Below, one piece after another: positions 1-40,608 of a DNA stretch of 40,608 nucleotides. The position numbers were made by a program, and so were the translations under genes. Where the stretch lies: the IMG/VR virus record IMGVR_UViG_3300049016_000016, positions 1 to 40,608 of that record; one strand, 5' to 3'. The notes beneath the pieces were generated by a model. That model made no database searches, was not told the DNA's origin, and saw nothing but the letters and a program-made list of their open reading frames with translations. This DNA comes from a virus (lineage: Duplodnaviria; Caudoviricetes). Numbering within the stretch: the stretch's first letter is position 1; each line of letters starts with the position of its first letter.

Positions 1-127
1 AGCGACAGTGGAGCAGTGGATGTTCGATGCGGCGCGGGGCAAGCGCCCAATGCCGACGCCGGATGAATTGCGCGCCTGGGCCATCAAGCTGGGAACCCCG
101 GCTGATGGTGAGCCCGCCCCTGGCGTG
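1..127. repeat. Terminal overlap identical to 40482-40608 (circular contig)
   Basis: Exact 127-nt duplication of contig start and end; the ORF starting at 40000 reads through the junction. Confidence 0.95.
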
Positions 128-152
128 ACACCGACTCGCGGAGGGCAGAACC

Positions 153-287
153 GTGGAGCATGACGACATTCCCGTAGACGACGAGAACGACACCCGAGCC
201 TGCCCGGCATGCGACGGGACCGGCGTTGATGACGAAGACGGCGCGCCGTGCGGTAACTGCGGATGTCTTGGCTATGTCGAAGACTGA
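153..287 (+). CDS. Small Cys-rich protein (DnaJ-like CxxCxGxG zinc-finger motif), 44 aa
   Basis: Manual translation MEHDDIPVDDENDTRACPACDGTGVDDEDGAPCGNCGCLGYVED; GGAGGG RBS before GTG. Confidence 0.6.
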   Translation: MEHDDIPVDDENDTRACPACDGTGVDDEDGAPCGNCGCLGYVED

Positions 288-319
288 ATCGCTCGCCGCT
301 GGCGTGAAGGAGGTTCCTC

Positions 320-529
320 GTGGCTGAACAGAAGTTCATGGTGACGGACCCGCACAGCGCCACCCGTGGTGGTGAGATCGTCGCGCGCCACTTCAAGACC
401 GCCGCGAACGCACAGCGCTGGCTGGATAAGAAGAAGGTGGCCGACCCCGATGGCTACGACGGGTGCCTCGTTGAGCCGATGCCACTGCCCACTGCTGGCG
501 TGGATGTACCTCGTGAGGGACAGCAATGA
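320..529 (+). CDS. Hypothetical cassette protein, 69 aa
   Basis: AAGGAGG RBS, GTG start, ATGA overlap with next gene; ends ...TAGVDVPREGQQ. Confidence 0.75.
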   Translation: MAEQKFMVTDPHSATRGGEIVARHFKTAANAQRWLDKKKVADPDGYDGCLVEPMPLPTAGVDVPREGQQ

Positions 530-1275
530 GCCGCATCGTCTGCTGGTTCTCCTGCGGCGCCGCGTCGGCTGTCGCCACGAAGCTGGCCTTAGCGCAGTAC
601 GGCCCCGAAAACGTGGTGGTGGCTCGCTGCATCGTGCGCGAGGAACACCCCGACAACGACCGGTTCGCCGCCGACTGCGAAAAATGGTTCGGCGTGCCCA
701 TCGTGAACCTGATCAACGAGGAGTACGACGGCTCGATCTATGAGGTCATCGAGCGCCGGCAGTACATCAGCGGGACCAAGGGCGCGCCGTGCACGCTGCT
801 GCTCAAGAAGCAGGTGCGCGAAGCCTTCCAGCTGCCAACTGACCGCCATGTGTTCGGCTACACGGCCGAGGAACAGGATCGCTGGGACGACTTCCTCGAT
901 GCCAACAACATCGATGCGGTGGCGCCGCTGATCCTGAACGGAGTCACGCACGCCGACTGCCTGGGCATGGTGGAGCGCGCCGGCATCGAGTTGCCCGTCA
1001 TGTACCGCCTAGGCTTCCAGCACAACAACTGCATCGGATGCGTGAAGGCGGGTGGCCAGGGGTACTGGAACATGGTCCGCGACCACTTCCCGGTGCAGTT
1101 CACGCGCATGGCGGACCTGTCCCGGCGGCTCGGCGTGAAGTTGATCAACACGGGCGACAACGTGCGGATATCGCTGGACGAGCTGCAACCTGGCACCGGC
1201 GACTACCGAACGGAGCCGGAGGTGCAGTGCGGCATCTTCTGTGAGTTGGCCGAGAAGGAATACCGCGATGGCTGA
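526..1275 (+). CDS. PAPS-reductase / adenine nucleotide alpha-hydrolase-like protein
   Basis: N-terminal PP-loop-like WFSCGAASA; Cys motifs HNNCIGCVK and CGIFC; typical phage PAPS-reductase-like family. Confidence 0.75.
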   Translation: MSRIVCWFSCGAASAVATKLALAQYGPENVVVARCIVREEHPDNDRFAADCEKWFGVPIVNLINEEYDGSIYEVIERRQYISGTKGAPCTLLLKKQVREAFQLPTDRHVFGYTAEEQDRWDDFLDANNIDAVAPLILNGVTHADCLGMVERAGIELPVMYRLGFQHNNCIGCVKAGGQGYWNMVRDHFPVQFTRMADLSRRLGVKLINTGDNVRISLDELQPGTGDYRTEPEVQCGIFCELAEKEYRDG

Positions 1276-1384
1276 GAAACACAACGACCCCTTCATTCTG
1301 TGTCGCCACTGCATGCCGCGCCTGCTCGCGGGCTGGGCGGCTATGTGCGCCTTCGTGGTGCTCGTCTGGTGGTGGACCGCATGA
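1268..1384 (+). CDS. Small membrane peptide, 38 aa
   Basis: Manual translation MAEKHNDPFILCRHCMPRLLAGWAAMCAFVVLVWWWTA; overlaps upstream stop. Confidence 0.5.
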   Translation: MAEKHNDPFILCRHCMPRLLAGWAAMCAFVVLVWWWTA

Positions 1385-1423
1385 CGAAGCACAACAGCAC
1401 CCCTGGCGTGAAAGGGGAAGGCG

Positions 1424-1759
1424 ATGCTTGAAGTCTGGAAGGCAACCGCCGCCAATGGCGAAACCTGTCACTTCGGCGTCGAGGCGACTGCTCGCGCATG
1501 GGCGCGCAGCGGCACGGTGGAGCGCATCGAACTGCGCGATCCGCCGCAGCTCCACTCGGTTGCGACTAAACATGAAGGTCGCAACTGCACGGAAATGGCC
1601 CGACACGGTGCATTGCTGGCCGCGCTGGATGCGCTGGAAGACAACGACAACCACGCCGCGACGGTGATCCTGCGGACGCTCATTGCTGGCGTGTCAGTAC
1701 CTGATGGCGAGACGTTTTCGCAAAAGACGCCCATGGACTCCGGGGAGAAGAACGGATGA
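1424..1759 (+). CDS. Hypothetical cassette protein, 111 aa
   Basis: GGGGAAGG RBS; ATGA coupling to xis; contains motif (IAGVSVP). Confidence 0.7.
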   Translation: MLEVWKATAANGETCHFGVEATARAWARSGTVERIELRDPPQLHSVATKHEGRNCTEMARHGALLAALDALEDNDNHAATVILRTLIAGVSVPDGETFSQKTPMDSGEKNG

Positions 1760-2040
1760 GCGATCTGACCCGCCAGCAGCTATGCGCCAAGCTGGCAATC
1801 AGCGAGTCCACCGTCCGGCGCCTGGAGCTGGACGGGCTACCATTCACGCCCATCGGGGCGCGGGGCAAGCGCTATGACCTGGAAGAAGTAAAACGCTGGC
1901 TGAGAGGGCATCAGTGTCAATCTGGACCGACAAAGAAGGAACCATCCACGTCAGCCTTATGGTTGGCGGGGCGCGCATTCACCGACGCCTGCCGAAAGGT
2001 TCAAGTTCGCGGGATGCCAAACAGCTTGAAGCAGAGCTGA
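1756..2040 (+). CDS. xis: Excisionase-like HTH protein
   Basis: LTRQQLCAKLAISESTVRRL...RYDLEEVKRWL winged-HTH pattern, directly upstream of and overlapping the integrase. Confidence 0.75.
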   Translation: MSDLTRQQLCAKLAISESTVRRLELDGLPFTPIGARGKRYDLEEVKRWLRGHQCQSGPTKKEPSTSALWLAGRAFTDACRKVQVRGMPNSLKQS

Positions 2041-2876
2041 GGACGGCACTTGGACGAGGCCGTCAACCCGTCATCCCCGGCGATCCTCCCATGGCTGAAG
2101 TGATGGGCCTGTACCTCCAGCACGCCGAAAGCCTGCGAAGCCCAGAAACCGCCAGGTTCCACGCCCTGCGCCTTGGCCCTTGGGTGGACGGGAAGCGCGC
2201 CTCAGAAGCCCGCCAAGTCGCCGCAGCCGTCATCAAGGGTCTGCGCGGCCACTATGCCCCCGCCACCGTGAATCGAAGCCTCAGCGCCCTACAGAAGGGC
2301 CTGCATCTGGCCTGGGAGTCGGGGATGACCCCGGAGGACTTCAGTCAGCACGTGAAGCGGCTGCCGGAAAACAACCAGCGCGACATTCACTTAACGGTTG
2401 AACAGGTGAATTCGTTGGCATCCCACGCGAGCGAACAGGTGCGCGCCGCCATCTGGATCGCCCTCCTGACCGGCTGTCGTCGCGGGGAAATACTGGCCAT
2501 CAAGGCGGAAGACATTGGAGCCGACTCCATCACCATCCGGGCCGGGAACACCAAGACGCTCAAGACGCGGATTGTCCCGATCATCCCGGCGCTGCGCCCG
2601 TGGTTGGCGTACCTGCCGCTTCAAATGAATTTTGAAGGGCTGAAAACGGGGTTCAGGCGTGCGCGCGTGGCTGCGGAGATGCCATCAGTCCACTTCCACG
2701 ACTTGCGGCACTCTTGCGCCACGATTCTGCTTGCCAGTGGGGCCGACCTGTACACAGTGGCCAAGGTGCTAGGGCACTCCACCATCCGCATGACGGAACG
2801 CTACGCCCATCATCAGATTGACGCCCAGCGCGCAGCCCTACAAGGGGCCTTTGGAAAGGTGGGTGGTGGGTCGTAG
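1914..2876 (+). CDS. int: Tyrosine recombinase (phage integrase)
   Basis: Catalytic residues TGCRRGE, NTKT, HDLRH, LGHS, RYAH. Confidence 0.95.
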   Translation: MSIWTDKEGTIHVSLMVGGARIHRRLPKGSSSRDAKQLEAELRTALGRGRQPVIPGDPPMAEVMGLYLQHAESLRSPETARFHALRLGPWVDGKRASEARQVAAAVIKGLRGHYAPATVNRSLSALQKGLHLAWESGMTPEDFSQHVKRLPENNQRDIHLTVEQVNSLASHASEQVRAAIWIALLTGCRRGEILAIKAEDIGADSITIRAGNTKTLKTRIVPIIPALRPWLAYLPLQMNFEGLKTGFRRARVAAEMPSVHFHDLRHSCATILLASGADLYTVAKVLGHSTIRMTERYAHHQIDAQRAALQGAFGKVGGGS

Positions 2877-2938
2877 TGGGATCGAACCACTGACTTCCAC
2901 CGTGTGAAGGTGGCACTCTACCGCTGAGTTAACGACCC
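2864..2938 (-). tRNA. tRNA-Val(CAC), complete with CCA; probable attP core
   Basis: Reverse complement GGGTCGTTAACTCAGCGGTAGAGTGCCACCTTCACACGGTGGAAGTCAGTGGTTCGATCCCACTACGACCCACCA folds as a 75-nt cloverleaf with anticodon CAC. Confidence 0.93.
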
Positions 2939-3154
2939 AAATGCGCCAGGATTTACACCGGATGACGCTAAGTGATTGTTTCTTAAGTGAAAACACTTGC
3001 CGTGTGAAGCCAAGTGATGCCACCTGCATGGTAGGCGTTTCATTGGGGAGAGCCCGTCACAGAACCCCACTGGCGCGCACCGGAATGCACCGTTTTTACC
3101 CCGCCTGTCGGGCGCCCTATTGCAGAGCTGCGGATACTGTACGAAAATGCAGTC

Positions 3155-3183
3155 TTGTCACTTGCCCGGCAGGCATCGACAAT
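3155..3183 (+). promoter_or_regulatory. Sigma70-like promoter TTGTCA-N17-GACAAT
   Basis: Near-consensus hexamers with 17-bp spacing just upstream of the structured region. Confidence 0.55.
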
Positions 3184-3195
3184 CGCGCGCGCACG

Positions 3196-3546
3196 AGGCC
3201 ACTTCCTCATGCATCCCTAGACTTCCATTCGTGGTTGTCGTCCTGCCGGGCAAGGGGTGCAGCAGAAAGTGGCCTTTTTGCATCCCAGCGTCAGGGCGCG
3301 CAGTGGCGCAGCACACGGGCGAATGTCGTCGCCGCACCCAGGAAAGCGATGGCGCTTTATCAGACCCGGCGCCAGCTGGCCTTGTCACAGGGACCAGCAC
3401 GAACAGGCAACGCAGACCGATGCACGCGACTGGCCCACGATACGGGGCGCCTGGAAATCGAATGTGGCCGTTATGCGAGCGGTAGTCCCCCGACCTACAG
3501 ACAGCGGGGATGGCCGGAGAGGCACCATCGGGAGCCTCGGGTCTGA
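3196..3546 (+). ncRNA. Candidate structured RNA or long leader
   Basis: 23-bp imperfect stem 3196-3218/3253-3275, several further hairpins, and a 9-bp loop-to-distal pairing 3360-3368/3538-3546; no convincing ORF. Confidence 0.55.
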
Positions 3547-3582
3547 CCATCCCTCAAAGAAAATGAAACCCAAGGAGCCCGC

Positions 3583-3831
3583 ATGAGCGAGTGGCAACCG
3601 ATTGAGACTGCGCCCAAGGATGGTACTGACGTAATCGTCATGTACATGCACATCGAGACGCAGGTGGTTCACAACGCCTTCTGGATGGACGAGAAGGACT
3701 GCTGGGCCGGGGATAACCCTGGCGGTTGGTGGTCCTATGTTCATAGCGAAGTGAGCCGTGAACTGCTTGACGACTGGCGTACACCCACCCACTGGATGCC
3801 GCTTCCCCCTCCACCCAGGAGGCCCGCATGA
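3583..3831 (+). CDS. DUF551-like protein
   Basis: WQPIETAPKDG...PTHWMPLPPPP signature; AAGGAG RBS. Confidence 0.85.
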   Translation: MSEWQPIETAPKDGTDVIVMYMHIETQVVHNAFWMDEKDCWAGDNPGGWWSYVHSEVSRELLDDWRTPTHWMPLPPPPRRPA

Positions 3832-4160
3832 GCGAAGAAGTGACACCGCCCCCGCTGACATTGGCGCAGCTGACCGCATGGCATGACGGCGAGGGCAACC
3901 CTCCGCCAGAGATGCGGGACGCCTACGCCTTTGTGGATTCTGTGATCCAGCACGCCGGCCGAGATGCTGGCATGGGGTACGTGTGGCACGGCTGGGTGCT
4001 GCGCTGGGCGTACCTTGCCGGGGTTCGTGCCGAGCGTGAGCGATGCGCGAAGATAGCCCAATCGAAGGACGAGGGGCGAAGCACGCCCACGTACTGGAAC
4101 GAGGCTTGCCACGAGATCGCCGCCGCCATCCGCTCCGGTCTACAGGAAGAGGGGAAGTGA
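3828..4160 (+). CDS. Hypothetical phage protein
   Basis: ATGA-coupled; AERERCAKIA...IAAAIRS motif common in phage accessory proteins. Confidence 0.75.
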   Translation: MSEEVTPPPLTLAQLTAWHDGEGNPPPEMRDAYAFVDSVIQHAGRDAGMGYVWHGWVLRWAYLAGVRAERERCAKIAQSKDEGRSTPTYWNEACHEIAAAIRSGLQEEGK

Positions 4161-4330
4161 TCGAGCCTAGGAAACTAGGCGATTGCGTGTGAACAGGCCT
4201 GGAATCTTGGAAAAGGATAGGAAACTAGCCGGATAGTGGCGGCTATGTGTCACTCACGCTGTACAAAACATGCGGTTTGTCCATTAATAGAATCACAATA
4301 GCGCGTAAAAGCTGATTACTCGCTATAGGT

Positions 4331-4480
4331 CTACTTGGCCTGGAACCACACCCCGGCCTGGGCGATTGCATAGCCCGCGAACATGAGCGCCACCCAAGGA
4401 TCGTCCTTCATGTACTGGCGGACGGCGATGTACAGGTACGCGATGCCGATGCAGGCGATCAGGGCTTTGCTGTCGTCCAT
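4331..4480 (-). CDS. Small two-helix membrane protein, 49 aa
   Basis: Manual translation MDDSKALIACIGIAYLYIAVRQYMKDDPWVALMFAGYAIAQAGVWFQAK. Confidence 0.6.
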   Translation of the reverse strand: MDDSKALIACIGIAYLYIAVRQYMKDDPWVALMFAGYAIAQAGVWFQAK

Positions 4481-4507
4481 AGGTCACAGGTTGGTGTCGG
4501 TTATGTT

Positions 4508-5668
4508 CTACTTCAGCATGTCGCTGTTGATGGTCAATCGGCTCACCTCTCCGTAGCCTGAGTGGTACGTGATCACCTTGGCGTCACGCCCTGACAGCCA
4601 TCCGCCGCGAGCTGCGTAGGCATCGGGAGCCGCAAGCGTCCGGTGTTGCTCCACAACCATCAGGTTGTTCTCCTTCACGTCGATGCTGTGAAGATGCCCC
4701 ATGTGGGCGTAGGCGTACTTGGTGCGCCCGAAGATTTCCCGGAACTGCGCGGCGAACACCTCGGAGACATTCGCCACCTTGCGCTTGTGTCCATGGTGGA
4801 AGAACAGCGCCACCTTGCCGAACTCAAACGCGTTGTAGGGCGATGGGCTGCGATCAACGGTAATGCGTGGCTCGTTCTCGTACAGGACGGACAGCCACTC
4901 CCGGAGCCAGATTTGCGACACCGGATCATGGTTCGCGTCAGCCATGACGATGTGCAGCCGCTGGTGTTTTGCCAGCAGCATGTCAATGATCTGCCGCAGC
5001 AGGCGGATGACGGTGCGAACGACCTTGTAGAACCTGCTGTCCACGTCAAGAACGTGCTTCGACGCTGGTGTAAGCGGCTCCAGACCATCCGAATGCAGGA
5101 GGTCGGAAAGCTGCGCAAACACCGCCGTTTCGCTGTCAGGCGCTTGGGCAATGGCGCGGGAGAACCAAGCGAGCAACGTCTTCTCCGCGATCTTCAGATC
5201 CCAATCCGCCCCGGTTTCCTCCCGGTGCGAAAGCATCGACAGGTGATAGTCGGTGATGACGTAGCAGTTACAGAGGTTGTGGGCGGTCGCCTTGGAGGGC
5301 GCTGGGATCGGCTCCAGCCTAGGGATTTCGTCCTTGAGCGCGTCGATAGCCGCCCGGAACATCTCCTCGCGGCGGGCCTCATCGGCACTGGACTTCACCC
5401 ACTGCCCGCGTACCTTGCCTTCCTCGTCGTAGTACGTGGAAACGCCTTTGACCTTGAAACCGTCCGGAACGGTATGGGTCATGTCGTGGCCGGGCGAGTA
5501 GCCCTGTAGCGCGGCCTTCTTCTTCACTGCGGCGACAGCATCATTCACCGCATTCTTCGTCACCCCCAGAGCCCTAGCCGCTGCACGCTGGCTACCGTGC
5601 TGCTTGATGGCCTCTAGGATTTCAAGCTGGCGCGGGGTGGCGAAGGATCGAAGCTGGACGTCGATCAC
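4508..5668 (-). CDS. HTH-fused calcineurin-like metallophosphoesterase
   Basis: N-terminal HTH (GSQRAAARALGV); metal motifs TDYH, SDLLH, ANHD, HHGH, HMGHLH. Confidence 0.75.
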   Translation of the reverse strand: MIDVQLRSFATPRQLEILEAIKQHGSQRAAARALGVTKNAVNDAVAAVKKKAALQGYSPGHDMTHTVPDGFKVKGVSTYYDEEGKVRGQWVKSSADEARREEMFRAAIDALKDEIPRLEPIPAPSKATAHNLCNCYVITDYHLSMLSHREETGADWDLKIAEKTLLAWFSRAIAQAPDSETAVFAQLSDLLHSDGLEPLTPASKHVLDVDSRFYKVVRTVIRLLRQIIDMLLAKHQRLHIVMADANHDPVSQIWLREWLSVLYENEPRITVDRSPSPYNAFEFGKVALFFHHGHKRKVANVSEVFAAQFREIFGRTKYAYAHMGHLHSIDVKENNLMVVEQHRTLAAPDAYAARGGWLSGRDAKVITYHSGYGEVSRLTINSDMLK

Positions 5669-6027
5669 GACTTGTCCGCCAGAAGGCGCTCTAAGACGTT
5701 GATACAGCGGTGTTCCGCCGCTTCCAATGCTTCCGGTGTGCTCGCCCGGTCCTGTGCCGTGGCAATCAAGTCGTGCAGCAAGACATGCAGCAGTTCGTGG
5801 ATCGCGGTCTTCTCCAGCGATTCGGGCGTGATCGCCTCTGCTCCGAAGTCCCCCAGCCGGTAGGTTGCAAGTCTCGCGGGCTCGTCAAAGTCAACGGAAG
5901 CCATTGCACCCTTGGCCGGCTTGTTCACCCGCTCTATGCGCCAGTCACCAAGGCTCAGACGGGCCTGCCACTTCGCCACGAAGCCGTCGAACACCTTGGC
6001 GTCCTCGTGAGAGACGAGATTCTTCAT
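5665..6027 (-). CDS. Zincin-like HExxH protein
   Basis: AIHELLHVLL motif; coupled to the downstream gene. Confidence 0.6.
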   Translation of the reverse strand: MKNLVSHEDAKVFDGFVAKWQARLSLGDWRIERVNKPAKGAMASVDFDEPARLATYRLGDFGAEAITPESLEKTAIHELLHVLLHDLIATAQDRASTPEALEAAEHRCINVLERLLADKS

Positions 6028-6029
6028 GG

Positions 6030-6269
6030 TCAGATGAGACTCGCGCAAGCTTGTTGTTGGTAGCGAACGCCAGCCTTGAACGCTTCGGCCTGTTTGTTGG
6101 TCAGAATCTCGCCAAGCTGACGCTCAAACTCGCTTGCCTGTTGCCGGTTGAGAACTACGCATCCTCCTTGGCACTTTGATATTGCCTCCTGTAGCTCTTT
6201 GCCCTCTAGGTAGGGGGACTGGGCTGATACTGGGGCGGTGATCAGCACAGTGAGCAGGAGGACGCGCAT
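6030..6269 (-). CDS. Small secreted protein
   Basis: Signal-peptide-like N-terminus MRVLLLTVLITAPVSA; GGAG RBS. Confidence 0.65.
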   Translation of the reverse strand: MRVLLLTVLITAPVSAQSPYLEGKELQEAISKCQGGCVVLNRQQASEFERQLGEILTNKQAEAFKAGVRYQQQACASLI

Positions 6270-6278
6270 GGGAGGCTC

Positions 6279-6722
6279 CTAGTTGGTTGGCCAGGCTTCG
6301 ATGTAAGTGCGCAGATCGTTCACATGCCGGTCAGCGCGTTCCGCCAGCTCTCTATGAGCTTCCGCGCACTGTCGGAGTAGTTCTCCAACGGCAGCGGTTC
6401 GCTCAGCCTCGGCGGGGCAGGATTGGCTGCGGGCACGGAGGGCGGTGAGTTCGTCGCGCAACCCGCGCACAGCGCCAGCAGCACGATCAGCATCAGCGCG
6501 GATGCCAGCCTCACGGGCGCTGGCAAGTCGTGCAGCATCATCCGCACGCGATTGGCGCGCTCGCTCCAAACGGCGCGCTTCGGATTCCGCCAATGCGGTA
6601 GCCGCAGTCCATGCCTGCTGTACGTCATGTCTGCCCTTTCGGTAAGCGGTGAAGTGCGAGAAGGCGAGCGCCGCGACCAGCACTAGCAGGCCGATGAATC
6701 GCGGGTTCAGGAGTAGGCCCAT
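6279..6722 (-). CDS. Rz-like inner-membrane spanin
   Basis: N-terminal TM helix followed by Ala/Arg-rich coiled coil; downstream of endolysin. Confidence 0.8.
   Translation of the reverse strand: MGLLLNPRFIGLLVLVAALAFSHFTAYRKGRHDVQQAWTAATALAESEARRLERARQSRADDAARLASAREAGIRADADRAAGAVRGLRDELTALRARSQSCPAEAERTAAVGELLRQCAEAHRELAERADRHVNDLRTYIEAWPTN
6320..6541 (-). CDS. Rz1-like outer-membrane lipoprotein spanin, embedded in Rz (start uncertain)
   Basis: Alternative frame with lipobox LCAGC and Pro-rich mature part. Confidence 0.7.
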   Translation of the reverse strand: MMLHDLPAPVRLASALMLIVLLALCAGCATNSPPSVPAANPAPPRLSEPLPLENYSDSARKLIESWRNALTGM

Positions 6723-6768
6723 TGGCAGTTTGCGAATTTGTGCAAGTCGATGGTTTGAGCAAACTCAC

Positions 6769-7242
6769 TCACGCCTCACCCCGGAACAGCTTGAGTTCGG
6801 CCATGCGGCGACGGAGCAAACCCTTTTCGACGTTGGAGCCTGGGCTAATCCAGCGCGTCCATTCCGCCTCACAGCCGCCGATGTCTCCCGCGTTGAACTT
6901 GCGTAGCAGCGTGGAGGGGCGCCCGTCCTTCAGACGGCAGATTCCGTCCTTGTACTGATTGCCGGCGCCCACGTTGAAGATGATGGAAACGAAGGCATCG
7001 AACTGGCCCTGAGTCGTCGGGTGCGCCACGTACTTGCTGACAAGGATCTCGCGCGCTGCGATGCTCTCCATCAGCCGACGATCTGCCTCGTCCTGGGTCC
7101 ACCACGTGTCCGCAGTGACGCCGCAGGTTTCGCCCCATCCGCAGGTAAATGGGGCTCCCCCGGTCTTCGGGTCCGGATACGCCTTCAGTTTGCAACCTTC
7201 AAAAGCCTTGATCAGATCAATCCCGGCTTGCGAGGTCTTCAC
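6769..7242 (-). CDS. Endolysin (GH24 lysozyme)
   Basis: IKAFEGCKLKAYPD...TCGWGET, QFDAFVS, GLLRRRMAE motifs. Confidence 0.92.
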   Translation of the reverse strand: MKTSQAGIDLIKAFEGCKLKAYPDPKTGGAPFTCGWGETCGVTADTWWTQDEADRRLMESIAAREILVSKYVAHPTTQGQFDAFVSIIFNVGAGNQYKDGICRLKDGRPSTLLRKFNAGDIGGCEAEWTRWISPGSNVEKGLLRRRMAELKLFRGEA

Positions 7243-7442
7243 GGCTTTTCCTGCTTCACCAGCCGCCCAGCAATCCCGATCACCAGCAGGGACATGGCCA
7301 CCCAGCGGACATGCTTGTCGGAGAAGCCTGCTTTCAAGTCAGGGGGCAAAAACTCCCAGGCGCCTTGAATTGCCAGGCCGAGCGCCATGGATTGGACGCT
7401 GATCCAGCGCCAGGCGCTCTTGATGTCGTCAACGAATTTCAT
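7239..7442 (-). CDS. Holin-like membrane protein
   Basis: Two hydrophobic segments; directly upstream of endolysin. Confidence 0.65.
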   Translation of the reverse strand: MKFVDDIKSAWRWISVQSMALGLAIQGAWEFLPPDLKAGFSDKHVRWVAMSLLVIGIAGRLVKQEKP

Positions 7443-7675
7443 GGCTTGTCGGCCTTCCTATCCAGCTTGTTGTCGATCCGTTCCAGCAATTCCTTCAGCT
7501 CCCGAACCGCATCGCGGAAATCCGCTCTGGGTACGTAGTCCCTAGCCAACTCCTCCCTTAGCCTCGAAAGGTCAACCCGCAGTTCCTTCACCGCCCCCCA
7601 TAGCTCCCGGGCAAACCAGCCCATGACAGTGAGGGCCGTTCCGGCTCCAACGTTGATGAGGGTCTGGTAGTCCAT
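7439..7675 (-). CDS. Holin/antiholin-like protein (TM plus coiled coil)
   Basis: MDYQTLINVGAGTALTVMGWF...IDNKLDRKADK; first gene of the lysis cassette. Confidence 0.6.
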   Translation of the reverse strand: MDYQTLINVGAGTALTVMGWFARELWGAVKELRVDLSRLREELARDYVPRADFRDAVRELKELLERIDNKLDRKADKP

Positions 7676-7695
7676 GTCTGCTGGTCGTGGGCAAG

Positions 7696-7718
7696 AAAAA
7701 GCCCGCACGGGGCGGGCT
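7696..7718 (-). terminator. Rho-independent terminator after the ejection genes
   Basis: AGCCCGC-loop-GCGGGCT stem followed by a T-run on the minus strand. Confidence 0.7.
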
Positions 7719-7735
7719 GGGCTATAGTTGCGGGG

Positions 7736-7876
7736 GTGGAATACGTCTATTTCGCTCTCGCCAAAGCACTCATCCTGCTTGTGATCGGCTTCTGCGTCTG
7801 TGTTCCGGTCAGGTGGGCCATGAAGTACTTTCCCGATGGAAAGATCAAACGCCTGCTGCTAACGCGCATTCAGTAG
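7736..7876 (+). CDS. Antisense small membrane protein, 46 aa (possible superinfection exclusion)
   Basis: Manual translation MEYVYFALAKALILLVIGFCVCVPVRWAMKYFPDGKIKRLLLTRIQ; TATAGT 7 nt upstream of GTG. Confidence 0.55.
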   Translation: MEYVYFALAKALILLVIGFCVCVPVRWAMKYFPDGKIKRLLLTRIQ

Positions 7877-9637
7877 CAGAGGGGCGCTCCCAAGCAGGCC
7901 GCCCTGAATCACTGGCGAGGTGTTCTCCAGCAACCCGGCCGCTCGTACCGCCAGCGGCGAAGGTTGCGCCCTCTGGATGAGCATTGACGCATAGGCCGGG
8001 TCAACCATGGCGCGCATCAGCGTATCGTTTAGGCGCTCCTCAGACGAGCGCAGCAGCCATGAAGTCGGGCGCGACAGGAAGTTTTCCGCCAGCGCACTCT
8101 GTGCCCAGGACTGAGGGGCACCCAGCGGGCCAGCGATGCGGCCAACGATGTCGTCCCCGATCAAGTTGCGGGCCGTTTGCGAGCCGTTGACACGGTTCTT
8201 TGTGGCCGCTGCCTGTCGCTCCACTCCTGTCCTGATGTCGTCCAGCATGGCGTTTTGCTGGGGCGACATGATGTCCTCGATGGTCCGCTCGCTCCTACGG
8301 CCGAGGGCATCGCTAACCACCTTGGGGGATCGCCGGTCCAGCGTCGTCGCAAACTTGTTGGCGTACAAAGCCGGCTGCCCATCAAAGTCTTTCAGCGCGC
8401 TGGTCGTTTGCTCTTTCAGTTCGCGCGCGACTTCCATCCGGTTGGGTTCGCGGGAAAGCCGGGCATAGATCCGGTCAGCCCGCTTGATGTCGGGCACGAC
8501 CTCCCGAAGGACAGAATCCAAATCCCTGGACATCTGCTCGTGAATGCGCCGATTGTTGGACCCCGGAGGAAAGCCAAGAGCCAAGTCGTCCAGTTCTTGC
8601 TTCAGATACTGCAACCCAGTAGGCGAGCCAAACTCAGTGATAGCCAAACCCTCATTGCGGGCCTTTTCCTGGGCTGCATCCATCGCCTTCTTGACGGCCG
8701 GTCGCTCCAGCAGATTCTCGATCTGGGGCCGGAGCGCATCCGCCATTGGTTGATTGACGCCCGCATTCCTCGCCCGTTCATAGGCCGAGTTGCCAATGGC
8801 GCCACGACGGGTCAGCGCCCTCGTCAACGCCGCATCGGTGCCGCCCATGTCCGTGAGCGCGTTCACGCGGGCGGCGTTGTTCTCAGCGAAGCGTCCAGCG
8901 ATCAGTTGGCGAGGGTTGCGGCTTTGCAGGATGTTTTGCAGGTTGGCAACGCCCAAGTCTCCCGTCTCCTCCGCCAGTGTGGGAAATGTCCCAGACATGG
9001 TGCGCCCGCCCTGTGCAGCCGCCACCCGGCGAGGGTCCGTGGCAAAGCGATCCAGCACGCGGCCTGCGATTCCTTCGCTTCCGCGTTGCGTCATCGGGGC
9101 AGTAACAGCGGCTCCCGTCTTCCCGAGCGCCACCACAGCCGGAAGCGCTGCATTGAAGGCGCCGGAAGTAACTGCGTTGCGCGTGCGCTCCGCCCCGTTC
9201 TCGGCCGGCTGCAAGGCCCCAAGACCAGTGCCATAGGCCAGAGAACCAAGGACTGTTTGACCGCCCGGAAGCATGGCCGTAGCCGCAGCAGGAGCGGCCC
9301 CACCCAGCACGGCTCCGACTTTGCCCCCGAGCGTATCGGTCAGGCCGCTCATGGCGTCCTTCCAGTCCTGCACCTCGCCGGGCTTGTTGGTGCCAAAGAT
9401 GCCCTTGACTCCCAGCCGCAGGGCCTCGGGCAACGCGCCGCCAAAGGCCGCTGCTGCGTTGCTCAGCCCGTCATCTTCCAGAGCTTGCCGCTTGTACTTC
9501 TCGTCGCCCGCCTGCGCCTTCACGTTGGTCATGAAGTTCGCTTTGGCGTAGCCGATGATTTCCGCCTGGGTCGCCCCTTCCGGGTGTTGGACGGGGATGA
9601 CTTCCCCGCTAGGAGAGCGGACGTTGGTGATCGGCAT
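7859..9637 (-). CDS. Internal virion / DNA ejection protein
   Basis: Large Ala/Gly-rich helical protein; last of three genes after the tail genes (podovirus layout). Confidence 0.65.
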   Translation of the reverse strand: MPITNVRSPSGEVIPVQHPEGATQAEIIGYAKANFMTNVKAQAGDEKYKRQALEDDGLSNAAAAFGGALPEALRLGVKGIFGTNKPGEVQDWKDAMSGLTDTLGGKVGAVLGGAAPAAATAMLPGGQTVLGSLAYGTGLGALQPAENGAERTRNAVTSGAFNAALPAVVALGKTGAAVTAPMTQRGSEGIAGRVLDRFATDPRRVAAAQGGRTMSGTFPTLAEETGDLGVANLQNILQSRNPRQLIAGRFAENNAARVNALTDMGGTDAALTRALTRRGAIGNSAYERARNAGVNQPMADALRPQIENLLERPAVKKAMDAAQEKARNEGLAITEFGSPTGLQYLKQELDDLALGFPPGSNNRRIHEQMSRDLDSVLREVVPDIKRADRIYARLSREPNRMEVARELKEQTTSALKDFDGQPALYANKFATTLDRRSPKVVSDALGRRSERTIEDIMSPQQNAMLDDIRTGVERQAAATKNRVNGSQTARNLIGDDIVGRIAGPLGAPQSWAQSALAENFLSRPTSWLLRSSEERLNDTLMRAMVDPAYASMLIQRAQPSPLAVRAAGLLENTSPVIQGGLLGSAPLLLNAR

Positions 9638-10666
9638 TTACCGGCTCCCAGGCGGGACAATCGCCCACCCATCGCCCTTGCTCGCCTCTGTGCTGAAGAC
9701 GTTTTCGGGGGTTAGGTTGTACATCTTGGCCCGGCTCCCGTAGGTTTTTTGTTGGCGTCCGATGCGCTGCTCCGCAACCCGAGCCATAGCGGCGGTGACA
9801 TCCGCCATCTGCTTGCGCTGCCCAGGCGACAACTGCTCGCCAGTCAGAGCCTTATTGGCGAGGTTTTGCAGGTACTCCAGACCGCCCGCCGTCTTGACGA
9901 TGGCCGCATAGTCGGCCTCGCGCACCGCGCCCTGAGGGTCTAGCGCCTTGGCAAACTTGTAGATTGCCGCCTGATCCTTCAAGGAGCCCGGTTGCGCCAG
10001 AATGTTCTTGATGTCCGCTGCGGTGGTCATGATGGCCTGGTCATCGCCAGTGGCCTTAACGTAGTCGTTTCGCAGCTTGTCTTCCATCTCGAAACGTTCC
10101 TTGGGCTTGAGGCCAAGGTTGTCCGTGTTGACGCTCAGATTCGTCGCCCCAGCCCGCTTGCGTGCCGTGTCCCACTGATCAAAACTGCCTTTGTAGCCCT
10201 GGCCGACTGCGAATTGGTACTCGCGGACAGCGGATGGGAGTTCCGTCTCCTTCGGCGCTGTGAACAGCGGCTTGTACGTGCCACGCTCCACCAGAGAAGA
10301 GCCAGGGGCGACCGTCAAGGGGGAGTTGTCCTTCTGCAGTGACGCGAGAACGTCCGTCATCGGAATGGCTCCAGACCTCGCCCCTTGGAACATAGCCTGC
10401 TGAACAGGGGTCATGGCTCCAAAGGCAGAGGGATCAATGCTGCTGCGCCAAGTGCGCGCGGCCTCCGCGTCCTGCATGCGCTGCTTCGCCTCTTGCATCT
10501 GCATGTCCTGCAACAGGCCCTGCCGTTGCCGCTGCGGCGCCTCGGAGAGGTACTGCATCGCCATGGGAGCACCCTTTGCAAAGCCGCCGTTCATCATGCC
10601 AGCGCCCAGGAGCCCGAGAGCTTGGGTTTTGTCAGCGTTGCCGAAAAAGGTATCGAGAAGTCCCAT
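9638..10666 (-). CDS. Internal virion / DNA ejection protein
   Basis: MGLLD start, Gln/Ala-rich, LPSAVREYQFAV motif; position. Confidence 0.65.
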   Translation of the reverse strand: MGLLDTFFGNADKTQALGLLGAGMMNGGFAKGAPMAMQYLSEAPQRQRQGLLQDMQMQEAKQRMQDAEAARTWRSSIDPSAFGAMTPVQQAMFQGARSGAIPMTDVLASLQKDNSPLTVAPGSSLVERGTYKPLFTAPKETELPSAVREYQFAVGQGYKGSFDQWDTARKRAGATNLSVNTDNLGLKPKERFEMEDKLRNDYVKATGDDQAIMTTAADIKNILAQPGSLKDQAAIYKFAKALDPQGAVREADYAAIVKTAGGLEYLQNLANKALTGEQLSPGQRKQMADVTAAMARVAEQRIGRQQKTYGSRAKMYNLTPENVFSTEASKGDGWAIVPPGSR

Positions 10667-10668
10667 AT

Positions 10669-12258
10669 TTACCACCATCCCATCTGCCGGCCGAGAGAGG
10701 CGCCGGATAATGCGCCGCCCACGGCTCCTTGCCACCCGCCGCCACTAGATTGCGTCTGTGTCGTAGTCCCCATGCCGCTGAACGGGCTGTAAGTCTGAGT
10801 CGCACTCTGGATTGGCGACCATTGGGTATTTAGCCCTTGAGACATCAAGCCCGATCCGAGTGTCCAGTCCTGGCGCAGACGGTTCTGATCTTGGTTGTAC
10901 AAGCCGCCCATGAAGTTCGCAGCTTGGCCGGTGAAGTTGTCCGCACCTTGCGAGATGGCGTTTGCCTGCGCGATGCCTTGACGACTTCCACCAAGACCGC
11001 CATACCCCACAGCGTTCCCTTGGATGCCCAGCAGGCTCTTGTCGATCAAGCTCTGTTGACGGCGCTGGAGGTCGTCCAGAATGCCGGTTGCATAGGGATT
11101 GGTCGCCGTCGTCGGGGCCGTCTGTCCCAGCAGTCCAGATCCAACCGACATCATCTGCTGGCCCGCTTGCAGTGCCCCCGGCATCTGGTAGTTCAGCAGA
11201 CCTTGCGTGCGGGGGATGAGGTCGTTAGCAACTGGGCCTTGCAGGTAGGACGGGAGTTGCCGAGTGGAGGACGTATCCGCGCTTTGCCCCTGGGCGCCTC
11301 CAAGAGCGCCAAGAGCCGTAGAGGCGAGCCCAAGCCAATTCATATCACCAGAACCTCCCGAACCTCCATTGAGCGCAGAGGACGCGCCAGACCTGATCGA
11401 GTCCCAGAAGCTCGACCCACCGGGGGCCGCGCCAGCAGTTCCCAGAGCCGCGCCTCCGTTGGCCGAAGCACCCCCGCCGAGACTTCCAGCACTCGCCGCA
11501 TCAACACCGCCGTACATTGCGCCGGCATCGCCAAAGCCCGTAACACCGGCACCAAGACCGGCAGCACCACCGGCACCGAGAGCCGCACCACCGCCAATCG
11601 ACGCGCCGCCGCCCAGAGAGCCGGCCGCAGCAGCATCGGCACCCGCGTACATCATCCCGGCATCGCCTAGGCCGACGACGCCAGCTCCAGACCCCGCTCC
11701 CGCAGCACCGCCGGCACCAGCCGCACCAGCACCCCCAGCAGCGCCGGCCAACGCCCCACCGATCCCTGCAGCCAGAAACGGAGCCCACGCCCCAGCCCTC
11801 CAGTGCCCACCCCAAGGAGTGCCGGTGTAGCTGTCTACGTATTTCCCGGTGTTATCGAAGACGTTGACATTGCCAGTTTCCGCGCCGCCCTGGATTTGGC
11901 TGGTTGGGTTGTAGACATCGATCCGGCCGTCATTTCGACGCACGGCCTCAAAGAACTCATGCCCATCCCCGGAGAGATAGGACGGCACGCCACCACCACT
12001 AAGGCCGCTGAGCATGGCGTTGCCTGACCAGAGATCAGTCCCCGGCGCCCAGGTAACGCGTTGCCCGGGTTCGGCCCCCTCCCCATACAGCTGGCTCATC
12101 ACGTCATATCCCAGCTGCTGAATCGGCTGGTACATGTTTTGCGCGGCCCAATTCGTCGTGGGCGTTGAGGCTTGCAGGGCCGCGAGGGCATCGGCGGGCG
12201 CGTCGTCAACCCAATACCGTTCCTCGTTGTCCCCGTTAAGCCGAGTGAGCCAAACCAT
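10669..12258 (-). CDS. Gly-rich DNA ejection/pilot protein
   Basis: Gly/Ala-rich, GGLGGSRQGIAQ motif, C-terminal GAVGGALSGA typical of podovirus ejection proteins. Confidence 0.65.
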   Translation of the reverse strand: MVWLTRLNGDNEERYWVDDAPADALAALQASTPTTNWAAQNMYQPIQQLGYDVMSQLYGEGAEPGQRVTWAPGTDLWSGNAMLSGLSGGGVPSYLSGDGHEFFEAVRRNDGRIDVYNPTSQIQGGAETGNVNVFDNTGKYVDSYTGTPWGGHWRAGAWAPFLAAGIGGALAGAAGGAGAAGAGGAAGAGSGAGVVGLGDAGMMYAGADAAAAGSLGGGASIGGGAALGAGGAAGLGAGVTGFGDAGAMYGGVDAASAGSLGGGASANGGAALGTAGAAPGGSSFWDSIRSGASSALNGGSGGSGDMNWLGLASTALGALGGAQGQSADTSSTRQLPSYLQGPVANDLIPRTQGLLNYQMPGALQAGQQMMSVGSGLLGQTAPTTATNPYATGILDDLQRRQQSLIDKSLLGIQGNAVGYGGLGGSRQGIAQANAISQGADNFTGQAANFMGGLYNQDQNRLRQDWTLGSGLMSQGLNTQWSPIQSATQTYSPFSGMGTTTQTQSSGGGWQGAVGGALSGASLGRQMGWW

Positions 12259-12287
12259 ATCTTCCCCCTAGGACTTTGCGCCCTTGA

Positions 12288-12530
12288 TCAACCGATGAAT
12301 ACCCAGGCTGCATTGGCCTTATCGCGGCGGTACAGACCCTCACCAGAGCCCGGATTCCAGTCAGCCCCATCTGCGTTAACGACCATCCCCGCGAACTTCC
12401 TCGCAGGTTCTGCATGGCGAACAGCAAAGGTGAACTCGGGCTGCGCGTCGTTCAGGGCTCGCTGCAACTGGGCTAGCTCCTCCCGAACTTGGGTGTCATC
12501 AACGAAACCCGGCTTGTACGTGTGGCTCAA
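12288..12530 (-). CDS. Small tail-associated virion protein
   Basis: ADGADWNPGSGEGLY motif; TTG start overlapping the upstream stop. Confidence 0.6.
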   Translation of the reverse strand: MSHTYKPGFVDDTQVREELAQLQRALNDAQPEFTFAVRHAEPARKFAGMVVNADGADWNPGSGEGLYRRDKANAAWVFIG

Positions 12531-14062
12531 AACCGCGCTCCAGATTGAGGGACTTCCAGCTGATACGAGCGCATAGACACAGGCTGGTCATCCGCTCCCT
12601 CGTACCTCACTGCGGCATACCTTCCCGCCGTGGTGAACTGGTTGACGTAGTTCGTCGTGCCCTGCGTGTAGGTGGAGGACGTGGAGAACGTCGGAACGTC
12701 ATCCGGGTTCTGCGTCGTCGCCAGCTTCACCGTCACCAGCGTTCCGGCGGTTGCGTCCAACCGTGGGCGGACTCGGGAGATGGAACGCATGGAATCCCCG
12801 TTCTCACTCAGCGGGATGCCAGTCTTCTCCAGATACCAACTCACGCGAGTTCCGAAGTCGAGAGAGCCGTTATTCGCCAACCCAATCGTCGGCGTGGAGG
12901 TCGAGACGATCAGACGGGCCTCATTGCTCGATGCGTCGTTCTGGCTCCATACCGTTGGGGTCTGCTCCCACGTTTGGCTTTGGCCCGACCAGATGTTTGC
13001 GCCCACGGCAGACGAGACAAGTCCGGCAGCGCCGTAGGTCAGGTTCGGCTGCGTGAACTTGCCCCAACTTTGGTCAATCCAGTTCCACGCAAGGACGGTG
13101 TTGCAGTCACTCTGCCCTGTGGCAGGGAAGCACACCCAGACCTCTGATTCTTGCGGGTTGAGGCAGACAAACGAGCGGATGGCATTGGTCGTGTCCATGC
13201 TCGACGCGAGCCAGTCACGCACCCACCCATCAGCGATGGACTTCGCCTCGCCCCCTGCATGAAGACGAACATCACCGTTGGTGAGGAACACATGCCCAAC
13301 AGGGGTGTTCACCACGCAGCCGCGGGTCAGCAAACCGTCCTTGCCGGGAAGCTGTTGGAAGCTGAAAACGCCATCTCCACCGATGTAGCGGACTGCGTAC
13401 CGCCCCTCTTGGCCGTAGACGATCAGCGCATCACCAAGAGGGAGTGCATCCACCAGATGACCAACACCGACTAGATCCTGCTCGCCTGCATCGTTGGTCG
13501 CCGCAGCGGTCCAGGCAGTGGGAAGCGCCCCAGGTTCTGCCGCGTTGCTCCACATCACCCGATAGGGGTACTTCGTCCCCGACTTGGTAGGAGCGAGAGC
13601 AAACAGGTAGTTCTTGAACGCCCGCATGGCGTCCGCTTTGGTGCCGGCAGTCCAGCCGGAGATCGTCGCCAGGTTCGTCGCAACGTTCCCGTTCCAGTAC
13701 ATCGGGTCGTCTACACCGTTGCTACAGACGAATACCCCGTTGAAGTCGAAGCCTGTCCACCTGTCATCCCTGGAGCCCGTGGGCGGCGTTCCGGTGATGT
13801 CGGTGCGGGTTGACCCGTCATCAGCAAAAGCCGTAGCCGTACCAAGCTGGATCAGGAAACGAGCAGACGAGGTGCTGAAAGTCCCGATCCAGTACGGGGT
13901 CGCAGTCGGAGTCGTGTAGGCCGAGGTCGTCCCCTTGCGCTTCTCAGCGAACCCGTTTCTGAACCGGATATTGCTGCCGTCGCTCCAGATTCCTGGCGCA
14001 AGTTCGCTCGGCAAGAGGTCTAGGTTTACTCCCTTGCCGCACTCCTGAACGGGAAGAAGCAT
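12527..14062 (-). CDS. Tail tubular/nozzle protein (P22 gp10-like role)
   Basis: 511 aa, beta-propeller-like composition; position after adaptor and fibre genes. Confidence 0.7.
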   Translation of the reverse strand: MLLPVQECGKGVNLDLLPSELAPGIWSDGSNIRFRNGFAEKRKGTTSAYTTPTATPYWIGTFSTSSARFLIQLGTATAFADDGSTRTDITGTPPTGSRDDRWTGFDFNGVFVCSNGVDDPMYWNGNVATNLATISGWTAGTKADAMRAFKNYLFALAPTKSGTKYPYRVMWSNAAEPGALPTAWTAAATNDAGEQDLVGVGHLVDALPLGDALIVYGQEGRYAVRYIGGDGVFSFQQLPGKDGLLTRGCVVNTPVGHVFLTNGDVRLHAGGEAKSIADGWVRDWLASSMDTTNAIRSFVCLNPQESEVWVCFPATGQSDCNTVLAWNWIDQSWGKFTQPNLTYGAAGLVSSAVGANIWSGQSQTWEQTPTVWSQNDASSNEARLIVSTSTPTIGLANNGSLDFGTRVSWYLEKTGIPLSENGDSMRSISRVRPRLDATAGTLVTVKLATTQNPDDVPTFSTSSTYTQGTTNYVNQFTTAGRYAAVRYEGADDQPVSMRSYQLEVPQSGARF

Positions 14063-14063
14063 C

Positions 14064-14525
14064 TCAGTACCCGAGAGCAATCCACTTGCCGGTAACCGAC
14101 ACAGCCGCACCACTGGTACTACAGGCGTACAGGTTGAATCCCGTGGTCGTTCCAGCATCCGTACCAACGAAATACGGAAGGTCGATTGAACTCGTTTGCA
14201 GGGAGACTACGACTTTGAGCGTTCCGGTTGGGAACGCCACGGGGTAGGTAACCGCCACCGTTCCAGACCCCGCCGTCGTTGAGCTTCCCCATTGGATGAT
14301 CAGCCCGCTTGGGAGCTTCTGATACCCGCTGGCCGCTAGAGATTTGCTGTCCAGAAGGTTCAGCTGCGTATGCGTCAGGTTCACCGCTCCCGAAACGTTC
14401 GGGAAGGTCGCCTTCACCGTGGACTTAACCAAGCGAAGATGGTCGTCGCCTTGGGATACCGGGTCGCCGGCCACCGGGTTGGTGGAAACCAAGTCGGAGA
14501 TGTACGTTCCCGTTTCGAGTCCCAT
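14064..14525 (-). CDS. Short tail-fibre protein (gp53-like C-terminal domain)
   Basis: GDDHLRLVKS N-terminal anchor; GYQKLPSGLIIQWG...WIALGY motif. Confidence 0.75.
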   Translation of the reverse strand: MGLETGTYISDLVSTNPVAGDPVSQGDDHLRLVKSTVKATFPNVSGAVNLTHTQLNLLDSKSLAASGYQKLPSGLIIQWGSSTTAGSGTVAVTYPVAFPTGTLKVVVSLQTSSIDLPYFVGTDAGTTTGFNLYACSTSGAAVSVTGKWIALGY

Positions 14526-14533
14526 GGCTTACC

Positions 14534-15172
14534 TTAGAAAGACGTTGGGCGGATGCGCCCGCTGGAAATGAGCTTGTCCGCCCGCCGCTTGAGGGCGGTC
14601 AGTTCTTCTTGCTCTGCGACACCCATGGCTTGCGATAGAACTTGGTCCATCGTGTAGTGCATGGCGAGAGACCGCTTTGCGCGGCTGCGGATCAACGCTT
14701 CGCCGTCGTTGGTCCAGAAATTGGAATCGCTGCTAGACGAAAGCGCGGTCAGGATGGTCTGATAGGAAAGCGTGACCGTCCGCGCAGCGTTCGGAGTGGG
14801 GTACAGGCGCAACTGTCCCGAGTACCACGCCCAGACGGTCGGATCGCCAAGGGTCAGCGTGGCTCCTGCGTCAATCGACTCCAGATGGTCGTAAGCAACG
14901 CGCTCAAGCTGGTAGTCCCGGCCGGAGACGGTCAGGACAACGGAGTCAATCTCCGCGATGTCGGTCGGCAGAGTCCCCGGAGAAGCGGTATCGGTCGCGT
15001 AGAACCGCGTGCCGGAGATGGTCGTGATCGTGCCGCGCTTCTCGTTGCCGGAAAATCTCTGCCCTGCGTAGAAAGCCACAGCCGACAGGATGGCGTTCTG
15101 AATCTGGCTGGTCAGGTCGTCGCGGTGGATTTCATCCGCGATCCGCGTTTGCATGTCACCGTAGGTCGCCAT
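14534..15172 (-). CDS. Head-tail adaptor protein
   Basis: TYGDMQTRIADEIHRDDLT and LRLYPTP motifs; position. Confidence 0.7.
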   Translation of the reverse strand: MATYGDMQTRIADEIHRDDLTSQIQNAILSAVAFYAGQRFSGNEKRGTITTISGTRFYATDTASPGTLPTDIAEIDSVVLTVSGRDYQLERVAYDHLESIDAGATLTLGDPTVWAWYSGQLRLYPTPNAARTVTLSYQTILTALSSSSDSNFWTNDGEALIRSRAKRSLAMHYTMDQVLSQAMGVAEQEELTALKRRADKLISSGRIRPTSF

Positions 15173-15320
15173 TTTTCCTGGGCCTTCCTGGCTTGCGTTT
15201 CGGAGGAGTCACCTCCGCAGGCTGGGAGGTTTCGGGCTCTGAAATGACAACGGGCCGGGAAGATTTCTCTTCCTCGGCCCGCTGCTTCCAGACAGCCCTG
15301 CGTCGGCAGGGCTCGTTCAT
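15156..15320 (-). CDS. Small basic protein with AT-hook-like KPGRPRK, 54 aa
   Basis: Manual translation; start overlaps the upstream stop. Confidence 0.45.
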   Translation of the reverse strand: MNEPCRRRAVWKQRAEEEKSSRPVVISEPETSQPAEVTPPKRKPGRPRKNGDLR

Positions 15321-15913
15321 CACGCCACGGAGTCGGAGAACATCGTTGCTTCGGAGCCGGACTGCGTGACCATGCCACGGACAAACCAGCCAGTTGCAGA
15401 CAAATCTTCCAGTTCGATCCAGTCACCGATGGCGACACCACCAGTCGTGGTGCCGTTCAGGGTGATCGTGTCGTCCGTCGCGCCCGACAGCCATGTCCGA
15501 GCCGCGTCGGTCGCGCTGTCCGAGGTGGAGGCGCCAATGATGATCCCCTCCATCAAATCAGTACCAACAACCGACTTGATCACGTAGTTGGACGTGTTCA
15601 CCTCACCAACCACGAAGCGATAGCGGCCCCCGCTACCAGTCGCAGCCGGCATGGTGAAGGTGCGCGCGCTGCCGGCACCAGTCATGAGAATGGTTTTCCC
15701 TTCGTGCGCCGCCTCGGTGATCGACGTGCTCACCGCAAGACCCACAACCCGGGTCGATAAGTCAGCCGCTCGGTTGATCTCCGCAGCCGTCGCAAGAACA
15801 CCCGTCAGGATGTTCAGTTCCGCAGCCGAAGAGGTCACCGCAGTTCCGCCGACATTCAGCGATTCCGCATAGACAACCTGGTTCTGATGCAGGGTATGGT
15901 TTCCCGTGGACAT
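15320..15913 (-). CDS. Virion structural protein (head fibre/decoration-like)
   Basis: Thr/Gly-rich beta protein in the head cluster; AAGGAG RBS. Confidence 0.6.
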   Translation of the reverse strand: MSTGNHTLHQNQVVYAESLNVGGTAVTSSAAELNILTGVLATAAEINRAADLSTRVVGLAVSTSITEAAHEGKTILMTGAGSARTFTMPAATGSGGRYRFVVGEVNTSNYVIKSVVGTDLMEGIIIGASTSDSATDAARTWLSGATDDTITLNGTTTGGVAIGDWIELEDLSATGWFVRGMVTQSGSEATMFSDSVA

Positions 15914-15957
15914 AGCTCTCCTTTATGGAGAGAGAGGGCCGAAGCCCCCTCTCATGG

Positions 15958-16368
15958 TCAGGTCGCGTTCGCCGGGATGTAGGCAATGATGATCGACGCC
16001 GCGCCAGTGGTGGCAGCGGTTCCGGTCACATCGACATACGCCGAGATGGTCGTATCAGCCGCCACCTTCAGCGTGGCCGCGACTTCATCCAGTTCGATGA
16101 ACCCGATGCCCAGCAGCGTCAGCAGCGTGGCATAGTTGTTCGTGCCCGAGTCCGTCGAAGCGCCGATGTCCAGGCGGTTGTTGGTCCCCGCGTTGAACAC
16201 CGTATCCACGTACACCCCGGAGATGGCCTCCAGGATGATCGACCCCGAAGGGATGGTGCCGACGACGACCGTGGTCGCCGCATCCGCGAAGGTGATGTCT
16301 TTGCGCAGGTAGTGAATCTGCGCCGTGTGGTATTGGCGGGCGGCGGTGCCAGCGGTTCCGGTTGCCAT
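15958..16368 (-). CDS. Capsid decoration/cement protein
   Basis: Directly after the capsid gene; small Thr/Ala-rich beta-sandwich pattern. Confidence 0.65.
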   Translation of the reverse strand: MATGTAGTAARQYHTAQIHYLRKDITFADAATTVVVGTIPSGSIILEAISGVYVDTVFNAGTNNRLDIGASTDSGTNNYATLLTLLGIGFIELDEVAATLKVAADTTISAYVDVTGTAATTGAASIIIAYIPANAT

Positions 16369-16390
16369 GGTGTTTTCTCCTTATGGCGGG

Positions 16391-17449
16391 TTAGTGGGCG
16401 GCGGCGTAGCTCGAAACCGTGAAGGTGCCGAAGTCTTCGCTGTTGAAACGGGTCTTCTTCAGGCCCGCGATCATCCCGGCCGACACGCCGAGTTGGTTGC
16501 CGTAGTCGAACAGTTCCTCGACCCACGACATCTCGCCGCCTTGGTCCTTCTGGCCGTACGCCATCAGGGCAGCTTGAGCACCGCAGAAGATCGCCCGGCG
16601 AACCGTGGTCACAGCCGCACCCGTGGAGCTGTTCACGCCTTGCGGGACGCGAGAAGCCTGGTGCAGGATGACGTTGTTGTACTCACCCAGAGCGCCCGTG
16701 TAGATCGGGTTCTTGGAGTCAGCACCACCGGACAGCGCGGCCTTCTGGATGTCCAGCCACTGACCCGTGGAGGTCGAAGTGCGGATGTCATACACCTGGT
16801 AGGGGTGCAGGAACATCACGAACTTCTTTTCGCCACCGATCAGGATCGGACGGATGGTCGGGCTCACGGTTTCCGCGCGCTCGACACACTTATCGATCAT
16901 GGTCAGGGTCATCACGTTGCCAGCGCTGTTGGACTCATCGGCCGAGCCGGTGACAAACAGCTTGCGGTTCGTGGACGGAGCAACAGCGGCCTGGTTGCCC
17001 GTGTAGCGGGTGTCAGAGACGGCGGTGTTGCCGGCAAGTTGGTTGAAAAACCAAGTGTCCAGACGGCCAGCCCACCAGTCTTCCAGACCGGACTTGGCTT
17101 CGTCACGCACAGCGAACGGAACGCGCTGCTCGCTCATCTTGCCGGCCGAGCGAACGGCATGGCGAAGCTGGTCGATCACAACGTTGTCGCTGTACGTGGT
17201 CAGGGCCTCTTCGTTGCCCTCCAGGGTGCCGTCGCCTTGCACACCATCGCCGGACAACTGCATGCGCAGGCCGACAGTGATGCGGTCGCCAGGTCCTTTG
17301 GACGTGTCGTCCTTGATCTGGATCAGGCTGTTGGAGCCCTTGCCGAGGAACTTGTCGAAGTAGGTCTTCTTCAGCGCGTCCTGAAAGAGCTTCTTGCTCC
17401 AGAGTTTGACCGCCAGTGCGTCGTTGACGCCGTAGCTCGTGGTTGCCAT
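16391..17449 (-). CDS. Major capsid protein (N4-gp56/DUF4043-like)
   Basis: AVKLWSKKLF, GDGTLEGNEEAL, IDQLRHAV, FCGAQA, DYGNQLGV motifs. Confidence 0.9.
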   Translation of the reverse strand: MATTSYGVNDALAVKLWSKKLFQDALKKTYFDKFLGKGSNSLIQIKDDTSKGPGDRITVGLRMQLSGDGVQGDGTLEGNEEALTTYSDNVVIDQLRHAVRSAGKMSEQRVPFAVRDEAKSGLEDWWAGRLDTWFFNQLAGNTAVSDTRYTGNQAAVAPSTNRKLFVTGSADESNSAGNVMTLTMIDKCVERAETVSPTIRPILIGGEKKFVMFLHPYQVYDIRTSTSTGQWLDIQKAALSGGADSKNPIYTGALGEYNNVILHQASRVPQGVNSSTGAAVTTVRRAIFCGAQAALMAYGQKDQGGEMSWVEELFDYGNQLGVSAGMIAGLKKTRFNSEDFGTFTVSSYAAAH

Positions 17450-17607
17450 GTGAATTACCTCAGAAATGAAATGGAAAGAAATGACTTGCGCGTGCGCAGC
17501 GCTTGCGTTTCGTTTCCGCTGTTTTTCGTGAGGCGGTCACTGGCGGCCACTCCGGGGGCCGAGGTCCGAAAAGACGGTGTTAGCAGGCCGTCACTGCGTT
17601 CTGGCTT

Positions 17608-18465
17608 TTAGCCGCCAAAGAGCTTGCGGAACTCCGCGTCAGAGACTGCTTTCGCAAACTCCTCCGCAGGCATGTCCGCGAGGGCCTGAAGGGAGAGCTT
17701 TTGCGTCACTCCACCCCCAGACCCGAGAGACTTAGCCGCTGCAACGCCCTTTTGCACGTTCTGCAGCTTTTCCTGTCCGGTCGCCGCTTGCTTGGCCTGG
17801 TAGCCCTTGGCTTGGGCGAGCGCATACATGCTTTCCGCGACGTTCCGCCCCTGCTGGATCAGGCCGAAGACCAGTTGGTCATATTGGCGCGTCACCATTT
17901 GGGCCGCCGTAGCAGGTTCATATCCCACCGCGACCAGCGCCTGTACGTCTGCGTTCTGCGCGTGGTTGATGGCTTCGCGCACGTCCGGCTTTTGCTTGGC
18001 GAACTCACCAATCTGAGTGCCGATGTGCGTCTGAATCTGCTGGTACTGCTGCTGCGCCTGGATCTGCTGTTGGATTTCCTGGGTCGTGCGACCTTGGGCC
18101 TCCAGTTGTCGGCGCAGTTGTTCGTTTTCCGCCTTGAAGTGCCCTACCGGGTCAGCGTTCAGGTCCGGAATGACGGGCTGTTGCTCTTGCTTCTGCGGGG
18201 TTAGGCGCTCGGTGACGACTTGCTGGAGCTGGTTGAACCGCTCCTCCATCATCTTCGTGCGTTCCCGCAGTTCCTTCACCCGCTGGCGCTCCTCATGGAG
18301 GGCTGCGAGGGGGACCACCTTCTGATGAGGAGTCTTCTCCTCTTGAACTTCCTGCTGCTCGGAGCCTTCAACGTGGCGTTCCTGCTCCGCTGCGATGGTT
18401 TCGACTTCGCTAGTCGTTTCTTGAGACTGTTCGCCAGCCTCAGGCGTGCTTACCTGATCGGTCAT
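17608..18465 (-). CDS. Scaffolding protein
   Basis: Acidic N-terminus, VPLAALHEER motif, coiled coil; between portal and capsid. Confidence 0.8.
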   Translation of the reverse strand: MTDQVSTPEAGEQSQETTSEVETIAAEQERHVEGSEQQEVQEEKTPHQKVVPLAALHEERQRVKELRERTKMMEERFNQLQQVVTERLTPQKQEQQPVIPDLNADPVGHFKAENEQLRRQLEAQGRTTQEIQQQIQAQQQYQQIQTHIGTQIGEFAKQKPDVREAINHAQNADVQALVAVGYEPATAAQMVTRQYDQLVFGLIQQGRNVAESMYALAQAKGYQAKQAATGQEKLQNVQKGVAAAKSLGSGGGVTQKLSLQALADMPAEEFAKAVSDAEFRKLFGG

Positions 18466-18511
18466 TGATGAAGAGAGTGGATTTGCTGCGAGTGCGTCCG
18501 CAGCGTGACGT

Positions 18512-20671
18512 TTACTGCTGCACCTCGGAGGAGATTTCCCGAGTTGCTGAATCCGTGGCCGCGTTCTGCACCTTGGCCTTTGAGGTGATGTTGGCCGTCT
18601 CCACCTTCACGGCGGCGTCCAACTCCGCTTTCCAGCGCTGGAACTGCACTTCCCGCTCATGGCGGGAGTTCTCGTATTGCTCTTTCAGAGCTTCCAACTC
18701 CGCGTCCTGGCGAATCTTCATCGCGTGCTGTTCCGCCTCGGATGCTTGGCGGTTGCGATCCACCTCGATCTGCATCCGCATGCGAGCAGCCTCAAGCTGA
18801 GCGTCAAACTGGTGCTGCATCTGCTTAAGCTGCGCCGTGTGCTGCAATTCGCCTTGGCGCATCTGCATCTGGGCCGCCAGCTTCGCCTTCTCCCCCGCGA
18901 ACGGGTCTTGTTGGCGCATCTGGATAGCCGCTTCCTTCCACTTCTCCGACAGCGACGCGGGAATGGGCAGGTAATCCACCACTTCCAGCGGAGGAGGAGG
19001 CATGCCCATCTTCTGCATACCCGGCATGAGGTTCATCAGCATGCCAAAGACGCGTTCCTTGACGTTGTGGGAGGTCGGGGCCTCGTCCACGATCACGTCA
19101 TACTTCAGCGTGTCAGGCATCTTCATGAGCGGGATGTACTTCTCCGACCCATCCCCACCAACGATCCGCACCAACCGCCCATCGGACAGGTAGTTCTGGA
19201 TGAAATCAACCAACAGACGCCCTTGCATCTTGCGATAACGCCGCAGGGAGTCGAAGAAGGTCGCCAGGATGACAAGGCCAGCCTGCTTTCTCTGAGCCTC
19301 CAGATACCCCGCCTGCTGGCGGTCGGCCATCCCAAGAAGTTCAAGGTTCACCCCCGACACATCCCGAATCGAGGAGACGGAGAACTCCATCATCTTCTCG
19401 GGAGCCATCGGGTAGGCCGGCATCGGCTTGGGCAGCACCTTTCCACCCGACAAAGCTCCCGGGAGGAACTTCACCACGGAATCAGCCGCGGCCCAGTCGT
19501 CCTCCAGCTTGCGCATGTTGTCCACTGCGCCCTCTTCCACCATCAGGCCGCCCTTGGCGTTGCTGTTGATGATGTGGAGGATCTGGGAGAAGAACTTGTT
19601 GGCCCACCGTTGGGGGTCGGCCATCGGACGAACCAGCCCGTACCAAGTGTTGTTATTCCGGTCCCGTTTGCCGGTCATCGCCTTGAGCGTGAACCCACCG
19701 TGTTGAACGGGAAGGCGGCTCTTCTCAAGGACCATCGAACCACAGACGAACGCCTGCTTGTAGACCTTCTTCTGAAGCTTGACCGCGTTGACCTGAACGC
19801 CCTTACTCACCAGAGCTTCCATCCGGTCAGCGGGCATCTCCACCATCTGGCCAGTCTGGGCGTCTAGAGCTTTGTAGTACGTCTCCAGCGTGTACCACTG
19901 GTGATGGACAACGAGGTACTTCCCATTGTTGGCGTCGTAGCCGGTGGCGTTCTCGCTGTACGTCCACGCGGTGGAGGCGTTGTGCGGATTGGTCTCAGAG
20001 GTCGCGGATGCCAGTTCTTGAAAGCCAGGCGTGCCGACTTCGGCGTCAGGCCACTTCTCTTCGATCTCTTCCTTGCACAGCCAGGCGTCACGCTGGAACC
20101 ACTTGGAGTCAGCAAGGTTGCGCTTCTTGGCGCCTTGGTCGTAGCGAACGGTGATCGGGTCAACCCGCTCCACCAGAACCTGACCTTCTTCGTCGTCGGT
20201 GTAGTCAAGACGGGTTTCGGTGTACCCGAGCCCACAGACCACCATGTCAAAGAAGGCGTCGGACTCCTCGTCCTCGGCATCGCACTGGTCCCGCACCCAC
20301 GCCGCAGCGCCGGTCAGAACCTCATTCACCCCGGAATCCCCAGCTTGGCGAGGGATGAACTGCACCTGCTGGCGGTTGGAGACTTCCGACCCACAGACAG
20401 AATCGATCACCGGGCCAATGCGGTTGAACACCACAGGAGCGCGGCCCATCTCCTCCAACTGCGCCTTGTCGGTAGAGGACCACTGATCCCCAGCAACTAG
20501 GTCAAAGCACTCCTTGGCCTCCTTCAGCCAGTCAGAGAGGTGCTTGTCGCTCTCCTTCCGGGCCTTCTTGACCATGCCGACGATCTGGGCGTCCGTCTCG
20601 GAGATTCCAGGCACGGCTGCGCCTTGCTCGGAGGTCTGTACTTCTTCCGAGTCGTCTTCGTAGTCGGTCAT
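18512..20671 (-). CDS. Portal protein (P22-like)
   Basis: GDQW...FNRI, YGLVRPMADPQRWAN motifs; 719 aa with C-terminal coiled coil. Confidence 0.9.
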   Translation of the reverse strand: MTDYEDDSEEVQTSEQGAAVPGISETDAQIVGMVKKARKESDKHLSDWLKEAKECFDLVAGDQWSSTDKAQLEEMGRAPVVFNRIGPVIDSVCGSEVSNRQQVQFIPRQAGDSGVNEVLTGAAAWVRDQCDAEDEESDAFFDMVVCGLGYTETRLDYTDDEEGQVLVERVDPITVRYDQGAKKRNLADSKWFQRDAWLCKEEIEEKWPDAEVGTPGFQELASATSETNPHNASTAWTYSENATGYDANNGKYLVVHHQWYTLETYYKALDAQTGQMVEMPADRMEALVSKGVQVNAVKLQKKVYKQAFVCGSMVLEKSRLPVQHGGFTLKAMTGKRDRNNNTWYGLVRPMADPQRWANKFFSQILHIINSNAKGGLMVEEGAVDNMRKLEDDWAAADSVVKFLPGALSGGKVLPKPMPAYPMAPEKMMEFSVSSIRDVSGVNLELLGMADRQQAGYLEAQRKQAGLVILATFFDSLRRYRKMQGRLLVDFIQNYLSDGRLVRIVGGDGSEKYIPLMKMPDTLKYDVIVDEAPTSHNVKERVFGMLMNLMPGMQKMGMPPPPLEVVDYLPIPASLSEKWKEAAIQMRQQDPFAGEKAKLAAQMQMRQGELQHTAQLKQMQHQFDAQLEAARMRMQIEVDRNRQASEAEQHAMKIRQDAELEALKEQYENSRHEREVQFQRWKAELDAAVKVETANITSKAKVQNAATDSATREISSEVQQ

Positions 20672-20674
20672 GTG

Positions 20675-22231
20675 TTAGGCCGCCCAGGCTGATCGTCTGG
20701 ACTTGTGTTTTGCGTATGCGTCCTTGGACTCTTCTGGCATCTTCGGCCAGACCAGAGACAGGTCAGGCTCCTCCATCCGAGCCAAGGCGTCCAGCATGTC
20801 GTCATGCATCGGAACGGGGAAGCTGGCGTATTCCTGCTCGATGAAGTCCCCCACCAACTCCCTCGTCTGCCCCTCGTAGTTCGTCTTGTGCAGGGTCTGC
20901 GGAAACCAAATCTTTGCCTGCTCAAACAGAGGAATGAGCCTGCGAATGCGATCGTTCTTGGGGGTCTGCCCTCCCACTTCGATGATGTCGAAGCGGTAGT
21001 TCATCTCCCCCTGCCGGTACTTGATGTGCTGGATGTCAGCCATCATTCCGTACCGCTCGTAGCGAACCTCCATCGGCCGCCACTTCCTGTGCAACTGGAT
21101 CAGCTTTTCCGCCCGCTCGGTCAGGTTCAGCCGGTCCCGCACGATGTCCAGGATGTACCGATTCCCGTCTGACCCCAGACCTACAACCCACATTGCCGTG
21201 TAGTCGTTGGTCTTTCGCTTGTCGTTCGCAGCGTCTACCAAGATGTACTTGTTCAGCCCAGAGTGAACATCCTCCGGGCTCTTCTCGTAGAAACGAATCC
21301 AGTCCCGCTTGAAGCCCTGCGTTGCGTCAGCCACCGGGTTTTGCAGCATCTGCGCTCCAAAGGTGTACGGCCCCATGTCCCGGCGCTTCTGCACCAGCAG
21401 CTCCCGCGTTAAAAGGACCGGCTCACCCTCTACCGTCCCGTCATGGGTCGCGGTGTAGATCCGAGGCTTGAACACCTGGCGCTCAATCATCGCCCGATAG
21501 GTGTCGTTGGAGTGGTATCGCGTGCCGATCATCCGGCGCCACTCTTGCCCCTGTGATCCTAGGTTGAAGCTCAGCTCCAGCGCTTCGGTCGTCTTGGCGA
21601 TCATCTCCGGCGTAGTCACCGACTCACGGGTAACCACGTCATCAAACACCATCCCGGTGAAGTGCTTGGAGGTTGGCTGTCCATCCACCAGCCCCCAAGC
21701 CTCCAGCGTGGCTTCCTTGGGGTTGCTCTTGCGCTTTACCGTGATCCCATCATCCTCAGACCACTTGGGCGCTTCCTTCTGAGCGTTTCTCCAGATGATG
21801 TCTGGGAACAGCTCCTTCAGAACCGTGTTCGTCTCAAACTCGTACTTGATCTGCCGCAGGAAGCCTTTGGCAATCGGCCGAGTGTGAGAAAAGATCCCGA
21901 TGCACTGCTCTCTGTCTGTTAGCGGCTCCTCGCCGTGACTCGCCAGAATGCTCCTGACCGTCCCGCCGTAAGTGATGATCGTTGACTTGTAATGGTCCCG
22001 CGCCCACAGGTCCAAACGCCCATTCGGCTCTAGGTCAAACTCCTTGCAGCGAGCCAGCAGCCATGGCTTTGCTACGTCCTTGCGGCCACAGGCGAACCAG
22101 AGCAGCCAGAACGTGTCAATGCGACACAGGAGGCGGCTGATGTTCCACCGATCCGCTTCCGAGCAGTTCTGCAAGTCGCTGGCTAGTTTCCTGTACTGCT
22201 CGATGCTCGATGGCACCGGAATGTTTGACAT
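20675..22231 (-). CDS. terL: Terminase large subunit
   Basis: Walker A-like RDHYKST, FDDVV, nuclease LVDAA, HDDMLDAL. Confidence 0.9.
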   Translation of the reverse strand: MSNIPVPSSIEQYRKLASDLQNCSEADRWNISRLLCRIDTFWLLWFACGRKDVAKPWLLARCKEFDLEPNGRLDLWARDHYKSTIITYGGTVRSILASHGEEPLTDREQCIGIFSHTRPIAKGFLRQIKYEFETNTVLKELFPDIIWRNAQKEAPKWSEDDGITVKRKSNPKEATLEAWGLVDGQPTSKHFTGMVFDDVVTRESVTTPEMIAKTTEALELSFNLGSQGQEWRRMIGTRYHSNDTYRAMIERQVFKPRIYTATHDGTVEGEPVLLTRELLVQKRRDMGPYTFGAQMLQNPVADATQGFKRDWIRFYEKSPEDVHSGLNKYILVDAANDKRKTNDYTAMWVVGLGSDGNRYILDIVRDRLNLTERAEKLIQLHRKWRPMEVRYERYGMMADIQHIKYRQGEMNYRFDIIEVGGQTPKNDRIRRLIPLFEQAKIWFPQTLHKTNYEGQTRELVGDFIEQEYASFPVPMHDDMLDALARMEEPDLSLVWPKMPEESKDAYAKHKSRRSAWAA

Positions 22232-22478
22232 TGACGGTTCCCGTCTTCTCTTCGACCTTGGGCAACAGGTCGGCAACCACTTTCAGGTAGACATCAGGCC
22301 TCTCGGCTCGGACATGCGCCAAGGCGCTCAAGCCGTTGGCTTTCCAGTCCTCCAGCACATCCCTTAGGAAGTCTTCGGCCAGGAGGTTGCGGCTTCCCTT
22401 GGGTCGTCCATTGGGGTTGCCGGACTGGCCTGGTTTGAACTTGGTGTCCTGCTTCTTGTCTGTAGATGCAGGCTTCAT
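22116..22478 (-). CDS. Terminase small subunit-like (DUF5681)
   Basis: FKPGQSGNPNGRPKGSRN motif; upstream of and overlapping terL. Confidence 0.75.
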   Translation of the reverse strand: MKPASTDKKQDTKFKPGQSGNPNGRPKGSRNLLAEDFLRDVLEDWKANGLSALAHVRAERPDVYLKVVADLLPKVEEKTGTVNVKHSGAIEHRAVQETSQRLAELLGSGSVEHQPPPVSH

Positions 22479-22482
22479 GGCG

Positions 22483-22809
22483 TCAGAAGGCAGCGAACGC
22501 GGACACAGTGGCAGTCGTCCCGCTGATTGCGGTCACGTTCCCGCGAACCAGGGCGTACCTGTCATCGGAAGCGAAGCTGTCGCTGCTGCTGGTCGTTGCC
22601 AGAGTGAGCGTGATCGTCCCGATGGTGTCCCAGCTCGTACCGCCGTCGTTGGAGCCTTGAATGACAATCGTGGCCGCCCCAGCGCCGGCAGAGGTTGTTC
22701 CCCTGGCTTGGTAGGTCTTGGTCGTCCCGCTGTTGGCTATGGCACTGCCTGCGCCGGTTGCCGTCACCGCAGAGAGCAGAGCCGCGGTCTGAATGTGCTT
22801 GTAGGACAT
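22483..22809 (-). CDS. Small Thr/Ala-rich putative virion protein
   Basis: IQGSNDGGTSW motif, beta-rich. Confidence 0.6.
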   Translation of the reverse strand: MSYKHIQTAALLSAVTATGAGSAIANSGTTKTYQARGTTSAGAGAATIVIQGSNDGGTSWDTIGTITLTLATTSSSDSFASDDRYALVRGNVTAISGTTATVSAFAAF

Positions 22810-22902
22810 TAACCATTCCCCGTAGCGGTGGTCGTAGCTGCGTCAAGCAAGTTGACCTTGTTGACGATGTTTCGTCTGGACATGTGAGTCTCCGAAATGT
22901 GG

Positions 22903-24666
22903 TTACTTCAGCTTCGCCCAATACTGCGTGCCAGCAAGCGTCGTTCCGCTATGGGCGACAGTGGACGCCGCCTGAATTACGACCGTCGTATGCGTCAACA
23001 CCGTGATAGAGGTCGTCGCACCATCGTTGTCCACCGAGTTGGCCGCATTCAGGGTGACGGTCCAGGAATTGGCCGTTGGATTGGATAGAACGATCGGAAT
23101 GCCGACCATGGCATAGGTGATGGCTGGGATGGTCAGGCCTGCGCCGCCCGTACCCGTGTACTGCAGGAAGTTGCCGTGCGTGCCACCGCTCCAAGTCACG
23201 CCATCAGCGACCCAACTCACCATCTCACGGATCGGCGCACCCGCGCAAACCGGGTTGTGCGCGAATGCTGGATCATCCATGAACCATTGACCATTCGCGC
23301 GCTTTCCATCAAGGTGAAGCTCTAGCGCGGAAGAGCCGGTGCGACCACTGTATTTCAGGCCGTTGTTGGTTTGGTTGCCGGAAGTTGTCGGCTTTTGGCC
23401 ATGGATCTGCACCGTCGGAGAATCGCAGTCAACAAGGTTCGCCTGCGAGCCCCAGAACGTTTGCAAAGCTGCGTTGCAGTTACGTGTGACGAGCTGGGCC
23501 GTGTAAGTCTGAAGCCCAGAGTGAATACCGAAGTGGATGCGCGTTCCGGTGTTGATGTTCTGGCAAACAATGTCCGCGCATCCGCCTGCCTCAAAATCGG
23601 TCCACATGACGGCAGAGTAGGTAACGGTGGAATTGGCGTCTTGCCCGCCAAATTCAACACACGCACCGCCTCGGACCATTACGACGGGTGTATTTCCAGT
23701 CGCGCTCGCATTCGTTGCAGTCGCATCGCTGCCCAACTTTGTGGCAACCGTGATCGTTCCGGCGCCAGATGCCCCAGATACCGTTTTGACGAAATACACA
23801 CGATTCGTGCTGAACCCTGATCCCGCCGTCTGAAACATGACCGGGATTCCAACCGCAAACTTGGTTAAATCGGAGACGCCAAGGTTTGGTGATCCGTTCG
23901 TGCAGGTTGGCTGAGTGGTGTAGCTGTGGTTGCTGTTGCCAATGCTTGTGATGTGCTCGATAAAGCAGTCGTTTAGCTGGCTTCCACCGTAGTTGGTGTC
24001 TCGCGCACCAATGACGACACCGCGAGCAGTGACCTGCCCAGAGGACGAGGCCTGGCAAATGATGTCATTGATCGTGTCGTTGCCGTAGTTCCAGTAAGTC
24101 GTGCCAGAGGCCATCTTGCAGAACTGGCCAACCGTGTTATCAAAGCAAACGACTTGCCCGATCTTCTGGTTGTGGCAGTTCTCAAGCCATACCCCCCACT
24201 GCGAGCAGCCAGTGACGCAGATACGATCGATGTTGAAATTGTTGATGCCACCCTTGTAGAGGGCTCCTACCTTCACACCATATTTGCAGTTTCGTATGCC
24301 AAGGTCAAACAGCCCAGCGCCTTGAATCTCTTGCGTCAGCGGATCAACCGAGTTGTCAGCTGAATCGTCGGGGTTGTACTCAAAGCCGTTGAAGTTGCCA
24401 CCCCCGCCATCAATGATGGTTCCACCGGCGATGTCATGCAGACGCATGCGGAACGACACGCCACCACCCTGATACCGGACGTTCTGGTACAGAGGTAGAG
24501 CCGACGTAATGGCAATAACACCAACCGGTAGAAGGACGATTCCGCCACCAGCCGCATACGCCAGCTCCGCCTGTCTGCGCACAGCGCCCTCGGTTGGGGC
24601 TCCGACAACAAATAGCGGAAGCGTTGTTGGGATACCCGTCTTCAGATGATCGGTGTTGGCTGACAT
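22903..24666 (-). CDS. Tailspike/depolymerase-like beta-helix protein
   Basis: AGGGIVLLPVG pectate-lyase-like start, Asn/Gly/Thr-rich; visibly lower GC than flanks. Confidence 0.6.
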   Translation of the reverse strand: MSANTDHLKTGIPTTLPLFVVGAPTEGAVRRQAELAYAAGGGIVLLPVGVIAITSALPLYQNVRYQGGGVSFRMRLHDIAGGTIIDGGGGNFNGFEYNPDDSADNSVDPLTQEIQGAGLFDLGIRNCKYGVKVGALYKGGINNFNIDRICVTGCSQWGVWLENCHNQKIGQVVCFDNTVGQFCKMASGTTYWNYGNDTINDIICQASSSGQVTARGVVIGARDTNYGGSQLNDCFIEHITSIGNSNHSYTTQPTCTNGSPNLGVSDLTKFAVGIPVMFQTAGSGFSTNRVYFVKTVSGASGAGTITVATKLGSDATATNASATGNTPVVMVRGGACVEFGGQDANSTVTYSAVMWTDFEAGGCADIVCQNINTGTRIHFGIHSGLQTYTAQLVTRNCNAALQTFWGSQANLVDCDSPTVQIHGQKPTTSGNQTNNGLKYSGRTGSSALELHLDGKRANGQWFMDDPAFAHNPVCAGAPIREMVSWVADGVTWSGGTHGNFLQYTGTGGAGLTIPAITYAMVGIPIVLSNPTANSWTVTLNAANSVDNDGATTSITVLTHTTVVIQAASTVAHSGTTLAGTQYWAKLK

Positions 24667-24712
24667 CTAGACTCCAGAAGCTAGGCGCAAGCGAAACGCC
24701 TACCCCAAAATG

Positions 24713-24735
24713 AAAAAGCCCGGGCGAACCGGGCT
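24713..24735 (-). terminator. Rho-independent terminator in the late leader (tR'-like)
   Basis: AGCCCGG-loop-CCGGGCT stem followed by TTTT on the minus strand; between the Q-like gene and the late genes. Confidence 0.75.
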
Positions 24736-25026
24736 GTGAAATTGCCTCTACGGCAACTGCGGGAAGGTTTGGGGCGCTGTCCGTCAGGTGGCGGTCGGTA
24801 GCTGCTAGCTAGATGACGCGATCTTGCTGCGCGAGCTGGTGACCCCTAGTGGGTGGGAGTGGCCCCAAGATATGCTGATCGCCAGAAGCGAGAAACCCTC
24901 CATTGCGGAGGTCTCGAACGTCGTGAGCTTTACCGGCACCGCCGCCTCCGAAGTGGACGGGCGACGCTTGCTATAGCTCAGTCGTTGCGGCACTGTAGCA
25001 CAAACTGCTGGGCTTGCGCAACCCCC

Positions 25027-25413
25027 TCAGACTCGCCTATTGACCAACATGGTCCGCGCGTCTCGCAGAAGCAACGCCAGTCCGTCAAGCGTCGTCCCCT
25101 GATCCGCTGCCGCTCTCCTCGGGTTGATTGGCTTGACGTAGCACCATTGGATGGCCCGGCGATGCGGCTCCGGGAGCCTGGCAACGGCCTTGGCGATCCG
25201 CTGGGCATCCATCCCGTCCACCGCCGACAAGGCCCACGTGTGCTCGGCTCCTCGGGCTCTTGCAGCACTGCGGACCATCTGAAACATCGGGCTGATGGCC
25301 GGAGAGTAGCTACCACGGCACCAGCAGGCCCAGTTCTTGAGCCTCCGGTCAATCTCCACATGCCTGTCCTCCACCGCGTGGAAGTCCACCGTCAGTTTCG
25401 TTGCCATCAACAT
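25027..25413 (-). CDS. Late-gene antiterminator/activator (Q-like)
   Basis: RLKNWACW...LPEPHRRAIQWCY with C-terminal HTH-like region; last early gene before the late leader. Confidence 0.6.
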   Translation of the reverse strand: MLMATKLTVDFHAVEDRHVEIDRRLKNWACWCRGSYSPAISPMFQMVRSAARARGAEHTWALSAVDGMDAQRIAKAVARLPEPHRRAIQWCYVKPINPRRAAADQGTTLDGLALLLRDARTMLVNRRV

Positions 25414-25441
25414 CCCCTTCCGTCCTTCCTGTTTGTAGTTG

Positions 25442-25618
25442 TCAGCCGCAAAGCGCCTTAGTAGCCGCGACACAAGCCTCGCCACGGATCGGGCGCGAGT
25501 CCCACACGGGCGCGGGCACCTCCGGCCCAGGCTCCTCCTTCACCGCAAGCCCACCGATCACCTCGATCCAGCCGGGAGCGTCTGAGGCTTCTTCTTCGGT
25601 GTAGATGTAGACCGACAT
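25442..25618 (-). CDS. Hypothetical protein
   Basis: AAGGAAAGAG RBS before MSVYIY. Confidence 0.4.
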   Translation of the reverse strand: MSVYIYTEEEASDAPGWIEVIGGLAVKEEPGPEVPAPVWDSRPIRGEACVAATKALCG

Positions 25619-25703
25619 GGCTCTTTCCTTTCGGTAGGTTTGAAAGCGTGATCGTGTTTGCCGCGCAGCTTCCCTCTGCTTTTCTCGGTCTTGCTCCGGG
25701 AGG

Positions 25704-26075
25704 TCATGGCGCGTCCCACGGACCAAGTTGATCCACCAGCCGGCCAGCCGGGAGTGGAGGCCATGCGCCCGTCCATTCAGCCATCTCGCCGAGGCTCCAG
25801 ACGCTGGGGATGGGCCGTAGCGGCTCCTTCTGCGCCGGCTTGGGCATGGGCTCCGGCTCAGGCTCCCAGATGCTCAACCTGCTAGCCCTGGCGCTCCCCT
25901 TCGCCTTGATCCGAAGCCGCTTACGGTCGCGGGCATTGGACAGTGCGTCGTGGAGTTGCTTGCGTCCGACTTCTGGGAAGTCCTGCTGGAGATCGTCCAG
26001 TGTTGCCGTCCCCCGCCTGATGACGGCCTCAGACACCCGGTTGACTAAGCTATTGGGGTAGTGGTTGACCGTCAC
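25704..26075 (-). CDS. Hypothetical protein (winged-helix-like)
   Basis: GTGA overlap with the upstream gene. Confidence 0.55.
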   Translation of the reverse strand: MTVNHYPNSLVNRVSEAVIRRGTATLDDLQQDFPEVGRKQLHDALSNARDRKRLRIKAKGSARASRLSIWEPEPEPMPKPAQKEPLRPIPSVWSLGEMAEWTGAWPPLPAGRLVDQLGPWDAP

Positions 26076-26398
26076 GCCGCCCCCAGGGCAAAGACGCTGT
26101 TTGCCGGGGGCGCCTTGATCGGCAGCGCCTCCCCACCCATCAGCCTCGCTAGGCGCACCCCCACGGGAACATTGCACTCCGGGTTAACGAAGAACCGCGC
26201 TCGGCCTGCGTCGTCCTTGCACTTGCGAAGGGTGTTGCTGCGGGCGACCATGTTTTGCAGCAGCACTTGGATGAACTGCCGATTGATAGCCGGGAACCTC
26301 TCGGCGAAGTGCTCCACGATGTCATCAGGAGTCCATCGGTCTCCGTCTTCAAACAGCAGCAGCCAGATTTCCTGTTGAATGCCGGCGTTTGGTCTCAT
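26072..26398 (-). CDS. Hypothetical protein (winged-helix-like)
   Basis: ATGA-coupled to ninG; ends PANSVFALG. Confidence 0.6.
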   Translation of the reverse strand: MRPNAGIQQEIWLLLFEDGDRWTPDDIVEHFAERFPAINRQFIQVLLQNMVARSNTLRKCKDDAGRARFFVNPECNVPVGVRLARLMGGEALPIKAPPANSVFALGAA

Positions 26399-26976
26399 TC
26401 TTCGCTCCTCAGTGCCTTCAGTTCCCTAACCGCTGCCTTGTACTTTTCGCGAATGGCGATCAATTCATCCCGTTGCCATTTGTGCACTCGGTTGTCCGCG
26501 TATAGGGCGTTCACCACATCCCAGCCGACACGCTCAGCGGCTCCGGCCTTCTTGGCTTCTTCCGTCGCGCCGCCCGGCCTATTGCAATTTTTCCGTTGTC
26601 CGAAACAGTTGGTTTCCACGAAGCGGAGGTGAGTCGCGGCACCACGTGAGCGAAGGTGCCCCGCGTCCATTGATCCGCCCGGCTTGTTCGGCTCGTAGTG
26701 CTTGCCGCAGTCGAAGCACGGCTTGTCGGCGTCCCGCAGGCGGATGAAGAGGTTGAACCACTTCTGCGCCTCTTCGATCAACTCGCCAATCGTCTTGGCC
26801 GCTTCCTTCCGCGCCTTCAGCTCATCCCGGTCCTTCGCCTTCTTCGCGTCTGACCTGGCCTTCACCAGACGGCTAGCGCAACGCGGGGAACAGACGTTCT
26901 GGAGCGGGCGAGCGGGCACGAACTCGCGGGAGCAGTGGGAGCACTCCTTGGTCTTGGCGGTGAAGGCGGGGAACAT
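26395..26976 (-). CDS. ninG: NinG/Rap-like recombination endonuclease
   Basis: FNLFIRLRD, CFDCG, DAGHLRSRGA, LRFVETNC motifs. Confidence 0.88.
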   Translation of the reverse strand: MFPAFTAKTKECSHCSREFVPARPLQNVCSPRCASRLVKARSDAKKAKDRDELKARKEAAKTIGELIEEAQKWFNLFIRLRDADKPCFDCGKHYEPNKPGGSMDAGHLRSRGAATHLRFVETNCFGQRKNCNRPGGATEEAKKAGAAERVGWDVVNALYADNRVHKWQRDELIAIREKYKAAVRELKALRSEE

Positions 26977-27182
26977 CAGTAGTCCCCGTTGTCAAAATGA
27001 ACCACCTTCGGCCGGTCCGGCGTGTACTCGCGCAGCCTCTGAATCGTCACCGCCTCATTCGGCAAACCTCCGTCGTCAAGCTCTTTCCGAATCATCTCCA
27101 CGGCCTGAAGCGGCGACTCGGCAATCACGACGACACACGAACCGATCCAATGTCCGTGCCCCTCATGGACGTAGACCCTCAT
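26976..27182 (-). CDS. Hypothetical protein, 68 aa
   Basis: MRVYVHEGHGHW...DNGDY; coupled at both ends. Confidence 0.6.
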   Translation of the reverse strand: MRVYVHEGHGHWIGSCVVVIAESPLQAVEMIRKELDDGGLPNEAVTIQRLREYTPDRPKVVHFDNGDY

Positions 27183-27583
27183 CACAGACTCGCCTCCCAT
27201 GCGTTGATGAAGTCGATCAGCTCGGCGCACTCGCCCTTGGTCAGGTCCGAGGTGCGGCGGAACACCACATCCACCCCATGACCGTCCAGCGCCGGCAGTA
27301 TCTCGATGGACTCGCCACGCGCCCGAAGCCATGCCGCAGTCAGCAGGCGCTTCCACGTCTCCGGATCACGCTTGCTGCCGGCCCATTCGTGCTTGTCGGC
27401 AATCTCGGTCAGACGGGCATGCAGCAGCGCGTTCTGAGACAGGTTTCGCTTCTGCGGCTTGACGGCCAGGCTCCACCGCCCTCCTCCTTGCAGGACGGTC
27501 GCCAGGAACGGAAAGAGTTGCGCCTTGATCGCGGCCCAGGCCTGGGCGCGGTTGTGCAGTTCGATGGACAGGGAATCGCTCAC
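27182..27583 (-). CDS. ninB: NinB-like recombination protein
   Basis: KRNLSQNALLHA, WKRLL, RTSDLTKGECAELIDFI motifs. Confidence 0.85.
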   Translation of the reverse strand: MSDSLSIELHNRAQAWAAIKAQLFPFLATVLQGGGRWSLAVKPQKRNLSQNALLHARLTEIADKHEWAGSKRDPETWKRLLTAAWLRARGESIEILPALDGHGVDVVFRRTSDLTKGECAELIDFINAWEASL

Positions 27584-27641
27584 AGCACCCCCAAGAAAGC
27601 CCAGAGCGGGAAAAAAGCCAGGACTAGCCATGCCATTGCAC

Positions 27642-27890
27642 TCATGCGGACACCCTCGCAGCCATGCGCTTAGCCGCGTCTTGCAGACGTGCGTTGAACC
27701 AGCGCCGCACAACGTAGCTGCGGGCCACGCTCACCAGCGTGTACAGGAAGCCGATGAAGAAGTTTTCCCCGATGCTGATGTTGAAACCGATCAGTGGCAG
27801 GATGACGAGATTGGCGAAGAAGTTGATCCAGAAGCCAATCAGCACGTTCATGCAGGCTTCGATCAGCGAGCCCAAGCGGGTTTGGTTCAC
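27642..27890 (-). CDS. Small membrane protein
   Basis: QTRLGSLIEACMNVLIG...RSYVVRRWFN; two hydrophobic segments; common phage family. Confidence 0.75.
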   Translation of the reverse strand: MNQTRLGSLIEACMNVLIGFWINFFANLVILPLIGFNISIGENFFIGFLYTLVSVARSYVVRRWFNARLQDAAKRMAARVSA

Positions 27891-28366
27891 AGCTTCACTC
27901 CCGTGTCTTCAATGGTGAAATGACGCGGCGTCTTGTCCGCGTGCTTGTCCAGCATCGCCCCGGCTGCGGCGTTCATGCCGGCATAAAACGAGGTGGAGCG
28001 CGGCGGCCGGTCGTCGGCGCACATGCCCTGCATCTGGGCATCCCGCAGGACCGCCAGCGTGCACATGGCCTTGGTGATGTGGGACAGGCCGGAATCCGGG
28101 TCAATGTCCTCCCCCTCCCACCAGGCGATCATGTGGCGCATCAGCGCATCGAAGTACACCGACGCCCTCACTCCGGCGCAGCGGTAGTTGTGGCGCCCGT
28201 ACTTAGCCGCGCCCTCCAGCATCCCGACGCCCATCTCCACGATCACGCCCATGGGGACGGTCGATAGAGGAGCCTTGCGGGTGCCGATCATGTCCTTGGG
28301 GTTCGTGGCCTTGGTGTTGGGTAAGGCGTGGAACGTCAGGGCTTCATGGTTGTCTTCACGGTGCAT
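27887..28366 (-). CDS. dATP/dGTP diphosphohydrolase-domain protein (DUF5664-like)
   Basis: NPKD..G, GAAKYGRHNYR, ALMRH..AWWEGEDIDPDSGLSH motifs. Confidence 0.8.
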   Translation of the reverse strand: MHREDNHEALTFHALPNTKATNPKDMIGTRKAPLSTVPMGVIVEMGVGMLEGAAKYGRHNYRCAGVRASVYFDALMRHMIAWWEGEDIDPDSGLSHITKAMCTLAVLRDAQMQGMCADDRPPRSTSFYAGMNAAAGAMLDKHADKTPRHFTIEDTGVKL

Positions 28367-28539
28367 CAGTGCGCCTCCTTTCCGGGCTCCTTCGGCATCT
28401 CCGACAGAGTTGCTGTCACGGATACCTCTACGCCTCGGGAGTACGCCCAGCCATAGAAGCGCTGAGCGACCGCGTCCGTTGACTCGGGAGGCAAGGGCTT
28501 CTTATGGGTGATCTTCAGCACAATGATTGTTTCGGTCAT
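28366..28539 (-). CDS. Hypothetical protein, 57 aa
   Basis: Manual translation MTETIIVLKITHKK...; coupled at both ends. Confidence 0.5.
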   Translation of the reverse strand: MTETIIVLKITHKKPLPPESTDAVAQRFYGWAYSRGVEVSVTATLSEMPKEPGKEAH

Positions 28540-28733
28540 CGCTTCACCTTCGGTTCGTAGGGCTTGCAGTAGCCGGGAGGGATGTTGAAAACCTGCTCCG
28601 GATTCACAGGCTCCCGCGCGTCGATCTCATGCCCGTTCTCTTTGCCGTACAGCAGCTTTGCTTCCGGGAATTGAGCGCGGAACTCATCGAAGATCGCGGC
28701 CACGGTGGGCATACGTGAGCGGATGGAACTCAT
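28536..28733 (-). CDS. Hypothetical protein, 65 aa
   Basis: ATGA overlap with the primase-helicase stop. Confidence 0.6.
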   Translation of the reverse strand: MSSIRSRMPTVAAIFDEFRAQFPEAKLLYGKENGHEIDAREPVNPEQVFNIPPGYCKPYEPKVKR

Positions 28734-30508
28734 GCCGGCTCCCTCGCTTGCTCAAACGAGACGTAGGCCACCGTGTGCAGGGCGCGCTTTTGCGCGCGGA
28801 ACTGCATGGAGCCCTTGTTGAACCAGAGCCACTGCGAGTAGTTCTGCGCGTCGCCGTTGCGCTGCTTCTTCAGTTCCAGCTTGGCGTCGGGCTTCTCCGG
28901 GTCGTAGTCCTCGGATTCGTCCTTCTGTGCGCGCCACACGGTGAACACGTTGTCTGCGCCATCCGTGATCTTCCCGCTGCCCGCAACGTCCATCTTTCCG
29001 GGTCCGGCGCTCTCGTCCTTTCCCTTGCGTGGGTGGGCCACTAGGTGGACATGCACGCCGGTTCGCTTAGCGAAGTCACACAGAGCGCGGATGGCTTCCT
29101 TCTGCGCCGTCATCGCTCCAGGGCCGTCTTCCGGTACGTCGGTCATCATCAGGCTGTCGATCACGACATGGGAAACCCCATATCGCTTCTGCGCATAGGC
29201 GAACACCTCCAGCAGCCGTTTGATTGCAGCACTGCCGGACTGATTGAAGATGAAGCAGCGATGCCTGACCCACTCCGTCACCTCATCGATGTAGGCCGGC
29301 GTCGGCATGTCAAGCCCAGTCGCCTGCTTGGTCATCCGCTTGAGCAGGTATTCCGGAGTCATCTCGCCGGAAAAGATGCAGAAGCGCTCCCCCTGCTTCA
29401 TCAGCCCGAGCTGCACTTGGGAGAGGAACAGGCTCTTGCCATGGCCGTTGAAGCCCGTCCAGACGGTCAGTTCACCCGGGCGAAATTCAAACCAGCCGAA
29501 ACGCTGATCCAGCTCCAACACAGGAAATGACGGCGCACCATGCGACGGGTAGAACATGGCCTTGACGCGGGCCATGAAGTCGGCCGCAGACCTCAGCTCC
29601 TCCGGGTCTTGGCTCTTGGCCGTGCGTGCAGCTTCTTGGAACTGCTCCGGCGTGGCGCCGTCCTGCAACCACTGGTTAGCGTCCTTCGCCCCGACCCGCA
29701 TGCGCCGGCACCGATCCAGGCCAAGGCGGTTGATGACCTCGCTTGCGCCTTTGTCCCCTGCTTCGTCGTTGTCGAAGCAGATCAGGATTTCTGAGAACCG
29801 CTCCAGCCGTTCCCAATCGTTCTCGATCCACTGGTGATTCCCGGCCCCAGCGTTGACAGACAGCGCCGGCAAACCGACCTGGTGCAGCGTCATAGCGTCG
29901 ATTTCGCCCTCGGCAATCACCACGCGGCGGGCCTTAGGTTCGATCAGGTGCCAGCCGAAAAGGCACGGCTCGGCGTCCTTCTCCTGCTGCATCCCCTTCT
30001 TGTCCGCAGGATTGCGGTACTTGCCGTTGACGTAAACGCCATCCCGCAGGTAAGGGAACAGCGCCCACGGCTGCCCGCCGCGCGAAACTTCGCGGATCTT
30101 GAACGACTCGATGGTTTCGGAGGTGATCCCGCGACCGGCCAGCCAGTCCAGAGTTTTGGATGGAAGCGCGGCCTTCGGCTTGGCTGGTACAGCGTAGGTG
30201 CGCTCAGACTTCACCGACATAGAGTCGCGGATGCCAAGGTGGGATTTGGCTTCGGCCAGCGCTTCACCGATGGACAGGCCGCGAACCGCCGCCCACAGGT
30301 CCAGCAAGTCTCCACCCTCTCCGCTCTCAAAGTCCTTCCAGACGCCAGCCTTGGGGCCAGTCAGGCGCACCGACAGGGAGCCTCCTGCCTCACCGCCCGT
30401 GCTGCCAGCCTTCCACTCGCCAGCGGCCTTCTTGCCGTTCGGCAACAGGTAAGAGGCAACGGATGCGGCTTCAGATGCAAGGCGCTTGGAGATGTCTGCT
30501 GCGTTCAT
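28730..30508 (-). CDS. TOPRIM primase fused to DnaB/T7 gp4-like helicase
   Basis: EGEIDA and FDNDEAG (TOPRIM); GFNGHGKS Walker A, VVIDSL, HLVAHPRK, GSGKITDGADN. Confidence 0.92.
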   Translation of the reverse strand: MNAADISKRLASEAASVASYLLPNGKKAAGEWKAGSTGGEAGGSLSVRLTGPKAGVWKDFESGEGGDLLDLWAAVRGLSIGEALAEAKSHLGIRDSMSVKSERTYAVPAKPKAALPSKTLDWLAGRGITSETIESFKIREVSRGGQPWALFPYLRDGVYVNGKYRNPADKKGMQQEKDAEPCLFGWHLIEPKARRVVIAEGEIDAMTLHQVGLPALSVNAGAGNHQWIENDWERLERFSEILICFDNDEAGDKGASEVINRLGLDRCRRMRVGAKDANQWLQDGATPEQFQEAARTAKSQDPEELRSAADFMARVKAMFYPSHGAPSFPVLELDQRFGWFEFRPGELTVWTGFNGHGKSLFLSQVQLGLMKQGERFCIFSGEMTPEYLLKRMTKQATGLDMPTPAYIDEVTEWVRHRCFIFNQSGSAAIKRLLEVFAYAQKRYGVSHVVIDSLMMTDVPEDGPGAMTAQKEAIRALCDFAKRTGVHVHLVAHPRKGKDESAGPGKMDVAGSGKITDGADNVFTVWRAQKDESEDYDPEKPDAKLELKKQRNGDAQNYSQWLWFNKGSMQFRAQKRALHTVAYVSFEQAREPA

Positions 30509-31272
30509 TCTTCCTCCGTGGTTCGTTTTCCATCGCGAAACTGCGAGGCGTTGTGTTGGCGGCAGCCGGCGTTCTCAGCCTCGTAGCGGTCAGCAAAGCC
30601 GGCCTCTTCCCACCAGTCGCCGGCATTCGCGCCGGACCCGTCTTCCCAACGACGGTTGTTGATGTAGACCTCCGGGGCCTCGATGAAGCCTTCGGTCCAT
30701 TTCTTCGTGCCCCGCTTGGCCTTTACGTCCGCCAGGATCACGTCCGCCACGGAGTCCAGATCGGCCTTCACCCACTTCTCACGGCACTTGCCCTTGTCCT
30801 GCTTTCGGTCGTTCTTCGGCCATGAAAGCCAGAATTCTTCAAACCTCTCGCCCCCCGGAATATCTTTCCCTTCCTTTCCCTTCCCTTCCCTTCCTCCCTG
30901 TGCGTCACTGTCCCGTGCCTGACGCGTGCCGACGCGTGGAGCACGCGTGTTTGACGCGTCAGGATCTGGAAGCTGGGAAACGGATTCGCGTGGGTTGATG
31001 TGCTGGTGAGCCTTGAAGGCAGGGATGTAGGCGTATCCGGTGCCGTACAAGACAACCAACTTGGCGTCGGTCAGCTCCTGACACAGGGCCGTAACGTCGC
31101 AGTTGTCGCCCGGCAGATACCGCAGCTTGAAAGTCGCGGGCTTCCAGACCAACCGACCCTCCTTGTCGGCCTCGCACCAGAGCGCGATGTAAAGCAGGCG
31201 GGCATACGGCGTCAGTCCGACGATGTCCTCGCTGGTGAAAAACTCCGGCTTGATCGTTCTTATGCGGGCCAC
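30505..31272 (-). CDS. Phage replication initiator / replisome organizer
   Basis: MARIRTIKPEFF, ADKEGR, FEEFWLSWP, YINNRRWED motifs; internal purine-rich GGGAA repeats near 30866-30898. Confidence 0.8.
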   Translation of the reverse strand: MARIRTIKPEFFTSEDIVGLTPYARLLYIALWCEADKEGRLVWKPATFKLRYLPGDNCDVTALCQELTDAKLVVLYGTGYAYIPAFKAHQHINPRESVSQLPDPDASNTRAPRVGTRQARDSDAQGGREGKGKEGKDIPGGERFEEFWLSWPKNDRKQDKGKCREKWVKADLDSVADVILADVKAKRGTKKWTEGFIEAPEVYINNRRWEDGSGANAGDWWEEAGFADRYEAENAGCRQHNASQFRDGKRTTEEE

Positions 31273-31365
31273 TTGGTCCCCTCATAGGCCAGCGCCCAGC
31301 GGACATGCCGCAGCGAGCGATGGCGCACCGCAATACAAATGAAGCGCCAGCAGTAATGCAGGCGG

Positions 31366-31713
31366 TTAGACAAGGCCGCGAGCCTCTTCCAGCTTCGCCA
31401 CGTACTCAGGCGAACGCCCCGCAATCAGCAGCTCCATGAGCCGCCTGGCGCGATCCGCGTCACCGCGAGCAGCAAAGCAGCCAGAGCGGGCGAACTCGGC
31501 CATGTGGCGCTCTACGGCCCTGGCGCAGCGGGAAATGGCTTCCTCGCGCGTTTCGTCATCGAGAGGTTTGTCACAGTCGCTCATGGGTGGAAGCTCCCCG
31601 TTTCCGACTCTTTCCTCCCGCTGAGCTACCGGAGAGGTGACGCAGGGGCTAAGCTGTGCGAACGTAGGGGAATTGCTTACCGGAAATTTGGAGGCTGAAA
31701 AAGGGGCGCTCAT
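31366..31713 (-). CDS. Hypothetical protein (start could be 31584)
   Basis: ORF coupled to the methylase stop; ends RSPEYVAKLEEARGL. Confidence 0.5.
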   Translation of the reverse strand: MSAPFSASKFPVSNSPTFAQLSPCVTSPVAQREERVGNGELPPMSDCDKPLDDETREEAISRCARAVERHMAEFARSGCFAARGDADRARRLMELLIAGRSPEYVAKLEEARGLV

Positions 31714-32798
31714 GCGGCCTCCGCTTGTGTGAACAGATCGCCAATCAGGGCGATCTCGGGAACGCAGTGCGGTGAGCACCACAGGGTTTCGCTTGCGCTG
31801 TTCTCCATGGCTTCCTCTGTGACGGCGTAGCCCTTGCGGGCGGTCCAGGTTCGGATGTGCCAGCCATGGGCCAGAAGCCCGTCATGCTCCCCGGCGTGGC
31901 CGCACAGGACGACGCGCAGCTTTGGGTCCGCCCCATTCGCCGCGCACCATGCCTGCACCTCGCGCGCGAGATCCCCGCCGACGCCACCGGCGCTGTAGTC
32001 CATCTCGCCCTTCGTGTAGGGCGGGTCCAGGAATATGGCGGTCAGGCCGTGGCGAGTCGTGACCGAATCCTTCACCACCCGGCTCCAGTCGCCGCAGGTA
32101 ACGCGCACGTCACGCATGCGGGCCTGCAGCGTGGAGAACCACTCGTGGATGTAGGCGGCGCGCGGAAGCGCGTTGACGCCCTGGCCGGCGCTTAGATGCG
32201 GGAGCTTGCGGTTGACGCCCCGGCCGGCGTCACCGAGATGCGGGAGCTTGCGGTTGACGCCCTGGCCGGCGTCACCGAGATGCGGGAGCTTGCGGTTGAC
32301 GCCCTGGCCGGCGTTGCCGAGATGCGGGAGCTGGCGCATGTCCACCAATCTCTCGCCGTCGTGCACCCACGGCCCGATTCCCGAGCACCAGCCCGACCCG
32401 ATCCAGTTGCACGCACCCCAGCACCACCATCCGGCAATCTTAGCGTCATACCACTCCGGGTCACCGTGCAAGCCGTCCAGCAGGACCGCCCGCTGCCGCA
32501 CCAGCCAGGAGTGCCGAGCGAACAGGTCGGCCTCGTTCGTCGGCCAGTCAGCATGCGCGGCTACCGCCTCGGCGTTATGGCTCACCGCGCGCCAAAAGTT
32601 GGCCACGAAGCCGTCCGCGTCGTTGATCGTCTCCACCCGTTTTCCGTCCGGTGCGCCGAGCAACATCGCGGCCGAGCCGGCGAAGGGCTCCACGTAATTG
32701 TCCACTCGCCCGAAGGCGGCCCACACGGTTTCGCAGGCGAGCGCCTTGCCGCCGAACCAGGGGAACGGGGCCGCGAGCGTTCCAGCGAGAGATTTCAT
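31710..32798 (-). CDS. DNA adenine methyltransferase (Dam/D12 class)
   Basis: PFPWFGGK, YVEPFAGS, IND and DPPY motifs. Confidence 0.88.
   Translation of the reverse strand: MKSLAGTLAAPFPWFGGKALACETVWAAFGRVDNYVEPFAGSAAMLLGAPDGKRVETINDADGFVANFWRAVSHNAEAVAAHADWPTNEADLFARHSWLVRQRAVLLDGLHGDPEWYDAKIAGWWCWGACNWIGSGWCSGIGPWVHDGERLVDMRQLPHLGNAGQGVNRKLPHLGDAGQGVNRKLPHLGDAGRGVNRKLPHLSAGQGVNALPRAAYIHEWFSTLQARMRDVRVTCGDWSRVVKDSVTTRHGLTAIFLDPPYTKGEMDYSAGGVGGDLAREVQAWCAANGADPKLRVVLCGHAGEHDGLLAHGWHIRTWTARKGYAVTEEAMENSASETLWCSPHCVPEIALIGDLFTQAEAA
32172..32332 (-). repeat. Coding tandem repeat, about 4 units of 42 bp (LPHLGDAGQGVNRK)
   Basis: GTTGACGCC recurs at 32172, 32211, 32253 and 32295 (periods 39, 42, 42). 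Confidence 0.95.
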
Positions 32799-33178
32799 AC
32801 CGTCTCCGCCTTGAGGGAGGCCAGCATCTGCAGCAGCTCGGGGACGGTGCCTTCCAGCTTCGCCAGCAAGCGGGCCTTTCGGGCTTCGGGCGTGTCCATG
32901 AACTTCGCGGCCAGGTACTCGATCACGGCAGCAGCCTCGCCAGTGCTCTTGATCCAGTCTTCCAAGTCGTCGCAATTCATGCGCTGGGTGTCACCCTCAG
33001 CCGGGTTCAGCTTGCGCGTGAGCGTGCTGGGTGCCATGTCCATGTCTGCCGCTTGGGTCTTCAGCGACTTGTGCGTCAGGCTTGCGCGGTGCGCGATATA
33101 GGAGCGCAGAGTGGGGAAGCGATCAGGGAGCGCTGGCTCAAAAGAGAGAGTCATCTGGGCCGGAGAAAGTGATGGCAT
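32795..33178 (-). CDS. CII-like regulatory protein
   Basis: AADMDMAPSTLTRKLNP HTH; position after cro. Confidence 0.6.
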   Translation of the reverse strand: MPSLSPAQMTLSFEPALPDRFPTLRSYIAHRASLTHKSLKTQAADMDMAPSTLTRKLNPAEGDTQRMNCDDLEDWIKSTGEAAAVIEYLAAKFMDTPEARKARLLAKLEGTVPELLQMLASLKAETV

Positions 33179-33337
33179 GCTGCGTTTCCGTCTATTGCCG
33201 TCTCAGCGCGAGACAAAAAAAGGACGATTCGTGCCATGAACTGCAGCACGCAAGAAAAAGAAGCACCCCGAGGCATTGCGGCCCCGGGGCGTAAAGACGC
33301 GGGTAGCGTCGTCCCTGGAGGAAATCTGGGCGGACAT

Positions 33338-33700
33338 TTACGCAGCCTCCTGCGGGCGCCACACGCTGTCGTAGGCGCGTCCACGCTTCAGGTTGCAAGA
33401 CCGGCAGATCGGCACTACGTCAAGAGGCTTGGTGTAGTCGCGGTGCTCGTATTCGGAGGCGGGCTTGGCGCAGTCAGTGCAGGTCAGCGTCTTGGCATGG
33501 GGCAGATCGCCACGTCTCACCGCCCCTCGGCACAGAGCGCCAGCACGTTGACCCTCTTCAAAGCTGCGGCGGGCGCAGCGGCGGCAGAACCCTTGGTTGT
33601 ATCCCCGGCGGTCAAGCGCGGTGTACCTGTCTCCGCAGCACTTGCAAGTGAAGTCCAGGTCGTATTGATCGGCGGCGCAGGCCCTAACGGCATGGGTCAT
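33338..33700 (-). CDS. Zinc-finger / HNH-like protein
   Basis: CxxC pairs and HRDYTKPLDVVPICRSCN. Confidence 0.6.
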   Translation of the reverse strand: MTHAVRACAADQYDLDFTCKCCGDRYTALDRRGYNQGFCRRCARRSFEEGQRAGALCRGAVRRGDLPHAKTLTCTDCAKPASEYEHRDYTKPLDVVPICRSCNLKRGRAYDSVWRPQEAA

Positions 33701-33703
33701 CGG

Positions 33704-33985
33704 TCAGCCCTTGCAGCTCGGATCAATAGACTGGCTGAAGTCGCTTTCGTCTTCAGTGGACGCGGGGTTGCGCAGAACCGCCCAATTCACATCGGGCCGC
33801 AGCTCCTCGCACCGGACGCCGGTCAGCGCCTCAATATCGGGGCATACTGCAACCGGCACTCCTTCAAGCATCCAGCGAGAAACGGCCGCCTTTTTGCGAC
33901 CCAAGGCCTGAGCCAGAGTGGTCTGGTTTCCATGGGCCTTGCACGCTCGCTTGAGCGCTTCCTGAGGGGTAGCTGAAGTGTTCAT
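33704..33985 (-). CDS. cro: Cro-like repressor (YdaS family)
   Basis: GNQTTLAQALG...VSRW and CPDIEALTGVRCEELRPDVNW; divergent from the repressor. Confidence 0.85.
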   Translation of the reverse strand: MNTSATPQEALKRACKAHGNQTTLAQALGRKKAAVSRWMLEGVPVAVCPDIEALTGVRCEELRPDVNWAVLRNPASTEDESDFSQSIDPSCKG

Positions 33986-33986
33986 G

Positions 33987-34026
33987 GTCTCGCATTACTA
34001 TACATCCAAGTCTCTGAATGCGAGAC
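33987..34026. promoter_or_regulatory. Operator-like inverted repeat GTCTCGCATT-N20-AATGCGAGAC between cro and the repressor
   Basis: Perfect 10-bp inverted repeat; 34012-34026 recurs as its reverse complement at 35163-35177. Confidence 0.65.
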
Positions 34027-34067
34027 TACATACTAGTAATGAGCCACGTCCGCCTTATGCTTTCCGG

Positions 34068-34439
34068 ATGGGGTTCAAGGACCGTTTGGCCGAGGCACGT
34101 AAGGCGAAAGGCTTCAGTCAGGAAGTCTTAGGCGCCCACCTCGGCATGTCCAAGCAGGGGATCTCGCATTGGGAGGCGGGGCGCTACACCCCTGACATTG
34201 AGCAGCTAGTCAAGCTTTGCGAGGTTTTGGAGTGCTCTGCAGACTGGCTGGTCCTAGGGAAGTCTCCCGAGGGTCTATCGCCAGACGCAATCGAACAGGG
34301 CCGGTTCTTCTCCCGTCTGAGCGATGGTGGCAAGAAAAAATGGCGCACCATGCGACTGCTGTTCGTGGATGGCGCATCGGATCTGACTGTGGAAGCCAAG
34401 ATGCCAGCCACCCGCAAGCGCGAGTTTCACAACAAGTGA
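34068..34439 (+). CDS. CI-like Xre repressor (probably leaderless; no S24 peptidase domain)
   Basis: RLAEARKAKGFSQEVLG...ISHWEAG...SADWLVLG; TATGCT ends 6 nt before the ATG and there is no SD. Confidence 0.8.
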   Translation: MGFKDRLAEARKAKGFSQEVLGAHLGMSKQGISHWEAGRYTPDIEQLVKLCEVLECSADWLVLGKSPEGLSPDAIEQGRFFSRLSDGGKKKWRTMRLLFVDGASDLTVEAKMPATRKREFHNK

Positions 34440-34636
34440 TAGCTAACCTGGCTTATGCACTGCTGGCGCTGGCATGGGCCTTATTGATGTCCACCCTGCT
34501 CATGGGTTCAGACATCCAAACCCCGGAATTTTGGGGGTTCGCCCTGTTCGCCTTCAGCTTTGCGGCCGCCTTCGTTGGAGCCACATGGATCGCCCTGAGA
34601 TGGGGTCATCAGGACGACGAGCCGAGCAGCTGGTAA
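34436..34636 (+). CDS. Two-TM membrane protein co-transcribed with the repressor
   Basis: GTGA overlap with the repressor stop; two hydrophobic helices. Confidence 0.6.
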   Translation: MIANLAYALLALAWALLMSTLLMGSDIQTPEFWGFALFAFSFAAAFVGATWIALRWGHQDDEPSSW

Positions 34637-34654
34637 CACTGTTCGTACAAGCTG

Positions 34655-34927
34655 CTACTGACGGCCGGCCCTGGAGAAAGCGTCCCGTAAGGTTTCCGGG
34701 ACCATGTGCGTGCCGAACAAGACGTAATCGGCCGACACCCCATAGATGAGCACCAAGTCTGCGAGCTGGTAGGCATTCAGCTTAGTCCGGCCCGTTTCCC
34801 AAGAGGAAATGGCCTGCTTGGTAACCCTGAGTTCGTGAGCAACGTCCCCCAGGGACAGTCTTGCCCCCAGCCGGCACTCGCGTAACCGGCTGCCGATCTC
34901 CACCTTCCTTGTCTCCATCCTCGGCAT
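34655..34927 (-). CDS. Second Xre-family HTH regulator
   Basis: IGSRLRECR...VTKQAISSWETG...VSADYVLFG. Confidence 0.8.
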   Translation of the reverse strand: MPRMETRKVEIGSRLRECRLGARLSLGDVAHELRVTKQAISSWETGRTKLNAYQLADLVLIYGVSADYVLFGTHMVPETLRDAFSRAGRQ

Positions 34928-35222
34928 AAACAGCAGCCGCTACTTCCTGCCTGGTTGGGCCTTCATTCTCGCCAGCAAACGTCAACCGTGCGTTAACCCG
35001 TCAACTAGCACCTTGAACGGTAGAGCTTGCGCCTGTTGACGGATCGACATCCACCCTCTGTTGACGCCCCAAATTGGGTACGTAAACGGAAGTAACCACA
35101 ACGTTTGCGCCGCAGCTCGACAGTGTGAGCTACTGCACAAGCTCAGCAGTTCTTATGCGCCTGTCTCGCATTCAGAGGCAGAGCATATGGCGAATCTGTC
35201 TGAAAAAAAAGTATCGCTTTCC

Positions 35223-35251
35223 TTGACCTGAATGTCTCTGTTGGCGATACT
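35223..35251 (+). promoter_or_regulatory. pL-like early promoter TTGACC-N17-GATACT
   Basis: Near-consensus sigma70 promoter resembling lambda pL (TTGACA-N17-GATACT); operator copy at 35163-35177. Confidence 0.7.
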
Positions 35252-35286
35252 TCTCTCCATCGCAACCGAATGCATGGAGAAACGAG

Positions 35287-35610
35287 ATGGCGAAGCACAC
35301 CCCAGCGCCGTGGGATTGGTACTGGCGGCAAGAGGATGGCGAGGCAGTCTGCGGCGTATTCCATGAGTCCCGCCCAGGCATGGCGTACTCGGTGTGTCGC
35401 GCGCCTCGCTATCAAACGCGCCAGCAGTGGGAAGCGGACGCCCGCCTGATCTCGGCGGCGCCTGACCTTTATGACGCAGCCGACAACGCCCTCAATGCGC
35501 TGATTGCCTGCTGCGTTCCTGCTGGCGGTGTTGATGACCGCAAAGCGATCTTGGATGCGCAGGCAATGCTTCGCGCCGCCATCGCCAAGGCCACCGGGAG
35601 CGCGCAATGA
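35287..35610 (+). CDS. Hypothetical early protein (HTPxPW...ARLIxAAPDL family)
   Basis: GGAG RBS; common phage motif. Confidence 0.75.
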   Translation: MAKHTPAPWDWYWRQEDGEAVCGVFHESRPGMAYSVCRAPRYQTRQQWEADARLISAAPDLYDAADNALNALIACCVPAGGVDDRKAILDAQAMLRAAIAKATGSAQ

Positions 35611-35795
35611 ACCGCCACATGCACCGCGTCGCCCTGCGCTATCCGAGGACCGCAGCAGAGGCCTTCCGCGGCCCCGACTACGCAGATCCGATTGACCGGC
35701 CGCCGGGCCGCTCCCTTCTGGCTTCGCCGGCCTTCTGGATTGGTGGGGCGATCAGCGTGCTGTTCTGGCTCCTTGCTTGGAGGATTGCAGCATGA
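35607..35795 (+). CDS. Small membrane protein
   Basis: YPRTAAEAF motif, C-terminal TM, ATGA coupling. Confidence 0.65.
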   Translation: MNRHMHRVALRYPRTAAEAFRGPDYADPIDRPPGRSLLASPAFWIGGAISVLFWLLAWRIAA

Positions 35796-36157
35796 ACGCC
35801 GAAGAAATCTTCGCGCAGATTGATGCCGCCAAGGCGAAGCGTGCCGAGCAAATGCCGACAGAGCGGGACGCCATCCGCGCGATGTTCGACGCATGGCAGC
35901 GCCTCCAGGAGTTGGGATGGCGTGACGGCCAATACATGCCATCAAACGGCGAACGCCACGCTGGCATCCAGTGCGGATCTACCGGCATCCACGCCTACAC
36001 GGCCGAACTGCGCGGCCCCTTTGACCGGATGTTCACTATCTATGACGGCGACCACTGGCCAACGCGTATCCCGCCCGTGCTGTTCCGGCCATGGGAGGAC
36101 ACCGACGTTCAGGCGGAGCTTCGCCCTGCCTACCCGATGCCGGAGGAGTCCACATGA
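35792..36157 (+). CDS. Hypothetical protein
   Basis: GGAGG RBS; AWQRLQELGW motif; coupled. Confidence 0.7.
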   Translation: MNAEEIFAQIDAAKAKRAEQMPTERDAIRAMFDAWQRLQELGWRDGQYMPSNGERHAGIQCGSTGIHAYTAELRGPFDRMFTIYDGDHWPTRIPPVLFRPWEDTDVQAELRPAYPMPEEST

Positions 36158-36378
36158 ACTGCTGCACCCAGGCCAAGTTCGATTGCGCGCAAGGCCGCCT
36201 TTGCCCTCTCCGCGAGGCCCACAAGCGTGGCTTCGTTGCCCCGCGCCCTCCCCAGCCCGAGGAATCCAGCGAGCCCGATCACTGGAGCAAGCCGGCGCTG
36301 TGGATCTTGGGTGCGGCCGCACTCGCTTGTCTCGCTGCTGCTCTGTGTGGCATCGCCCTGACCATCCCGTTTAACTGA
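36154..36378 (+). CDS. Small Cys-rich membrane protein
   Basis: MNCC...CAQGRLCPLR plus C-terminal TM. Confidence 0.65.
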   Translation: MNCCTQAKFDCAQGRLCPLREAHKRGFVAPRPPQPEESSEPDHWSKPALWILGAAALACLAAALCGIALTIPFN

Positions 36379-36391
36379 CAAGGACACCGAC

Positions 36392-36601
36392 GTGAACGAC
36401 GAGAACACCTACACCTTCTTCAGCACTCCGCACTTCGTCATCAGCGTGAACGAGCACAAGGACGCGCCGGCGTGCCTGCTGGTGCGCGTGAGCAGCCAGG
36501 CCGTGCTTTCTCTCGGGTTCGATGTGTCGCCCGAGGATGCGCTGAAGCTGGCCGAAGCGCTCACGAAGCACGCCAAGGCTTTGCAGGGAGCGAAGGAATG
36601 A
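36392..36601 (+). CDS. Hypothetical protein
   Basis: AAGGA RBS, GTG start. Confidence 0.6.
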   Translation: MNDENTYTFFSTPHFVISVNEHKDAPACLLVRVSSQAVLSLGFDVSPEDALKLAEALTKHAKALQGAKE

Positions 36602-36870
36602 ACACGCACATGCCAACCGTCGTTACGGTGCCGCGATCTACCTCCCATCCGACCGTCGTTGAGCCCTTTGGGTTTCCGATGGAATGCGAGTACGACTATG
36701 ACGGGGGCGAGCCAACCATCTGGTGGCCGACCGAACTTGCCCACCCAGGCGCCCCGCCGAACGTCCAACTGCTTGTCTGCAAGGTGGGCGGGCAAAACAT
36801 CTACGACATGCTTACCCTGGATCAGGTTGAGCGCATCGAGGAATCCATCCTCGACCAACTGGAGCGATAA
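36598..36870 (+). CDS. Hypothetical protein
   Basis: ATGA-coupled acidic 90-aa ORF. Confidence 0.6.
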   Translation: MNTHMPTVVTVPRSTSHPTVVEPFGFPMECEYDYDGGEPTIWWPTELAHPGAPPNVQLLVCKVGGQNIYDMLTLDQVERIEESILDQLER

Positions 36871-36871
36871 C

Positions 36872-37912
36872 GTGAGCAGCAACCTTCAGATCATCCGAGA
36901 AGACATCTACTCGACGCGCGAGCGGTTCGACAAGATGTCAGGGGGCGCCCTGAACTTTGAGCGTGAGGCTGGGTTTGCGGTCCAGATCGTCACAGCGAAC
37001 GACTACGCAATGCGCGTGGCGATGGACAACCGCCAGTCGGTTATCAACGCCGTCACGAACGTTGCGGCCATCGGGATCAGCCTGAACCCTGCTAAGCGTC
37101 AGGCGTATCTCGTCCCGCGCGATGGGCGAATCTGCCTGGACATCAGCTACATGGGCCTACTGGATCTCGCCATCCAATCCGGCTCCATCATGTGGGGACA
37201 GTCGGAGCTGGTCTACGAGAACGACCGCTTTGAACTGCAAGGCTTCGACAAGCCGCCCCTGCACAACCGCAATCCATTCTCCAAGGATCGCGGGGCGATC
37301 GTCGGTGTTTATGTCGTGGTCAAGACCCGCGACGGCGACTATCTGACAGCCTGCATGAGCATTGACGAGGTGTACGACATCCGCAACCGCTCCAGCGCTT
37401 GGAAGGCGTGGGAAAGCAAGCAGAAAAAGTGCCCCTGGGTGACGGACGAGGGCGAGATGATCAAGAAGACGGTCATCAAGCGCGCCTACAAGCTGTGGCC
37501 CAAGACTGACCGCCTGGACAACGCGGTTCACTTCCTCAACACCGAGGGCGGCGAAGGACTGGCCGACATCGCTACCGAGCAGCCAGCCTCGTTCCGCAGC
37601 TCTGCGACCATGGGTGCGATGGCCGCACTTGACGTTGACCAACAGAACTACCTGCGGGACTTGGCGGCGGAGGTCACCGAGCTTTTCAACAGCCCAGAGG
37701 CTGGAGTCTCGCTCTCGTTCGACCGGCTGGAAAGCGAAAATCTGGACTCGGATCAGAAGGTTGGGCTGTGGTCATGCCTCGCATCAAACGTCCGCTCCGG
37801 CCTCAAGAAGGAGGGCGAAGCGAGAAGGACGAAGCCTGCGGCCAACCAGGAACTGAAGCAAGCCCATACCACTGTCACGCAGGCCGCGCAGCACCAGCAG
37901 AGGGCGGCTTGA
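36872..37912 (+). CDS. recT: RecT/Red-beta-family single-strand annealing recombinase
   Basis: GISLNPAKRQAYLVP, ISYMGL, PWVTDEGEMIKKTVIKRAYKLWP motifs. Confidence 0.9.
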   Translation: MSSNLQIIREDIYSTRERFDKMSGGALNFEREAGFAVQIVTANDYAMRVAMDNRQSVINAVTNVAAIGISLNPAKRQAYLVPRDGRICLDISYMGLLDLAIQSGSIMWGQSELVYENDRFELQGFDKPPLHNRNPFSKDRGAIVGVYVVVKTRDGDYLTACMSIDEVYDIRNRSSAWKAWESKQKKCPWVTDEGEMIKKTVIKRAYKLWPKTDRLDNAVHFLNTEGGEGLADIATEQPASFRSSATMGAMAALDVDQQNYLRDLAAEVTELFNSPEAGVSLSFDRLESENLDSDQKVGLWSCLASNVRSGLKKEGEARRTKPAANQELKQAHTTVTQAAQHQQRAA

Positions 37913-38598
37913 TGCCCGGCTACGAAATCTCTTTCTCCATCACGGCGGTCTGCCCGTGCTGCGGCAAGGACTTACCGTCCAGTTCGTACCTGACCGTGAG
38001 CAAGCCTTCCGGTTACCCCTTGGACCGCGACAACCCTTACGAGCGGAAGGACCGTCGCGTGTTCATCACGCCGTGCGCGGATTGCTTCGAGCCGAAGCGG
38101 AAGCCTGACGCCACCGCTGGCGTGGAGGGCACCCCTGCGTCTCTGAGTGACGAGCGCATCCTGCACCTGTGGGACACGCACGTCGCCTACGAGACGAACC
38201 CCAACCGGCCGAGGCAGCCGCCGCTGAGCGACAAGGACAAGCTGGCGTTCGCTCGCGCGGTGCTCTCCGCTCATGACGCGCCGGAGGCAATGGGGGCGCT
38301 GCAAGAGGCCGCGAACCTCGCCCGCGTGATCGGCGGCATGTTGGCTGAGGCAAACGTGCCCACGGACGTAAAAGGCAAGGTGCATGAGCTACGCCGCATG
38401 CTCTTTGATGCCGCCCTTGGCGTGAAAGCGTATGACGAAGCTCGGCTGGCCGAGTGGCTAAAGGCGGCGGGCTACATGCCGGAGCCGGAAGGCTTCCTGT
38501 GGGTGTTCAGCACGTCCGACTTGGTGGACATCGTCAACAACATCGCACCCGTTTCTGGCGTGAAAACACCTAATGGAGGCCAAGATGCCGAAGGTTGA
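37912..38598 (+). CDS. Modular fusion protein (three modules separated by the xGV motif)
   Basis: TGATG coupling to recT; motifs at 38117, 38417 (variant) and 38555. Confidence 0.7.
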   Translation: MPGYEISFSITAVCPCCGKDLPSSSYLTVSKPSGYPLDRDNPYERKDRRVFITPCADCFEPKRKPDATAGVEGTPASLSDERILHLWDTHVAYETNPNRPRQPPLSDKDKLAFARAVLSAHDAPEAMGALQEAANLARVIGGMLAEANVPTDVKGKVHELRRMLFDAALGVKAYDEARLAEWLKAAGYMPEPEGFLWVFSTSDLVDIVNNIAPVSGVKTPNGGQDAEG

Positions 38599-38944
38599 AA
38601 TGAAGCCGCTGACGCCGGAAGCGCAGGCGCTGGCCCTGCGCGTTCACGAACTGCTCAAGGACGCCAAGCCGGGCCAGAAGGTGGCGCTTCCGGCCGATCT
38701 GGCGCAGGCCATCAACGATTCCGTCCGCGAGGCGTCTGCGCCCGCCATCCTCGCGCGCCGCCGATTGGAATGGCTGCACAGCCGCGATGCCTATGTGGAC
38801 GGCTACGAGTGGGGAATCTTCCGCGTCAAGTGGGAGAACGGCCGAGTGGTGGAGGTATTGCAGACCAACAGCGACTTCTCCGATCTGGACGCCGCGATGG
38901 GCACCGCTGGCGTGCGAGTACCTGGGGAGGGGAAACAGAAATGA
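38585..38944 (+). CDS. Hypothetical cassette protein
   Basis: GGAGG RBS; ends TAGVRVPGEGKQK. Confidence 0.7.
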   Translation: MPKVEMKPLTPEAQALALRVHELLKDAKPGQKVALPADLAQAINDSVREASAPAILARRRLEWLHSRDAYVDGYEWGIFRVKWENGRVVEVLQTNSDFSDLDAAMGTAGVRVPGEGKQK

Positions 38945-39096
38945 GCGATCCCGAAGACCCGAACCGCTACGGCGAACCCACCAAAGCGCCGCACTGGTGC
39001 GAACTGTGCCGGGGGCACACGGGGCCGAATTCGCCCTGCCACAGTGGCGACGACTACCAAGCCGACGATGACGGCCCGACGACGGAGGTCGAATGA
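38941..39096 (+). CDS. Small Cys/His protein, 51 aa
   Basis: GGAGG RBS, ATGA overlap; HWCELC...PCH. Confidence 0.55.
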   Translation: MSDPEDPNRYGEPTKAPHWCELCRGHTGPNSPCHSGDDYQADDDGPTTEVE

Positions 39097-39272
39097 CGAA
39101 CCTTGAAAAGCTGGACGAGGTGATCCGCCTAACGGTCATGGCGGCACGCAGCGCCGAACCAACCACCATCGACTATGCCGAACTGGTCGAGCGCCGGAAC
39201 CGGCTCGTCCACGAACTGCGAGCGGCCCTTGCTGGCGTGGCACCGGCTCATGGAGGAAATGATGGACGTTGA
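39093..39272 (+). CDS. Hypothetical cassette protein, 59 aa
   Basis: Manual translation MTNLEKLDEV...LAGVAPAHGGNDGR; GGAGG RBS. Confidence 0.65.
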   Translation: MTNLEKLDEVIRLTVMAARSAEPTTIDYAELVERRNRLVHELRAALAGVAPAHGGNDGR

Positions 39273-39483
39273 ACTTTGCCCAGAATGCGGCGCGCCCGAC
39301 AACTACGTTGACCAGCTCGCCAAAGTGCGCGCTGTCGCTTCCGTGGCCCTTCAAACGCTGCGCCATCTGGAAGCTGCTCGCGGGATCTCGCCGGAGTCTC
39401 GCGAGCGCATCAGCGACACCATCGCCGCGTTGCGTGCCGAATTGCTCGGCACTGCTGGCGTGCAGGAGGATCAACGTGGCTGA
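39259..39483 (+). CDS. Hypothetical cassette protein (CPECG motif)
   Basis: GGAGG RBS; ends TAGVQEDQRG. Confidence 0.65.
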   Translation: MMDVELCPECGAPDNYVDQLAKVRAVASVALQTLRHLEAARGISPESRERISDTIAALRAELLGTAGVQEDQRG

Positions 39484-40003
39484 GTGGCAACCCATCAAAA
39501 CAGCACCGAAGGACGGCACCTGGATCGCCGCCATCGGCCACCTGAGCCACGGCACGCCCGACACGTTGAAATGGAAAGACGGTGGCTGGTGGAACGGTTA
39601 TGACAACCACGACCATGAGCCGACGCACTGGTATCCGCTGCCGGCCGCCGCTGGCGTGGAGGGGACTTTGGAGCCCGAGCCCGGCTGGTTCCTGCCTTAC
39701 GAGGCGGTCAAGCACCTTACCAGTTTGCCGAAGCTGCTGGAGCACGCAAGGCGCGCCCGATGGACCAATGCCGTGGTCAGGAAAGACGGCGTGGAAACGA
39801 CCTACGAGGCCGACTGGATCAAGCACATGCGCTGGGTTTCTGGAGGTGCGGCATACGAAGGCCGCGCATTCGTTGCCGGCGCATGGCAAGCGTGGCACCC
39901 GATCAGCGCCGAGGTTTACGAGAACCGGAAGAAGTGGCCGCGCGACGGCTATGAGGTTCGTGTCGCCGCTGGCGTGGATGTACCTGGGGAGGGGAAGCGA
40001 TGA
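39476..40003 (+). CDS. DUF551-like domain fused to further module(s)
   Basis: AGGAGG RBS, GTG start; WQPIKTAPKDG...PTHWYPLP, then an AGVEGT junction. Confidence 0.75.
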   Translation: MAEWQPIKTAPKDGTWIAAIGHLSHGTPDTLKWKDGGWWNGYDNHDHEPTHWYPLPAAAGVEGTLEPEPGWFLPYEAVKHLTSLPKLLEHARRARWTNAVVRKDGVETTYEADWIKHMRWVSGGAAYEGRAFVAGAWQAWHPISAEVYENRKKWPRDGYEVRVAAGVDVPGEGKR

Positions 40004-40608
40004 ACGAACTGACGCCCGAAGTGAACGAGGCCCTGCGACAGCTCCATGAGCACAGTAAGGCGGTGATGGAGGCGCTGGCCGACCTCGCGCGCCAGGGCTG
40101 CTACGAGTTCAAGCAACACCCCGGCGGCGAATACATCGACCGGGACGAGGCCATGCGAAACGTGATCCGGTTGCGTGACGCCCACACCCGCATGAGTCAC
40201 CACGCACGCGCGGCGCTGGTCGCGGCCGGGCGCATTGCTGGCGTGGCAGCGGTTGCGCCGTCCGACGAAGCCGAGTTCTGCATCGAGGGTGCGGGCGGGA
40301 TGTTCCTTGCGTCCTCGCAAGGTCCCCGAGCGGAAGCGTGGCGCGAGATTCAGCACTACGCCGCCCAGTACCACGACGAGGGGCCGCTGACCATCTACGA
40401 GGTCACGCGCCGCCCGGTAACCGCTGCTGGCGTGGCACCGGCTGGTGAACCTTCTTGGTGGGCTGCATCCCTCAATCGCCGAGCGACAGTGGAGCAGTGG
40501 ATGTTCGATGCGGCGCGGGGCAAGCGCCCAATGCCGACGCCGGATGAATTGCGCGCCTGGGCCATCAAGCTGGGAACCCCGGCTGATGGTGAGCCCGCCC
40601 CTGGCGTG
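40000..40608 (+). CDS. Modular fusion protein wrapping the origin (stop at 161-163)
   Basis: Manual translation is open from ATG 40000 through IAGV (40238), AAGV (40427) and APGV (40601/120) to TGA at 163. Confidence 0.7.
   Translation, partial: MNELTPEVNEALRQLHEHSKAVMEALADLARQGCYEFKQHPGGEYIDRDEAMRNVIRLRDAHTRMSHHARAALVAAGRIAGVAAVAPSDEAEFCIEGAGGMFLASSQGPRAEAWREIQHYAAQYHDEGPLTIYEVTRRPVTAAGVAPAGEPSWWAASLNRRATVEQWMFDAARGKRPMPTPDELRAWAIKLGTPADGEPAPGV

Follow-up and report, generated by a model that had tools for sequence, protein, structure and literature searches.

The window (the whole stretch of DNA analysed, 40,608 nt, IMG/VR record IMGVR_UViG_3300049016_000016) is a circular temperate soil phage with a 127-nt terminal repeat, in which positions 1-127 duplicate 40482-40608, giving a circle of 40,481 nt. 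Between recT on the left and xis/int on the right lies a 4.33-kb array of accessory genes, which crosses the assembly overlap and is punctuated by the heptamer TGGCGTG, here called the core. An assembly artefact is ruled out by run X2, from a different study, in which a single contig covers 39424-40455 with zero differences. The features are, in array order:

36872..37912, + strand: recT-like single-strand annealing protein gene, left border of the array (phrog_148, E 1e-63; PF03837, E 2e-28)
37912..40608, + strand: accessory-gene array, part 1, running on over the assembly overlap to 1759
37912..38598, + strand: 228-aa fusion ORF (Cys module, AGV, module or modules, LGV, module, SGV, tail)
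37912..38115, + strand: Cys module
38118..38124, + strand: core, read through; an 86% DNA match to locus L051 stops at its final base (G)
38125..38415, + strand: open unit, DERILHLWD module plus a second piece
38418..38424, + strand: core, read through (LGV)
38556..38562, + strand: core, gene-terminal (SGV; stop 14 codons on)
38908..38914, + strand: core, gene-terminal, of ORF 38585-38944
39233..39239, + strand: core, gene-terminal, of ORF 39093-39272
39456..39462, + strand: core, gene-terminal, of ORF 39262-39483; the X7 contig has 34 foreign letters ahead of its first base
39476..40003, + strand: 175-aa fusion ORF with GTG start (DUF551-like module, AGV, open unit, AGV, tail)
39476..39649, + strand: DUF551-like module; the Pfam match reaches model position 66 of 68
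39652..39658, + strand: core, read through (AGV); the X3 contig break begins here
39970..39976, + strand: core, gene-terminal; in X4, X7 and X8 foreign upstream DNA is joined 6-7 nt ahead of it
40000..40608, ending at 163, + strand: 214-aa fusion ORF crossing the assembly overlap (M1, AGV, M2, AGV, M3, PGV, tail)
40000..40236, + strand: module M1
40239..40245, + strand: core, read through
40246..40425, + strand: module M2
40428..40434, + strand: core, read through; from this point proteins P0030 and P0179 are identical, after a different N-terminus
40435..40599, + strand: module M3
40602..40608, + strand: core, gene-terminal (the same as 121-127); X1 has a DNA branch directly after it
1..1759, + strand: accessory-gene array, part 2
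300..306, + strand: core in a 17-codon mini-ORF (274-327)
496..502, + strand: core, gene-terminal, of ORF 320-529; protein P0027 is identical as far as the core, with a different tail after it
1404..1410, + strand: core in a 16-codon mini-ORF (1381-1431)
1687..1693, + strand: final core, followed by a 24-codon tail that overlaps the start of xis
1756..2876, + strand: xis-like and tyrosine integrase genes, bordering the array on the right
3583..3831, + strand: stand-alone DUF551-like gene, outside the array and without a core

The core occurs 15 times in the array, always on the + strand, against an expectation of 0.36 copies based on the remainder of the circle (P ~1e-19), and YTGGCGTG has no copy on the + strand of the remaining 36 kb. 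All 15 copies translate as x-Gly-Val. As the preliminary description had noted, translation continues into the next unit where the motif lacks a stop, which is the case at five cores; the other ten precede a short tail overlapping the next start. The constraint acts on the DNA, since the heptamer encodes only 9 of the 169 xGV tripeptides in ordinary genes of these phages. A protein-level motif was rejected on this count and because the silent positions of the core are fixed in 15/15 array copies. The terminal x residue is free among residues with T-ending codons (E, Q, K, M or W in 2/68 cases, versus a 21% background).

The motif could instead be kept for expression, as an RNA- or DNA-binding signal coupling the next gene or as a protein cleavage signal, with swaps as a by-product. 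This would suit the ten copies that lie 9-24 codons ahead of a stop, with the next ribosome site just beyond, and the two within mini-ORFs. It is nevertheless very improbable: five copies are internal to reading frames and are not followed by a start, there is no hairpin signal, a protease signal would leave the silent bases free, and x varies among T-ending codons. No hairpin, attC-like folding or pairing excess was found at the junctions, linear or circularised, on either strand. An integron attC was also rejected, as the core is not GTTRRRY and folding excess is lacking.

From core to core, the units come in two kinds. A "start" unit consists of a short tail with a stop, a ribosome site, an overlapping start and then a gene body open at its 3' end, while an "open" unit has an integral number of codons and no stop; open units make up 15 of the 44 over five arrays. 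Each body meets the core in one frame, so that the next unit adds either a domain or a terminal tail of 8-27 residues. Partner changes carry the x codon along with the upstream unit, and the codon following Val goes with the downstream one; this puts the crossover within TGGCGTG.

The three fusion ORFs illustrate this modularity. ORF 37912-38598 is built as previously proposed, from a Cys module followed by AGV, LGV and SGV, with xGV at residues 69, 169 and 215. Its Cys module is a stand-alone protein of 68-83 aa in 12 of 13 cluster members, with xGV present in just 2 of these 12, and the DERILHLWD module has ten homologues, every one with different partners. The unit 38125-38415 comprises two sub-modules without an exact core between them; a core-like TGACGCG at 38274 coincides with the xGV position in homologues. 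Two sub-modules, again without an exact core between, also form the unit 39659-39967 of ORF 39476-40003. In the latter ORF, the claimed AGV joint stands, with AGV at residues 59 and 165, and protein P0001 is identical from core 39652 onward with a different N-terminus. The claimed DUF551 domain is less firm. DUF551 (PF04448) is the top Pfam match for both the module (17.6 bits) and the stand-alone gene at 3583-3831, which is present as reported (15.1 bits), yet both scores fall under the gathering cut-off of 22. The two pieces share 41% identity over 51 columns, and the N-terminal module of protein P0030 exceeds the cut-off with 24.2 bits.

ORF 40000-163 has xGV at residues 80, 143 and 201; P0029, from a protein collection, is also 214 aa long and identical across the 203 residues searched. 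The ORF had been described as three modules joined by IAGV, AAGV and APGV. The first two are joints; APGV is terminal and precedes an 11-residue tail, and therefore the ORF has two internal joints. M2 and M3 are each predicted to fold on their own, as an alpha/beta mini-domain (pLDDT 93) and a helical hairpin (pLDDT 91), and neither had a Foldseek match in the PDB at E<=0.001. Splitting the proteins at xGV and searching each module, as had been suggested, recovered the pieces alone or with different partners. The 149 matches to ORF 40000 divide into 4 for M1, all lacking M2 and M3, 52 for M2 and 93 for M3. Two-module matches numbered zero; 11 of the 149 had been so classed by a loose BLAST criterion, which the per-module search did not uphold. 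Homologues aligning full-length across xGV, which would speak for single conserved domains, were absent: none spans any joint of this ORF.

Close relatives change partner at xGV (P0001, P0002, P0027, P0030, P0179 and L051). Further protein junctions fall on core edges in P0003, P0010 and P0012, and P0184 fuses a module like those of phage G410 to a window-like module through LGV. At the DNA level, identity between G003 and L051 begins at the T of the core, and unrelated sequence lies beyond core edges in X1 (after 40608), X7 (before 39456) and X3 (break at 39652). The relatives that switch partner at the core are otherwise near-identical, and the X1 branch was found inside a single sequencing run. 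Such switches, at both xGV and the DNA core, support at the sequence level the earlier proposal that a fixed frame may allow exon-shuffling-like assembly. We consider it highly likely (probability roughly 0.93) that units are exchanged at the joint. In contigs of eight runs, neither excised circles nor core-to-core skips were seen; the apparent joints 40003>40421, 40608>39968 and 39191>40212 were excluded as repeat effects or for their short sides.

The core is not the sole place of change. Several joints lie off it, 6-7 nt upstream or 18-28 nt downstream, where shared heads and tails end, and one variant switches at the recT stop, without a core. Cores at gene ends were present in only 3 of 10 recT relatives. 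A C-terminal xGV occurs in 67 of 185 module homologues, 14 of these being LGVP within M3 itself; most module homologues have no core joint and other linkers beside them. G003 and L051 have 11 short linkers of 27-53 nt in common, just one of which contains the core.

The core is flanked by a degenerate dyad, RNNYRYYNN-core-NNRRYRNNY. In 45 sites compared with 177 in-frame controls, the left arm has a purine at -9 (36/45) and -5 (40/45) and a pyrimidine at -6, -4 and -3 (44/45 each); the right arm has a purine at +3 (37/45) and +6 (38/45) and a pyrimidine at +9 (36/45), and +2 is never T. Eight arm positions are significant at the R/Y level, and the left arm is stronger than the right. In the 22 sites with a stop at least 13 codons off, the right arm persists (+3R 19, +5Y 18, +6R 17, +9Y 18), and because of this distance the signal stands clear of the ribosome site. 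The correlation between the arms is a modest 0.45, at the purine/pyrimidine level only, compared with an sd of 0.18 and a maximum of 0.61 in control subsets and 0.39 after a one-base shift. Arms around other 7-base centres in the G003 and L051 linkers were unsupported (only 2/11 at p<0.05).

Simple tyrosine-recombinase sites have an asymmetric spacer of 6-8 bp, identical in both partners, with the crossover inside it; the invariant, asymmetric 7-bp core with junctions at its edges fits this pattern. Our tentative preference, at slightly less than even odds, is that a site-specific tyrosine-type recombinase supplied from outside the phage makes the exchange. In this view the core would serve as the spacer (overlap) and the degenerate arms, in inverted orientation, as candidate binding sites, and the enzyme would work in trans, from the host or a co-resident element. 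The predicted outcome is a stock of novel early proteins with several domains, whose target is probably the host. The phage's own integrase was rejected as the shuffler, as the window tRNA-Val/att region has no core site and arrays exist without an integrase. No cognate recombinase is shared by the array phages. None was found in the complete phages G001 and G410 by PF00589 or by a five-integrase profile from these phages; PF00589 is an imperfect test, as the plain integrase of G413 escaped it too.

The absent shared recombinase is accounted for by a strong rival, namely RecT-type annealing at longer shared linkers. Here RecT/Red-beta-type annealing of short homologies would act on head-and-tail linkers of 15-50 nt, of which the core is the best-conserved part; modules with the standard joint would spread by fitting more arrays, and selection on tails and coupled starts would keep the frame. 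In the window, as in G003-G005, a recT gene adjoins the array, and near other arrays lie a YqaJ exonuclease gene (G002) and a weak gp2.5-like annealing protein gene (G001). Arrays share heads and tails of 17-50 nt, both internally and with one another, close to the minimal pairing length of 23-27 bp given for Red-beta in PMC3945230, and G003 and L051 retain other ordered linkers without core or arms. However, the dyad arms and a letter-perfect 7-mer across phages without a common gene are not predicted by annealing. Several junctions have just seven bases in common, and a 7-base core is far short of the Red-beta length, which counts for a site-specific mechanism. We regard annealing as possible, at somewhat longer odds than the trans-acting recombinase.

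A sequence-specific nuclease of host or phage could also nick or cut the site, the ends then being annealed at another core copy, so that junctions would coincide with the core in the absence of a true recombinase. The heavier left arm fits this, as does the presence of nuclease genes, HNH among them, close to the arrays of G001 and G002. So does the depletion of TGGCGTG in three Comamonadaceae chromosome samples (87 vs 134, 55 vs 83 and 85 vs 108 expected); a mix of high-GC outgroups shows none (109 vs 108). Yet no nuclease common to the array phages was found, the depletion may be codon context, as AGGCGTG is also low, and Comamonadaceae may not be the host, so we hold this route improbable. 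A Chi role was unsupported in the Comamonadaceae samples, where the heptamer is neither in excess nor skewed between strands (42 vs 45), the same caveat on the host applying.

Core-punctuated arrays were present in four more phages: G001 (15 sites), G002 (9), G003 (6) and G410 (6). At E 1e-4/1e-5, no protein was common to the window, G001 and G410. Site-pattern scans, mostly noise, returned no array among 33 loci, two (L076 and L133) among 105, the G001 and G410 contigs among 119, and G001, G002, G410, one single site and two chance matches among six; in two further scans, of at least 122 and at least 118 loci, the matches listed were repeats and chance. A two-site pattern occurred in 30 of 401 Comamonadaceae-family genomes, none of them array-like. 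It is rather unlikely, if conceivable, that the core is a cassette standard across phages, one recombination site shared by phages, temperate as well as lytic, that have a host group in common but no genes. In that case a recombinase from the host or a helper would insert, delete and fuse domains in frame, much like exon shuffling.

Several known systems resemble the array in part, as far as the portions available of their descriptions go. Shufflons of IncI plasmids (Rci/sfx; PMC9045228) also have a 7-bp conserved crossover core in frame and swap C-termini, yet their sfx sites occur in inverted orientation around invertible segments, carry a single conserved arm of 12 bp, adjoin rci and serve a single gene. 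In the array the sites are direct repeats (15/15 on one strand) with a degenerate arm on either side; they join many unrelated modules, and the neighbouring genes are the xis/int pair, not a dedicated enzyme gene. PeSL cassettes of T4-type phages (PMC2839356) likewise punctuate an accessory region and mark modular exchange, but consist of an intergenic promoter and stem-loop, whereas the 7-bp array site is part of the coding frame, shows no sign of a hairpin and generates protein fusions. Lambdoid boundary or linker sequences (PMC3029335) are short conserved repeats at mosaic junctions, and the 15-bp "recer" repeats of albumin-binding genes (PMC3467074) join domains in frame; both are proposed recombination points. 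Unlike these, a single core serves as both gene end and domain joint, occurs 6-15 times per array, has dyad flanks and recurs in phages without a common protein. Ea22/DUF551 mosaics of the lambda exo-xis region (PMC10834534) share the position between annealing gene and xis, a portable DUF551-like domain and small mosaic proteins, but the available part of that account gives no fixed DNA joint, and the array modules come from different families. Integron cassettes and attC clusters in phages (PMC9892861) are similarly promoterless single-gene units in direct orientation with a possibly trans-acting enzyme, whereas the array lacks the GTTRRRY core and attC hairpin and its units fuse in frame. 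Our literature search, over the main texts of mostly open-access papers, returned no description of a TGGCGTG joint.

It is a long-standing question whether phage mosaicism arises by random joining or at built-in joints. Protein shuffling usually comes without a known breakpoint rule. In these arrays the breakpoint is given by a defined site of 7 bases, fixed in frame and used by unrelated phages. If a trans-acting enzyme were found, it would offer a new recombination tool with a programmable spacer, and a phage route to new multi-domain host-interaction proteins. The modules, two of them without a solved-structure match, are a source of many small uncharacterised folds. A longer relative of ORF 39262 was looked for and not found, an Rfam scan returned the tRNA alone, and neither the array DNA and ORF 40000 against GenBank phages nor ORF 37912 against plasmids gave a match. 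Residues 66-150 of ORF 39476 have matches in three Ralstonia phage records.

In the array, the 4.33 kb stretch that runs from recT to xis across the ends of the assembly, the heptamer TGGCGTG (the core) occurs in 15 copies against 0.36 expected, all on the plus strand. Each copy is read NNT GGC GTG, as x-Gly-Val (xGV), in the frame of the ORF entering it. Five are read through (38118, 38418, 39652, 40239 and 40428), and ten are followed by a tail of 9-24 codons with a stop overlapping the next start, two of these ten lying in mini-ORFs of 16-17 codons. Of 169 xGV tripeptides in these phages' ordinary genes, the heptamer encodes only 9, and therefore the constraint acts on nucleotides. A core-like TGACGCG with good arms at 38274-38280, where homologues have xGV, is possibly a decayed site.

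The in-frame joints are real. A preliminary description had read three ORFs as modules fused at xGV, and their composition was as described, except that APGV in ORF 40000 is terminal and DUF551 in ORF 39476 is a best match below threshold. Assembly error as the source of the fusions was ruled out, because one contig from a separate study (run X2) spans 39424-40455 with zero differences from the window.

The window represents a phage circle in full, with a 127-base terminal repeat, lambdoid-type immunity and replication genes, and P22-like head genes. The array is placed by the following features:

36872-37912 (+): recT, one border of the array
40482-40608: terminal repeat of the assembly; its last base is the last base of a core
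1756-2938: xis, tyrosine integrase and tRNA-Val, on the other side of the array
2864-2938 (-): the tRNA-Val(CAC) in full, overlapping the end of the integrase gene at its stop and probably part of attP

The exo-xis region of lambda has the same genome position. The array-containing runs were soil metagenomes, and the host may, as a guess from weak matches, be a betaproteobacterium.

The modules behave as independent units. A phmmer search with ORF 40000, a fusion of modules M1, M2 and M3, matched 261 proteins. Searched per module, the 149 matches listed besides itself fell to M1 (4), M2 (52) or M3 (93), and none carried two modules; 11 double-module matches from a looser BLAST classing were not borne out. 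For M2 and M3, structure prediction gave independent folds (pLDDT 93 and 91), and no PDB match was found for either. In 12 of 13 cluster members the Cys module of ORF 37912 makes up a protein of 68-83 residues by itself, and all ten homologues of the module after it have other neighbours. Among 185 collected homologues, a C-terminal xGV was found in 67 against 16 in shuffles, 14 of the 67 being the LGVP within M3 itself; the remainder carry other linkers.

Related proteins change partner at the motif, which agrees with the combinatorial assembly proposed for these modules. P0001 has a different 7-residue start and equals ORF 39476 from Gly-Val onward, and P0027 equals ORF 320-529 up to AGV, with another tail beyond. 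P0030 and P0179 equal ORF 40000 from its second joint on, and within that stretch differ from each other only past PGV. P0003, P0010 and P0012 have one body in common and diverge past SGV, P0184 fuses a module like those of phage G410 to a window-like one at LGV, and P0002 differs in its middle unit, between the same DUF551-like module and tail, with the left joint 4 residues off.

The same is seen in DNA. Run X1, which is possibly the source sample, splits exactly past base 40608 into two forms, that of the window at depth 36 and one of P0179 type at depth 11. The terminal repeat stops at the same place; this mixed junction is likely where the assembler opened the circle. An X7 contig has 34 foreign letters ahead of 39456, and X3 contigs break with an overlap beginning at 39652. 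The match of locus L051 to the Cys module runs to the core's last base, and identity between G003 and L051 begins on the first base of a core. The unit upstream keeps the x codon and the unit downstream keeps the codon past Val, therefore the crossover falls within the 7 bases. Units of fixed frame are thus exchanged at the core and form fusions. Not all joints fall on a core: some are 6-7 nt upstream or 18-28 nt downstream of one, where shared heads and tails end, and in one variant the change comes at the recT stop, where there is no core. At 37870-37912, runs X1 and X7 contain a co-existing variant whose first gene differs and begins directly at the stop of recT; the 3' end of recT also varies there. 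Since all eight runs were available as contigs, they show presence only.

Arm analysis compared 45 array sites with 177 in-frame control occurrences. Array sites were enriched for -9R, -6C, -5R, -4Y, -3Y, +3R, +4G, +6R and +9Y, and T was absent at +2. The consensus RNNYRYYNN-TGGCGTG-NNRRYRNNY is two-fold symmetric about an asymmetric spacer, resembling the layout of tyrosine-recombinase sites; the arm-to-arm correlation is only 0.45. The right arm persists, with +5Y in addition, in the 22 sites whose stops are far away, which counters its being a mere reflection of ribosome sites. No pairing or folding signal was found in linear or circularised junctions, and an expression role for the motif seems highly improbable.

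Four other phages carry arrays of this site in the same frame: G001 (64 kb, 15 sites; its DNA polymerase is closest to KPP25-like and Rhizobium phages), G002 (9), G003 (6) and G410 (74 kb, 6), where one ORF has three read-through joints and a terminal one. G004 and G005 have 1-3 core copies at gene ends; seven of ten recT relatives have none. Together with the window's, the five arrays comprise 44 units, of which 15 are open; the other 29 all shift frame, as overlapping starts demand. Tails and heads are common to different arrays.

We favour exchange at the core by a putative site-specific recombinase, with a probability of roughly 0.45. Red-beta is given a pairing length of 23-27 bp (PMC3945230), far more than an identity of 7 bases. 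The core is constant across phages among which (window, G001, G410) no common protein was found, and this constancy points to a factor in trans, and therefore to such an enzyme, which would exchange units at the core; that a trans-acting recombinase is shared by the phages is rather doubtful. No such enzyme was found in G001 or G410, and neither an excised circle nor a core-to-core skip was seen. RecT-type exchange at longer shared linkers is a possible alternative, if with the odds against it, as such linkers adjoin annealing genes. A cut-and-anneal route at the core is quite improbable. In its favour, three Comamonadaceae chromosome samples show a mild depletion of the heptamer that an outgroup mix lacks, a depletion that may reflect codon context. 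With the same caveat, it argues against a Chi role. In these samples (G144, G240, G055), few 7-mers are as under-represented as TGGCGTG.

As in the shufflon, with its 7-bp crossover core (described in a section of PMC9045228), C-termini are swapped at a 7-bp core; the array is nonetheless no shufflon. The core marks mosaic joints like PeSL, boundary and recer repeats, yet the array does not belong to PeSL; nor is it an attC array, and the Comamonadaceae samples do not support the core as a Chi site. Shuffling of phage protein fragments is documented in PMC10684548, in the available sections of which we found no passage on breakpoints, and the literature searched held no account of the array site.

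From their position, the fusions would likely be early host-interaction proteins, as for Ea22, the comparison case in an excerpt of PMC10834534. A PAPS-reductase-like gene (phrog_424) at 526-1275 lies in one core-to-core unit together with a small gene and a mini-ORF. Loci L008 (10997-16000, in G003) and L051 (3170-6850) share 11 ordered, near-identical in-frame linkers of 27-53 nt that separate unrelated modules and form a second linker vocabulary for this type of region; array-site arms occur at only 2 of the 11 and do not mark them. L051 (in G413) also carries a divergent integrase-like gene at 7089-8186, missed in the PF00589 genome search. In L012 (6344-8618), mosaic accessory proteins without the core are joined by other recurring peptide linkers. 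Within the window, the DNA methyltransferase gene (31710-32975) holds three in-frame 42-nt tandem units at 32194-32336.

Follow-up and report, generated by a model that had tools for sequence, protein, structure and literature searches.

The early accessory region of a temperate soil phage raises the question of why one short sequence, CTGGCGTG, recurs among small, unrelated genes and domains, always on one strand and in one reading frame. The window, i.e. the whole stretch of DNA analysed (40,608 bp), represents a circular genome of 40,481 bp whose ends overlap by 127 bp. Its GC content is 61.4%, not the approximately 65% assumed in the preliminary description. The gene set is that of a temperate phage and includes recT, xis, int, and cI/cro/cII-like genes. 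All copies of the motif lie where they had been placed before, between the recombination gene recT and xis-int. The left border, recT (36872–37912, + strand), encodes a single-strand annealing protein (PHROG 148, E 1.4e-63; PF03837; TIGR00616 above cut-off). The right border (1756–2876, + strand) consists of a xis-like gene (1756–2040) and a phage tyrosine integrase gene (1914–2876), matching PHROG 66 and PHROG 1. A tRNA-Val(CAC) copy adjoining int (2864–2938, − strand) is without the core and is the probable attP. Judging from the relatives of recT, the host is probably a Burkholderiales bacterium.

A motif count on both strands gave 15 exact matches in the window, all on the + strand. As the window ends overlap, position 40601 is identical to 120, which leaves 14 distinct exact copies on the circle in addition to one TTGGCGTG variant at 38417. 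Number, strand and positions agree with the preliminary description, as does the confinement of exact copies to the 4.06-kb array, none being present elsewhere in the genome. Shuffled sequences contained a mean of 2.98 copies for the whole window on both strands, and 15 copies were reached in 0 of 100 shuffles. Scaled to one strand of 4.06 kb, this mean equals about 0.15 expected copies, the value estimated previously by hand. The conserved site, CRYYSCTGGCGTG, extends five bases further upstream than the core, with C at −5 (15/15), R at −4 (14/15), and Y at −3 and −2 (15/15), while TGGCRTG is the only fixed part in relatives. Thus, the core and its x-Gly-Val reading stand as first described, while the extent of the motif had to be revised.

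The motif forms the invariant 5' part, or core, of a linker with two roles: five copies join domains in frame, and ten end a gene and then supply the ribosome site and start of the next. Gene A (37912–38598, + strand, as are all genes and cores of the array) encodes a fusion protein of 228 aa, composed of the Cys-rich module A1 (aa 1–66), A2 (from aa 72), and the part after 38417. Core 1 (38117–38124) forms an in-frame domain junction, and core 2, the TTGGCGTG variant (38417–38424), also lies in frame within gene A. The homologues of this gene include 63 shorter ones that correspond either to A1 or to A2 on its own. Core 3 and its tail (38555–38587) contain GGAGG and the start of gene B (38585–38944; 119 aa), for which no family was found. 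Core 4 and its tail (38907–38944) end in an ATGA stop/start overlap, followed by genes C (51 aa, without a core) and D (59 aa), which form one unit (38941–39272) closed by core 5 and its tail (39232–39272). Gene E (39259–39483; 74 aa) carries core 6 with a short tail (39455–39483). Gene F (39476–40003; 175 aa) consists of a DUF551-like module F1 (PF04448, E 0.0034, below cut-off) fused in frame to F2 at core 7 (39651–39658), and core 8 with its tail (39969–40003) again creates an ATGA overlap.

Gene G (40000–40608, continuing to 163 across the circle) encodes a protein of 214 aa, P0072 in full, with the modules G1, G2 and G3. Core 9 (40238–40245) is the in-frame G1/G2 junction and core 10 (40427–40434) the G2/G3 junction; the best 150 of 261 phmmer matches segment at residues about 82 and 145. 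A search of the ESM Atlas yielded no function for G3 (top score 0.82). Gene G ends in core 11 (equal to 40601–40608) and its tail (120–163). It is followed by the Cys-rich gene H (153–287; 44 aa) and a 17-codon mini-ORF (274–327), in which core 12 (299–306) is read as Gly-Val and which overlaps the start that follows. Gene I (320–529; 69 aa) ends in core 13 (495–502) and its tail. The longest unit holds, at 526–1384, the PAPS-reductase-like gene J (526–1275; PHROG 424, E 2.3e-44) and the small gene K (1268–1384). A 16-codon mini-ORF (1381–1431) contains core 14 (1403–1410), and gene L (1424–1759; 111 aa) contains core 15 (1686–1693) and the terminal linker leading to xis. The unit lengths noted earlier, 138–352 bp with one of 908 bp, were confirmed. 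All five units that start inside a gene have a length that is a multiple of 3, in line with the proposed preservation of the reading frame.

Such regularity could reflect a role in the RNA or protein, namely translational coupling, re-initiation at RTG, protein binding to the transcript, or a protease site at x-Gly-Val, with exchange as a by-product of repetition. This would agree with the translation of all 15 copies in one frame (NCT/CTT-GGC-GTG), with the GTG or ATG that ends every core seen, and with the location of 10/15 cores 21–70 bp ahead of a start. In addition, two copies are translated only by the mini-ORFs at 274–327 and 1381–1431, which seem to exist only as carriers. The fixed synonymous positions, however, argue against a peptide signal: T-GGC-GTG is used in 15/15 junction copies vs 3/56 Gly-Val pairs of 30 non-array genes. 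In homologues, Gly-Val/Met lies near only 31/173 right and 16/138 left module edges (background 12.6%), hence the modules do not need Gly-Val. Both results, with most distant module homologues lacking Gly-Val at the edge, uphold the earlier view that selection acts on DNA rather than peptide. No Rfam family was found, no stable fold is apparent (DNA folding z-scores near 0 around 14/15 cores, −3.5 around one), and no ribosome site upstream of the core was seen by eye. A role in the RNA or protein is an unlikely reason for the retention of the motif.

Direct evidence for exchange comes from contigs of other soil runs, in which units are missing or have new neighbours, with the change located at the core or where the linker ends. 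These are low-depth assembled contigs, and joints were counted among the matches listed. In run X2, an 818-bp contig with a single mismatch connects 310 with 1727 and lacks four units, while run X5 joins 127, within core 11, to 1721 and drops five; in both, the terminal linker occurs in same-length alternative alleles. Run X5 also has a joint at 40421 next to core 10, a match beginning at 39456 in core 6, and a different tail ahead of gene H. The linker of core 8 is found alone with different neighbours in run X4. Runs X2 and X8, from different studies, have one alternative upstream piece in common, joined at 300, and contigs of X3 and X8 match the linker only (294–328 and 299–333). Among the 16 joints and loose ends listed, nine fall inside a linker and two more at its start codon, with linkers making up an estimated 12%, roughly, of the stretch holding them. 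Most loose ends of the wider listing (24 of 53 shown) belong to other organisms that matched over short lengths at the 88% setting. At several joints, only the 7-bp TGGCGTG is in common with the window (300, 39652 and 39456 on the left; 127 and 502 on the right). An apparent joint of 40608 to 39968 in run X3 was rejected as a circle or reordering, as the same 712-bp contig is collinear with 1–656. The linker at 495 resembles that at 39969, which makes this joint a similarity artefact.

Breaks in homologous proteins coincide with those of the natural contigs. From Gly-Val onward, P0001 matches module F2 with 100% identity; its N-terminus is different. P0002 keeps F1, has a changed module instead of F2, and ends in the same tail. 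P0073 and P0222 are 96% identical, yet differ in the tail after the core; both attach a different module at core 10, and the gene D homologue is differently arranged in P0222. Breakpoints in contigs and proteins thus bear out the proposal that the motif marks points of unit gain, loss and exchange.

The preliminary description further regarded the array as an undescribed dedicated system resembling an integron or shufflon. Integrons rely on IntI with attI/attC, and shufflons on Rci with sfx sites. The array resembles both in its tandem, small, unrelated, promoterless units of one orientation beside a tyrosine recombinase gene, but differs in that domains are fused in frame and breakpoints fall at more than one position. 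On TIGR02249, the integrase reaches 54.6 bits against a cut-off of 265, and the match covers the catalytic C-terminus only. No attC-like single-strand hairpins were found at the cores, as described before. The repeats are exclusively direct, all copies lying on the + strand, and the exact inverted core is absent from every unit, so that no invertible segment is flanked by inverted sites. Integrons are known from phages as well (PMC9892861).

A site-specific enzyme of another kind was also considered. TGGCGTG would then be the 7-bp asymmetric spacer of a tyrosine recombinase site, and a phage or host enzyme would move the units as circles, akin to an integron without hairpins. Besides the joints with the 7-mer alone in common, this explanation draws on the 6-bp flanks, which are partly inverted complements (47/90 positions, where 5000 codon-phase-matched draws reached at most 40), with the dyad at offset 0 only and a partner shuffle p of 0.012. 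However, the dyad emerged post hoc from 21 width/offset settings applied to related copies, and it was not repeated in 18 copies from five other phages (36/108, no peak at offset 0). Joints also fall at −5/−6 and at the far end of the linker. No window ORF, and thus no candidate recombinase, is common to all three other core-bearing phages, two of which are incomplete records. Their integrases differ, with 36% identity to that of L002 and no match found in the complete L149 phage (G405), and the tRNA attP lacks the core. A recombinase of this type is doubtful. The same low probability applies to its wider form, in which Burkholderiales temperate phages would possess an active, frame-preserving domain assembly. 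In this form, a putative recombinase would cut and join at TGGCGTG, capture foreign fragments and build multi-domain early proteins combinatorially, with sister enzymes or specificities acting at other linkers.

Relatives extend the comparison. Among 10 viral and two genome loci from a recT search, clear core arrays occur only in L001 and L002, and L008 has one copy. Of eight loci retrieved with modules A1/A2, only L149 has an array; its match to A1 (85.6% DNA identity) ends at 38124. L001 and L149 have in common the end of one 200-bp module and 13 stretches of 27–56 bp in the same order with 86–100% identity. All 12 intervals between the common stretches score within the shuffle range, and in 9/12 the length difference is a multiple of 3. 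Five linker families do the same job in these two loci, which speaks against a site-specific recombinase. In its favour, an extra module in L149 is bracketed by two copies of a 14-bp motif from another family, the trace expected of a single-crossover insertion. The collinear pattern, with other linkers, recurs in three further relatives with RecT and in four temperate Pseudomonas phages that are in culture. Related phages thus have unrelated linker families at equivalent junctions of this region, which speaks against a dedicated system.

Wider searches added no sister array. The core plus GTACCT gave 118 viral loci, all chance matches or one unrelated conserved gene. Three cores spaced at 163–193 bp matched 17 loci, which were tandem repeats or chance occurrences, and a longer linker pattern gave 0 viral loci and one unrelated metagenome contig. 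The triple core pattern occurred in 0/251 genomes of the G001 family, and module A1 in 0/401. The array was not found in 50,697 GenBank phage records by blastn, nor by tblastn of gene G. An alignment A2 search of metagenomes gave no confirmed locus, and the window integrase retrieved one distant viral locus only. No description of the motif was found in the literature searched, a scope that did not include the classic lambdoid papers.

The core resembles E. coli Chi, GCTGGTGG. Acting like Chi, it would let a host nuclease leave 3' ends that anneal to another copy, which would account for copies on a single strand and joints at a very short core. In 400 kb of Hydrogenophaga with a related recT, a single proxy that may not be the true host, TGGCGTG occurs less often than expected (z −4.45, rank 15536 of 15554), and the frequency of CTGGCGTG is unremarkable (z 1.5). 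Strand counts in this proxy are 121 vs 81. Other linker families are without such a core, and the word proposed for Ralstonia, as given in the accessible portion of PMC2013936, differs. A Chi-like function is highly improbable.

The favoured explanation, considered probable, is that the motif is the core of a coding-linker family at which natural variants gain, lose or swap genes and domains, likely by RecT-type or general homologous annealing together with rarer core crossovers. The linker anatomy and the exchange at core and far end are direct observations. Phage-driven recombination is the likely agent, rather than a dedicated integron-like enzyme. Annealing would take place across the 30–45 bp linker and rarer crossovers within the 7–13 bp core, each core-to-core exchange giving a fused protein or a still-coupled operon. 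As every core is in the same frame, exchange products would survive. Copies with a damaged core would leave the exchange, which may keep the core invariant without a dedicated enzyme. The linker length matches the minimal pairing segment of Red-beta, given as 23–27 bp in the consulted part of PMC3945230. Against annealing, several joints share 7 bp only and 91/105 pairs of core copies have an exact common run of ≤11 bp, far below this minimum. Likewise, G405 has the same linker type, yet no RecT match was found. Homology alone is an insufficient explanation for the frequent first flanking of unrelated modules by linkers.

Module exchange at linkers has precedents. The lambdoid linker or boundary-sequence model of Botstein and Campbell, Susskind and Botstein (1978), and Clark et al. 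(2001), as cited in the passages available from PMC2839356 and PMC3029335, has unrelated modules exchanged in temperate phages via short conserved flanks that preserve placement and expression. Here, too, a short border sequence is common to phages with unrelated flanking modules, it lies in a temperate-phage early accessory region from recombination genes to xis-int, and linkers are collinear in L001/L149 and the Pseudomonas phages. Unlike in that model, a single family of linkers, all with the invariant 7-bp core, accounts for 15 copies within 4 kb; these linkers are located in coding sequence, are frame-locked, join single domains, and change the number and identity of units. Linker-directed module exchange at single-domain scale is likely the best reading.

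The region is this phage's counterpart of the lambda exo-xis or P22 ea accessory region. It resembles the lambda/P22/Stx region in genome position, small early genes, mosaic proteins, a portable DUF551-like domain, and common short C-terminal tails, as far as set out in the available sections of PMC7093339 and PMC10834534. Their subject is the mosaicism of the proteins and an R/KGE tail to which no significance is assigned; they mention neither a DNA core nor natural joints. Unlike in lambda, P22 and Stx phages, no Ea22 match was found and the host is probably a member of the Burkholderiales. T4-type PeSL cassettes, according to the part of PMC2839356 consulted, likewise place a repeated element between small non-essential genes, and their units are deleted, inserted or replaced by an unknown enzyme. 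PeSLs are intergenic promoter and terminator units with proven mini-circles, whereas the element here is coding and its units depend on one upstream promoter. A scan of 34900–40608 revealed a single promoter-like site, which lies ahead of the operon at 35223, and no terminator on the + strand, rather than a sigma70 promoter and stem-loop terminator per repeat. The designation as an undescribed system is thus only partly right, given a mosaic exo-xis equivalent, other linker families in relatives, a non-integron integrase, and absent attC hairpins.

The linker model of phage mosaicism is old, and boundary sequences are not findable at most mosaic joints, as stated in the portion of PMC3029335 available. 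In this array, linkers are plain and repeated, and natural populations show them in use, even for single domains and at 7-bp joints. An old question thereby becomes directly testable: are the small mosaic early proteins of phage 'dark matter' put together by an annealing protein, by microhomology or by a site-specific enzyme? The cultured Pseudomonas phages with collinear linkers could serve as bench models. A dedicated enzyme, should there be one, would provide a compact tool for in-frame gene assembly.

The termini of the window overlap by 127 bp, which indicates a circular phage genome. Its genes are those of a temperate phage and include cI/cro/cII-like genes as well as, in this order, recT (36872-37912), the array to its right (38117..40608, continuing at 1-1693), xis and int, and a tRNA-Val copy. 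The latter, a full-length tRNA-Val(CAC) of the minus strand (2864-2938), overlaps the end of int and probably serves as attP. Judging from sequence relationships, the host is likely a soil Burkholderiales bacterium, since RecT relatives at 81% and 67% occur in Hydrogenophaga and Burkholderiaceae assemblies and part of the window is present in 18 soil or rhizosphere DNA runs. Past attP, a small gene outside the array and without a core (3583-3831) matches DUF551 faintly (Pfam E 0.043, PHROG 7704 E 0.0009). No exonuclease family match was found among the ORFs scanned directly upstream of recT (35287-36870); a gene for a DNA-repair exonuclease is located at 4508-5668. Furthermore, NinB/NinG-like genes are found at 26395-27712, a gene matching PHROG 801 (dATP/dGTP pyrophosphohydrolase-like) in the replication/nin region at 27887-28366, and two convergent repressor-like HTH genes after the cro-like gene at 33978-34927.

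The repeated motif of the array is real. CTGGCGTG has 15 matches in the window, all on the + strand; positions 40601 and 120 are the same site, so there are 14 distinct copies, all confined to 4.06 kb as the preliminary description had claimed. Shuffled sequences gave a mean of 2.98 matches over the whole window, and 15 were reached in 0/100 shuffles. Adding the variant at 38417 brings the total to 15 sites. The length first given for the motif did not hold, as the conserved site exceeds eight bases and extends to CRYYSCTGGCGTG, with C at -5 (15/15), R at -4 (14/15) and Y at -3 and -2 (15/15). The claimed frame lock was borne out: every copy has the codon form NNT-GGC-GTG, read x-Gly-Val, which is used in just 3/56 Gly-Val pairs of 30 genes outside the array. 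The nominal value of 1e-21 for this contrast is too extreme, as the array copies are related. Five copies are intragenic, and each unit that starts at one of these has a length divisible by three. The other ten precede the following start by 21-70 bp and come with a purine-rich ribosome site and stop/start overlap. Where a gene stops short of the core, a mini-ORF of 16-17 codons translates it in the same frame (274-327, 1381-1431). Therefore, the unit is read as core, tail and body, with tail and body separable from each other. The linker comprises the core followed either by its tail or by an in-frame run into the next domain.

Contigs of other soil sequencing runs (X2, X3, X4, X5 and X8), compared with window 1-1950 and 36800-40608, show that linkers are exchange points, both at the core and at the far end. 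An 818-bp X2 contig with one mismatch joins 310 to 1727 via 29 other letters, and an X5 contig joins 127 to 1721 via 27. In both, the replaced tail equals the window's terminal tail in length; thus these contigs lack four or five units and carry a different allele of the last linker. X2 and X8 have one alternative upstream sequence in common, joining at 300, where TGGCGTG begins. Tails differ after 503 in X2 and before 140 in X5, while one X8 contig loses its match at 502. Linker-only matches occur in X3 and X8 contigs (294-328, 295-329, 299-333). Among the 16 joints or loose ends listed for 1-1950, nine lie within a linker, two at its start codon and five elsewhere, the last being short or 90%-like matches. 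In the left part of the array, X5 joins other DNA at 40421, linker 39964-39994 is found by itself in X4, and contigs begin at 39652 and 39456. One X3 joint (40608 to 39968) was discarded as an artefact. The variant joints rest on low-depth contigs, not reads. Such assemblies are built on 31-mers and should not be misled by a shared word of 7-13 bp; 30-base contig overlaps are visible in the contig table. The proposal that breakpoints fall at the motif, and with it exchange at this site, is thus supported.

The same pattern is found in proteins. Among eight homologues of gene F, P0001 is 100% identical from Gly-Val onward behind another 7-residue leader, and P0002 keeps module 1, changes module 2 and ends in an identical tail. 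Gene A has 63 shorter homologues matching its modules A1 or A2 separately; Gly-Val flanks A2 on both sides in 3/5 of its homologues, and the core-bearing relative L149 matches A1 at 85.6% as far as 38124. The best 150 of 261 matches to gene G form three groups divided at cores. P0073 and P0222 share 96% identity with tails swapped after the core, and P0074 carries six Gly-Val linkers along 319 residues. At homologue module edges, Gly-Val/Met occurs in 31/173 cases on the right and 16/138 on the left (background 12.6%), a low frequency that argues against a peptide role of Gly-Val. The linker is the property of a lineage, and modules travel far beyond its range.

Frame-locked TGGCRTG runs occupy the same region of the relatives L001, L002 and L149. 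L001 and L149 have 13 stretches of 27-56 bp and the final part of a single 200-bp module in common, in unchanged order, with anchors hand-picked from blastn and exact-match lists. All 12 scorable intervals are unrelated (within shuffle range), and length differences are multiples of three in 9/12. L149 has one additional module, with a copy of the same 14-mer on either side. The linkers form about five families, the Gly-Val type being one of them. Across L001 8990-14015 and L149 4163-7871, the 13 near-identical linkers stand in family blocks, all intervening modules differ and the regions are otherwise unrelated. This collinear scaffold may merit a study of its own. A third linker set, repeated within and between phages, follows recT in L004, L005 and L130 (peptides such as AAPEAPAQ, WQARAALAQKGG and MNTILTDD).

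An enzyme assembling units in frame by site-specific action at the core was also considered. The 7-bp joints would suit it, as would a partial dyad of 6 bp on each side of the 7-mer in the window (47/90; phase-matched maximum 40). However, 18 copies taken from five other phages lack the dyad, the core-bearing phages have no candidate gene in common, and the window integrase is ordinary. This explanation is unlikely, and the first suggestion of an undescribed shuffling system is not supported as far as a dedicated one is meant. No attC-like fold was found at the cores, and the features compared place the array neither with integrons or shufflons nor with the PeSL cassettes of T4-type phages (promoter plus stem-loop terminator). 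A search of Rfam matched the tRNA alone, and neither promoter nor + strand terminator appeared in the array part scanned. The stretch examined of the Hydrogenophaga genome used as host proxy (contig C1, 1-400000; L172-L191) shows no Chi-like excess. Few 7-mers are as strongly under-represented there as TGGCGTG, which may reflect nothing more than codon usage.

RecT-type annealing across the whole linker, between co-infecting phages or prophages, is the mechanism we infer. It would fit because the 30-45 bp of linker homology reach or exceed the minimum pairing length of 23-27 bp given for Red-beta (PMC3945230), and it would explain the conserved order. Core-only joints would probably be rarer microhomology events that alter unit number and tails, their products surviving because frame and coupling are kept. 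Two observations count against annealing: 91/105 pairs of window copies share at most 11 bp, and the complete record of the L149 phage (G405) has the linker and no RecT match. This record carries an NGO0469-family protein gene where the window has recT. At this position in L149 (2740-3504), a candidate for an annealing function is formed by a Gp157/Gam-like gene together with an NGO0469-family protein whose acidic tail is SSB-like.

The array behaves like the linker or boundary-sequence model described for lambdoid phages (PMC2839356, PMC3029335), and its position is equivalent to the lambda exo-xis region, for which mosaic Ea22/DUF551 proteins are on record (PMC7093339, PMC10834534). In the openly accessible article texts searched, no account was found of the motif, nor of any temperate phage with a frame-locked repeated core. 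How far accessory proteins without known function are mosaic is described as largely uncharted (PMC10684548). Four cultured temperate Pseudomonas phages, namely Haboob, phPA-G, YMC/01/01/P52 and HB2107-3I (L168-L171), carry collinear, near-identical matches of 19-48 bp between unrelated modules before xis-int, without the window's core, and provide a bench model for linker exchange.
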